Positions 1 through 32,000 of a stretch of DNA of 32,000 nt are shown here, one piece after another (the stretch's first letter is position 1; the number at the start of each line of letters is the position of its first letter). The DNA comes from Candidatus Saccharimonadota bacterium. GTDB lineage: Bacteria > Patescibacteriota > Patescibacteriia > 2-12-FULL-60-25. The position numbers and the translations under genes were made by a program. The notes beneath the pieces were generated by a model that searched no databases, was not told where the DNA came from, and worked only from the letters and a program-made list of their open reading frames with translations. The DNA lies in the NCBI GenBank assembly GCA_963718585.1, contig OY970357.1, positions 720,001-752,000 of the forward strand. The letters are read 5' to 3'.

Positions 1-582
1 GAGGCTCGCCGCGCCATCGAGGGTCTGCGCACCGGCGGATGCCGCATCTTCCAGCGCACGGATCTGCGTACCCACGCCAGGGACATCGCGCCAAAAGCCG
101 GTCTCCTGCAGGGAGTCGTGCGCATCATTGAGATCATCACGCGCCGTGAGGATCTCGGTCTTGGCCGTGGCGAAATCGAGCTGTTTGGCCGCGACCTCTG
201 CGCGGTTCAATGCATCCCGCGATTGCTTGGCCGATGAGGCGGCCGAAGCGAGGGCGTACGCGGCCGGCAGGGTGACGATGAGGACAAGGGCGATGAGGAG
301 CGCGATCCCATATTTGATCCATCGATGATGCTTCGGCGCGGGCCTGAGCGGCGGAGGCGTGATCTTCGACGCCTGTGGGACGGGCGTGAGCGGGAATGCG
401 GGTTTGGGAGCGACAGGCAGAGGTGGCGTGACCGGCGCCAGCGGGACGATCGGATCATCGGCCGGAGGAGGGATCGGCGGGATCGCAGAAGAAGCTTCCG
501 GCTTGGGAGACGGAAGTTCATCGAATGCCGGACAGGTCAAGAAATTCGGCGCTTGGGGATCGCCTTTCTGCTCACGCTTCAT
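1..582 (-). CDS. DUF4012-like membrane protein, 5' part (gene continues past the left edge of the window)
   Basis: Absent from the ORF track because it has no stop in the window. The reverse-strand frame starts at ATG (580-582), preceded by GGAGG (rc of 586-590), and stays open to base 1: MKREQKGDPQAPNF..PKHHRWIKYGIALLIALVLIVTLPAAYALASAASSAKQSRDALNRAEVAAKQLDFATAKTEILTARDDLNDAHDSLQETGFWRDVPGVGTQIRALEDAASAG. It has a Pro-rich N-terminus, one TM helix, then a helical region with a VPGVG motif. As I recall, this matches DUF4012 proteins encoded beside glycosyltransferases. Confidence 0.65.
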   Translation of the reverse strand, partial: MKREQKGDPQAPNFLTCPAFDELPSPKPEASSAIPPIPPPADDPIVPLAPVTPPLPVAPKPAFPLTPVPQASKITPPPLRPAPKHHRWIKYGIALLIALVLIVTLPAAYALASAASSAKQSRDALNRAEVAAKQLDFATAKTEILTARDDLNDAHDSLQETGFWRDVPGVGTQIRALEDAASAGAQTLDGAASL

Positions 583-637
583 GTACCTCCGTAGTGTACC
601 TTATTTCCCGATTCTTCTCCTGTCGCCGATGAACACT

Positions 638-885
638 GTCATGTCGAGCTGTCGAGACATCTTCACATTGAATGATCCATTGATGCGCTCGGCAGGGGGT
701 TTCACGTGGAAGATCCTTCGCTTCGCTCTTCCGCCTCCGGCGGAACCCTTCGGGAGGATGACGATCGCTTATAAAGTGTCATGTCGAGCTGTCGAGACAT
801 CTTCACATTGATTGATCCATTGATGCTCTCGGCAGGGGGTTTCACGTGGAAGATCCTTCGTCGCTCCGACTTCCCTCGGAATGAC
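638..885 (+). repeat. Composite repeat, copy L. Module order: A (gtcatgtcgagctgtcgagacatcttc + 44-bp core) - B (inverted hairpin module) - 15-bp linker - A - C
   Basis: The A module occurs at 638-708 and 778-848 (140-bp period, 2 substitutions). B is 709-762, the linker gatcgcttataaagt is 763-777, and C is 849-885. The whole block recurs reverse-complemented at 2115-2363. Confidence 0.9.
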
Positions 886-955
886 AATGCGTCTCGCGTC
901 ATCCCTCTATCACCCTGATCCGCCGGCTGACAGATCCAGGGTCCACATCTGACCT

Positions 956-985
956 GTCATCCCCCGGCTTGACCGGGGGATCTTC
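956..985 (+). repeat. Solo hairpin module of the GTCAT...ATCTTC family
   Basis: gtcATCCCCCGGcttgaCCGGGGGATcttc has a perfect 9-bp GC-rich stem with the family flanks GTC and CTTC. It lies 33 nt downstream of the GT2 stop on the minus strand. A degenerate relative (gtcatccctctatcaccctgatc) is at 898-920. Confidence 0.7.
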
Positions 986-1017
986 AGATCAGACAAGTGA
1001 GGGATCCGAACCAAGGA

Positions 1018-2040
1018 TCACACGTACCACTTGCGCATGTCCGGACCGGAGACCTTTGCGCGCTTGGCGAGTTCCGCTCGTTTGGCGTGCATGGCCGACC
1101 ATCCGCCGAATGCCGCAAAGGTGCCTTTGAGCACGGACGGCCGGAATGGGAGCGACAGGAGGCGCAGGAGGCCCAATGGCCACAACCACGGGGCGTGCAG
1201 GAGTCGATTACCGAATTCATCGTTCTTCCAGGCCATCCAGATCCGGTTTCGCGTGAGGAGGAAGGATCCGCGCGCCGAGATCCGCGGACGCTTAGCCGTC
1301 CCGACCGGGCGGTGACGCCACACGAGCGCATCCGGAACGAGCGAGGTCCGCATCCCGAGGCGGCGCATGCGCCATGCAAGGTCCGCGTCTTCAAAACCAT
1401 CCTGGAATGCCGCGTCATACACCTCACCGCCCAGTTTGGCGGATGCGAGCGCGGACGCGCGGAATAGCGCACAATCGCCGGTCGCTCCGAAGATATCGAT
1501 CTGCGCATCGTATTGGCCGGCGTCCTTTTCCCCCGCCCCGCGCCGGATGACGCGCCGCGACTTGGTGATCGCGAGGCCGACGGCATCGAGGACATCCGTC
1601 TGCTCGGTCTCGCGACGGCCGTCGTCGCCCACGGAGGAGACCACGGCGCGTAGGATCTTGGGCGCGCACGCCGCAAGCTCCGGATCCGCCTCCATGGCGG
1701 CGACCAGGCGGCTCAGGGCATCTGCCGCGAATTCCAGATCCGGATTCGCGACGAGGACGTACCGATGCGCCCAATCTGCCTCGGGCCATCGCGTGAGCGC
1801 CATGGCGATCGCTTGGTCATGCGCGCGGCCGAATCCTTGATTGCGGAAGTTGCGCAGCACCGTCACGTCCGGGCGTTGTTCATTGAGCCACTTCACGGTC
1901 CCGTCATTCGATGCATTGTCGATGATCGTGATCGTGTGATCCCGTTCCGTGAACGTGTCGAGGGACGCGAAAAGATCCGGGAGATATGCGAGCGCATTCC
2001 AGGTGACGATATCGATGACAACGCGTTTTGCTTGATCCAT
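1018..2040 (-). CDS. Family-2 glycosyltransferase (soluble GT-A type)
   Basis: 340-aa ORF with VVIDIVTWNALAYLPDLFASL..ITIIDNASNDGT, VANPDLEF and FEDADLAWRMRRLG, which are typical GT2 (rhamnosyl-transferase-like) signatures. Its C-ending codon bias matches the neighbouring genes. Confidence 0.85.
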   Translation of the reverse strand: MDQAKRVVIDIVTWNALAYLPDLFASLDTFTERDHTITIIDNASNDGTVKWLNEQRPDVTVLRNFRNQGFGRAHDQAIAMALTRWPEADWAHRYVLVANPDLEFAADALSRLVAAMEADPELAACAPKILRAVVSSVGDDGRRETEQTDVLDAVGLAITKSRRVIRRGAGEKDAGQYDAQIDIFGATGDCALFRASALASAKLGGEVYDAAFQDGFEDADLAWRMRRLGMRTSLVPDALVWRHRPVGTAKRPRISARGSFLLTRNRIWMAWKNDEFGNRLLHAPWLWPLGLLRLLSLPFRPSVLKGTFAAFGGWSAMHAKRAELAKRAKVSGPDMRKWYV

Positions 2041-2114
2041 GGGGCGATGATGAAGATGAGGATACAGCGTAAATGCCGCGCATCGGATTGGCTACCCTCC
2101 TTACAAAGAAAATC

Positions 2115-2363
2115 GTCATTCCGAGGGAAGTCGGAGCGACGAGGGATCTTCTTTATGAACCCTCTGCCGAGAGCATCAATGGATCATTCAATCCGAAGAT
2201 GTCTCGACAGGCTCGACATGACACTTTATAAGCAATCGTCATCCTCCCGAAGGGTTCCGCCGGAGGCGGAAGAGCGAAGCGAAGGATCTTCTTCGTGAAA
2301 CCCCCTGCCGAGAGCATCAATGGATCAATCAATGTGAAGATGTCTCGACAGGCTCGACATGAC
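2115..2363 (-). repeat. Composite repeat, copy R (reverse complement of 638-885)
   Basis: Read on the minus strand it gives the same A-B-linker-A-C order. Hand alignment finds about 17 differences over ~249 positions (~93% identity). Module B (2238-2291) matches 709-762 at 54/54. Homology stops exactly at the terminal GTCAT/ATGAC. Confidence 0.9.
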
Positions 2364-2382
2364 ATCATTTCGATCAAAACGG

Positions 2383-3879
2383 TCACGCGCCTTCCCCATC
2401 TGATTTTCGCTTCGGACTCACGTTGAATCCCAGCGGTTTGCCGATCATGAGGCGGGTCTGCGCATCAATGGCCGGGAACGCGCCGAAGACGACGAACGTG
2501 ATCGGCAACAGGAGCCACTGGAGGATCGAGACGACGAGGATCTGGTGTTTGGGCACGTGCGCAGGCCGCGGAGGCAGGAGCAGGAAGGCCATGCCTGCGG
2601 ATACGAAGACGCCGACCATGGCGAACCGCATGAGCCATTGGAGCGTGAACGGCGTGTTCTGGAACACGGCGAACGAACGGAACTGATCGGGCGCGACCCA
2701 GAACGGCAGCCGACCGAGCACGAAGATGAGGATCGGCGCCGTGGCCCAGGTGTACATGCCCTCAAGCTGTTTCCAGATGTAGGTCACCTTCACGCCGAAC
2801 GGGATCTGTTTGTCCTGTCGGAACGCACGCACCATATACGGAAAATTCTCCACGCCCCACGCCCAGCGTCGCAGCTGCTTGTAGAGCGCGGTCAGCGCCT
2901 GCCAATAGTCGCCGGTCATGACCGTGTCCATCGACACCGGGAGATACATCGGCGTCACGCGATAGTTGCCATGATAATGGATGAGCCCCTGCAGGAAGAT
3001 GCGTGAATCTTCGCTGACGATGTCCTTTTGCCAAAACCCGACGTCCGCAAGCATGCGCAAACTCATCGAATGCGAGGAGAACGTCATCATCCCTTCGGGC
3101 TTGGCGAGCTCGGTCATGAGCCAGAACGTCGTGCCGAACATGGCGACGCGGACGATCGCCGGCGATTCCCACAGATTGTTGTTGTAGAGCGGGACGGGCT
3201 GGTATGAGCTCTTCGTCGGTTCGGGCACCGTCAGATACAGATCCGTCAGACAGGAAAAATATTGCGGATGGATGATCGTATCCACGTCGAACGACGACGT
3301 GATGACGTCTTCGTACATCAACCCCATGGCATCGATCTCCGGCAGGATCTGATGACCCGACCAGTTCAGGTTGGACCCTTTGCCCGGGATCTCATCCGGC
3401 AGATCCTTCGGATGGAGCGTGGAGAAGAATTTCAAAAAACGCCCCTCGAACTCCGTACGCAGGACCGCGACATTGCGTTCGAATCGTTCTGCATCGCGCT
3501 CTTCGCCGGCAAGCACGATCATGATCCGGTCTGCGGGATAGGCACCGGTCGCGATACGCTCGAGCGTATCGCGGATCACACCGACCTCTTCCTTATACGT
3601 CGGCAGAAAGACGAGATGGCGGATGCGGTCATACCCTGGCCGGCCTGCCGCGAGCTTTTGCCAATCCTTCTTCCCGTCACGCCGGAAGCGAAACCACGAC
3701 ACGACGAGGAATGGGAGGAAGTACGTGACGCGAAACAACCAGTAGAGGTCAAAGACGATGACAAAATAGATGACCCACAGCGGTCGGATGAATGAAAGCC
3801 CGATCGACGCGATGATCGTGAACCAAACCAATCCTCCGGGGAGGATCTCGAGGAACCGTTGGGATCGGGATGTAGGCAT
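2383..3879 (-). CDS. Membrane-embedded processive family-2 glycosyltransferase (cellulose/chitin-synthase-like)
   Basis: 498-aa ORF with N- and C-terminal TM helices around a GT-A domain. Motifs present: LVFLPTYKEE, FDVDT (DxD), SEDSRIF (xED) and KQLRRW (QxxRW). Confidence 0.8.
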   Translation of the reverse strand: MPTSRSQRFLEILPGGLVWFTIIASIGLSFIRPLWVIYFVIVFDLYWLFRVTYFLPFLVVSWFRFRRDGKKDWQKLAAGRPGYDRIRHLVFLPTYKEEVGVIRDTLERIATGAYPADRIMIVLAGEERDAERFERNVAVLRTEFEGRFLKFFSTLHPKDLPDEIPGKGSNLNWSGHQILPEIDAMGLMYEDVITSSFDVDTIIHPQYFSCLTDLYLTVPEPTKSSYQPVPLYNNNLWESPAIVRVAMFGTTFWLMTELAKPEGMMTFSSHSMSLRMLADVGFWQKDIVSEDSRIFLQGLIHYHGNYRVTPMYLPVSMDTVMTGDYWQALTALYKQLRRWAWGVENFPYMVRAFRQDKQIPFGVKVTYIWKQLEGMYTWATAPILIFVLGRLPFWVAPDQFRSFAVFQNTPFTLQWLMRFAMVGVFVSAGMAFLLLPPRPAHVPKHQILVVSILQWLLLPITFVVFGAFPAIDAQTRLMIGKPLGFNVSPKRKSDGEGA

Positions 3880-3948
3880 GTGCGGGGGAAAAGGATCTGG
3901 AAGCGAGAATCTTGAATCTAAGGTTTCTTTTGCGTTCGCCGCTAGCTT

Positions 3949-4362
3949 CTAGCTTCTAGATCCCAGCTTAAGCTTCTTCTTCGGGACCGTGATGTTCGGT
4001 TCGCTGGAATACACGGGCGCAACATAGCGGGTCGATGGGAGTTTCCCGGCAGCCAAACGACGTCCGAGATCGGACAGATCACCGGTCTGCTCTGCGGTCA
4101 CGCCGACGAGCGGCTTTTGGAACGCCCGCGCGAGGAGATCGGCGATGAGCACGCCGGTCCGCGTGGAGGTGAATGACCCCGGGCCCGCGACCACGCAGAT
4201 CCCATCCACGCGACGGAGCGCCGAAGCGCCGATCCGCGAGGCAATGGCCGGAAGCACGGCGTGCGACTTCGCGTTCCCCTGCCAGATGCGTGGCGCGGTA
4301 TCGCCGAGCAACCCGATGGCGTATCGGTTCGCGTCCGTTGCGTCAACGTACAACCACGACAT
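3949..4362 (-). CDS. tsaB: Truncated TsaB/YeaZ-like protein (t6A biosynthesis partner of TsaD)
   Basis: 137 aa. VVAGPGSFTSTRTG matches the GPGSFTGxRxG motif, and the C-terminus YVAPVYSSEPNIT resembles the conserved TsaB end. The second ASKHA subdomain (about 100 aa) is missing. Confidence 0.6.
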   Translation of the reverse strand: MSWLYVDATDANRYAIGLLGDTAPRIWQGNAKSHAVLPAIASRIGASALRRVDGICVVAGPGSFTSTRTGVLIADLLARAFQKPLVGVTAEQTGDLSDLGRRLAAGKLPSTRYVAPVYSSEPNITVPKKKLKLGSRS

Positions 4363-4395
4363 GCGAGATGAGATGAAAACGTTCTGATGCGATCG

Positions 4396-4998
4396 CTACA
4401 GGATCGGCCCTTCCAGTTTGTTCACGACCACGGTCTTGTCCGTCTTCATGATCGACTCAAGGAACCGGTCCGACATGTCCCGACGATACGTGTACTCGGG
4501 GAGGGTCATGAGCGTGTAGTTGATCTCAAAGCCAAGCTCCTTCTCCGCCTTCTTCATGATCTGCGAAAGTCCCTGCGGACTCACGTCGCCGACAATGAAC
4601 AAATCCACGGGCTGATTGCGCTGACCGGAAAAAATACCCATGAAGGCAACGTACCGAACGTCGCCGAGTTTACGGATGTGTTCATGCAACTTCCACTCGG
4701 TCAGGACGTACGCTTTGATGAGCAGGGCGCGCACTTCCGGCATCAGCGGAAAGTCCCTGTTCGCAACGTAGTACTTCCGTTTGAGTCCAGGGCGACGAAC
4801 GCCCTCATCTTCCTCCTTTGCATGCCCTTCGACCACCAAGCCGATGTTCTGCAGATTCTCGATCTCGCGGCGCACGGCATTGATCTGTGTGTCGATCCGA
4901 CGCGTCAACTCACGCACATAGAACACTTCGTCCGGATTATGAAGAAACAGAGTGAGAAGCTTCACCCGCGTTTTTGAGCCAAATAAGTGTTCAAGCAT
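4396..4998 (-). CDS. Winged-helix (ArsR-like) transcriptional regulator with a C-terminal nucleotidyltransferase-like region
   Basis: The ORF track extends to 5232, but I prefer the ATG at 4996-4998. It gives MLEHLFGSKTRVKLLTLFLHNPDEVFYVRELTRRIDTQINAVRREIENLQNIGLV and avoids overlap with the divergent gene. Confidence 0.7.
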   Translation of the reverse strand: MLEHLFGSKTRVKLLTLFLHNPDEVFYVRELTRRIDTQINAVRREIENLQNIGLVVEGHAKEEDEGVRRPGLKRKYYVANRDFPLMPEVRALLIKAYVLTEWKLHEHIRKLGDVRYVAFMGIFSGQRNQPVDLFIVGDVSPQGLSQIMKKAEKELGFEINYTLMTLPEYTYRRDMSDRFLESIMKTDKTVVVNKLEGPIL

Positions 4999-5122
4999 AG
5001 CGTTGCTTGTATCCTGCCCCTCCCGGACCCTCTTGACAAGAGTGTCGCATCGAACGCCCCGAGCGTCTAGGATGGACGTGCCGTTCCGATATCCAGTATA
5101 CTCGCGAGGACGGACCCGCAAA

Positions 5123-7258
5123 ATGGCTGACTCGGTACAACAGTTCCGCATAGCGGAAATCGAAGTTGCGAAAGCTCTGACCGACGAACGGATCGCCGGG
5201 ATCTTTCGTTTTGAATCAACAGGCCGGAACAAGCAGGGTCCGACCCTCTTGATCGTCGCCGATGTCCACTCCCCGCTCTACGCCTACGAACGACTCCTGG
5301 ATGTGCTCAATGCAACGGCGGAGCAGGCACGGTATCTCGTGTCGCAGGTGGACCAGGATCCGCTCGGTCGATTTGAAAAACTCGTCCAGCGATTGAACGA
5401 AGCCGCCTCATCCTTTGCGGCGGAAGAAGCGACTCCCCTCAATTGGGGCAAGATCAACATCTACATCATCGAGCTCTCCGAAGGCCACATGTGCTTTACG
5501 GGCACGGGCAAGCTCATGAACCTCTTCGCGCAAAAGCAGGAGGATGGATCGTATCGTGCGTTCGATCTCTTTGGCTCGCTCGAGCAGACGCGGACCGTGG
5601 ATCCGAACAAACCGTTCGCCTCGGTCATCTGCGGAGACATGAAACCCGGGGATGTCCTGATCGCCGGATCCGATAATCTCGAACGCTTGCGTGGCGATCT
5701 GCGGATGAAGGAGCGTCTCACGTCCCTCCCCCCGGTCACGGCCGCCTTGGAGATCCGTCAGGACCTGGAACGCCGCGGGATCCCGGATGACTTCGTCGCC
5801 GTGATCATCGCGAGCCTCGCGCTGAAGAAGCCGGTCGCCGAAATGCCCGCACCCGCGCCGAAGATCGATCAGGAGGCGCCAAGTAAGAGCACGGCGTCCG
5901 TCGAACAACTCCGACAACATGAAGAAGACGCGAACCGCGCGCTGTCTCCAGCTACGCCCGTGGCCGGGATCGGCGGATCAAACACTGTAGCCGCGGACAT
6001 CACCGCAAAAGGACTCGGCGTGGCAAAGGCCGCCGGGAGCTGGGTGCTCCGCATCCTCTCCAAGACATTCCGCTTCATCCGCTTGCGGGCAAAGGATCCC
6101 ATGGCGCTCGCCAGCCTCCGCGGTATGAATGCCGGCTATGGCACGGTCTTCACCCGGCAAAAGAAGAAGGTCGCCATCGGCGTCGGTGTGGTCGTGATCG
6201 CAGCCGTCATCGGCGGCGTGTGGTGGAATCATTCCAAGAAGGTCGCGGCCGAGAACGCCGCGTGGAACAGCACCTATGCGCAGGCCACGGATCAACGCAA
6301 CCGCGCGGAATCAGACCTCGTCTATGGGAACGAAGCGCGCGCCATCCAGGAGATCGCCAATGCGCAGCAGATGGTGGCCGATCTCCCGTCCAATACGCCG
6401 GATCGCCAGCAGAAACTGAACAAACTGACTTCGGACATCAGCGATCTCAACGAACGGCTCAAGAAGGTCGTGAAGACCGAGAACGTCGCTGAGCTCATCG
6501 CCCTCCCCGCTTCCGCAGACCCGGGGAGCCTGACCGCGCCGCTCCTGACCAAAGACACGGCGTATGCCGTGGACCAGTCCACGGATGAGATCCTGAAGAT
6601 CACGCTCGCGACCAAAGAAGCGAAACGCATCCCCCTGCCGGACAAAGGCCTGAAATTCGTCGCATCGAGCGAAGGGAGCTCCAGCATCCTGTTCGCGACC
6701 GCGGATGGAAAGCTCTACGCCCTCGATAAGTCCTCGGATCTCGTGAAAGCCATGACCTGGAAGCGGACGAAGGAGGATCCGGTCACGGACACCACCTTGT
6801 ACAACGGTCGGCTCTACACGCTCGACGCCACGGCCGGACAGATCTGGCGTACGTCCCAAAGCGGCAATACGTTCGGCGGCGAGACGGGGTATATCAAGGC
6901 CGCCAACACGACGATCAATGACGCGGTCGCCCTCGCGATCGATTCGAACATCTTCGTCCTCCGCTCGAACGGACAGGTCGTGCAATTCTTCTCGGGCGGA
7001 CAGGTCTCCTTCAACCTTTATCCGATCCAACCGCCGCAACGCGATGCCTCGAACCTCTGGACCAACGCGGATTCCTCCTCCCTCTACATCACGGACCCGG
7101 CGGACAAGCGCGTCCTTATCTTCGACAAAAGCGGCACGCTCAAGGCACAGATCACGTCGACCCAGTTCTCCGGACCGCGCGACCTCTCGGTGGATGAATC
7201 GAACAAGCGCATGGTCGTGACAGACGGTAATAAACTGCTCCTCGTCCCGCTGCCATAG
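5123..7258 (+). CDS. Single-pass membrane protein: cytosolic PP2C/SpoIIE-like domain, TM helix, coiled coil, C-terminal beta-propeller-like repeats
   Basis: Start chosen at ATG 5123 (MADSVQQF). The track ORF begins at 4952 inside the divergent regulator. The N-terminal region has a PP2C-like pattern (LLIVADVHS.., KPGDVLIAGSDNLERL). TM helix: VAIGVGVVVIAAVIGGVWW. The C-terminus has recurring strand motifs (LYALD, LYTLDATAGQIWR, IFVLRSNGQVVQF, LYITDPADKRVLIFDKSG, MVVTDGNKLLLV). Confidence 0.6.
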   Translation: MADSVQQFRIAEIEVAKALTDERIAGIFRFESTGRNKQGPTLLIVADVHSPLYAYERLLDVLNATAEQARYLVSQVDQDPLGRFEKLVQRLNEAASSFAAEEATPLNWGKINIYIIELSEGHMCFTGTGKLMNLFAQKQEDGSYRAFDLFGSLEQTRTVDPNKPFASVICGDMKPGDVLIAGSDNLERLRGDLRMKERLTSLPPVTAALEIRQDLERRGIPDDFVAVIIASLALKKPVAEMPAPAPKIDQEAPSKSTASVEQLRQHEEDANRALSPATPVAGIGGSNTVAADITAKGLGVAKAAGSWVLRILSKTFRFIRLRAKDPMALASLRGMNAGYGTVFTRQKKKVAIGVGVVVIAAVIGGVWWNHSKKVAAENAAWNSTYAQATDQRNRAESDLVYGNEARAIQEIANAQQMVADLPSNTPDRQQKLNKLTSDISDLNERLKKVVKTENVAELIALPASADPGSLTAPLLTKDTAYAVDQSTDEILKITLATKEAKRIPLPDKGLKFVASSEGSSSILFATADGKLYALDKSSDLVKAMTWKRTKEDPVTDTTLYNGRLYTLDATAGQIWRTSQSGNTFGGETGYIKAANTTINDAVALAIDSNIFVLRSNGQVVQFFSGGQVSFNLYPIQPPQRDASNLWTNADSSSLYITDPADKRVLIFDKSGTLKAQITSTQFSGPRDLSVDESNKRMVVTDGNKLLLVPLP

Positions 7259-7278
7259 ATCGAAGATCGGTGAAAGAC

Positions 7279-7308
7279 AAAAAAGCAGCCCTGGTGGGCT
7301 GCTTTTTG
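7279..7308. terminator. Bidirectional intrinsic terminator between convergent genes
   Basis: aaaaaAGCAGCCCtggtGGGCTGCTtttt has an 8-bp stem (7284-7291 / 7296-7303), an A-run upstream and a T-run downstream. It lies between the stop at 7258 (+) and the rplL stop at 7322 (-). Confidence 0.8.
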
Positions 7309-7321
7309 GACCAGGGAACGC

Positions 7322-7723
7322 TTACTTGAGCGTCGCCTTGCCGCCGGCCTCTTCGATCTTCTTCTTGATCTCTTCGGCCGTTGCCTTGTCGGCACCTTCT
7401 TTGATGACCTTCGGAGCGCCATCGACCATGTCCTTGGCCTCCTTGAGACCCAGACCCGTCACTTCGCGCACGACCTTGATCACGCCGATCTTGTTAGAAC
7501 CAGCTTCGTTGAGTTCGACGTCGAATGACGACTTCTCTTCCGCGGCACCACCTGCGGCGCCTGCGCCACCGGCCATCATGACCGGAGCCGCTGCCGACAC
7601 ACCGAACTTCTCTTCGAGCACTTTCACGAGCTCAGAGAGGTCCAGGACGGACAACTTTTCGATAGATTCGACGAGGGCCTTGAACTTCTCCGGCACCTCG
7701 ACGACCTTCTGTTCGTCTGACAT
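7322..7723 (-). CDS. rplL: 50S ribosomal protein L7/L12
   Basis: 133 aa: dimerisation N-terminus, Ala/Gly hinge ([21 protein letters not shown]), then C-terminal domain [33 protein letters not shown]. Confidence 0.97.
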
Positions 7724-7750
7724 AGGATTCGTCTTGAATGAATGGATGAT

Positions 7751-8533
7751 TTAGGCGGCCGGAGCTTCCGGGGCCGCGGGGGGTTCTTCTTTCGGAGTCT
7801 CTGCAGGTGTCTCTGCTTCTGCCGGGGCCTCTTCGGCCTGTGGCGCAGCTTCTTCCTTCGGAGCCTCTTCCTTCACCGGTTCTTCCTTCGGAACTTCGGC
7901 AGGTGCCGCCTCGGCAGGTGCCGGTGCAGCCTCTTCGGCCTTGGGAGCTTCCGCTACGGGAGCTTCTTCCTTCGGAGCTTCTGCAGCCGGGGCCTCTTCG
8001 GCCTGTGGCGCAGCTTCTTCCTTCGGAGCCGGTGCCGCTTCTTCGGGCTTGGCACCCTTCTCGGCCATGGCGTTCAACGCGCGGACGAGAGAGGACATCG
8101 GGCCAGCGATCACGCTGACGAGCATGCCCAGGAGTTCCTTCTTGCCCGGGAGTTTGGAGAGCTCGACGGCTTTGTCCTGGCCGATGATCTGCCCTTCAAA
8201 GACCCCGCCGACGAGCTTGAGCGTGGTGTCCTTGGTCATGTCGCCGAGGACCTTGGCCGGGGCGATCTCGTCCTCGAGGCCAAAGGCCACGGCGAGCATG
8301 CCCGGGAGCGACTTCGCGTCGAAGTCGATACCCGCGCCTTTGGCGGCCCGGGTGAGGAGCGACTTCTTTGCCACGATGTAATCCACGTTCGCCTCACGTG
8401 CTTTGGACCGGAGCCGATCCGCCTGGACCACGGTCAGACCCTGGTAGTCCGCGAACATCACGGACTTGGCCTGTTTGAACTCCTGTTCCAGCCGTTCAGT
8501 CGTCGCTTCTTTCTGCTGACGGGTTTTTGGCAT
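7751..8533 (-). CDS. rplJ: 50S ribosomal protein L10 with a ~100-aa Ala/Pro/Glu/Lys-rich C-terminal extension
   Basis: Start at ATG 8531-8533 (MPKTRQQKEATTERLEQEFKQAKSVMFADYQGLTVVQADRLRSKAREANVDYIVAKKSLL). The track ORF starts 71 codons upstream in non-L10 sequence. The L10 core ends near aa 160 (..SSLVRALNAMAEKG). Confidence 0.92.
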   Translation of the reverse strand: MPKTRQQKEATTERLEQEFKQAKSVMFADYQGLTVVQADRLRSKAREANVDYIVAKKSLLTRAAKGAGIDFDAKSLPGMLAVAFGLEDEIAPAKVLGDMTKDTTLKLVGGVFEGQIIGQDKAVELSKLPGKKELLGMLVSVIAGPMSSLVRALNAMAEKGAKPEEAAPAPKEEAAPQAEEAPAAEAPKEEAPVAEAPKAEEAAPAPAEAAPAEVPKEEPVKEEAPKEEAAPQAEEAPAEAETPAETPKEEPPAAPEAPAA

Positions 8534-8808
8534 ATGGAATATATTTATTGGGATCCATCGGATGGCGATGAGATGCGACGGGCTGGAGCGAGAGAGGTCC
8601 GAGGCGTACAAATGCGTACGACGAAGACATCTCGGAGCGAAGCCCGAGCAGGTCGCGCCATCATTGGATCCATATTCGACCTTTGTAAAAACACCCACCA
8701 TCTGTCCGACGTGGGTGTGGGCGCGACAGAGATCCATCGCGTTCACCGCCTCGGCAGGAAATTAAGCCCCTTTTTCGAGGCACCTGCTGTCTCAGGACAA
8801 TGAGTGTT
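8534..8808 (-). promoter_or_regulatory. Long (~275 nt) 5' leader of rplJ; candidate L10-type autoregulatory leader
   Basis: Non-coding stretch between the predicted promoter (8815-8843) and the rplJ start. It contains the attenuator-like hairpin at 8686-8718. Bacterial rplJ operons are classically regulated through a structured leader bound by L10(L12)n. Confidence 0.4.
8686..8718 (-). terminator. Attenuator-like hairpin plus U-run inside the rplJ leader
   Basis: Minus strand: ACACCCACgtcggacagatgGTGGGTGTttttac. 8-bp stem (8711-8718 / 8691-8698), 12-nt loop and a T-run, about 150 nt upstream of the rplJ ATG. Confidence 0.4.
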
Positions 8809-8814
8809 GACGAG

Positions 8815-8843
8815 AGATTACCCTCCCCTGGCCATACCGTCAA
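8815..8843 (-). promoter_or_regulatory. Candidate sigma70-type promoter for rplJ-rplL
   Basis: Minus strand: TTGACG (rc of 8838-8843), 17-nt spacer, TAATCT (rc of 8815-8820). Confidence 0.4.
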
Positions 8844-8848
8844 GCCCG

Positions 8849-8877
8849 TTGACGCTCTCGGATATTTGGCGTAAAAC
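8849..8877 (+). promoter_or_regulatory. Candidate promoter for the 8898 gene
   Basis: TTGACG (8849-8854), 17-nt spacer, TAAAAC (8872-8877). This predicts a short leader containing GGAGG (8888-8892). Confidence 0.35.
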
Positions 8878-8897
8878 CGATGGATCGGGAGGTGGAA

Positions 8898-9284
8898 ATG
8901 GACGCGAGCTGGAATCTCGAAGATGAACATTCAGAACCCCTGCACATCGCCTGGTTCGGCGCCTACGCGGGGCTAGGCATCGTCCTGTTCAGCGTGAGTC
9001 GGGTCTTTCTCCCGCTCGCGCTCCAATGCGCCGTCAGCGTGCTCGTCATGGGGATGGAGCCCTTTGTCAGTTCCTACATCAACACCGGCTCGCTGAAAAA
9101 CGCCCGTACGGTGCTTTCTTGGAAGTACGCCTTATACGAAACCGGCTTCGCCGCACTCCTCGCCGGTATCTGCTACGCGGGCGAGCACGGGATCGCAAAC
9201 CTCTTGGCGTTCCTCTCGCTCGCCACGCTCGGCCTCATCTTCTTCATGGCAAACGCCTTCACGCCGATCATTCGGCCGCGCTGA
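8898..9284 (+). CDS. Small multi-pass membrane protein, unknown function
   Basis: Start moved from 8880 to ATG 8898 because GGAGG (8888-8892) lies 5 nt upstream and the predicted -10 sits at 8872-8877. About four hydrophobic helices (IAWFGAYAGLGIVLFSV, LALQCAVSVLVMG, GFAALLAGICYAG, LLAFLSLATLGLIFFMA). Confidence 0.6.
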   Translation: MDASWNLEDEHSEPLHIAWFGAYAGLGIVLFSVSRVFLPLALQCAVSVLVMGMEPFVSSYINTGSLKNARTVLSWKYALYETGFAALLAGICYAGEHGIANLLAFLSLATLGLIFFMANAFTPIIRPR

Positions 9285-9289
9285 CTCCG

Positions 9290-9316
9290 CTGCTCCCGCT
9301 TGGGAGCAGTTTTTTA
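9290..9316 (+). terminator. Intrinsic terminator
   Basis: CTGCTCCCgcttGGGAGCAGtttttt immediately after the stop at 9284. Confidence 0.75.
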
Positions 9317-9787
9317 TTTCATCAGATCCTTCAGATCCTTCAGCACCTCATCTGCGTGATCCTTCGGCTTTACGTTCTCGTAGACCTTTGCGATCTTCCC
9401 CTTCGGATCGATGAGGAACGACGTACGCATGACGCCCATGTACTCGCGTCCCATGAACTTCTTTTTCCCCCACACGCCGTACGCCTTCACCACCTTCTTC
9501 TCCTCGTCCGCAAGGAGCGGGAATGGCAGATCGAATTTCTCCGCGAACTTCTTGTGACTCTTCACCGCGTCCGGACTCACGCCAAAGACCGCGATCTTGA
9601 GTTTCCGGAACCCGTTCCAATTATCACGGATCGTACAGGCTTCGGTCGTACATCCGGGCGTATCGTCCTTGGGATAGAAATAGAGAAGCATCCACTTTCC
9701 AGCGACGTCTTTGAGCGCATGTGTCTTTCCGTCCTGATCCGCGAGGGAGAATGAGGGGGCTTTCGTACCTTGTTTTGGGAGTGGCAT
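9314..9787 (-). CDS. bcp: Thiol peroxidase / peroxiredoxin, Bcp type
   Basis: 157 aa. KAPSFSLADQDGKTHALKDVAGKWMLLYFYPKDDTPGCTTEAC carries the PxxxTxxC peroxidatic Cys and a resolving Cys 5 residues later. Also FGVSPDAVKSHKKFAEKFDLPFPLLAD. Confidence 0.93.
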   Translation of the reverse strand: MPLPKQGTKAPSFSLADQDGKTHALKDVAGKWMLLYFYPKDDTPGCTTEACTIRDNWNGFRKLKIAVFGVSPDAVKSHKKFAEKFDLPFPLLADEEKKVVKAYGVWGKKKFMGREYMGVMRTSFLIDPKGKIAKVYENVKPKDHADEVLKDLKDLMK

Positions 9788-9791
9788 AGGT

Positions 9792-9820
9792 TTGACGGAT
9801 GATGGCTTGCGCCTTACGGT
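9792..9820 (+). promoter_or_regulatory. Candidate promoter for the 9857 gene
   Basis: TTGACG (9792-9797), 17-nt spacer, TACGGT (9815-9820). AGGAGG (9847-9852) lies 4 nt before the ATG. Confidence 0.4.
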
Positions 9821-9856
9821 TGGGCTTCAGCGTACCTTTCACGAGAAGGAGGCGCA

Positions 9857-10162
9857 ATGGCGCTGAGGATCACGATCGAACTCACGGATGAGCAGGAAGA
9901 ACTATATCGGTTCATCCAGCGAACTGCTCATGAACGTCGACCAGAGAGGATCATCAAAAACGCTTTGGCGTTCTACCTCCTCGTTGCGTCGGCGCAGATC
10001 AAAGATCTGGACGCCCGGTTCCTTGTTCGATTCGGAAGTGGAAATGAACAGGAATACGAAGATGCGCTCCTCGATCGCATCAGATCCGCAAGCCGCATCC
10101 GTGCAGTCGAGTCACCCCTCCAACCGGGTCCTGAAGATCCGACGGACCCCAGTGCCGCCTGA
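9857..10162 (+). CDS. Small hypothetical protein with a possible ribbon-helix-helix N-terminus
   Basis: 101 aa with a strong SD. MALRITIELTDEQEELYRFIQRTAHERRPERIIKNALAFYL fits a strand-helix-helix (CopG/Arc-like) pattern. A terminator follows. Confidence 0.55.
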   Translation: MALRITIELTDEQEELYRFIQRTAHERRPERIIKNALAFYLLVASAQIKDLDARFLVRFGSGNEQEYEDALLDRIRSASRIRAVESPLQPGPEDPTDPSAA

Positions 10163-10165
10163 ATC

Positions 10166-10204
10166 CCGCCTCTCTTCCCTTTGACCGATGAGGCGGTTTT
10201 TTTA
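10166..10204 (+). terminator. Intrinsic terminator
   Basis: CCGCCTC (10166-10172), 17-nt loop, GAGGCGG (10190-10196), then ttttttt. Confidence 0.65.
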
Positions 10205-10543
10205 TTTATCTGCGAACAACCCGTTCACGAACCAAGACACGAGCCAGTACACCAATGCACCGAAGAATGCGGCCGTGAAACTCGTGACATCGAACCCTTT
10301 GACGATCGAGGACGCGAGCCAAAACATGAGCGCGTTCACGATGAACGTGAATAAGCCGAGTGTCAGCAGATTCACCGGCAGCGTAAGCAGGAGGATGATC
10401 GGACGGATCAACGCATTGATCAAACCGATGATGAGCGCCGCGATGAAGGCGCTCCAGGCGTTCGCGATCTGAACACCCGGCACGAGCCAGGCCGCGACAT
10501 AGACCGACGCGGCGCTGATGACCCAACGGAGGATGAGATTCAT
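10202..10543 (-). CDS. Four-helix membrane protein of the phage-holin-4/DUF360 (YvlD-like) family
   Basis: 113 aa. MNLILRWVISAASVYVAAWLVPGVQI..AFIAALIIGLINALIRPIILLLTLPVNLLTLGLFTFIVNALMFWLASSIV matches my memory of PF04020-type proteins. Confidence 0.75.
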   Translation of the reverse strand: MNLILRWVISAASVYVAAWLVPGVQIANAWSAFIAALIIGLINALIRPIILLLTLPVNLLTLGLFTFIVNALMFWLASSIVKGFDVTSFTAAFFGALVYWLVSWFVNGLFADK

Positions 10544-10568
10544 ACAAAGAGGTAGTGAAATGAGTAAT

Positions 10569-10781
10569 TCATTCTGCGAATTTCTTTTTGATCTCTTTGA
10601 CCTTGTTCTCCGCCTGAGCCAGCCGCTGTTTCAGCGCATCCGCGATGACCATGGCGCGTTCAAATTTCTGCAGCCCTTGATCAAGATCCGCATCCCCGCG
10701 CTCGAACCACGCAGCGATCTCTTCAAGTTCTTTGAACCCTTTGGCGACGTCAACGGATCTTGTCTCTTTCTTTGGTGGCAT
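10569..10781 (-). CDS. xseB: Exodeoxyribonuclease VII small subunit
   Basis: 70 aa. FKELEEIAAWFERGDADLDQGLQKFERAMVIADALKQRLAQAENKVKEI is the typical XseB helical hairpin. The gene is adjacent to xseA. Confidence 0.9.
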   Translation of the reverse strand: MPPKKETRSVDVAKGFKELEEIAAWFERGDADLDQGLQKFERAMVIADALKQRLAQAENKVKEIKKKFAE

Positions 10782-10790
10782 AGGTGGAAT

Positions 10791-10854
10791 GTCATCCCGA
10801 CCAGAGTGGAGGGATCTTCCGATCGGAAGGTCTTTCGGCTCCGCTCAAGACGAC
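10791..10854. repeat. Convergent pair of GTCAT-family hairpin modules filling the xseA-xseB intercistronic gap
   Basis: gtcatcccgaccagagtggagggatcttc (10791-10819), cgatcg, then gaaggtctttcggctccgctcaagacgac (10826-10854, a degenerate inverted copy). The two arms match at about 18/29 positions as a palindrome. Confidence 0.7.
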
Positions 10855-10861
10855 ATGATCA

Positions 10862-12055
10862 TTATAGCAATTTCGGCTGTACGGCGTGTGTGCCGACACG
10901 GGTGATGGTCGCACCAGCGTCCCCATCCTGCAAGACGATGGTCGTCTCCTTCCCAGGACGCAGGGCGCGGATGGAGGTGAGACTTTTCCCGGTCGCATCT
11001 TTGACGATCGCATATCCGCGCGCAAGGACGCGCGTTGGATCGAGCGAAATCAAGAGTCGCAATGCGGACGTGAGCCGGTCAGACAGATGAGCGACCCACC
11101 GCTCCCCCGCCTCACGGGTGCGGATCTCGAGCGCTTCGAGTTCGGCGCGCCGGCCCGCGAGCCAGAGTCCAGGGGCGGTCAGGGCCCGCTCGATCAGCGC
11201 CTGCTGATCCGCCAGCCGCGTCAGAAAATCCGTCTCAATGGTCTCGGTCGTGCTGGCGAGTTCATAAATCACGTCCTTCCGGTCCGGAACGAGACGACGT
11301 GCGCAATCCGTCGGCGTCGAGCCGCGGACATCCGCTGCCTCTTCCGCAAAGGTCAGATCACGCTCATGTCCGATCGCCACGAGCGTCGGAATGCGCGATC
11401 CATGCACGGCGCGCGCGACCTGCTCATCATTGAAGGCCATGAGGTCTTCCAGCGATCCGCCACCGCGCGTGAGCACGAGCACGTCATAGTCCCCTTCTTG
11501 TGCGTGCGCGATCGCATTGACGATGTCGGCCGGCGCTTTCGCTCCCTGGACAAGTACGTGATACAGGTCGATCTCCAGACCGCCCCAGCGCTCGCTGACG
11601 ATGCGGATGAAATCGCCATACGCCGCACTCTCACGCGAAGCGACCAAGGCGATGCGCGTCGGAAACCGGGGCAACGGCCGTTTGCGCTCCGGATCGAACA
11701 ACCCCTCCTTCTCCAGCCGAGCGTGCAGAGCGGCAAGTGCTTTTTTCAACGCGCCCTCGCCGGCCAACTCGATGCGCTCCGCGCTGATGGAGAACTTTCC
11801 ATACTTCGGATAGATGCGCGGCATCCCGAACACGCGGACGCGCATGCCATCTTCGACCGGTACGTTGAGATTCCACACGGGTAAAAAGATGTTGAGCAAA
11901 CCCTTGTCGTCCTTCAGGTCGAACGAGACCCACTGCCCTTGCGAGACGCGATATCCCGAGACCTCGCCTTCGACGGCGAACACCTCTCCGCTCAATGTCT
12001 CGCGGAGGATCCCGTTGACGACTTCGATGAATTCAGAGACGTGCAAGACGCGCAT
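10862..12055 (-). CDS. xseA: Exodeoxyribonuclease VII large subunit
   Basis: 397 aa. N-terminal OB fold (VSEFIEVVNGILRETLSGEVFAVEGEVSGYRVSQGQWVSFDLKD), catalytic core (IALVASRESAAYGDFI.., VLVLTRGGGSLEDLMAFNDE, PTLVAIGHERD). Confidence 0.93.
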   Translation of the reverse strand: MRVLHVSEFIEVVNGILRETLSGEVFAVEGEVSGYRVSQGQWVSFDLKDDKGLLNIFLPVWNLNVPVEDGMRVRVFGMPRIYPKYGKFSISAERIELAGEGALKKALAALHARLEKEGLFDPERKRPLPRFPTRIALVASRESAAYGDFIRIVSERWGGLEIDLYHVLVQGAKAPADIVNAIAHAQEGDYDVLVLTRGGGSLEDLMAFNDEQVARAVHGSRIPTLVAIGHERDLTFAEEAADVRGSTPTDCARRLVPDRKDVIYELASTTETIETDFLTRLADQQALIERALTAPGLWLAGRRAELEALEIRTREAGERWVAHLSDRLTSALRLLISLDPTRVLARGYAIVKDATGKSLTSIRALRPGKETTIVLQDGDAGATITRVGTHAVQPKLL

Positions 12056-12059
12056 GGAA

Positions 12060-13850
12060 CTACTTTCTCAAAAGACCACCCCATTCAACAAGCGTAAAGC
12101 CGCGACGGACCGGCGTTGAGATCTGCGGAGCTGGAAGGATGATCGGCGCATGCAACTTCTGCCAATCCATGAAGATACGGATGACCGTGTCCGGAGGCGG
12201 GATGACGCGGAGCGGCGCGGCGGCAGACCAGGCAGACGTCAGGAAGGAGACGCGGTAATACGGCGCGCCGGTCATCTTCGGCACCCAGAAGTCGCGGAAC
12301 TCTTGAGACTCCTTCTCATTCAATCCGTATTGAGTAAGGATCGTCTTCAACGACACATCCACGTCCCCGTCTTTGATCACGAATCCGTCCTTCGGTGCGT
12401 CATATGCGACCCCGGTCCCCTCCCAGAACAGCGAGCCGTACGAGGATCCCTGATATTCCAGCGTCCCGTCCGGATGCGCGATCACGTTCCATCCCTGCGA
12501 CGGATACGTCGGTTCGCTCTTCGTCACATTGATGAACGGCGCGAGCAGAACGCTCACCGGTTCGGTCTTCGGCGGATACAGGTAGATGACAGGCTTGCCA
12601 CATTCCGTCATGGGCATGGCATCAACAGTCGTCATCCGAACCCAACGCCCGAATGCATCCTTCCAAAGCAGGATCGCGGCGGGATGACTGCGTATGAATT
12701 CGCTGAAAGACGGCTTCTTTCCGTCTTGAGTTGGGGCATACCATTGATCATACGCATTCTTCACCAGATCGTTGGTCGCTGGATCTTTTGGCGTATACAC
12801 AGGATCTCCATTCGGGGTCTTACCCGCGACATCGTAAGAAGATAAAGAACCGACATCCGCATCGCTTACGATATCCGAGCAACCCATCGCCCCACATCCT
12901 CCGATGGTTCGCGCGTTGTAGGACGTGCCTTCCGCCTCGGTGTAAGCCTGATCCCAAGAGATCGCCGGAACGATCCCGCCATTCCGAGTCTCGCCCGCTG
13001 AACGAGCTGGAACGGGTGAGGCGTATCGGACGAGCTGTCCGTCAGGCAGATAGCGGTAGACACAGCCACCCGTCGGCGCGTTTCCATCCTTTGACGGTAT
13101 GGCATAGAGCGTTCTCCCATCTTCAGTCAGACCGATCTTCAGGAGAAGATCGGTGTTTTGAGGTAGGAGATAAGCTCCCTTCGGATCCACGAAGCTCACA
13201 TTGAATCCGTTTCCTTCCCGTACAAGCTCCTTTCCATTCTGGAGCTTCAAGGTCGGTTCGCTATCCAATGAAGGAATATCAACAGCTGTCAGAGGTGTTG
13301 CGTTGAGCGTAAAAAAGACAGAGCTTGAAGGACTATACGCAGGCAAAACATATCCTTTACCGTGCGAAACGATGAACATCGTCTGACCATATCCTCCAGG
13401 AGCCGAAAGACCGGTAGCGATCAAATAGACCTCACCGCCCGTGAGCGGTCCACTCGAGACGGTACCCAGCTTCCACATCTCTTCTAACCATTCCGTGTTG
13501 TCGTCAGGAAAGACGGGCGGCGTCTGCTCTAAACCGAGCGTCGCTTTTTCCATCGACGTATCCGTCGTAAATGATGCGATGACATCCAGGGCGGAAGACG
13601 TTGTCATGCGGGTAGCAATGGGATCCCAAGCGATCTCTATGGTCGTAGTGGCCACAGCCTCATCTGGCGTAGTTGAGGTTGATGCAACAACCTCTGGAGC
13701 CGAAGAGGCCTCCTGCTGAGGGGCGACCGGTGTGGTTTTTGATGGTGCTGTTGTTGAAACGACCATCACATACACCCACAAAGCCACAAGACCGACGACG
13801 AATCCGCCGGCGAAGGCGAGCGGGAGGAACCAACGTTCAGGGAGTTTCAT
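12060..13850 (-). CDS. Membrane-anchored secreted protein, unknown function
   Basis: 596 aa with an N-terminal anchor (WFLPLAFAGGFVVGLVALWVYVMVV) and a Ser/Thr/Pro linker. The C-terminal ~190 aa (CGKPVIYLYPPKTEPVSV..SLFWEGTG..GLNEKESQEFRDFWVPKM..YYRVSF) resemble an uncharacterised conserved domain that I cannot name. The stop lies 4 nt before the xseA start. Confidence 0.75.
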   Translation of the reverse strand: MKLPERWFLPLAFAGGFVVGLVALWVYVMVVSTTAPSKTTPVAPQQEASSAPEVVASTSTTPDEAVATTTIEIAWDPIATRMTTSSALDVIASFTTDTSMEKATLGLEQTPPVFPDDNTEWLEEMWKLGTVSSGPLTGGEVYLIATGLSAPGGYGQTMFIVSHGKGYVLPAYSPSSSVFFTLNATPLTAVDIPSLDSEPTLKLQNGKELVREGNGFNVSFVDPKGAYLLPQNTDLLLKIGLTEDGRTLYAIPSKDGNAPTGGCVYRYLPDGQLVRYASPVPARSAGETRNGGIVPAISWDQAYTEAEGTSYNARTIGGCGAMGCSDIVSDADVGSLSSYDVAGKTPNGDPVYTPKDPATNDLVKNAYDQWYAPTQDGKKPSFSEFIRSHPAAILLWKDAFGRWVRMTTVDAMPMTECGKPVIYLYPPKTEPVSVLLAPFINVTKSEPTYPSQGWNVIAHPDGTLEYQGSSYGSLFWEGTGVAYDAPKDGFVIKDGDVDVSLKTILTQYGLNEKESQEFRDFWVPKMTGAPYYRVSFLTSAWSAAAPLRVIPPPDTVIRIFMDWQKLHAPIILPAPQISTPVRRGFTLVEWGGLLRK

Positions 13851-13866
13851 ATGGGTGGAGGATAGC

Positions 13867-15738
13867 TTATTTCGGGATGCTCAGCACGCCGGAGAGGATC
13901 TGCTCCTTCAGCGACGGGTCCGAGATGGACGCCAGCCGCTGGAGACGTGCCGTGCGTGCCGTGCCATTCACGAGTCGCGGATGGCTCTTGTCGATAGCGA
14001 TCGGATAAAGGAAGACCTGGGTCTGCGCCGGCTCGAACGCGAGTCCGACGACGAGTCCGTACTGCGTCTCCTTAGACCAGTCCTGATCAAAGATGAAATT
14101 CCCGAGCGAATACGCGATCGGATGGCCATGATAGACCTCGACCGACTGCATCCAGTGCGGATGCGCACCGATCACCGCATCCGCGCCATTGTCGATGAAC
14201 CAATGTGCGAGGCCGATCTGCGACATGGTCGGCGTGGTCGTATACTCCACGCCCCAGTGCATGAACACGATGACATGTCCGGCCTGCGCCCGTGCGTCCT
14301 TCAATGCCGCGAGCGCCGCGGTCTTGTCGAGGGCATTGTCCGTGACATTGAACCCGAGGACGGCAGCTTTTTGCCCGCGCGAGGTCAGGATCGCGAGTGC
14401 ATGCGTTGCGTCATCCTGCACCTCGTCGCCGAACGGCGTCACGCCCGCAGTGCGCAACGTCGCGAGCGAGACCGATGCCTGCACGCGCCCTTGATCGAGC
14501 GAATGGTTGTTCGCCTGCGACACGGCCGTAAATCCCATCTGCTTCAGCGCGGTCGCGACCGCCGGGTCGAACGCGAAGTCGATGGACTTCACCGGCGCGT
14601 GCCGCACCGTAGTCACCGGCCCTTCCAGATTCCCGACCACGATGTCCTGCCCTTCGAAGAATCGCCCTTCCTGTCCCTTGATGGCATCGAACAACGCCGC
14701 ATAATCCCCCTTCGCACGATCACGGACCGTCCGATCGAACATCAGGTCGCCTGTGAAGAGCGCAGTGAACGTCTGTTCTTTTTGGATCGGGCCAGGGGCG
14801 AATGACGCAAGCACATGGCTCGTGCCTTCGTATGTGACCTGCGCATTCAGGAGGCGGAGCGAATTCGTATGCGCCTGGATCGTGACGTCGCCCAGATCAA
14901 GCAGACGGGCGATCTTCAGCGTCACGCCCAACACGGACGGGAACCCGACCTCGGCGCGATCCGCCTCCAGATCCGACAACGATGAAACGACATCCTCGGA
15001 CAACAGGTCGTGAAGATCCGCGACACCAGCCGGAAGATAGTGTGAAAAATCGAGGGAAGAGACGAGGAGCGCATGCGGATCCGCGACAAGCCGTTCTGCG
15101 AGCGCACCGGCGAGCGACGCCCGATCTTCATCCGAAGCATCCGTCCGGATGATCACGGGAACGACCTTGGCATTCGGCCATACGCGATGCATGAATGGCA
15201 GAAGTCCCAGCACTCCATGCTCGGTCGCGAACGGTTTCGCATCATTCGACAACTTTGGTACGTCATTCAACAACGTCGCGACCTGCGATGGGACGTTCGG
15301 GACGCGACGACCATCGGGTAAAGAGAACCCGCGATCCGTTGTCGTGAAAACGGTATGCCCCTGCGCGAAATGATCCGGGGAAATAAGGTAGACCACAGAC
15401 GGCTCCGGCGTCGCCGACACGAGCGACGCGATCTCCCGCGCAGCAACGAGATGATGCGGGAGGAGGATCATACGCGTCCCCGGCGTCACGCTCCGATCCT
15501 CTTTTGCCGCAAACGCCTGATCGATCAGATCCTGAGATACGATCGTGTCCGGAATGTCCGCACCTGTTGGCGGTTCCTCCGGAAGATCAAATGACGTGCA
15601 TAATCCCCCCGCCTGACAGACGCCGACAAGGGCTGACGGAACGTTCGTCGCGGATCCAAGTGCAAAAACGCCGGCTCCCGCGCCGGCAAAGAGCCCGATG
15701 ATCGCGATCGATGCGATCAGGGTGCGGCGACGACCCAC
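13867..15738 (-). CDS. Anchored fusion protein: Memo/AmmeMemoRadiSam-B-like domain plus CapA-type metallophosphatase (PGA_cap) domain
   Basis: The C-terminal half has CapA motifs (FTGDLMFDRTVRD, VGNLEGPVT, SQANNHSLDQG, VIVFMHWGVEYTTTP, GADAVIGAHPHWMQSVE, SLGNFIFDQ). The N-terminal half has Memo-like motifs (MILLPHHLVAA, ISPDHF, ATEHGVLGLLPFM, SSLDFSHYLP). The start is uncertain. GTG 15738 gives VGRRRTLIASIAIIGLFAGAG. ATG 15807, preceded by GAGGA, would overlap the upstream gene by 91 nt. The track start is 15891. Confidence 0.75.
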   Translation of the reverse strand: MGRRRTLIASIAIIGLFAGAGAGVFALGSATNVPSALVGVCQAGGLCTSFDLPEEPPTGADIPDTIVSQDLIDQAFAAKEDRSVTPGTRMILLPHHLVAAREIASLVSATPEPSVVYLISPDHFAQGHTVFTTTDRGFSLPDGRRVPNVPSQVATLLNDVPKLSNDAKPFATEHGVLGLLPFMHRVWPNAKVVPVIIRTDASDEDRASLAGALAERLVADPHALLVSSLDFSHYLPAGVADLHDLLSEDVVSSLSDLEADRAEVGFPSVLGVTLKIARLLDLGDVTIQAHTNSLRLLNAQVTYEGTSHVLASFAPGPIQKEQTFTALFTGDLMFDRTVRDRAKGDYAALFDAIKGQEGRFFEGQDIVVGNLEGPVTTVRHAPVKSIDFAFDPAVATALKQMGFTAVSQANNHSLDQGRVQASVSLATLRTAGVTPFGDEVQDDATHALAILTSRGQKAAVLGFNVTDNALDKTAALAALKDARAQAGHVIVFMHWGVEYTTTPTMSQIGLAHWFIDNGADAVIGAHPHWMQSVEVYHGHPIAYSLGNFIFDQDWSKETQYGLVVGLAFEPAQTQVFLYPIAIDKSHPRLVNGTARTARLQRLASISDPSLKEQILSGVLSIPK

Positions 15739-16187
15739 AAACGAACGATCCACCAGAATAAGACCCCCCAGCCGATCGTGGTGAGGAAAAGATCGACCGG
15801 GAACCATGCGTCCTCTTTCACGCCGAAGATCCCATGTCCTTCGATGGGGAGCAGAACGCCCCCGACAAAGACGGTCAGGACCACGCTCCATCCAAGGATG
15901 CTCAGCAGATGATATCCTGGGAAGATCCCAAGTTCTGCGAGATATGCGTATCCGCCACCGAAGATCGCAGAAAGGAGGATGTGCACGAGGATGCCGACGA
16001 AATGGCCTTCACGGCGCGTCACGGTACGTCGGAAGAGGCGCGGCTGATCGATATCACGGACAAAATTCCCAGCACCGAAGACGGGTGCGAGATGCGAAAA
16101 GAGCAGCATGATGACGCCGGCAATGGTCCCAGAAGCAAGTGCGATCAGGATCATACTAGGGTTGAAGCGCTTCGGCAGCGCTGCCAT
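15717..16187 (-). CDS. Four-helix integral membrane protein, unknown function
   Basis: 156-aa hydrophobic ORF (MILIALASGTIAGVIMLLF.., FVGILVHILLSAIFGGGYAYLA, LLSILGWSVVLTVFVGGVLLPI, LFLTTIGWGVLFWWIV). An alternative start at ATG 16154 abuts the upstream stop. Confidence 0.65.
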   Translation of the reverse strand: MAALPKRFNPSMILIALASGTIAGVIMLLFSHLAPVFGAGNFVRDIDQPRLFRRTVTRREGHFVGILVHILLSAIFGGGYAYLAELGIFPGYHLLSILGWSVVLTVFVGGVLLPIEGHGIFGVKEDAWFPVDLFLTTIGWGVLFWWIVRLWVVAAP

Positions 16188-17277
16188 TCACGCGGATCTC
16201 GATGTTGCGGGACGGATCTCCACGCTGAAGCGTTTTCGTGATCTGAGCGCGGATCGCGGTCACGCGGCAAGACCCGGCGACGGAGGAGAGACTGTAATCG
16301 AAATCCGCGACCGTCCCCGTGGCCGAGACCGTCAGGACCGGATCATTGACGTGTTCCGGCAGTTCGGAGGCATATCCCGCCGTCTGCTGATCGGCGGTCG
16401 GACCGACCACCAATGCATGCATGGCGACCGCATCCGCGTCGTCGACGCGTGCGACCGGATATGTGACCGGGTAGACCGTCTCGCAATGCAGAAGGTTCGG
16501 ATCCTTCTTCGTATTCACAAAGTACGCGGTCACGGTAGGCGCATTCACCTTTTCTGGCATGGCGAGCATCACGGGGATCGCGACCACATGGATCGGCGTC
16601 CCGTCTTTTGCAGACGCTTCATACACCAGCAATGTTCCGGAGGCCGACGTGGGGATGCGATCGTAGAATCCGGTGACCTGATACGGCCCGGGGATCCCGA
16701 CATCCGGACTATACACATAGAAGACCCCCTGACCGATCACCGTCCCATCCGTCTGGGTCAGCTTCCACGATGCCATGTTCTCGAACGCCGTCGTCGTCCC
16801 GGAAAAGAAGAACGGATTCGGCAATGCGACGCCGATCTCCCGTACCGGGACCGCGACCGTGTCCACGCCGTCAGTGGACACGAACGTCTGTGCGGATCCT
16901 GCCGACGTCGAGGTCGACGCCTTGCAGATCCCCGTCCCCTTCACGACATCCGTGCATGCGGTCTGCGCCGGGCACTGATCCGCGCCCGGCGTGCATTCAC
17001 ACAACGGAATACACACCTGCGCACAGACCGTCCCCGGCGGCTGATTGCGACAGAGTGATCCACAGTCATTCCAATGGCCACCCGCCGCTTCGCATGATGC
17101 TTGCTCGATCATCGTTCCGGAGGAGGCTGGCGGGGTCGCGGGTGTCGAGGTCGACGAGGCGATCGGTGCGGGTGTCACGGACGTGATGGAATGGATCTCG
17201 ATGTAAAAATACGCAAGAGAAGCCGCCGCGACACAGACGATGAGGAGTAAGGCGAACGCGCGCGGACCCTGGTTCAT
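16156..17277 (-). CDS. Anchored secreted protein with a Cys-rich segment, a Gmad2 Ig-like domain and a GerMN domain
   Basis: 373 aa. Anchor AFALLLIVCVAAASLAYFY, then a 12-Cys stretch (CEAAGGHWNDCGSLCRNQ..CAQVCIPLCECTPGADQCPAQTACTD). LPNPFFFSGTTTAFENMASWKLTQTDGTVIGQG is Gmad2-like. VTAYFVNTKKDPNLLHCETVYPVTYPV..MHALVVGPTADQQTAGYASELP is GerMN-like. Confidence 0.7.
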   Translation of the reverse strand: MNQGPRAFALLLIVCVAAASLAYFYIEIHSITSVTPAPIASSTSTPATPPASSGTMIEQASCEAAGGHWNDCGSLCRNQPPGTVCAQVCIPLCECTPGADQCPAQTACTDVVKGTGICKASTSTSAGSAQTFVSTDGVDTVAVPVREIGVALPNPFFFSGTTTAFENMASWKLTQTDGTVIGQGVFYVYSPDVGIPGPYQVTGFYDRIPTSASGTLLVYEASAKDGTPIHVVAIPVMLAMPEKVNAPTVTAYFVNTKKDPNLLHCETVYPVTYPVARVDDADAVAMHALVVGPTADQQTAGYASELPEHVNDPVLTVSATGTVADFDYSLSSVAGSCRVTAIRAQITKTLQRGDPSRNIEIRVNGSAAEALQP

Positions 17278-17281
17278 AGCA

Positions 17282-18139
17282 TTACGGATTGGGCATCACG
17301 ATGATCATCACCGGTTTGCCGGTCGGGACATTCCCATTGTTCCAGTCATGCGCCGCACCCATGAGTGCGTCGTAGGTATAGGTGAAATCGGCGCCATTAC
17401 GCGTGCCTGGATCGTTCGTGATGAACCGATCTGCGGTGTACCCCTTCACAACAAGCATGTGATACAGCGGTCCGCCGTTGCGGAAATTCGGATTCGGCAA
17501 TTCCTTTCCGGAAAACGGGATGATCACCGGATATCCGTTTGCGAGCGCGCGCTTGATCTGGTCCGGACTCTGGAGCGGAAAAACGAAGACATTCTGATAT
17601 CCGTAAAGATCTTTGATCCACTGCGCCGTCTCAGCCGCATCCGTATCTTTGTAATCTCCGAGTGTCTTATTCTCATACGCGACGACACGCTGGATGTCCG
17701 CGGTCGCCTGATCCGCCGGGATCTTTCCGGACACCCCTTTGTAGTAGGCATCTACCATGACCGCAGACGTCTCTTCGCACGCGTCCTGGAACGGCTCACC
17801 CCAGTCGCCGGTCGGCGCCTGACTCGTGAACGGCACGGGTAGATTGACCTCGGACGGAAGCGCTCCGCGGTCCGCGAGGGGGTCTGGTCCGGTCGGCGTG
17901 TGCGATGGACCCGAAACGAGGGTGTAATGCTCAGATGTCGCAACGCCGCCCTCGATCATGGACGTATCATCTCCCGCGAGCGAACCGGACGTATCGGTCG
18001 CAGGCGTGATCCGGACGGCCGGCGGGAGCTTCGGCTGATTCCACGCCGCCCAAAGATCCCGGACATCCGTCCGGAATGCATACCCACAGATGAGGAGGGC
18101 GACGAGCACGAGGATCGTCCCGATCTGCCACTTTTTCAT
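17282..18139 (-). CDS. Secreted peptidase_C39-like (C39_2) domain protein
   Basis: The MKKWQIGTILVLVALLICGYAF anchor favours a start at 18139 (track start 18157). VPFTSQAPTGDWGEPFQDACEETSAVMV contains the catalytic-Cys context of C39-like domains, and YHMLVVKGY..ITNDPG the His region. Confidence 0.7.
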   Translation of the reverse strand: MKKWQIGTILVLVALLICGYAFRTDVRDLWAAWNQPKLPPAVRITPATDTSGSLAGDDTSMIEGGVATSEHYTLVSGPSHTPTGPDPLADRGALPSEVNLPVPFTSQAPTGDWGEPFQDACEETSAVMVDAYYKGVSGKIPADQATADIQRVVAYENKTLGDYKDTDAAETAQWIKDLYGYQNVFVFPLQSPDQIKRALANGYPVIIPFSGKELPNPNFRNGGPLYHMLVVKGYTADRFITNDPGTRNGADFTYTYDALMGAAHDWNNGNVPTGKPVMIIVMPNP

Positions 18140-18145
18140 ATACGA

Positions 18146-18170
18146 AGCGTAGCGCATTTCGCGCTACGCT
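18146..18170. other. Perfect 10-bp hairpin between the PPIase and C39-like genes
   Basis: AGCGTAGCGCatttcGCGCTACGCT. There is no U-run on the minus (coding) strand, so it is not a clear terminator. It overlaps the alternative ATG at 18157. Confidence 0.5.
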
Positions 18171-18201
18171 ACAATGTTTTTCGTGGTTTGGCTCGACCTC
18201 A

Positions 18202-18894
18202 CTATTCGCTATCCGTGAGGGTCACCGAGGTCATCGTATCGCCGATCGCGATCTGCTTCACGACATCCATCCCTTTCACGACTTTCCCAAAGATGGAATA
18301 GGACGGCGGAAGCGGATTATCCCCGAGCATGATGAAGAACTGCGACCCGTTCGTGTTCGGTCCGGCATTAGCCATGGCGACGACCCCCTCGTTATACGAC
18401 ATGCTCACCGGGTCGTCGGCGAACTGGTAGCCCGGACCGCCGGTCCCGTCCCCTTTCGGGTCACCGCCCTGGATCACGAAACCCGGGACCACGCGATGGA
18501 ACGTCAGTCCGTCATAGAATTTGTGCTGAACGAGATAGACGAAGTTCGATGCCGCGTTCGGTCCCTCCTTCGGAAGGAGCTGGAACACGATCTCGCCCTT
18601 TGGGGTCTGGATGTGCACGTATTTACCTTCGGTCTCGGATGCCGGGAGCACGCCCGGGAAGTGGAGGGATTGGTCCATAGAGGTTGATTCGGTCGTGAGA
18701 GAGTGATCAGATGAAGTCGTCGTGGATCCTGCCGGTGTACCGGTCGATTCCGGAGCCGCAGGCGGTGGCGTCTGGACTGCAGCGGCGGGAGCAGCCGGGA
18801 CGGGCGCGGGAGCAGGAGCGGGAGTCGTCGCAGGCGCGCACCCGGCGCCGAAAAGGGCGAGCGTAGCGATGGCGGGAAGAATGATCTTTTTCAT
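18202..18894 (-). CDS. Cyclophilin-type peptidyl-prolyl cis-trans isomerase, probable lipoprotein
   Basis: MKKIILPAIATLALFGAGC is lipobox-like and is followed by an Ala/Pro linker. Cyclophilin core: FYDGLTFHRVVPGFVIQGGDPKGDGTGGPGYQFADD.., MANAGPNTNGSQFFI. Alternative start at 18912. Confidence 0.9.
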   Translation of the reverse strand: MKKIILPAIATLALFGAGCAPATTPAPAPAPVPAAPAAAVQTPPPAAPESTGTPAGSTTTSSDHSLTTESTSMDQSLHFPGVLPASETEGKYVHIQTPKGEIVFQLLPKEGPNAASNFVYLVQHKFYDGLTFHRVVPGFVIQGGDPKGDGTGGPGYQFADDPVSMSYNEGVVAMANAGPNTNGSQFFIMLGDNPLPPSYSIFGKVVKGMDVVKQIAIGDTMTSVTLTDSE

Positions 18895-19065
18895 AGGGTG
18901 AAAGGGTAGCATATGCGTTTACTCATCGTCAGGGCGGTCATTCGATCTGCATTCTCATAGCCTCAAAAACGATAAGACGCGAAGAGTTAGAACGAGGACA
19001 TTGCGAGGCGTACGAAGATGAAGGACGAACGATGGCCGGAGCGAAGATCCACGCAGCTCGCATTT

Positions 19066-20061
19066 TTATGGGGTTGTTTCCCATGGGAGACCTGCTTCTC
19101 CCGCATACCCCCACTTCGCCGCATCGAGGTTCAATCCGAGACGCCATTCTTCACGCATGAATCGATCCAATGACAGGGATCCCTTGGGAAGTTTTGATGA
19201 AAGATCGCCTCCGCGTGCATCACGTGCCTGGATCTGGCTGGGTTGATCATCTCCCGGAGCGTACAAAAGCTGGACCATCGCCGCGTCCGCGCCGTCTGCG
19301 ACCAGTTTCCGCGCAGCCGCGCGCGCGAGCCATGCGCCGCCTTTTTGCGGATGACGTGGATCAAGTCCGGCCATCGCTGCCGTTGCCGGAAGGAATGTGC
19401 CGTATGCCGGCGGCGTACGACCGGAGGCCCCGCTCGCCTGTCCAAGGCCACGCACATCATTCGGTCCGGCGGCGTTCGTGAAAACGTGAAGATCCTGTGT
19501 GATCGTGCGGACGAACGTCGCGATCAAATCACGCGCCTCTGCGAGATCCTTCGCCCCGTGCTCAACGTCAAGATACGCGGTCGTCGGAGCGGTCCGTTCC
19601 GCCGTCACCGTGACGGATGCATCCGGCCCCAACCAGAACCACGCTTCATCCGACTGCCGCAGTTCATCGAGCGTCTTCGCGATCCGCCGCGCGAGTGCGA
19701 CGGTCGACGGGATGTATTCGACCGACTCATGCGTCGCATAGCCCGTCACGAGTACCGGCTCGGTCGCTCCAAGCGCCGCACGCGCAGATTGGCCGGGAGC
19801 CACGCTCTCGATCGCGACGAACGGTTCCATGTCCGTCATGACGCCGAGCGACCCCAACGTCCGACGAACGACCGCTGACACGTCAAAATCCGCTGAACTC
19901 TTCACATCCCCCGACACGAAGATCGCTCCCCGTCCGCCATGGACGCCAATACGCGCACGACTCGCCGGATCGCGCTTCAAATATTCGTCCACGATCGCTT
20001 CCGCGATGAGGTCGCACGTTGCGTCCGGATGCCCCGGAAGACGGACGGTGGCTGAACGCAT
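19066..20061 (-). CDS. Divergent S-adenosylmethionine-synthetase (MetK)-fold protein lacking most catalytic motifs
   Basis: 331 aa, collinear with MetK. [23 protein letters not shown] aligns to [32 protein letters not shown] to [19 protein letters not shown] to WLRPDAKSQVT, and the C-terminus LPWE to FPWE. GAGDQG, GDxGLTGRKIIVDTYGG and GGGAFSGKD are not conserved. Confidence 0.65.
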   Translation of the reverse strand: [331 protein letters not shown]

Positions 20062-20104
20062 AGAGATTCGACCCTACCAGAGCTGAAGGTCCGATTCAAG
20101 GGGA

Positions 20105-20133
20105 TTGACCAAGACGGCATTCCATGCTACATC
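20105..20133 (+). promoter_or_regulatory. Candidate extended -10 promoter for the 20152 gene
   Basis: TTGACC (20105-20110), 17-nt spacer ending in TGc, TACATC (20128-20133). GGAGGA (20142-20147) lies 4 nt before the ATG. Confidence 0.4.
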
Positions 20134-20151
20134 CTTCGCACGGAGGAATGC

Positions 20152-20805
20152 ATGAGTGACGGACCTTTTGACCTCGTAGGATTCAAACATCTCATCTACG
20201 CCGAAGCGAAAGATCGTGACCTCGCAAAACGCGCGATCGTATTGATCAAGCCACTCATCACGGCGATCGACGACCGATTTTACGGTCCAGGACTCCCGAC
20301 CGACGTCCGAACCGAGCGACTCCTGAATGCATTGCGCGACTTCACCGGCAAAACGCAGGTCGCGGGCGCTCTCTTCAGTATCCAAGAACCGGTCCCCTGC
20401 CCCGCCTGGATGGACAGGGGGCAGTTCCGGAAGCGATTCGGGGCTGATGGATGGTTCGATCGACTGCGTGAAAGCCTCGCGTCTACCTTTCCGGATGAAT
20501 TCAAACGAGAGTTCTGGAGAGAGACGGTCAAACTCCCGAAGTCGCATTGGATCGTCGATGCGATGGATCAGCTCGACATCTCCAAGCTCGGATCCCTCGT
20601 CCTCGGCGGCGCCCATCGATCCGGTCTTTCAGACATCGTGTCGGCGAGTCTCCGACTCCCGATCACCGCCGCAACGGTCTGTGCCGTGAACGGGGATGCT
20701 GAACGACTCGATCGGTTGGCCGGGATCCTCAAGCTTCTCAAGGTCGCGATCCCGATCGGGATCAAAAGCGATGAAAACGACACGTGGACATGCCTCGTCG
20801 CGTGA
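20152..20805 (+). CDS. Hypothetical protein (217 aa), orphan plus-strand gene
   Basis: Preferred over the antisense 180-aa ORF (20074-20616). It has more host-like codon use (hand counts: TTC 8 vs TTT 3, about 17 CTC), a GGAGGA SD, a candidate promoter and an intrinsic terminator right after its stop. Confidence 0.6.
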   Translation: MSDGPFDLVGFKHLIYAEAKDRDLAKRAIVLIKPLITAIDDRFYGPGLPTDVRTERLLNALRDFTGKTQVAGALFSIQEPVPCPAWMDRGQFRKRFGADGWFDRLRESLASTFPDEFKREFWRETVKLPKSHWIVDAMDQLDISKLGSLVLGGAHRSGLSDIVSASLRLPITAATVCAVNGDAERLDRLAGILKLLKVAIPIGIKSDENDTWTCLVA

Positions 20806-20815
20806 ACAGTCCTCC

Positions 20816-20851
20816 GCCCCGTCCGCCTTTGGCTGACGGGGCTCTTTTTTT
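20816..20851 (+). terminator. Intrinsic terminator
   Basis: GCCCCGTC (20816-20823), 11-nt loop, GACGGGGC (20835-20842), then tcttttttt. It starts 10 nt after the TGA at 20803-20805. Confidence 0.75.
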
Positions 20852-20878
20852 GTCATCCTGTCTCGCCTCCGCCATCGG

Positions 20879-23056
20879 CTACAACTCATCCACGTCTTTG
20901 AGGAATGATGTCGGCGGCTTCTTGCCATTTCCGCTGGATGATTTCCACACCGTCTTCGAGGACCGTTCCCCATCACGACCGATCTGGATCGACGGTTCCT
21001 CATACCCCTCATCCCAGCTCCAATCAGAACGATCGACATCACCCGTGGCGCGGGGCCTGCGGGATGATCGACTGCCCTCTCCCCACTTCCCGCCTCCCTC
21101 ACGCACTTCCATTCGCTCTGTCAATCGCGGCGAGATCTCTTCGAGGAACAACGATGGCTGATTGAGCATCAACGTGTCATAACCGCTCGTGATGGGATAG
21201 GTCAGAAACAATCGCGTCCGCGCGCGCGTGACCGCGACGTAAAAAAGACGCCGTTCCTCCTCCAACCCCCCTTCTTCAGACATTGCGCGTCTGTTCGGGA
21301 ACGCCGAATCCGCGAGATGGATGACGAAGACCGTGTCCCACTCCAACCCCTTTGCCTGATGAATGGTCGTGAGCACGGTCCGCTCCTCTTCCCCGCCCGC
21401 CCCCTTATCTCGTCCGGCAAGAACGTCGTCATACAACGCAATGTCCGCGAGGAAGCCGGTCGCATCCTGATATCCCTCCGCGAAGATGACCAATTGTTCA
21501 AGATCTTCCTGCCGCTCACGCCAGTCCGGATACTCGCGTTCGAGATATTCCTGATACGCCGACCCCAAGACGGCACGGAGCATCGGACCGGGTTCAGGTG
21601 CATGACCGCTGACCGAAAGGGCGGTGTCGGCAAAAGAGGCCCAACCTTTCTGCGCGCGCGGCGGGACAAGCTCCGCCGGTTCCACGCTGGCGATCGCTTT
21701 GAGATCCGGGAAGGTGCGGATCCGCTCGACGAGCGCGGCAGCCGTCGCAGCACCGATCCCCGTCTGCATATTGAGGACGCGCAACCACGCAGCCTCGTCC
21801 TGCGGATTGTGATGGATCCGAAGATACGCGAGCGCATCCTTGATATGCGCGCGTTCGAAGAATTTCATCCCCCCGCGATATTCATAAGGGATGTCTCGTT
21901 TCAACAACTCGAATTCCAAAGCTTGGGAATGCGCGGAAGACCGGAACAGGACCGCCATGTTCCCGAGGGCCACGCCTTCGGCGCGCAGGGCAAGGAGCTG
22001 TTCTGCGACGAACGACGCCTCCTGTCGCGCGGACGAACACGGAACGACGAGCGGTCGCGCGCCCGTGGGACGGACCGCCGCGAGGTCCTTCTGGAACTGT
22101 TCGACGTTGTGCGACAACGACTCGTTCGCGAGATCCAGGATCTCCGGCGTCGAACGATAGTTCGTCAGCAGTTTGTAGATGGAGGTGTTCGGCCACCGAT
22201 CAGGGAATTGGAGGATGTTCTTCACGTCCGCGCCACGAAAGGCATAAATGGACTGCGCATCATCCCCCACGACCAAAACGTTCTGATGGACGGATCCCAG
22301 CGCTTCGACGATGAACGCCTGCAATGCGTTCGTATCCTGGTATTCGTCCACGAGCACGTACAAGAATTGATCCGAGATCCGTTTCCCAAATTCCTCCCGC
22401 TGCATGAGATTCACCCAATTGACGAGGAGGTCGTCGAAATCCATGGCATTCGCCGCTTTCTTCCGCTCGCCATACCGCTTCCCGATCTCTTCGATGTCAT
22501 CTGCGAAATCGAGGAAGTTCGGATGCTTGAGTTCAAGGACATCCGGGACGCTCGTCAACGTGTTGCGCGCAAAGCTGATGATGTTCTGGACCACCGCAGC
22601 CGTCGGGAAACGCCGCGCCTTCGGATCGATCCGCATCTCCTTCATCACGGCTTTGACGAGGCTCTGTGCATCGCTTTGATCCAGGATCGTAAAATTATTC
22701 GTGTACCCGAGGAGACGCGCATTCTTCCGCAAAAGACGGTTGGCGATCGCGTGAAAGGTTCCGCCCCATAGTCCCTTGGCATCCGGACCGACGAGTAGCG
22801 TCACCCGGTCGATCATCTCGCGCGATGCCTTGTTCGTGAACGTCAATAACAGGATCCGCGAAGGATCCACCCCCTGCTCTAACAGATACGCCACCCGATA
22901 CGTGACCGTGCGCGTCTTCCCGGATCCTGCACCTGCGAGGACCAGGCTCGGACCATCCGCGTGCAGGACCACGTTAAGCTGTTCCTGGTTCAGCTCCTGA
23001 TGATAATCGATCTTCCGGCGCCCACCAGACGCGCCTTGGAGGACAAAAACGGACAT
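20879..23056 (-). CDS. uvrD: UvrD/PcrA-type superfamily-1A DNA helicase
   Basis: 725 aa. Motifs: LNQEQLNVVLHADGPSLVLAGAGSGKTRTVTYR (Walker A), LLLTFTNKASREM, VLVDEYQDTN, VVGDDAQSIYAFRGA, TNYRS, TIHQAKGLEWDTVF, RRLFYVAVTRAR. A ~90-aa low-complexity basic/acidic C-terminal tail follows. Confidence 0.93.
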   Translation of the reverse strand: MSVFVLQGASGGRRKIDYHQELNQEQLNVVLHADGPSLVLAGAGSGKTRTVTYRVAYLLEQGVDPSRILLLTFTNKASREMIDRVTLLVGPDAKGLWGGTFHAIANRLLRKNARLLGYTNNFTILDQSDAQSLVKAVMKEMRIDPKARRFPTAAVVQNIISFARNTLTSVPDVLELKHPNFLDFADDIEEIGKRYGERKKAANAMDFDDLLVNWVNLMQREEFGKRISDQFLYVLVDEYQDTNALQAFIVEALGSVHQNVLVVGDDAQSIYAFRGADVKNILQFPDRWPNTSIYKLLTNYRSTPEILDLANESLSHNVEQFQKDLAAVRPTGARPLVVPCSSARQEASFVAEQLLALRAEGVALGNMAVLFRSSAHSQALEFELLKRDIPYEYRGGMKFFERAHIKDALAYLRIHHNPQDEAAWLRVLNMQTGIGAATAAALVERIRTFPDLKAIASVEPAELVPPRAQKGWASFADTALSVSGHAPEPGPMLRAVLGSAYQEYLEREYPDWRERQEDLEQLVIFAEGYQDATGFLADIALYDDVLAGRDKGAGGEEERTVLTTIHQAKGLEWDTVFVIHLADSAFPNRRAMSEEGGLEEERRLFYVAVTRARTRLFLTYPITSGYDTLMLNQPSLFLEEISPRLTERMEVREGGGKWGEGSRSSRRPRATGDVDRSDWSWDEGYEEPSIQIGRDGERSSKTVWKSSSGNGKKPPTSFLKDVDEL

Positions 23057-23094
23057 GGCCGCATCGTAGCGGATACGCCCGCGTGTCGCCAGTT

Positions 23095-23121
23095 AAAAAA
23101 ACCGCCTCCATCAGGAGGCGG
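23095..23121 (-). terminator. Intrinsic terminator of the 23142-23609 gene
   Basis: Minus strand: CCGCCTCCtgatGGAGGCGGttttttt. 8-bp stem, 20 nt after the stop. Confidence 0.8.
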
Positions 23122-23141
23122 GAGAGGTCTGCGACGGTCCG

Positions 23142-23609
23142 TCAGGCAGGATTCGGGAGGAAGCACTCCATACAGTACCGCGCCATGCGATCGGCGGTCC
23201 CGTAGGCATCGCCGTTGGTGAGCGAGATGCCATCATGCTTTTCCGTCAACGACTCGAAGGGCGACAGGAAGGACTCGAGATCCTCACCATCGTACGTCGC
23301 CGCATACGACCAAAGGGTCCAGCAGTCGGCCTCGGGATCGTAGGTAAGCGTCGCGCCGTAGCGCGCCCCGTCTTCCCCACAGAGGGACAGCGTCATCTCA
23401 GCCGTGACGTCGGCCGCAAGCGTTGACGACGCCGATGGCGCAGTCACGAACCACGTCAGCCAATCGTCCTCGTCATTGAACGTCTGCGTGAAGGCGAATC
23501 TCCCGACATCATGATCCTCGAAAGGATCGAGACCGTATTTCAACGCAATCTCCGTGAGGCGGACGAACTGCTCCGTGGCGTTCTTCACTCGTTGTGTGTC
23601 ACCCAGCAT
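23142..23609 (-). CDS. Hypothetical acidic protein (155 aa)
   Basis: Start placed at ATG 23609 (GGGAGG 6 nt upstream); the track begins at GTG 23660. MLGDTQRVKNATEQFVRLTEIALKYGLDPFEDHDVGRFAFTQTFNDEDDWLTWF.. is Asp/Glu-rich, has no TM helix and no motif I recognise. Confidence 0.6.
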   Translation of the reverse strand: MLGDTQRVKNATEQFVRLTEIALKYGLDPFEDHDVGRFAFTQTFNDEDDWLTWFVTAPSASSTLAADVTAEMTLSLCGEDGARYGATLTYDPEADCWTLWSYAATYDGEDLESFLSPFESLTEKHDGISLTNGDAYGTADRMARYCMECFLPNPA

Positions 23610-23684
23610 GTCAGACCTCCCTTGGGTTAAAGGACGATCCGACGCTGCCACGATCTTCACATCCCGTCAAGATATGGGGGGGGT

Positions 23685-23719
23685 AAAAAAAGTCCCGCCT
23701 CTCCTGATGGAAAGGCGGG
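23685..23719 (-). terminator. Intrinsic terminator of the 23731-25029 gene
   Basis: Minus strand: CCCGCCTttccatcaggagAGGCGGGacttttttt. 7-bp stem, 12 nt after the stop. Confidence 0.75.
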
Positions 23720-23730
23720 AACGGAGTGCG

Positions 23731-25029
23731 TCAGAGGTACTTGGCCGCAGCGATGAGACGCTTCTTTGCGAGGCGCCAATCGTCGACGCGCATCGCACCT
23801 TCGGCCTCGCGAACGAGACGCTCGACGTCAGCTTTGACCGGACGGTCCAAGAGCTGATCCGAGCAGGAGTCGAGACGGTGCAGGAACGACGTGAGCGCCG
23901 CTTCGACGGCTGCAAAGTCGTCCGGCGCCATGTCCCGCGTAATGCGGATGAAGCGCGAGCGCTTGTCCCGCGGTATCCCGCGACGGCGCTTGGTCTCCTC
24001 GCGACCGAGACGATTGAGGAGATAGGACAGCCGTCCGATGACCTCCACCTGAAGCGCATCCATGACGAACACCCACCGGATCCCGCGACGCACCTTGGCG
24101 AGCGTCGTGCGGAGCCCCTTCAGATCCCCGGCCTCGCAAGCCGCGATCGCCGCATCGAGGTCACGGACCGTGTGTGCGGCGTTCTTGCAGAACGGTCGCG
24201 CTTTGATCGCATCGAAGGCCATCCGGTACTCGCGCAAACGCTGAAGCATGCTGCGCAGGATGGAGCGCGAACGCCGGGCATCCGACGCCGCCGCGATCTC
24301 CCAGCGCTGGAACAGACCCTGCGACCGCGGCTTGGTCCCGACCCGAAGGTCCTCCCACAACTCACGGTAGAGATCCATATGCGACTGGATGTAGGCGTAG
24401 ACCTGGACGGTCCGCCGATCCATGCATGTGGAGATCTTCGGGATCTCGGCAAGCCGCTTGAGCAGATGCCCGATTCCCGCGCCCGAGACCATGGCGGCCG
24501 CCGGCGGATTATTCCGTCCGGTGGCATCCGTCATGACCATCCCGCGAACGAACTGCACGCGGGCGGTGCGCTTATCGTCGTTGCGCTTGGCAACGTAATC
24601 CGCGACGAGCTGCGTCTGCATCTTCTCGAATACGGCCTTCTCCTCCGCTTCGACCACGCCGGCGGCGAGCACATAGCGGACGAACGCCCGCGCGGTCTCG
24701 ACGTCTTCGCGGATCTCCGCAGTCTCGCCCACGCCGCTCGACTCATGTGCAGCGTACTGGTGGACGGCGTGCCGTCCGGACCGAAGCAGATCGTAGAGAT
24801 CATCGTAGCGCGCGTGCGTGGAGACCCCGTTGGTCTCCTTGGCATGCGCCCGATTGGACCGCCACAGCGTGCCGGCCGGAATGACGAACGAACGGGGCTT
24901 CCCGTTCGTGATCTTCACCGTGATCGTCCGTTCTTGAAGCAGATCGTTCGACGGGATGACCCGGACCGCAGTGCGCAGGCGCACCCCACGGTTCTTCACG
25001 GTCTGAAATCCTTGCGGAAGGTGTTGCAC
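23731..25029 (-). CDS. Hypothetical protein (432 aa), Arg-rich and largely helical, unknown function
   Basis: GTG start with GAGGAGGAG immediately upstream. Coding-like composition, whereas the 571-aa antisense ORF (23554-25269) is an Arg/Pro/Gly-rich shadow. It has its own terminator. No family recognised. Confidence 0.65.
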   Translation of the reverse strand: MQHLPQGFQTVKNRGVRLRTAVRVIPSNDLLQERTITVKITNGKPRSFVIPAGTLWRSNRAHAKETNGVSTHARYDDLYDLLRSGRHAVHQYAAHESSGVGETAEIREDVETARAFVRYVLAAGVVEAEEKAVFEKMQTQLVADYVAKRNDDKRTARVQFVRGMVMTDATGRNNPPAAAMVSGAGIGHLLKRLAEIPKISTCMDRRTVQVYAYIQSHMDLYRELWEDLRVGTKPRSQGLFQRWEIAAASDARRSRSILRSMLQRLREYRMAFDAIKARPFCKNAAHTVRDLDAAIAACEAGDLKGLRTTLAKVRRGIRWVFVMDALQVEVIGRLSYLLNRLGREETKRRRGIPRDKRSRFIRITRDMAPDDFAAVEAALTSFLHRLDSCSDQLLDRPVKADVERLVREAEGAMRVDDWRLAKKRLIAAAKYL

Positions 25030-25088
25030 GTCTCCTCCTCTGATGTAAAAGAGCTGTTCCCAAAAAACCGAGTGACGGCACGTTACCG

Positions 25089-25130
25089 AAAAATAGGAAA
25101 AAGGGCAAGCCCTCCCCCCTCCTTTTTCCT
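25089..25130 (-). terminator. Possible terminator after mltG
   Basis: Minus strand: AGGAAAAAGG, 16-nt G-rich loop, CCTTTTTCCT, then attttt. 10-bp AT-rich stem (25095-25104 / 25121-25130). Confidence 0.4.
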
Positions 25131-25141
25131 CCCCTTCTCCC

Positions 25142-26137
25142 TCAATTCCCGAACGCTTTCACCCGATTTGCCTGATGTTCAGCAAAGGTCTTCGCAAAAT
25201 AGGTCTTTCCGGCCGCATCGGTCAGGAAGTACCGATAATCGGTCTGCGTCGGATGGAGTGCTGCCATGAGCGCATCATCTCCAGGATTGGAAATGGGTCC
25301 GGGCGGAAGCCCTTTGACCTTGTAGGTGTTGTACGGCGAATCACTCGTCAGATCGTCCGCGGTGGGACGGGCCCGTCCGCCATGCGTGATGTAATTCACG
25401 GTCGCATCACTCTGGAGCGGCATCCCGTCTTTGATCCGGTTCAAGAAGATGCCGGCGACGATCTTCCGATCATCGCTGCTCGAAACCTCTTTTTCGATGA
25501 TCGACGCGAGGATCACGACGTCGTTCAGGGTCCGTCCTTGTTTCTGACTTTCTTCTTCCAGGCCCGGCGCGCGCTTGGCGAATTCATCCAACTGTTTCTT
25601 GATCAGGCTCTGCGGCAACTGATCCGCGTAGACGCGATAGGTGTCCGGGAAAAGATATCCTTCCAACGATGCGTCAGATGGCAGGTCCGCGAGGAAGGAA
25701 TACTCCGTCCGTAGTTCTTCCGGGATCGTCACGGGAAAATGTTCCACCCCATACGGGGATACCGCTTTCCCGATGTCTGCGAGCGACCAGCCTTCCGGGA
25801 TCGTGATCTTCACCTCGTTGCTCGGAGGTCCCAGAGCGAGAGCGTGCGCGACCGCGGCATAGGATTGGGACGGCTTCAGCGGATACGTACCGGCCTTCGG
25901 ATCCATTGCCGTCGCATCCAGACGCGCATAGAGACGATATCCCCACGCGCTGTCGATGATCCCGTTCGAAACGAGTGTATCGGCGACCTGACGGACGTTC
26001 CAGCCGTCCCCGATCGTCACCGTGACGTTCTGCGCTTCAGACGTCGGCGAACGGAACCACGCACGCGGCACGAACCAGGCCAGAAAAAACCCGGCGGCGA
26101 TGAACGCGACACCAAGGAGAAGCAGGATCTTTTTCAT
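25142..26137 (-). CDS. mltG: Endolytic murein transglycosylase MltG (YceG family)
   Basis: 331 aa with an N-terminal anchor and a LysM-like segment (VTIGDGWNVRQVADTLVSNGII). Core motifs: ITIPEGWSLADI, LEGYLFPDTY, ILASIIEKE, VFLNR-like GIFLNRIKDGMPLQSDATVNY, YNTYKVKGLPPGPISNPG. Confidence 0.92.
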   Translation of the reverse strand: MKKILLLLGVAFIAAGFFLAWFVPRAWFRSPTSEAQNVTVTIGDGWNVRQVADTLVSNGIIDSAWGYRLYARLDATAMDPKAGTYPLKPSQSYAAVAHALALGPPSNEVKITIPEGWSLADIGKAVSPYGVEHFPVTIPEELRTEYSFLADLPSDASLEGYLFPDTYRVYADQLPQSLIKKQLDEFAKRAPGLEEESQKQGRTLNDVVILASIIEKEVSSSDDRKIVAGIFLNRIKDGMPLQSDATVNYITHGGRARPTADDLTSDSPYNTYKVKGLPPGPISNPGDDALMAALHPTQTDYRYFLTDAAGKTYFAKTFAEHQANRVKAFGN

Positions 26138-26688
26138 GTGTGATGATGATGCGATGCGGAACGGGCGATGTCACGACGCGTGAGTTGGTGGTGTCCCCAT
26201 CGAACGAGCCAGAAGCTTAGCGCGCCGAGCACGAACCCGCCAAGGATGTCGGTCGGATAGTGGACTCCGACGGCCATGCGTCCAAAAGCGACGACGGTCG
26301 CGATCGCGAACGAGACCGCCCCAACGCGTCGATCTGCGTGCCAGAGCGCGAAAGCGATCGCAAAGGCGGTCGCCGTATGTCCGGAGGGGAAAGAAGTGTT
26401 GAAGGGCGGCGGGATCAATCGGATGACATCGTGCGACGCAAGGAAGGGTCGGAGACGTTCCACGAAATGCGCGATCCCGGCGGTCAGGGCCAATGCGACC
26501 AGCGTCGCCCACCCGGCCTCGACGGCCCCGTGTCGCGCCCGCTTGTGACGCGCGACGAGAAGTCCGACGATGAGCACCACGTTCGCGAAGATCAGCCAGC
26601 GCGCGAAAAAGACGGCCAAAGCGATCGTCCAATGCGAGGAGAGGACGACCTGCTGAATGGCGACGAGGATCTGCGTTTCAAATGTCAT
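26134..26688 (-). CDS. PAP2-family phosphatase (undecaprenyl-diphosphate/lipid phosphatase-like)
   Basis: 184-aa membrane protein with KxxxxxxRP-like ERLRPF, SFPSGHTATAF and GRMAVGVHYPTDILGG motifs. 4-nt overlaps with both neighbours. Confidence 0.88.
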   Translation of the reverse strand: MTFETQILVAIQQVVLSSHWTIALAVFFARWLIFANVVLIVGLLVARHKRARHGAVEAGWATLVALALTAGIAHFVERLRPFLASHDVIRLIPPPFNTSFPSGHTATAFAIAFALWHADRRVGAVSFAIATVVAFGRMAVGVHYPTDILGGFVLGALSFWLVRWGHHQLTRRDIARSASHHHHT

Positions 26689-27389
26689 GAAGATATGCGG
26701 GTTGAAGAAGAGGATACCATTTCCTCCTTCCGGCGACCTCCTTCCTTCGGTCGTTCTGTCTTATTGGGGTAGGCGCACCACTTGGCCACCGGACACATCC
26801 AACACTTCGGCTTCTTCCCACCCGTACAGATATCGCGACCGAATTGGACCATCGTATGGTTGATGTCGATCCACAGGCGCTCGGGCACGAGTCTTCGCAG
26901 ATCCTGTTCGACCTTCTCCGGCGTCTTACCCGTCGTCCATCCCAACCGATGCGTGATCCGGAACACATGGGTATCCACTGCGATCGCCGGAATGTGGTAC
27001 GCATACGCCAACACACAGCTCGCGGTCTTGCGTCCGACACCGGGAAGGGTCACCAGTTCATCGATCGTCTTCGGGACCTCCCCATGAAAATCCGTGAGGA
27101 TCATCTGTGCGAGCCCTTTGATCGCCTTGGCCTTTGATCGATAGAGTCCGATCGTATTGATGCTCTTCCCGATCTCGCTCACCGGTGCTTGCGCTAACTT
27201 CTTCCAGGTCGGAAACCGCTTACGGAACGACGGGAAGGCGGCGAGCACCTGCGTATCCGTGGTCCGCGCGCTCATGAGCGTTCCCAACAACGTGTCTGCG
27301 GGGATGCCCATATCCATGTCCGCCTTCTTCGTATACCGCTTCGTGAGCGCCCTGATGACCTGCACGGCCGTCTGTGACGTCGTTGGCAT
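26685..27389 (-). CDS. nth: Endonuclease III (HhH-GPD DNA glycosylase/AP lyase)
   Basis: 234 aa. LVTLPGVGRKTASCVL (HhH-GPD), catalytic-Lys context, AVDTHVFRITHRLG, and Fe-S cluster CTGGKKPKCWMCPVAKWC. Confidence 0.92.
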   Translation of the reverse strand: MPTTSQTAVQVIRALTKRYTKKADMDMGIPADTLLGTLMSARTTDTQVLAAFPSFRKRFPTWKKLAQAPVSEIGKSINTIGLYRSKAKAIKGLAQMILTDFHGEVPKTIDELVTLPGVGRKTASCVLAYAYHIPAIAVDTHVFRITHRLGWTTGKTPEKVEQDLRRLVPERLWIDINHTMVQFGRDICTGGKKPKCWMCPVAKWCAYPNKTERPKEGGRRKEEMVSSSSTRISS

Positions 27390-27391
27390 AC

Positions 27392-28969
27392 CTAAAGCAA
27401 CGGTTTGCCCGTCATCTCCGGCGGCTGAGGGATCTCCATGAATTTCAAGATCGTTGGCGCGACGTCCGCAAGCATGCCGACCGGCGTCGTCATGGACAGA
27501 TCTCCGCCGACCACATCCCCCACCGGGGCGCGCATCCCTTCGAATTGTTTCCCGATGATCACGAGCGGAACGGGATTCGTGGAATGCTCCTTATCGATCT
27601 CTCCGGTCACGAGATTCTTCACCTCTTCCGCATTGCCATGATCTGCGGTGATGAGACAGATTCCCCCGACGGCAAGCGCCGCATCCACGATCTGCCCCAG
27701 GGCCGTGTCCAAGGCTTCGCAAGCTTTGATCGTCGCCTGTTCATTACCCGTATGTCCGACCATGTCCGCATTCGCGAAATTGAGGATGATGAGGTCGTAC
27801 GTCCCTTTAGATATCTCCTGCACGACGCGTTCCGCGATCAACTCGGCCGACATCTCCGGCGCCTTGTCATAGGTCGACACTCGCGGTGACGGAATGATGA
27901 CGCGATCCTCCCCCGGGAACGCCTCCTCGACCATCCCATTCATGAAGAACGTGACGTGCGCATACTTTTCCGTCTCCGCGATGTGCAGCTGCTTGAGCCC
28001 GGCATCGGACACGACCTTCGCGAGACAATTCTCGATGGTCAGCGGCGGAAACGCGACCGCCACGGGCAGGTCCTTCTCATATTCCGTCATGGTGACGAAA
28101 TGCAGGTCCTTGATGAATTCGCGCGGAAACTTCTCGAACGTCGGCAAGACGAACGCTTTGGTGAGCTCGCGTGCGCGATCCGGACGGAAGTTGAAGAAGA
28201 TGATCGAATCCCCCTCATTCACCGTCGCGATCGGTTTACCATTTTTGGTGATCACGGTCGGGACGATCTCTTCATCGTAGACCTTCTGAGAATACCAATG
28301 TTGGACCGCTTCGGGCGCGGAATCCGTCGTGTATTCGGAAACCCCTTTGACGATCGCTTCGTATGCCTTTTGGATCCGATCCCAGCGGTTGTCTCGATCC
28401 ATCGCGTAGTATCGACCGGCGATCGACGCGATCCGCCCGACCTTCAATTCCGACATCTTCGCCTCCAGTTCGTTGATGAATTCTGCGCCGCTGTTGTAGA
28501 TCGTATCGCGACCGTCCATGAACGCATGGACCACGACCTTGTCGAATTTTTGTCGGACGCAAAGCTCAAGGAGCGCGATACAGTGCTCATCGCTCGCATG
28601 TACGTTTCCCGAGCTGTCCAATCCCATGAGATGGAGCGTGCCGTTGGTCTTTCGGCAGTGAGCGATCGCGTCCAAGAATGCCTTGTTCGTATAAAAATCT
28701 CCGTTCTCGATCGCAAAATTGATGCGCGGCAAGCTTTGATAGAAGATCCGTCCCGCCCCGATGGTGAGGTGACCGACCTCCGAGTTCCCCATCTCGCCCC
28801 ATGACAATCCGACCGCTGAGGCGGAGGCGAGCACGGTCATCGCCGGATAGCTCTCCACGTATTTGCGGAAATGCGGCATGTTCGCCTCGACGATGGCATT
28901 CCCCTCGGCCGGCGGAGCGACACCGAAGCCGTCGAGGACCATGAGGATGATGGGTTTGGGTCGTGCCAT
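27392..28969 (-). CDS. gpmI: 2,3-bisphosphoglycerate-independent phosphoglycerate mutase (iPGM)
   Basis: 525 aa. Motifs: LMVLDGFG, GNSEVGHLTIGAGR (catalytic Ser), HLMGL, MDGRDT, GRYYAMDRDNRW, FNFRPDRARELT, ETEKYAHVTFF, NFANADMVGHTG, TADHGNAEE. Confidence 0.95.
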   Translation of the reverse strand: MARPKPIILMVLDGFGVAPPAEGNAIVEANMPHFRKYVESYPAMTVLASASAVGLSWGEMGNSEVGHLTIGAGRIFYQSLPRINFAIENGDFYTNKAFLDAIAHCRKTNGTLHLMGLDSSGNVHASDEHCIALLELCVRQKFDKVVVHAFMDGRDTIYNSGAEFINELEAKMSELKVGRIASIAGRYYAMDRDNRWDRIQKAYEAIVKGVSEYTTDSAPEAVQHWYSQKVYDEEIVPTVITKNGKPIATVNEGDSIIFFNFRPDRARELTKAFVLPTFEKFPREFIKDLHFVTMTEYEKDLPVAVAFPPLTIENCLAKVVSDAGLKQLHIAETEKYAHVTFFMNGMVEEAFPGEDRVIIPSPRVSTYDKAPEMSAELIAERVVQEISKGTYDLIILNFANADMVGHTGNEQATIKACEALDTALGQIVDAALAVGGICLITADHGNAEEVKNLVTGEIDKEHSTNPVPLVIIGKQFEGMRAPVGDVVGGDLSMTTPVGMLADVAPTILKFMEIPQPPEMTGKPLL

Positions 28970-28970
28970 A

Positions 28971-30542
28971 TCAGCGGAGGAGGATGTGACCTTTCATCTC
29001 TTTCGGAGCTGCGATCCCCATGGTGGAAAGGACCGTCGGCGCGACATCCGCGAGCGTCCCACGACGCAACTTTTTCCGACGCAGACCGGGACCGGCGGCG
29101 AGAAACGGGACGGGGTTCGGATTATGTTCGGTGTCGGGTCCGCCGTGCGGATCGAGCATCTCTTCGGCGTTCCCGTGGTCCGCGGTGACGAAGAGCGTCC
29201 CATGCATCTTCTCGATCTTCTTCCAGAGGATCGCAAGCGCATCGTCGAGCGCTTCGCATGCCTTCACCGTGGCCTCGAAATTCCCGGAATGCGCTACCAT
29301 ATCCGCATTCGCAAAATTCACGAGCGTAAAGTCGTATTTCTTTTTTTCGATCGCTGCGGCGACGCGCCGAGCGAGGGGCATCGCGCTCATCCGAGGCGCC
29401 AGATCGTACCGGGTCACGCGCCGGCTGGGTACCCGGATCCGGTCTTCACCGAAGCGTGGACGATCCGACCCGCCGTTCAAGAAGTACGTCACCATCGCAT
29501 ATTTTTCCGATTCCGCCGCATAGAGCTGCTTCCGCGTTCGAAGGACCTCGACGATCGTGTTCGCGGTCTCACGATGTGGGTAGGCCGCCACGACGCTATC
29601 GAGATCTTTTCCGAATTCGGTCAGGGTGACGAAAAAAAGATCCTTTCGGAATGCATGTCGGCGCTTTGCATACGTCTCACATTCACGAAATGCCGGTTCA
29701 TTGACGAAGGGCTTGGTCAATTGGCGGGCCCGGTCACTCCGCAGGTTCCAAAAGATAACGGCATCGTGATCCGAGATGGGCGCCACGCACGTATTGTTCT
29801 TACAGACGACGGTCGGCGTGATGAACTCATCACTCTCACCGCGCGTATACGCCTCGGTGACCGCCTGCACCGGCGACTCCGCCATCACCCCTTCGCCACT
29901 CGCTAACGCATTGTACGCAAGAGACGTCCGTTCCCAGAACTTGTTCCGATCCATGGCATAGAAGCGGCCCATGACCGTGGCGATCACGAAGTTCGGCGGA
30001 AGGGACTTTTCCAACTCCGCAACGAGATGCGCCGCATGGAACGGCGGCGTGTCCCGCCCATCCGTGAACAAGTGGAGCGCGACACGCGGGAGATGCAGCT
30101 CCTTCGCAAAACGGATCAGCGCCTGCACGTGTTTGGGCGAGGCGTGTCCGCTCCGGTCGTCGGTCAACAATCCCATGAGATGGAGCGTGCTGTGTTTTCG
30201 CACACAATGTGCCGCCGCCTGGAGGAGCGCGGGATTGTTCTCAAATGTATGATCCAGGATCGCCTGATCGATCACGATCTGATCCGAATCCACGGCCCGG
30301 CCCGCACCGATCGTCGTGTGCCCAGCCTCAGAATTTCCCGGCTGCCCTTTGGGCAGACCGACCGCGAGACCGTCTGCCATGAGCAGGGTGTGTGGGTACG
30401 TCTTCTTCAGCTTATCCCAAAGCGGCATTTTCGCGGACCGCGGAGCATTTCCCTCCTGATTTTTTGAGACGCCAAATCCATCCCAGACGACCACGACAAC
30501 GGGTCCTTTCAGGCGTCGATTGACCGTTTTTTTACGGACCAT
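28971..30542 (-). CDS. Second, divergent iPGM paralogue
   Basis: 523 aa, roughly 35-40% identical to the neighbour by eye. The same motifs are retained: VVWDGFG, GNSEAGHTTIGAGR, HLMGL, TDGRDT, GRFYAMDRNKFW, WNLRSDRARQLT, ESEKYAMVTYF, NFANADMVAHSG, TADHGNAEE. Confidence 0.9.
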   Translation of the reverse strand: MVRKKTVNRRLKGPVVVVVWDGFGVSKNQEGNAPRSAKMPLWDKLKKTYPHTLLMADGLAVGLPKGQPGNSEAGHTTIGAGRAVDSDQIVIDQAILDHTFENNPALLQAAAHCVRKHSTLHLMGLLTDDRSGHASPKHVQALIRFAKELHLPRVALHLFTDGRDTPPFHAAHLVAELEKSLPPNFVIATVMGRFYAMDRNKFWERTSLAYNALASGEGVMAESPVQAVTEAYTRGESDEFITPTVVCKNNTCVAPISDHDAVIFWNLRSDRARQLTKPFVNEPAFRECETYAKRRHAFRKDLFFVTLTEFGKDLDSVVAAYPHRETANTIVEVLRTRKQLYAAESEKYAMVTYFLNGGSDRPRFGEDRIRVPSRRVTRYDLAPRMSAMPLARRVAAAIEKKKYDFTLVNFANADMVAHSGNFEATVKACEALDDALAILWKKIEKMHGTLFVTADHGNAEEMLDPHGGPDTEHNPNPVPFLAAGPGLRRKKLRRGTLADVAPTVLSTMGIAAPKEMKGHILLR

Positions 30543-30605
30543 AGGTCATCACAGGATAACCGTCCGACGGGCAGGGCACAAGAACCGCATGATTAAGCCA
30601 AACTC

Positions 30606-30634
30606 TTGACATTTTAGCCATTTTTTGGTATGGT
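30606..30634 (+). promoter_or_regulatory. Near-consensus sigma70 promoter
   Basis: TTGACA (30606-30611), 17-nt AT-rich spacer ending in TGg, TATGGT (30629-30634). The leader contains hairpin CTATCGGaataagCCGATAG (30645-30664) and AGGAGA (30678-30683) 6 nt before GTG 30690. Confidence 0.6.
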
Positions 30635-30689
30635 GTGTCGTTCTCTATCGGAATAAGCCGATAGGGAGGTTCTTTACAGGAGACATACC

Positions 30690-30986
30690 GTGACCCAACG
30701 CACGCCAAGTCAAGCGTTCATCCAGAACATCAAAAAGGTGATCGGCGTGCGCGAGGAAAACGGACATCTATTCCTCGACTGCCACTTTCGCGACAACGTT
30801 CTGCATGCCATCGACGAGATCCGTCTTGGCATGATCAGCGGCGACATCTCGAAAGACGATCACCCAGAAGCCAGAAAGCTGATGGAATTTCTCGACGCGA
30901 ACCTCATGCTCTGCACTCCGAAGAAGAACCGGCAAGCAGACCCAACACTCAACCCCCGTCCGTCAGAGACGGAGAAAAGGATGTGA
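30690..30986 (+). CDS. Small hypothetical protein (98 aa)
   Basis: GTG start with SD. MTQRTPSQAFIQNIKKVIGVREENGHLFLDCHFRDNVLHAIDEIRLGMISGDISKDDHPEARKLMEFLDANLMLC. No recognised family. Confidence 0.55.
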   Translation: MTQRTPSQAFIQNIKKVIGVREENGHLFLDCHFRDNVLHAIDEIRLGMISGDISKDDHPEARKLMEFLDANLMLCTPKKNRQADPTLNPRPSETEKRM

Positions 30987-32000
30987 CCGTGACCGAGAAC
31001 GACGAGAACGACGAGGTCGTCGATGAAGAGATCATCAACGAAGAAGACGACCAGACCTCTGAATCGGAGGATGCGCGGGAGGGGGAGCCAGAAAACGCTC
31101 CCACGCCGCAAGCGGCGGAACCTGCTCTTCCGGCAAAGCTTCCCTCTCTGGGTCCGCGAACGCGGTCACGTGAGATGGGCAGTTTCCGGAACCCGACCCC
31201 TGCCTCACCAGCTCCCCTGGTGACGCCGCCGGTCTCTTCTCCGGCGACATCCGCCCACCTCTCTGACCCGACGTCGCTCGCGACGGCGAACGAGAAGGCG
31301 GCCAGCTTCGTCATCGATCAAGACGCGAAACGCCGAAAGGACGAGGCGGAGCGGGTCCGTCGAAGCGCGACTGATGCGGAGACGGAAGAAAAGGCGATCG
31401 CAGATGCGAAGGCGGCCCAGCGACGTCGCGAACAAGAGGCTGAGGACCGAGCAGCCGCAGAAAAGACCGCTCGGGAGAAGGCGCTCAAGGAAGCGGCTGA
31501 GGCGGCGAAGCAGAAGGCCAAAGCAGAAGCCAAGGCCGAAGCAGAAGCCGTATCGCCACCTTCACAGCCTGGCGATGCATCACTCGAAGAGACGGTCATT
31601 GCGCCGTCAGAGCCGCCACCATCCGTCCGCCCCCAGCGAACGGATCGATCCGCCGTGGCTGCCCGCGGTCCGAACAAGCCGCCCCCGCTCCCGACGCATC
31701 CGCCGTCCGTGATCATCAATCAAGAGGATGACGCGCCGGATCAGGAAGAGGTCCCGACCAAGCCCCGACCGGAAGCAGGAGAGGCGCCTCGGATCCAGAA
31801 GACGCGGACACCCACGCCGCGCGAAGAAGAGCGGATGAGGAAATTCGCTCCGGTCCACGAGGAGGTCTCTCGACCTTCCCAGGCCGAGCATCTTCCCCCA
31901 GCGGCACCACGGCCCCTCAAACCGACGGAACCCATGCCGGCCGTTCCCCTTCCTGCAAAGGGACGGGACGATCGGCGGGTGATCATCGGCATTCTCTCCG
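30983..32000 (+). CDS. Low-complexity protein (acidic N-terminus, Pro-rich segments, Ala/Lys/Glu coiled coil), partial; continues past the right edge
   Basis: Absent from the ORF track (no stop in the window). The frame is open from GTG 30983 (or GTG 30989) to base 32000, and its start overlaps the upstream stop (atGTGa). VTVTENDENDEVVDEEIINEEDDQTSESEDAREGEPENAP..DQDAKRRKDEAERVRRSATDAETEEKAIADAKAAQRRREQEAEDRAAAEKTAREKALKEAAEAAKQKAKAEAKAEAEA..PPLPTHPPSVII. Codon use looks host-like (GAC/GAG/ATC/GTC/CCG). Confidence 0.55.
   Translation, partial: MTVTENDENDEVVDEEIINEEDDQTSESEDAREGEPENAPTPQAAEPALPAKLPSLGPRTRSREMGSFRNPTPASPAPLVTPPVSSPATSAHLSDPTSLATANEKAASFVIDQDAKRRKDEAERVRRSATDAETEEKAIADAKAAQRRREQEAEDRAAAEKTAREKALKEAAEAAKQKAKAEAKAEAEAVSPPSQPGDASLEETVIAPSEPPPSVRPQRTDRSAVAARGPNKPPPLPTHPPSVIINQEDDAPDQEEVPTKPRPEAGEAPRIQKTRTPTPREEERMRKFAPVHEEVSRPSQAEHLPPAAPRPLKPTEPMPAVPLPAKGRDDRRVIIGILS

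Follow-up and report, generated by a model that had tools for sequence, protein, structure and literature searches.

The hairpin modules that recur in a 32-kb window (the window being the whole 32,000-nucleotide stretch of DNA that was analysed) are probably CGTC/TGTC-tagged REPs, now referred to as Ssn-related motifs (SRM), which are cut as single-stranded DNA (ssDNA) hairpins by the nuclease Ssn. The CGTC-tagged REPs include dRS3 of Neisseria and RPE-4 and RPE-6 of Rickettsia (Di Nocera, De Gregorio and Rocco, 2013, BMC Genomics 14:522; PMC3733652), and the Neisseria dRS3/NTS repeat is the type example of SRM (Chenal et al., 2025, Nat Commun 16:2388; PMC11893778). The hairpin family is therefore not new. 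The original prediction had implied novelty while itself counting a match to a catalogued repeat family against it; these elements match one, in both of those publications. The family is already described and very widespread, and the modules extend a described system and are not a new system. The novelty lies in the host, a candidate-phyla-radiation bacterium, where the modules cluster about a gene for a sugar transferase.

A scan of the window for the pattern GTCAT-N{15,45}-ATCTTC gave 11 matches, against 0.94 ± 0.97 in shuffled sequences (shuffle maximum 4), and the module coordinates first proposed all hold in it (Table 1). Ten of the matches are intergenic and are spread over three loci, while the match at 12171-12206 lies inside a coding sequence with its stem positions unpaired, a chance hit of the kind expected. 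In a variant on the minus strand at 10826-10854 (GTCGTCTT...AAGACCTTC), AT/AT at the base of the stem is replaced by a compensated GT/AC. The stretch at 898-920, proposed as a degenerate module, forms no hairpin and was not confirmed as a member of the family, and a looser scan over the 32 kb gave no additional convincing copies elsewhere. The 12 copies at three loci reduce to six different sequences, named A, B, C, D, E and E', counts which cover 32 kb of a 1.08-Mb source genome.

Table 1. Repeat modules, spacers and associated features of the 32-kb window; the fourth column gives the extent of the GTCAT-N{15,45}-ATCTTC match.
Feature	Coordinates	Strand	Pattern match	Description
Inverted repeat, left arm	637..888	.		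~250 bp, two head-head dimers
Module A	637..664	+	638-664	TGTC tag, ATGTC/GACAT stem, GAGCTGTCGA core, CTTC tail
Spacer, head-head dimer 1	665..708	.		44 bp, conserved; contains ATTGA-TGATCC-ATTGAT; no match elsewhere
Module B	709..763	-	709-762	CGTC tag, ATCCT/AGGAT stem, two inner hairpins followed by the GAGCGAAGCGA core
Module A, second copy	777..804	+	778-804	98% duplicate
Spacer, dimer 2	805..848	.		44 bp
Module C	849..886	-	849-885	TGTC tag; aligns with ssn-flanking modules of Uhrbacteria locus L139
Module D	955..985	+	956-985	9-bp stem, 5-nt loop; only module fitting the published SRM search sequence
GT2 glycosyltransferase gene	1018..2040	-		Bracketed by both repeat clusters, repeat-gene-repeat layout
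Inverted repeat, right arm	2112..2364	.		~250 bp
Module C	2114..2151	+	2115-2151	CGTC tag
Spacer, dimer 3	2152..2194	.		43 bp
Module A	2195..2223	-	2195-2222	11-nt core variant GAGCCTGTCGA
Module B	2237..2291	+	2238-2291	CGTC tag
Spacer, dimer 4	2292..2335	.		44 bp
Module A	2336..2364	-	2336-2363	
Module E	10790..10819	+	10791-10819	ATCCC/GGGAT stem; xseA-xseB intergenic region
Module E'	10826..10855	-		GTCTT/AAGAC stem, GAGCGGAGCCGA core; head-head dimer with E over a 6-bp spacer

The convergent pairing of the modules is real, with five head-head dimers (tags outside) in the window and spacers of 44, 44, 43, 44 and 6 bp, and the layout first likened to REP/BIME elements is that of the head-head dimers typical of CGTC-tagged REPs. 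Four heterodimers make up the 250-bp inverted repeat around the GT2 gene, and the fifth dimer lies between xseA and xseB. The two arms of the inverted repeat (637-888 and 2112-2364) are 96% complementary, and within each arm module A and its spacer are duplicated at 94-98%. The modules are real, but the original count of 11-12 overstates the independent evidence because one inverted duplication yields most of the copies. The ATTGAT direct repeat, first singled out as a possible protein-binding site, is confined to this duplicated spacer. The spacer had no match in JGI metagenomes (exact search with the 44-bp spacer core), plasmids or phages, and blastn of 630-990 against plasmids and phages also gave no match. 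The intergenic mosaic elements of Neisseria (NIMEs) consist of RS blocks of 50-150 bp flanked by dRS3. We take them to resemble the window in having conserved non-hairpin blocks (here the 43-44 bp spacer) between inverted CGTC-type hairpins, stacked in the intergenic DNA beside surface-structure genes; they differ in that the spacer sequence is unrelated, the window spacer having been matched nowhere else searched.

Each module has an unpaired (C/T)GTC tag (TGTC in eight modules and CGTC in four), an outer stem of ~5 bp starting A,T, a return arm and an unpaired C-T-T-C tail, and inside the outer stem there is usually a G-A/A-G 'GA core' around a variable inner hairpin. Stem positions 1-2 are complementary A,T in 11 of the 12 modules, with compensated G-C and T-A pairs in E'. 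The idea that the modules form one genuine family, its ends conserved and its stems compensating, is borne out; the MAFFT alignment of these variable-length modules is not structural and was left out of the pair counts. Only D, with 9 bp of stem and 5 nt of loop, falls within the ranges of 8-9 bp and 4-5 nt; in A, B, C, E and E' the outer stem is 5 bp long and the interior 10-44 nt, in modules of up to 54 nt in total. Most of the window hairpins are thermodynamically weak: when folded as ssDNA, D has a z of -4.5, and A, B, C, E and E' are not more stable than shuffles (z +0.5 to -1.4).

CGTC-tagged REPs carry the tag CGTC, often TGTC (CCTC is allowed), complementary A,T at stem positions 1-2, stems of 8-9 bp, loops of 4-5 nt and a short unpaired tail with the consensus CCA (PMC3733652). 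They are dispersed, multi-copy repeats, with tens to thousands of copies per genome, found mostly as head-head dimers whose spacers of 1-100 bp (20-100 bp being typical) are often conserved, and heterodimers are frequent (PMC3733652). The window modules share the unpaired CGTC/TGTC tag, the A,T at stem positions 1-2, the extragenic site and the head-head dimers, with often conserved spacers and frequent heterodimers. They also generate spurious in-frame ORFs, as first noted from the sequence, and the peptides read from them (SFRGKSERRGIF and the like) resemble SFPRKRES and VIPAKAGI, which are given for CGTC REPs (the SF.R...E. and VIP....GI types). A short, conserved, unpaired tail is present at the untagged end and reads CTT(C), the REP consensus being CCA. 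The modules other than D differ in build, with a 5-bp stem, a GA...GA internal loop and inner hairpins where the REPs have 8-9 bp of stem and a loop of 4-5 nt. The host differs as well, since CGTC-tagged REPs were listed in five phyla from which Patescibacteria are absent, and the window belongs to an Uhrbacteria-like member of the Patescibacteria.

The search sequence published for SRM is given as HGTCWYN(0-2)YYVSBRHN(0-5)WNVSBRGN(0-2)RNCYNB, and NTS repeats are described as bracketing surface-protein genes in pathogenic Neisseria (NTS-gene-NTS) (PMC11893778). The window flanks TGTCAT...G-ATCTTC fit the HGTCWY...G-RNCYNB ends of this sequence, on a hairpin with a directional upstream tag, and the window clusters likewise bracket a surface-related gene. 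However, the whole pattern is matched by one of the six distinct modules (D, 955-985), and A, B, C, E and E' fail; it also matches none of 150 GA-core motifs, which places the whole GA-core subclass outside the published search sequence. These five modules are assigned as putative SRM by their flanks, their architecture and their homology to modules that flank ssn genes. The main text on NTS/SRM names no Patescibacteria host and gives no cleavage data for the GA-core subclass (PMC11893778).

The association with Ssn comes from the surroundings of its genes. SsnA is described as a ~95-aa single-domain GIY-YIG nuclease that binds ssDNA hairpins with the tag and cuts a few nucleotides upstream, with no action on dsDNA, RNA or the opposite strand (PMC11893778). 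According to the same text, strand-specific binding and upstream cleavage by Ssn have been demonstrated only for the Neisseria and Wolbachia pairs, and an effect of Ssn on transformation has been reported (PMC11893778). Our search returned 7,994 Ssn-like proteins, and the Ssn clade is ~70% identical across phyla. All nine of the Ssn-clade genes inspected (L139, L156, L325-L329, L359 and L392) have module-type flanks, on both sides or at least upstream (L328/L329), as ssn genes are flanked by repeats in the NTS/SRM system. Two loci related to the window, L139 (Uhrbacteria) and L156 (from a MAG that carries the label Gammaproteobacteria), have 100-101-aa single-domain GIY-YIG genes (PF01541) with modules on both sides, and the hosts of the other seven include a cyanobacterium, Dehalococcoidia and Thermodesulfobacteriota. 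Module C of the window aligns with the modules flanking ssn at L139, and at L392 TGTCATTCTGAGCGCAGCGAAGAATCTTC stands 18 nt upstream of the ssn start; the exact ATCTTC tail is present in the modules at one of the nine genes. An ssn gene framed by repeats in this way has the look of an element that is mobile or has been domesticated. An Ssn-like protein gave no sequence match in the PDB and no meaningful name in NCBIfam. The 32-kb window differs from NTS/SRM in that it contains no GIY-YIG or ssn (cd10448) gene.

All module copies are intergenic, between or downstream of co-directional genes, as would suit elements acting in RNA, namely transcription terminators, 3'-end mRNA stabilisers or processing sites, although we consider such a role unlikely. 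On the transcribed strand, D, which lies 33 nt past the GT2 stop codon, folds strongly as RNA (z -6.6), and the E/E' pair reaches -34 kcal/mol with the use of G-U pairs; REPs elsewhere are also mentioned as hypothesized to stabilise mRNA and terminate transcription (PMC3733652). However, the composite units are no more stable than shuffles (z 0 to -1.6), the modules stand in both orientations relative to transcription, a T-run follows no module and a terminator scan of 500-2500 was empty. Rfam gave no hits at the gathering threshold over the whole window, and only noise (E 0.55-8.4) at E <= 10 over 560-2420. A terminator was rejected for the absence of T-runs and a hammerhead-like or other ribozyme for the absence of Rfam hits; an integron attC was rejected on its end motifs and CRISPR for want of an array. 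The strand-specific tag and tail are kept across phyla and SsnA is described as not binding the RNA form of its target (PMC11893778), so recognition points to the DNA level. The modules may have a secondary effect on transcripts as a side role.

At the DNA level, the GTAG REPs, BIMEs and REPINs are also short, tagged, intergenic palindromes, and their inverted doublets are able to form a single long hairpin, as the E/E' pair does (z -2.9 to -3.5). We regard it as improbable that the modules are REP/REPIN elements of the GTAG type whose ssDNA hairpins are moved by a RAYT (Y1 HUH transposase) with its gene in another part of the genome, even though ssDNA transposition predicts that target-site duplications should not be visible, and none are. 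The tag is (C/T)GTC and not GTAG, no Y1 transposase is found among the annotated window genes (in agreement with the original prediction) and in the survey that defined CGTC REPs not one of them flanked a gene for a RAYT or another transposase (PMC3733652). The partner once suggested, a RAYT or IS200/IS605 enzyme, is not borne out, as CGTC REPs are reported to have no associated tyrosine transposase. The activity demonstrated on them is that of SsnA, a GIY-YIG nuclease, and modules of this type stand beside every Ssn-clade gene inspected.

The same motif is found in many other sequences. The form GTCAT-NNN-GAGCGNAGCGA-NNN-ATC occurs at at least 120 loci in viral contigs with at least nine stem triplets, and the three free stem positions are all complementary in 141 of the 148 viral matches listed. 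When each of the 31 distinct 25-mers is counted once, the share of paired cells comes to 96.8%, compared with 86.1% after shuffling, and covariation scores 0.354, compared with 0.133; none of 500 shuffles attained either value. The ATCTTC-tailed form with a variable interior has at least 139 matches in metagenome contigs; among the 139 listed, 118 are fully complementary, 83 have a T and 29 a C directly before GTC, and the interior measures 4 to 29 nt. Head-head partners number 41 and tail-tail partners 12 among the matches listed in viral contigs, and the GA-core form is abundant in phage-labelled and cellular contigs alike. When the ORFs lying up to 1.5 kb from the motif were clustered in the viral contigs, they gave phage structural families only, with no nuclease or transposase, and a literature search by module sequence strings returned primers only. 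Within Patescibacteria the family is patchy: in 80 unbiased loci surrounding GT2 homologs (1.3 Mb, Patescibacteria-rich), strict scanning for GTC-hairpin-CTTC gave 67 hits against 47 expected, which is near chance, with one convincing CTTC-tailed member, so the CTTC form is not general in this group.

Single and tandem modules are common outside the window, so the module and not the pair is the conserved unit. A MITE-like layout was noted at first, and the units do have inverted termini, a conserved internal spacer and duplicated copies. It is nevertheless most improbable that a DDE transposase recognising GTCAT/ATGAC termini moves each convergent pair, spacer included, by cut and paste as a MITE of 64-126 bp; this is unsupported because no target-site duplications were seen flanking any unit, the spacer has no copy in the collections searched, and the one inverted duplication explains the local copies.

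In relatives (L121-L124) the corresponding junctions are 16-68 bp or the genes overlap, against 342 and 435 bp of repeats in the window, and a second GT2 gene stands at the position of the window's inverted repeat. Since relatives have tight operons at these positions, the repeat clusters are insertions.

Under the preferred reading of the modules as CGTC/TGTC-tagged REPs, the tagged strand would fold into a hairpin whenever it is single-stranded, as during replication or conjugation, in phage DNA or when transforming DNA is taken up. The ~95-aa single-domain GIY-YIG nuclease Ssn would then bind the hairpin and tag, and cut the ssDNA a few nucleotides upstream. Both steps have been shown in other species, and we infer that they would apply to this genome. 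If Ssn cuts tagged ssDNA in this way, a repeat-gene-repeat layout would shorten the homology on incoming single strands and so lower recombination at the bracketed gene.

More tentatively, the modules could belong to an undescribed GA-core subclass of SRM (tag, 5-bp stem starting A,T, tandem G-A/A-G, swappable inner hairpin, tail). Such a subclass would escape the published pattern and yet be the repeat to which a very large clade of Ssn is matched, and in this reduced CPR genome it would make up the 250-bp inverted repeat that encloses the surface glycosyltransferase gene; we regard this as possible and rather doubtful. If true, it would suggest Ssn-controlled recombination, inversion or deletion at the surface-glycan loci of episymbiotic bacteria, with their presumed dependence on DNA uptake. 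Pattern-based genome surveys may undercount the Ssn system, because the SRM pattern misses the GA-core form, which is plentiful in both contig collections scanned and stands beside every Ssn-clade gene inspected. For annotation, the hairpins should be masked as SRM/CGTC REPs, since they produce spurious ORFs and break assemblies. Patescibacteria are named neither in PMC3733652 nor in the main text of PMC11893778. Should the nuclease prove to be encoded in the source genome, Patescibacteria would have an ssDNA-restriction or recombination-modulating system, with a surface glycosyltransferase gene bracketed as NTS repeats bracket the surface-protein genes of pathogenic Neisseria.

The hairpin modules of the window, each with a (C/T)GTC tag, a stem and a CTTC tail, are members of an already described family, that of the CGTC-tagged REPs and Ssn-related motifs (SRMs), and are not the novelty that was originally implied. 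CGTC-tagged REPs have short unpaired tails and occur mostly as head-head dimers (tags outside); heterodimers are frequent, and the spacers (20-100 bp) show a tendency towards conservation. They take in Neisseria dRS3 and Rickettsia RPE-4/6 (Di Nocera et al., 2013, PMC3733652). dRS3 was later extended to the 28-nt NTS repeat, CGTCATTCCCGCGMAVGCGGGAATCYRG, and SRMs were defined (Chenal et al., 2025, PMC11893778). Membership of the window modules is seen in both sequence and architecture. Their flanks, TGTCAT...G-ATCTTC, agree with both ends of the SRM search sequence HGTCWY...G...RNCYNB (PMC11893778), and the window's SFRGKSERRGIF, picked up in the original prediction, is paralleled by the CGTC REP-encoded peptides SFPRKRES and VIPAKAGI (PMC3733652). 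Among the window modules, the full published pattern is matched by module D only. The pattern recovers canonical NTS yet misses all of 150 motifs with a GA-core (tandem G-A/A-G inside the outer stem, enclosing a variable inner hairpin), hence this subclass appears uncaptured by the search sequence as printed there (PMC11893778).

The 32-kb window has 11 matches to GTCAT-N{15,45}-ATCTTC, compared with 0.94 +/- 0.97 in 100 dinucleotide-preserving shuffles (maximum 4). Ten matches are modules of the original prediction, at three loci, and the eleventh is a chance hit, as expected from the shuffles. A scan for GTC, a hairpin (>=5 bp) and CTTC additionally finds one minus-strand module, GTCGTCTT...AAGACCTTC, while a looser scan of the window gave no additional convincing copies. 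The convergent pairing was confirmed, with spacers of 44, 44, 43, 44 and 6 bp. The predicted modules are real, save the degenerate one at 898-920, which lacks a hairpin, but they are not independent copies, as an inverted duplication of ~250 bp had been missed; module A plus spacer is also duplicated inside each arm (94-98%), leaving just six distinct module sequences.

Coordinates and stem bases of the features discussed (window positions unless a locus is named)
Feature	Position (strand)	Stem base	Remark
Module A		ATGTC/GACAT	
Module B		ATCCT/AGGAT	
Module C		ATTCC/GGGAT	
Module D		ATCCCCCGG/CCGGGGGAT	
Module E		ATCCC/GGGAT	
Module E'		GTCTT/AAGAC	
Predicted repeat loci	638-985; 2115-2363; 10791-10819		
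Additional module	10826-10854(-)	G-C/T-A instead of usual A-T/T-A	
Eleventh match	12171-12206		within coding sequence, unpaired
Inverted-repeat arms	637-888; 2112-2364		96% complementary
GT2 gene	1018-2040(-)		lies with both arms in region 583-2382
E/E' dimer	10790-10855		exactly between xseA and xseB
iPGM 3'-end match	27410-27437(+)		tag, A,T-led 5-bp stem, C-rich tail
L10 gene	7751-8746(-)		331 aa; 215 aa in relatives
L10 gene repeats	7763-8034		tandem, in-frame; 15-, 84- and 165-nt spacing
iPGM paralogs	27392-28969; 28971-30542 (-)		tandem; iPGM_N + Metalloenzyme
L020 modules	1177-1300; 4946-5053; 7287-7328		viral contig
L169 NTS-like repeat	3550-3577(-)		
L169 CTTC-tailed module	13122-13157		

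The search pattern fixes the first two stem pairs only, and the three free stem positions pair correctly in five of the six distinct types, which is compensatory evidence in itself and upholds the claim of covarying stems. When folded as ssDNA, module D alone is clearly stable (z -4.5), the others are within noise, and the composite units fold no more stably than shuffles. A role as RNA terminator or stabiliser has some support, since on the transcribed strand good folds are obtained for D and for the E/E' pair, but is unlikely given the absence of T-runs at the modules, their presence in both orientations and the lack of an Rfam match. Propagation as REPINs by a RAYT, proposed as the partner enzyme, is unlikely. 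The modules are REP/BIME-like, as was rightly supposed, but their tag differs, CGTC-tagged REPs are reported to have no associated transposase and not to flank transposase genes (PMC3733652), and the family's partner is a GIY-YIG ssDNA nuclease (PMC11893778); no transposase is present among the window's annotated genes. A DDE-type MITE is very improbable, as target-site duplications are absent and the spacer occurs only at this locus (no match in JGI metagenomes, plasmids or phages).

That nuclease, SsnA, is a 94-aa single-domain GIY-YIG protein which recognises the hairpin in single-stranded DNA and cleaves upstream of it, acting neither on dsDNA or RNA nor on the reverse strand; SRMs are typically found flanking ssn genes (PMC11893778). 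The 32-kb window contains no GIY-YIG gene. Modules of its type are associated with ssn genes in relatives and in other phyla. An Uhrbacteria locus (L139) and a related MAG locus labelled Gammaproteobacteria (L156) each encode one 100-101-aa GIY-YIG protein (PF01541) with modules of the window's architecture on both sides, e.g. TGTCATTGCGAGGCCAACGGCCGAAGCAATCTTTC, and module C aligns with these. Ssn-like proteins form a very large, conserved family, with 7,994 of 8,000 candidates at E < 1e-8. Its best 120 of 7,994 members (P0106-P0225; ~95 aa), drawn from several phyla that include Thermodesulfobacteriota, Dehalococcoidia, WOR-3 and cyanobacteria, share 67-77% identity with the L139 query, and most lie on very short contigs; together, these features hint at horizontal transfer and at assemblies broken by the repeats. 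Seven further members, including those of a cyanobacterium, Dehalococcoidia and Thermodesulfobacteriota, all have GA-core modules next to the gene, either on both sides or, in L328/L329, at least upstream. At L392 the order is TGTCATTCTGAGCGCAGCGAAGAATCTTC, ssn, inverted module, with the window's exact tail.

The repeat family is widespread but patchy. A close relative (L121) carries GTCGTCCTCGGGG[C/A]AAGTCGGAGCGGCCCGAGGACCTTC, and between its DUF4012 and mreB genes lies a convergent pair. Scanning viral contigs (IMG/VR) with GTCAT-NNN-GAGCGNAGCGA-NNN-ATC (18 specified bases, derived from the module B core GAGCGAAGCGA) located the GA-core hairpin at no fewer than 120 loci (L205-L324). Among the matches listed, all three free stem positions are complementary in 141 of 148, with at least nine kinds of stem triplet, on contigs of 32-70% G+C; inverted partners have tags outside in 41 cases vs inside in 12 (median spacer 28 nt). 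In the 31 distinct 25-mers of these listed matches all three free pairs vary on both sides, 96.8% of cells pair (86.1% in shuffles) and the covariation score is 0.354 (0.133 in shuffles), values reached by 0/500 shuffles, and slid registers fall to 14-56% paired. A metagenome scan with the ATCTTC-tailed, variable-interior form, GTCAT-NNN-GAG-N{4,30}-CGA-NNN-ATCTTC, gave 118 of 139 fully complementary among the matches listed, with T (83) or C (29) preceding GTC, interiors of 4 to 29 nt and G+C of 33% to 71%. Around GT2 homologs, in 1.3 Mb of loci sampled without bias and mostly from Patescibacteria, the CTTC-tailed form is nearly absent (67 matches vs 47 expected, one convincing member).

On phage-labelled contigs, GA-core hairpins sit between phage structural genes, and the examined stretches of L205-L324 contain no ssn gene. 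The head-tail modules of L020, TGTCATCCCT-[inner hairpin]-AAGGGATCTTCCGCTTT, all lie on the strand opposite the genes and swap the inner hairpin (CGTTTTG..CAAAACG, TTTTTGCC..GGCAAAAA, CGATTAC..GTAATCG). L169, a locus of an uncultured MAG labelled Gammaproteobacteria, carries a near-exact Neisseria NTS consensus (TGTCATTCCCGCGTAGGCGGGAATCCAG) as well as a CTTC-tailed module.

The window is part of a Patescibacteria (Uhrbacteria-like) chromosome and has housekeeping genes (xseA, uvrD, mltG/yceG, iPGM, metK, rplJ, rplL), and homologs of its GT2 protein are annotated Uhrbacteria or Patescibacteria. All three repeat loci are intergenic, each between minus-strand genes, and the GT2 glycosyltransferase gene has a cluster on either side. 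Relatives (L121-L124) have the order TsaD-like, 506-aa membrane protein, GT2, second GT2, DUF4012, with junctions of 16-68 bp or overlapping. In the window, the GT2 region has on one side the ortholog of the 506-aa protein (identity 73%) and on the other that of DUF4012 (40% across the N-terminal part), hence its two spacers filled with repeats, of 342 bp and 435 bp, represent insertions. The second GT2 gene is missing from the window, its place being taken by the left repeat cluster. Elsewhere, the E/E' dimer between the exonuclease VII subunit genes forms one long hairpin with G-U pairs on the transcribed strand (-34 kcal/mol, z -3.5). The ribosomal protein L10 gene is repetitive (GAGCTTCTTCCTTCGGAGC...) in its C-terminal-encoding part. 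Adjacent iPGM paralogs are unusual in a ~1-Mb genome, and the match in the 3' end of an iPGM gene, CGTCATCTCCGGCGGCTGAGGGATCTCC, could be an intragenic copy, although it is within chance expectation.

New here are the host phylum (Patescibacteria), the GA-core, variable-interior architecture missed by the published SRM pattern (PMC11893778) and the enclosure of a GT2 gene between inverted repeats. In the Neisseria and Wolbachia pairs, the tagged single strand forms a hairpin, which Ssn binds and cleaves upstream, and recombination of repeat-bearing incoming DNA is lowered; SsnA reduces transformation with NTS-bearing DNA, and NTS repeats cluster around surface-protein genes (PMC11893778). The source genome would likewise encode a cognate Ssn, with modules A-E as its putative substrates. 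Recombination between the inverted arms would permit inversion or deletion, and the repeat-GT2-repeat layout would affect recombination at the GT2 gene.

Follow-up and report, generated by a model that had tools for sequence, protein, structure and literature searches.

A MetK-fold protein with a degenerate active site is retained in the ancestral metK slot of a Patescibacteria family

INTRODUCTION

MetK, the S-adenosylmethionine (SAM) synthetase, is among the most conserved enzymes in biology, and its active sites lie at the dimer interface. The window, by which we mean the whole stretch of 32,000 nt that was analysed, contains a gene whose product is collinear with MetK and differs from it at many catalytic positions. 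From the letters alone, the original prediction had regarded this product as a pseudoenzyme or a repurposed MetK fold. It had also pointed out that the source of SAM would be an open question if the genome had no other metK homologue. Here we ask what this protein still is, how it came to its place and how a cell carrying it may obtain SAM.

RESULTS

The gene product retains the MetK fold

The open reading frame is real, and the claimed collinearity of its 331-aa product with MetK was borne out by profile searches (Table 1). In Pfam, S-AdoMet_synt_N (3.8e-14, 53.5 bits against a gathering score of 33.1) and S-AdoMet_synt_M (1.1e-9, 38.8 bits against 29) were both detected above threshold. S-AdoMet_synt_C reached 22.3 bits and stayed below its gathering score of 25, so that not all three MetK domains pass. 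The NCBIfam metK model TIGR01034 gave 90.8 bits for the protein, far from the equivalog cut-off of 309.4, and 85.4 bits for the gene in a six-frame search of the genome. Solved MetK structures were matched at about 1e-19 by HMMER, with a plant MetK as the top match (3.6e-19). Identity to canonical MetK was 24-29%. Compared with the 384 aa of E. coli MetK the protein lacks 53 residues, close to the 50 or so that had been estimated.

The fold was addressed by structure modelling, as had been proposed. An AF2 model based on a family alignment of 91 sequences had a pLDDT of 96.8 and a pTM of 0.94. Superposition of this model on MAT2A from human and on MetKs from plants, protists and bacteria aligned 329 of 331 residues (Z 38.9, rmsd 2.0 Å), and Foldseek matched it to MetK with an E-value of 4.6e-29. 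In the model, the three-domain MetK scaffold is complete. A search of the ESM Atlas matched only short MetK-like clusters, some of them from phages. A role of the gene in defence was considered and rejected, as PADLOC gave no match. No SAM riboswitch reached the gathering score anywhere in the window, and a scan for promoters and terminators around the gene yielded nothing informative.

Table 1. Location of the features in the window that are discussed in the text
Feature	Position	Strand	Basis or remark
Degenerate MetK-fold gene, 331 aa	19066..20061	-	ORF, Pfam N and M domains, TIGR01034 score, AF2 model, structure match, 6/20 signature
GHPD motif (kept), residues 10-13, with the equivalents of His14 and Asp16 of E. 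coli MetK	20023..20034	-	Alignments
WLGPDA strand, residues 143-148; D163 kept, K165 replaced by Ser (PDAK to PDAS)	19618..19635	-	Alignments
Ancestral GD.GLTGRK triphosphate loop, now a divergent ten-residue stretch, residues 207-216	19414..19443	-	D238 and K245 lost, R244 kept
Ancestral GGGAFSGKD P-loop, now ATAAMAGLD, residues 226-234	19360..19386	-	K265 lost, D266 kept
Putative uvrD/pcrA-type helicase, upstream slot member	20879..23056	-	Upstream of the MetK-like gene in 27/31 loci
Gap ORF, 217 aa	20152-20805	+	No Pfam match; no homologue in syntenic loci
Gap ORF, 180 aa	20074-20616	-	No Pfam match
Cyclophilin-type PPIase with N-terminal lipoprotein-like leader, downstream slot member	18202..18912	-	Pfam Pro_isomerase 1.8e-39
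Peptidase_C39_2-like protein, slot member	17282..18157	-	Pfam 5.4e-12 and synteny
Gmad2/Germane-domain protein, slot member	16156..17277	-	Pfam and synteny
Memo-like/PGA_cap protein, 674 aa	13867-15891	-	Memo-like domain (140-286) and complete PGA_cap/CapA domain (378-603)
Tandem pair of genes for cofactor-independent phosphoglycerate mutases of 525 and 523 aa	27392-30542	-	iPGM_N and Metalloenzyme domains in both

Most active-site residues are replaced

For the active-site comparison, 243 proteins were aligned, namely E. coli MetK, 16 MetK genes from the genomes of relatives and the matches of two database searches. Twenty positions were scored as a signature (E. coli numbering: H14, D16, E42, E55, Q98, A116, D118, Q119, D163, K165, F230, D238, R244, K245, D249, K265, D266, K269, D271 and R272). 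Every canonical MetK examined kept 18-20 of these residues, including the compact Patescibacteria forms of 317-364 aa. In contrast, the window protein kept 6/20, with 14 invariant residues replaced, and members of its taxonomic family, here termed f1, kept between 2 and 7. The small size of the protein is not the cause of these losses, since canonical MetKs of only 317-321 aa retain 18-20 of the 20.

The motifs that were said to be kept were all recovered in HMMER and MAFFT alignments: GHPD, GYAT (residues 107-110, corresponding to GYAT.ET), WLxPDA and PWE (residues 326-328). The same alignments agreed with most of the replacements proposed by hand alignment, that is the change of Lys165 (PDAK to PDAS), of the GDxGLTGRKIIVDTYGG loop (aligned over GD.GLTGRK..D), of GGGAFSGKD to ATAAMAGLD and of DRSAAY to QKGGAW. 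In the last of these, D271 and R272 have become Q and K, and K269 just before them is a His. Two assignments needed correction. The glutamate of the K+ site is indeed lost (E42 to G), but the triplet aligned with CET is IGV, one residue off the proposed GVH. Likewise, GAGDQG is lost, but it aligns with GATEPV (98-103) and not with APGQSA (88-93). Both corrections leave the conclusion unchanged. We also considered that the catalytic residues might be conserved and only shifted relative to the hand alignment; the losses were still seen in the profile and MAFFT alignments.

Ordered by function, the losses affect each class of ligand. Among the triphosphate residues R244 alone is kept, with K165, K245, K265 and K269 replaced by S, T, L and H. 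Among the metal ligands D16 is kept, and E42, the GAGDQG aspartate segment (now GATEPV) and D271 are replaced. Of the contacts to methionine and adenosine, D163 remains, E55 is changed to D, and Q98, F230 and D238 are changed to V, N and A. Throughout f1 the loss set comprises the four triphosphate lysines, the K+ glutamate, the aspartate of GAGDQG, the adenine-stacking phenylalanine and the methionine-binding glutamine and aspartate.

Next to the identity of the replacements, their variability was read for each column over 125 family members as entropy percentiles. The A116, D118, F230, K245 and K265 columns lie in the 88th-99th percentile, with K245 at the 99th and K265 at the 90th, and the K165 and D249 columns are gaps in the family alignment. 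No conserved basic residues that could compensate were seen at the replaced columns. Other positions are still conserved: D16 in 90%, D163 in 93%, H14 in 79% and a Lys in place of R272 in 73% of members, with an acidic residue in 89% at the E55 column and in 84% at the D266 column. The active-site loops have retained their Gly/Pro scaffold as well. Judged by these alignments, the ligands for ATP triphosphate, K+, adenine stacking and methionine are gone and no new fixed constellation has taken their place; a small acidic/His subset stays. This subset (H14, D16, acidic E55, D163, acidic D266 and R272K) may form a small residual or altered site.

From the residues alone we infer that the degenerate protein is inactive, and we consider it very probable that the window protein is not a SAM synthetase. 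By sequence it is a MetK/MAT homologue. Of the features that define the family, however, it does not reach the equivalog and C-domain scores and has not kept the full set of ligands for triphosphate, metal and substrate, and it should not be annotated as a methionine adenosyltransferase.

The gene lies in the slot of canonical metK

We then considered the neighbourhood of the gene. A common gene order is kept in about 30 loci and runs iPGM, nth, PAP2, an unnamed gene family, uvrD, the MetK-like gene, cyclophilin, C39-like, Gmad2/Germane, PGA_cap/Memo, xseA and xseB, with the whole block from iPGM to xseB on one strand. In sister families uvrD also precedes canonical metK, and the cyclophilin gene lies downstream of degenerate, intermediate and some canonical MetK copies. 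The operon-like run of secreted-protein genes noted in the original prediction is present downstream. However, it offers no functional hint, because canonical metK fills the same slot in sister families. A function deduced from the neighbours was therefore rejected: the order uvrD-MetK-cyclophilin-C39-Gmad2 goes back to the slot of canonical metK, and unrelated housekeeping genes (iPGM, nth, PAP2, xseAB) are part of the block as well.

Three further observations concern this region. An 818-bp gap (20062-20878) with two overlapping antisense ORFs separates uvrD from the MetK-like gene. Since the MetK-like gene directly follows uvrD in several relatives, the gap may be an insertion in this genome. 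In 19 loci the two-domain Memo-like/PGA_cap protein is also encoded downstream within the conserved block. The phosphoglycerate mutase genes of the window form a tandem pair.

The slot copy has degenerated in place

Comparison of the slot between families revealed a graded series. In sister families it is occupied by fully canonical genes (19-20/20) or by intermediates (9-15/20), with the f1 genes (2-7/20) as the end point. Single canonical compact MetKs in the slot were found as metK-cyclophilin in G093, as uvrD-metK-C39 in G099 and G289 and as uvrD-metK in G169. The intermediates lie upstream of the same cyclophilin gene on the same strand. They mostly keep the triphosphate lysines and F230, and have lost metal and methionine ligands. 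In at least four genomes (G370, G304, G425 and G055) they co-occur with a fully canonical copy, and the second canonical copies are located away from the slot neighbours.

A phylogeny, one of the checks suggested at the outset, resolved the degenerate clade. In a tree rooted on E. coli-type MetKs, the degenerate lineage (support 99) is nested within the canonical genes located in the slot, with the intermediates as its first branches and f1 as a clade (support 100) on a long stem of 1.62. The supports are SH-aLRT values from quick searches in which long-branch attraction is possible. An earlier tree of 89 rows had the same split. Synteny gives the same branching order and thus supports it independently of the tree. 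Gene order and tree identify the window gene as a positional orthologue of the ancestral compact metK that has degenerated in place, and not as a stray duplicate.

The second copies had a further feature. SAM-I riboswitches (RF00162) were detected at L073:6211-6306 in G370 (61.6 bits) and at L074:6311-6407 in G304 (56.3 bits), in both cases directly upstream of a fully canonical mini-MetK second copy of 317-319 aa. No SAM-I riboswitch was found at the degenerate or intermediate slot copies or at the window gene. In G277 an intermediate MetK paralogue (L068:6573-9251) lies within an open frame of 892 aa, and may be joined to a further domain or have a long extension.

The gene is kept throughout the family under relaxed constraint

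With the metK model, the degenerate gene was detected in 35 of 36 f1 genomes. The 36th, G026, holds a very divergent copy that was detected with a family profile. In a second, evenly drawn and independent sample of the class, the same profile matched all 13 f1 genomes at 296-474 bits, and no other family exceeded 277 bits. Metagenomes added about 100 clusters of around 329 aa homologous to the window protein. A canonical metK of 397-427 bits is encoded elsewhere in the genome, beside the degenerate gene, in 7/36 f1 genomes.

The family alignment has a mean column identity of 52%, and many family-specific positions are conserved in more than 90% of members. Conserved residues specific to the family lie at S55-V61, E79-F81, W141-G145 and R280-D286. 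Compared over the same pairs of genomes, canonical copies share 65-74% identity and degenerate copies 38-53%. Median identity to the window is 43% for the degenerate gene and 60-72% for uvrD, nth, xseA, iPGM and cyclophilin. PAP2 and the genes of the C39-like and Gmad2 proteins evolve at a similar rate. Because even a same-genus orthologue is only 55% identical to the window protein, synonymous sites are likely saturated. These comparisons indicate that the degenerate gene is under relaxed yet persistent constraint and is not neutral.

Wherever database homologues are named, among the matches listed, they are labelled Patescibacteria or Candidatus Uhrbacteria. Also among the matches listed are MAG records of an 'uncultured Gammaproteobacteria bacterium' (L034, L035, L038, L045 and L048) that contain this Patescibacteria-specific gene. 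The label is probably wrong, as the records with long flanks (L035, L038 and L048) hold the syntenic neighbours too. In genus g21 (L016/G021, L092/G248 and L093/G329) the homology to the family stops at about residue 283, and in two of the genomes the profile search crosses an in-frame TAA or TAG. This suggests a C-terminal truncation or early decay in that genus.

The genome needs SAM and encodes no canonical MetK

The genome to which the window belongs is a single contig of 1,084,458 bp, rated 100% complete. In a six-frame search with TIGR01034 the degenerate gene was its sole MetK-type match, and no archaeal-type MAT was found in it. SAM is needed by this organism, since it encodes TrmD, RsmH and three radical-SAM proteins. 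The question of where SAM comes from, posed in case the gene should prove the only metK homologue, is thus a real one. However, it is not special to this gene: 15 of the 24 sibling families sampled in the same class have no MetK match at all, and life without a SAM synthetase appears to be common in this class.

Import of SAM by this organism is assumed. The genome-wide search brought up one candidate for the exchange of SAM and SAH, a single EamA/DMT carrier gene outside the window (C1:369827-370657) with two EamA repeats in a frame of 393 aa. No other obvious candidate was found, and the family of this one is very broad; the SAM carriers of Rickettsia and Chlamydia are members of the EamA/DMT superfamily. 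Neither SAH hydrolase nor a Pfs/PNP_UDP_1-type nucleosidase was found in this genome. A link between the degenerate gene and SAH/MTA salvage was examined and rejected, as PNP_UDP_1 and AdoHcyase are patchy over 61 relatives and independent of the presence of the gene.

DISCUSSION

A folded MetK that has probably lost its chemistry

We think it likely that the window protein is an enzymatically dead MetK under selection for a non-catalytic scaffold role in a cell that imports SAM, taking these parts together as one proposal. The ancestral metK of this class of Patescibacteria was located between uvrD and the cyclophilin/C39-like genes. Several families carry a second canonical copy elsewhere, and their slot copy has shed catalytic residues stepwise. 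In f1 this loss has become nearly complete, and most f1 genomes, including the one studied here, have afterwards lost the canonical copy. Going by its residues, the window protein would no longer bind the triphosphate of ATP or make SAM. The cell would take SAM from a host or from the surroundings, and the protein would persist as a binding, regulatory or structural MetK scaffold, probably as the usual face-to-face dimer. With four lysines lost from the cleft and four conserved acidic residues still in it, a nucleotide is a less plausible partner than a neutral or cationic one.

This proposal builds on the intact fold, the lost catalytic ligands, the retention throughout the family, the co-occurrence with a real metK in some relatives and the descent in situ. 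It also bears out the original reading as a pseudoenzyme or repurposed fold, since the fold is intact, 14/20 residues are replaced by variable ones and the gene is kept family-wide. Against a dead enzyme speaks the genome's need for SAM without another synthetase, as would be expected if the protein still made SAM. Rather speculatively, the scaffold could be a ligand-handling protein of the SAM economy, which buffers or captures imported SAM or removes SAH or 5'-deoxyadenosine by its His/Asp/Asp cleft. If true, this would explain why the degenerate gene has outlived the real enzyme in almost every f1 genome.

The protein could also be a new enzyme on the MetK scaffold, which uses the His/Asp/Asp set on SAM, SAH, MTA or 5'-deoxyadenosine, for instance, in a cell where the usual salvage enzymes are absent. 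The persistence of a conserved polar subset fits this idea, as does a genome that produces SAH and 5'-deoxyadenosine without SAH hydrolase or a Pfs/PNP-type nucleosidase. The intermediates, which keep the nucleotide-binding Lys and Phe and lose metal and methionine ligands, suggest a stepwise change of ligand and not plain decay. We nevertheless regard a new activity as unlikely. F230, which stacks on adenine, has been lost together with the methionine/ribose contacts D238, Q98 and K269, and the columns of these residues are variable; His14 is replaced in about 20% of members, and the presence of SAH hydrolase or PNP_UDP_1 over 61 relatives is not linked to the gene.

It is less probable still that the protein has remained the SAM synthetase of the cell with a radically rebuilt active site. 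As the sole MetK homologue in a complete genome with SAM-dependent enzymes it would be the obvious candidate, and it does retain H14, D16, an acidic residue at E55, D163 and the Gly/Pro loop scaffold. However, the four triphosphate lysines, E42, D118, F230, D238 and Q98 have given way to residues that vary within the family, with no compensating conserved basic residues seen at those columns. In addition, seven relatives have kept a canonical metK alongside, size does not account for the losses, and many sibling families live without any MetK.

Pairing with an active MetK as a regulatory or partner subunit, in a heteromer with a dead paralogue, is a very improbable explanation. The location of MetK active sites at the dimer interface would suit such pairing; degeneration started in genomes with an additional canonical copy, and both copies are still found in seven f1 genomes. 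Yet the gene is kept although this genome and most of f1 have no canonical partner, which excludes such a role as the present function here. Just as improbable is a functionless relic not yet erased, for although the gene evolves at about double the rate of the canonical copy and faster than its housekeeping neighbours, and is truncated with in-frame stops in one genus, a full-length frame of about 329 aa is present in 36/36 sampled f1 genomes and some 100 metagenomic clusters, many family-specific positions exceed 90% conservation, the AF2 model built on the family alignment has very high confidence, and neutral ORFs of 1 kb are not kept family-wide in genomes of about 1 Mb.

With the dead-enzyme scaffold as the preferred reading, a whole bacterial family of Uhrbacteria-like Patescibacteria would keep MetK as a folded shell minus its chemistry. 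New here are the positional orthology with the ancestral metK and the graded series in the same slot. The intermediates of sister families at this locus would then offer a natural series of how an essential enzyme changes into something different when a host can supply its product. Some sources label these degenerate proteins 'S-adenosylmethionine synthetase', and reconstructions of Uhrbacteria-like genomes would thereby wrongly score SAM synthesis as present. The questions that are sharpened are how Patescibacteria without MetK acquire SAM and dispose of SAH, and of what value a non-catalytic MetK scaffold is in a 1-Mb genome.

Comparison with known systems

A literature search found no paper on a degenerate MetK in Patescibacteria. 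The trypanosome AdoMetDC prozyme is a catalytically dead paralogue that works only when paired with its active paralogue (PMC6221367). The likeness lies in a dead copy of a SAM-pathway enzyme that is kept by selection. The difference is that the genome studied here has no active paralogue, and a canonical copy accompanies the degenerate gene in only 7/36 relatives, which does not fit the prozyme type.

Canonical MetK/MAT (EC 2.5.1.6; TIGR01034; PF00438, PF02772 and PF02773), as represented by E. coli MetK and human MAT2A, has the same three-domain fold. The GHPD, GYAT.ET, PD and PWE motifs are shared as well, as is the Gly/Pro loop scaffold. Unlike canonical MetK, the window protein has 14/20 active-site residues replaced and is 53 residues shorter. 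The intermediate paralogues, for example the slot copies in G370, G304, G425 and G055, belong to the same lineage (the split with SH-aLRT support 99) and occupy the same position upstream of cyclophilin. NCBI records of Candidatus Uhrbacteria named 'methionine adenosyltransferase domain-containing protein' group with them. They differ from the window protein in keeping 9-15/20 residues and in having a canonical copy in the same genome. The compact canonical MetK of Patescibacteria (317-364 aa) represents the ancestor type. It keeps 18-20/20 residues, compared with 6/20 in the window protein, and mostly scores above the metK cut-off. At the same time it shares the uvrD-metK-cyclophilin/C39 slot and a similar small size, and it forms the canonical branch nearest to the window protein in the tree.
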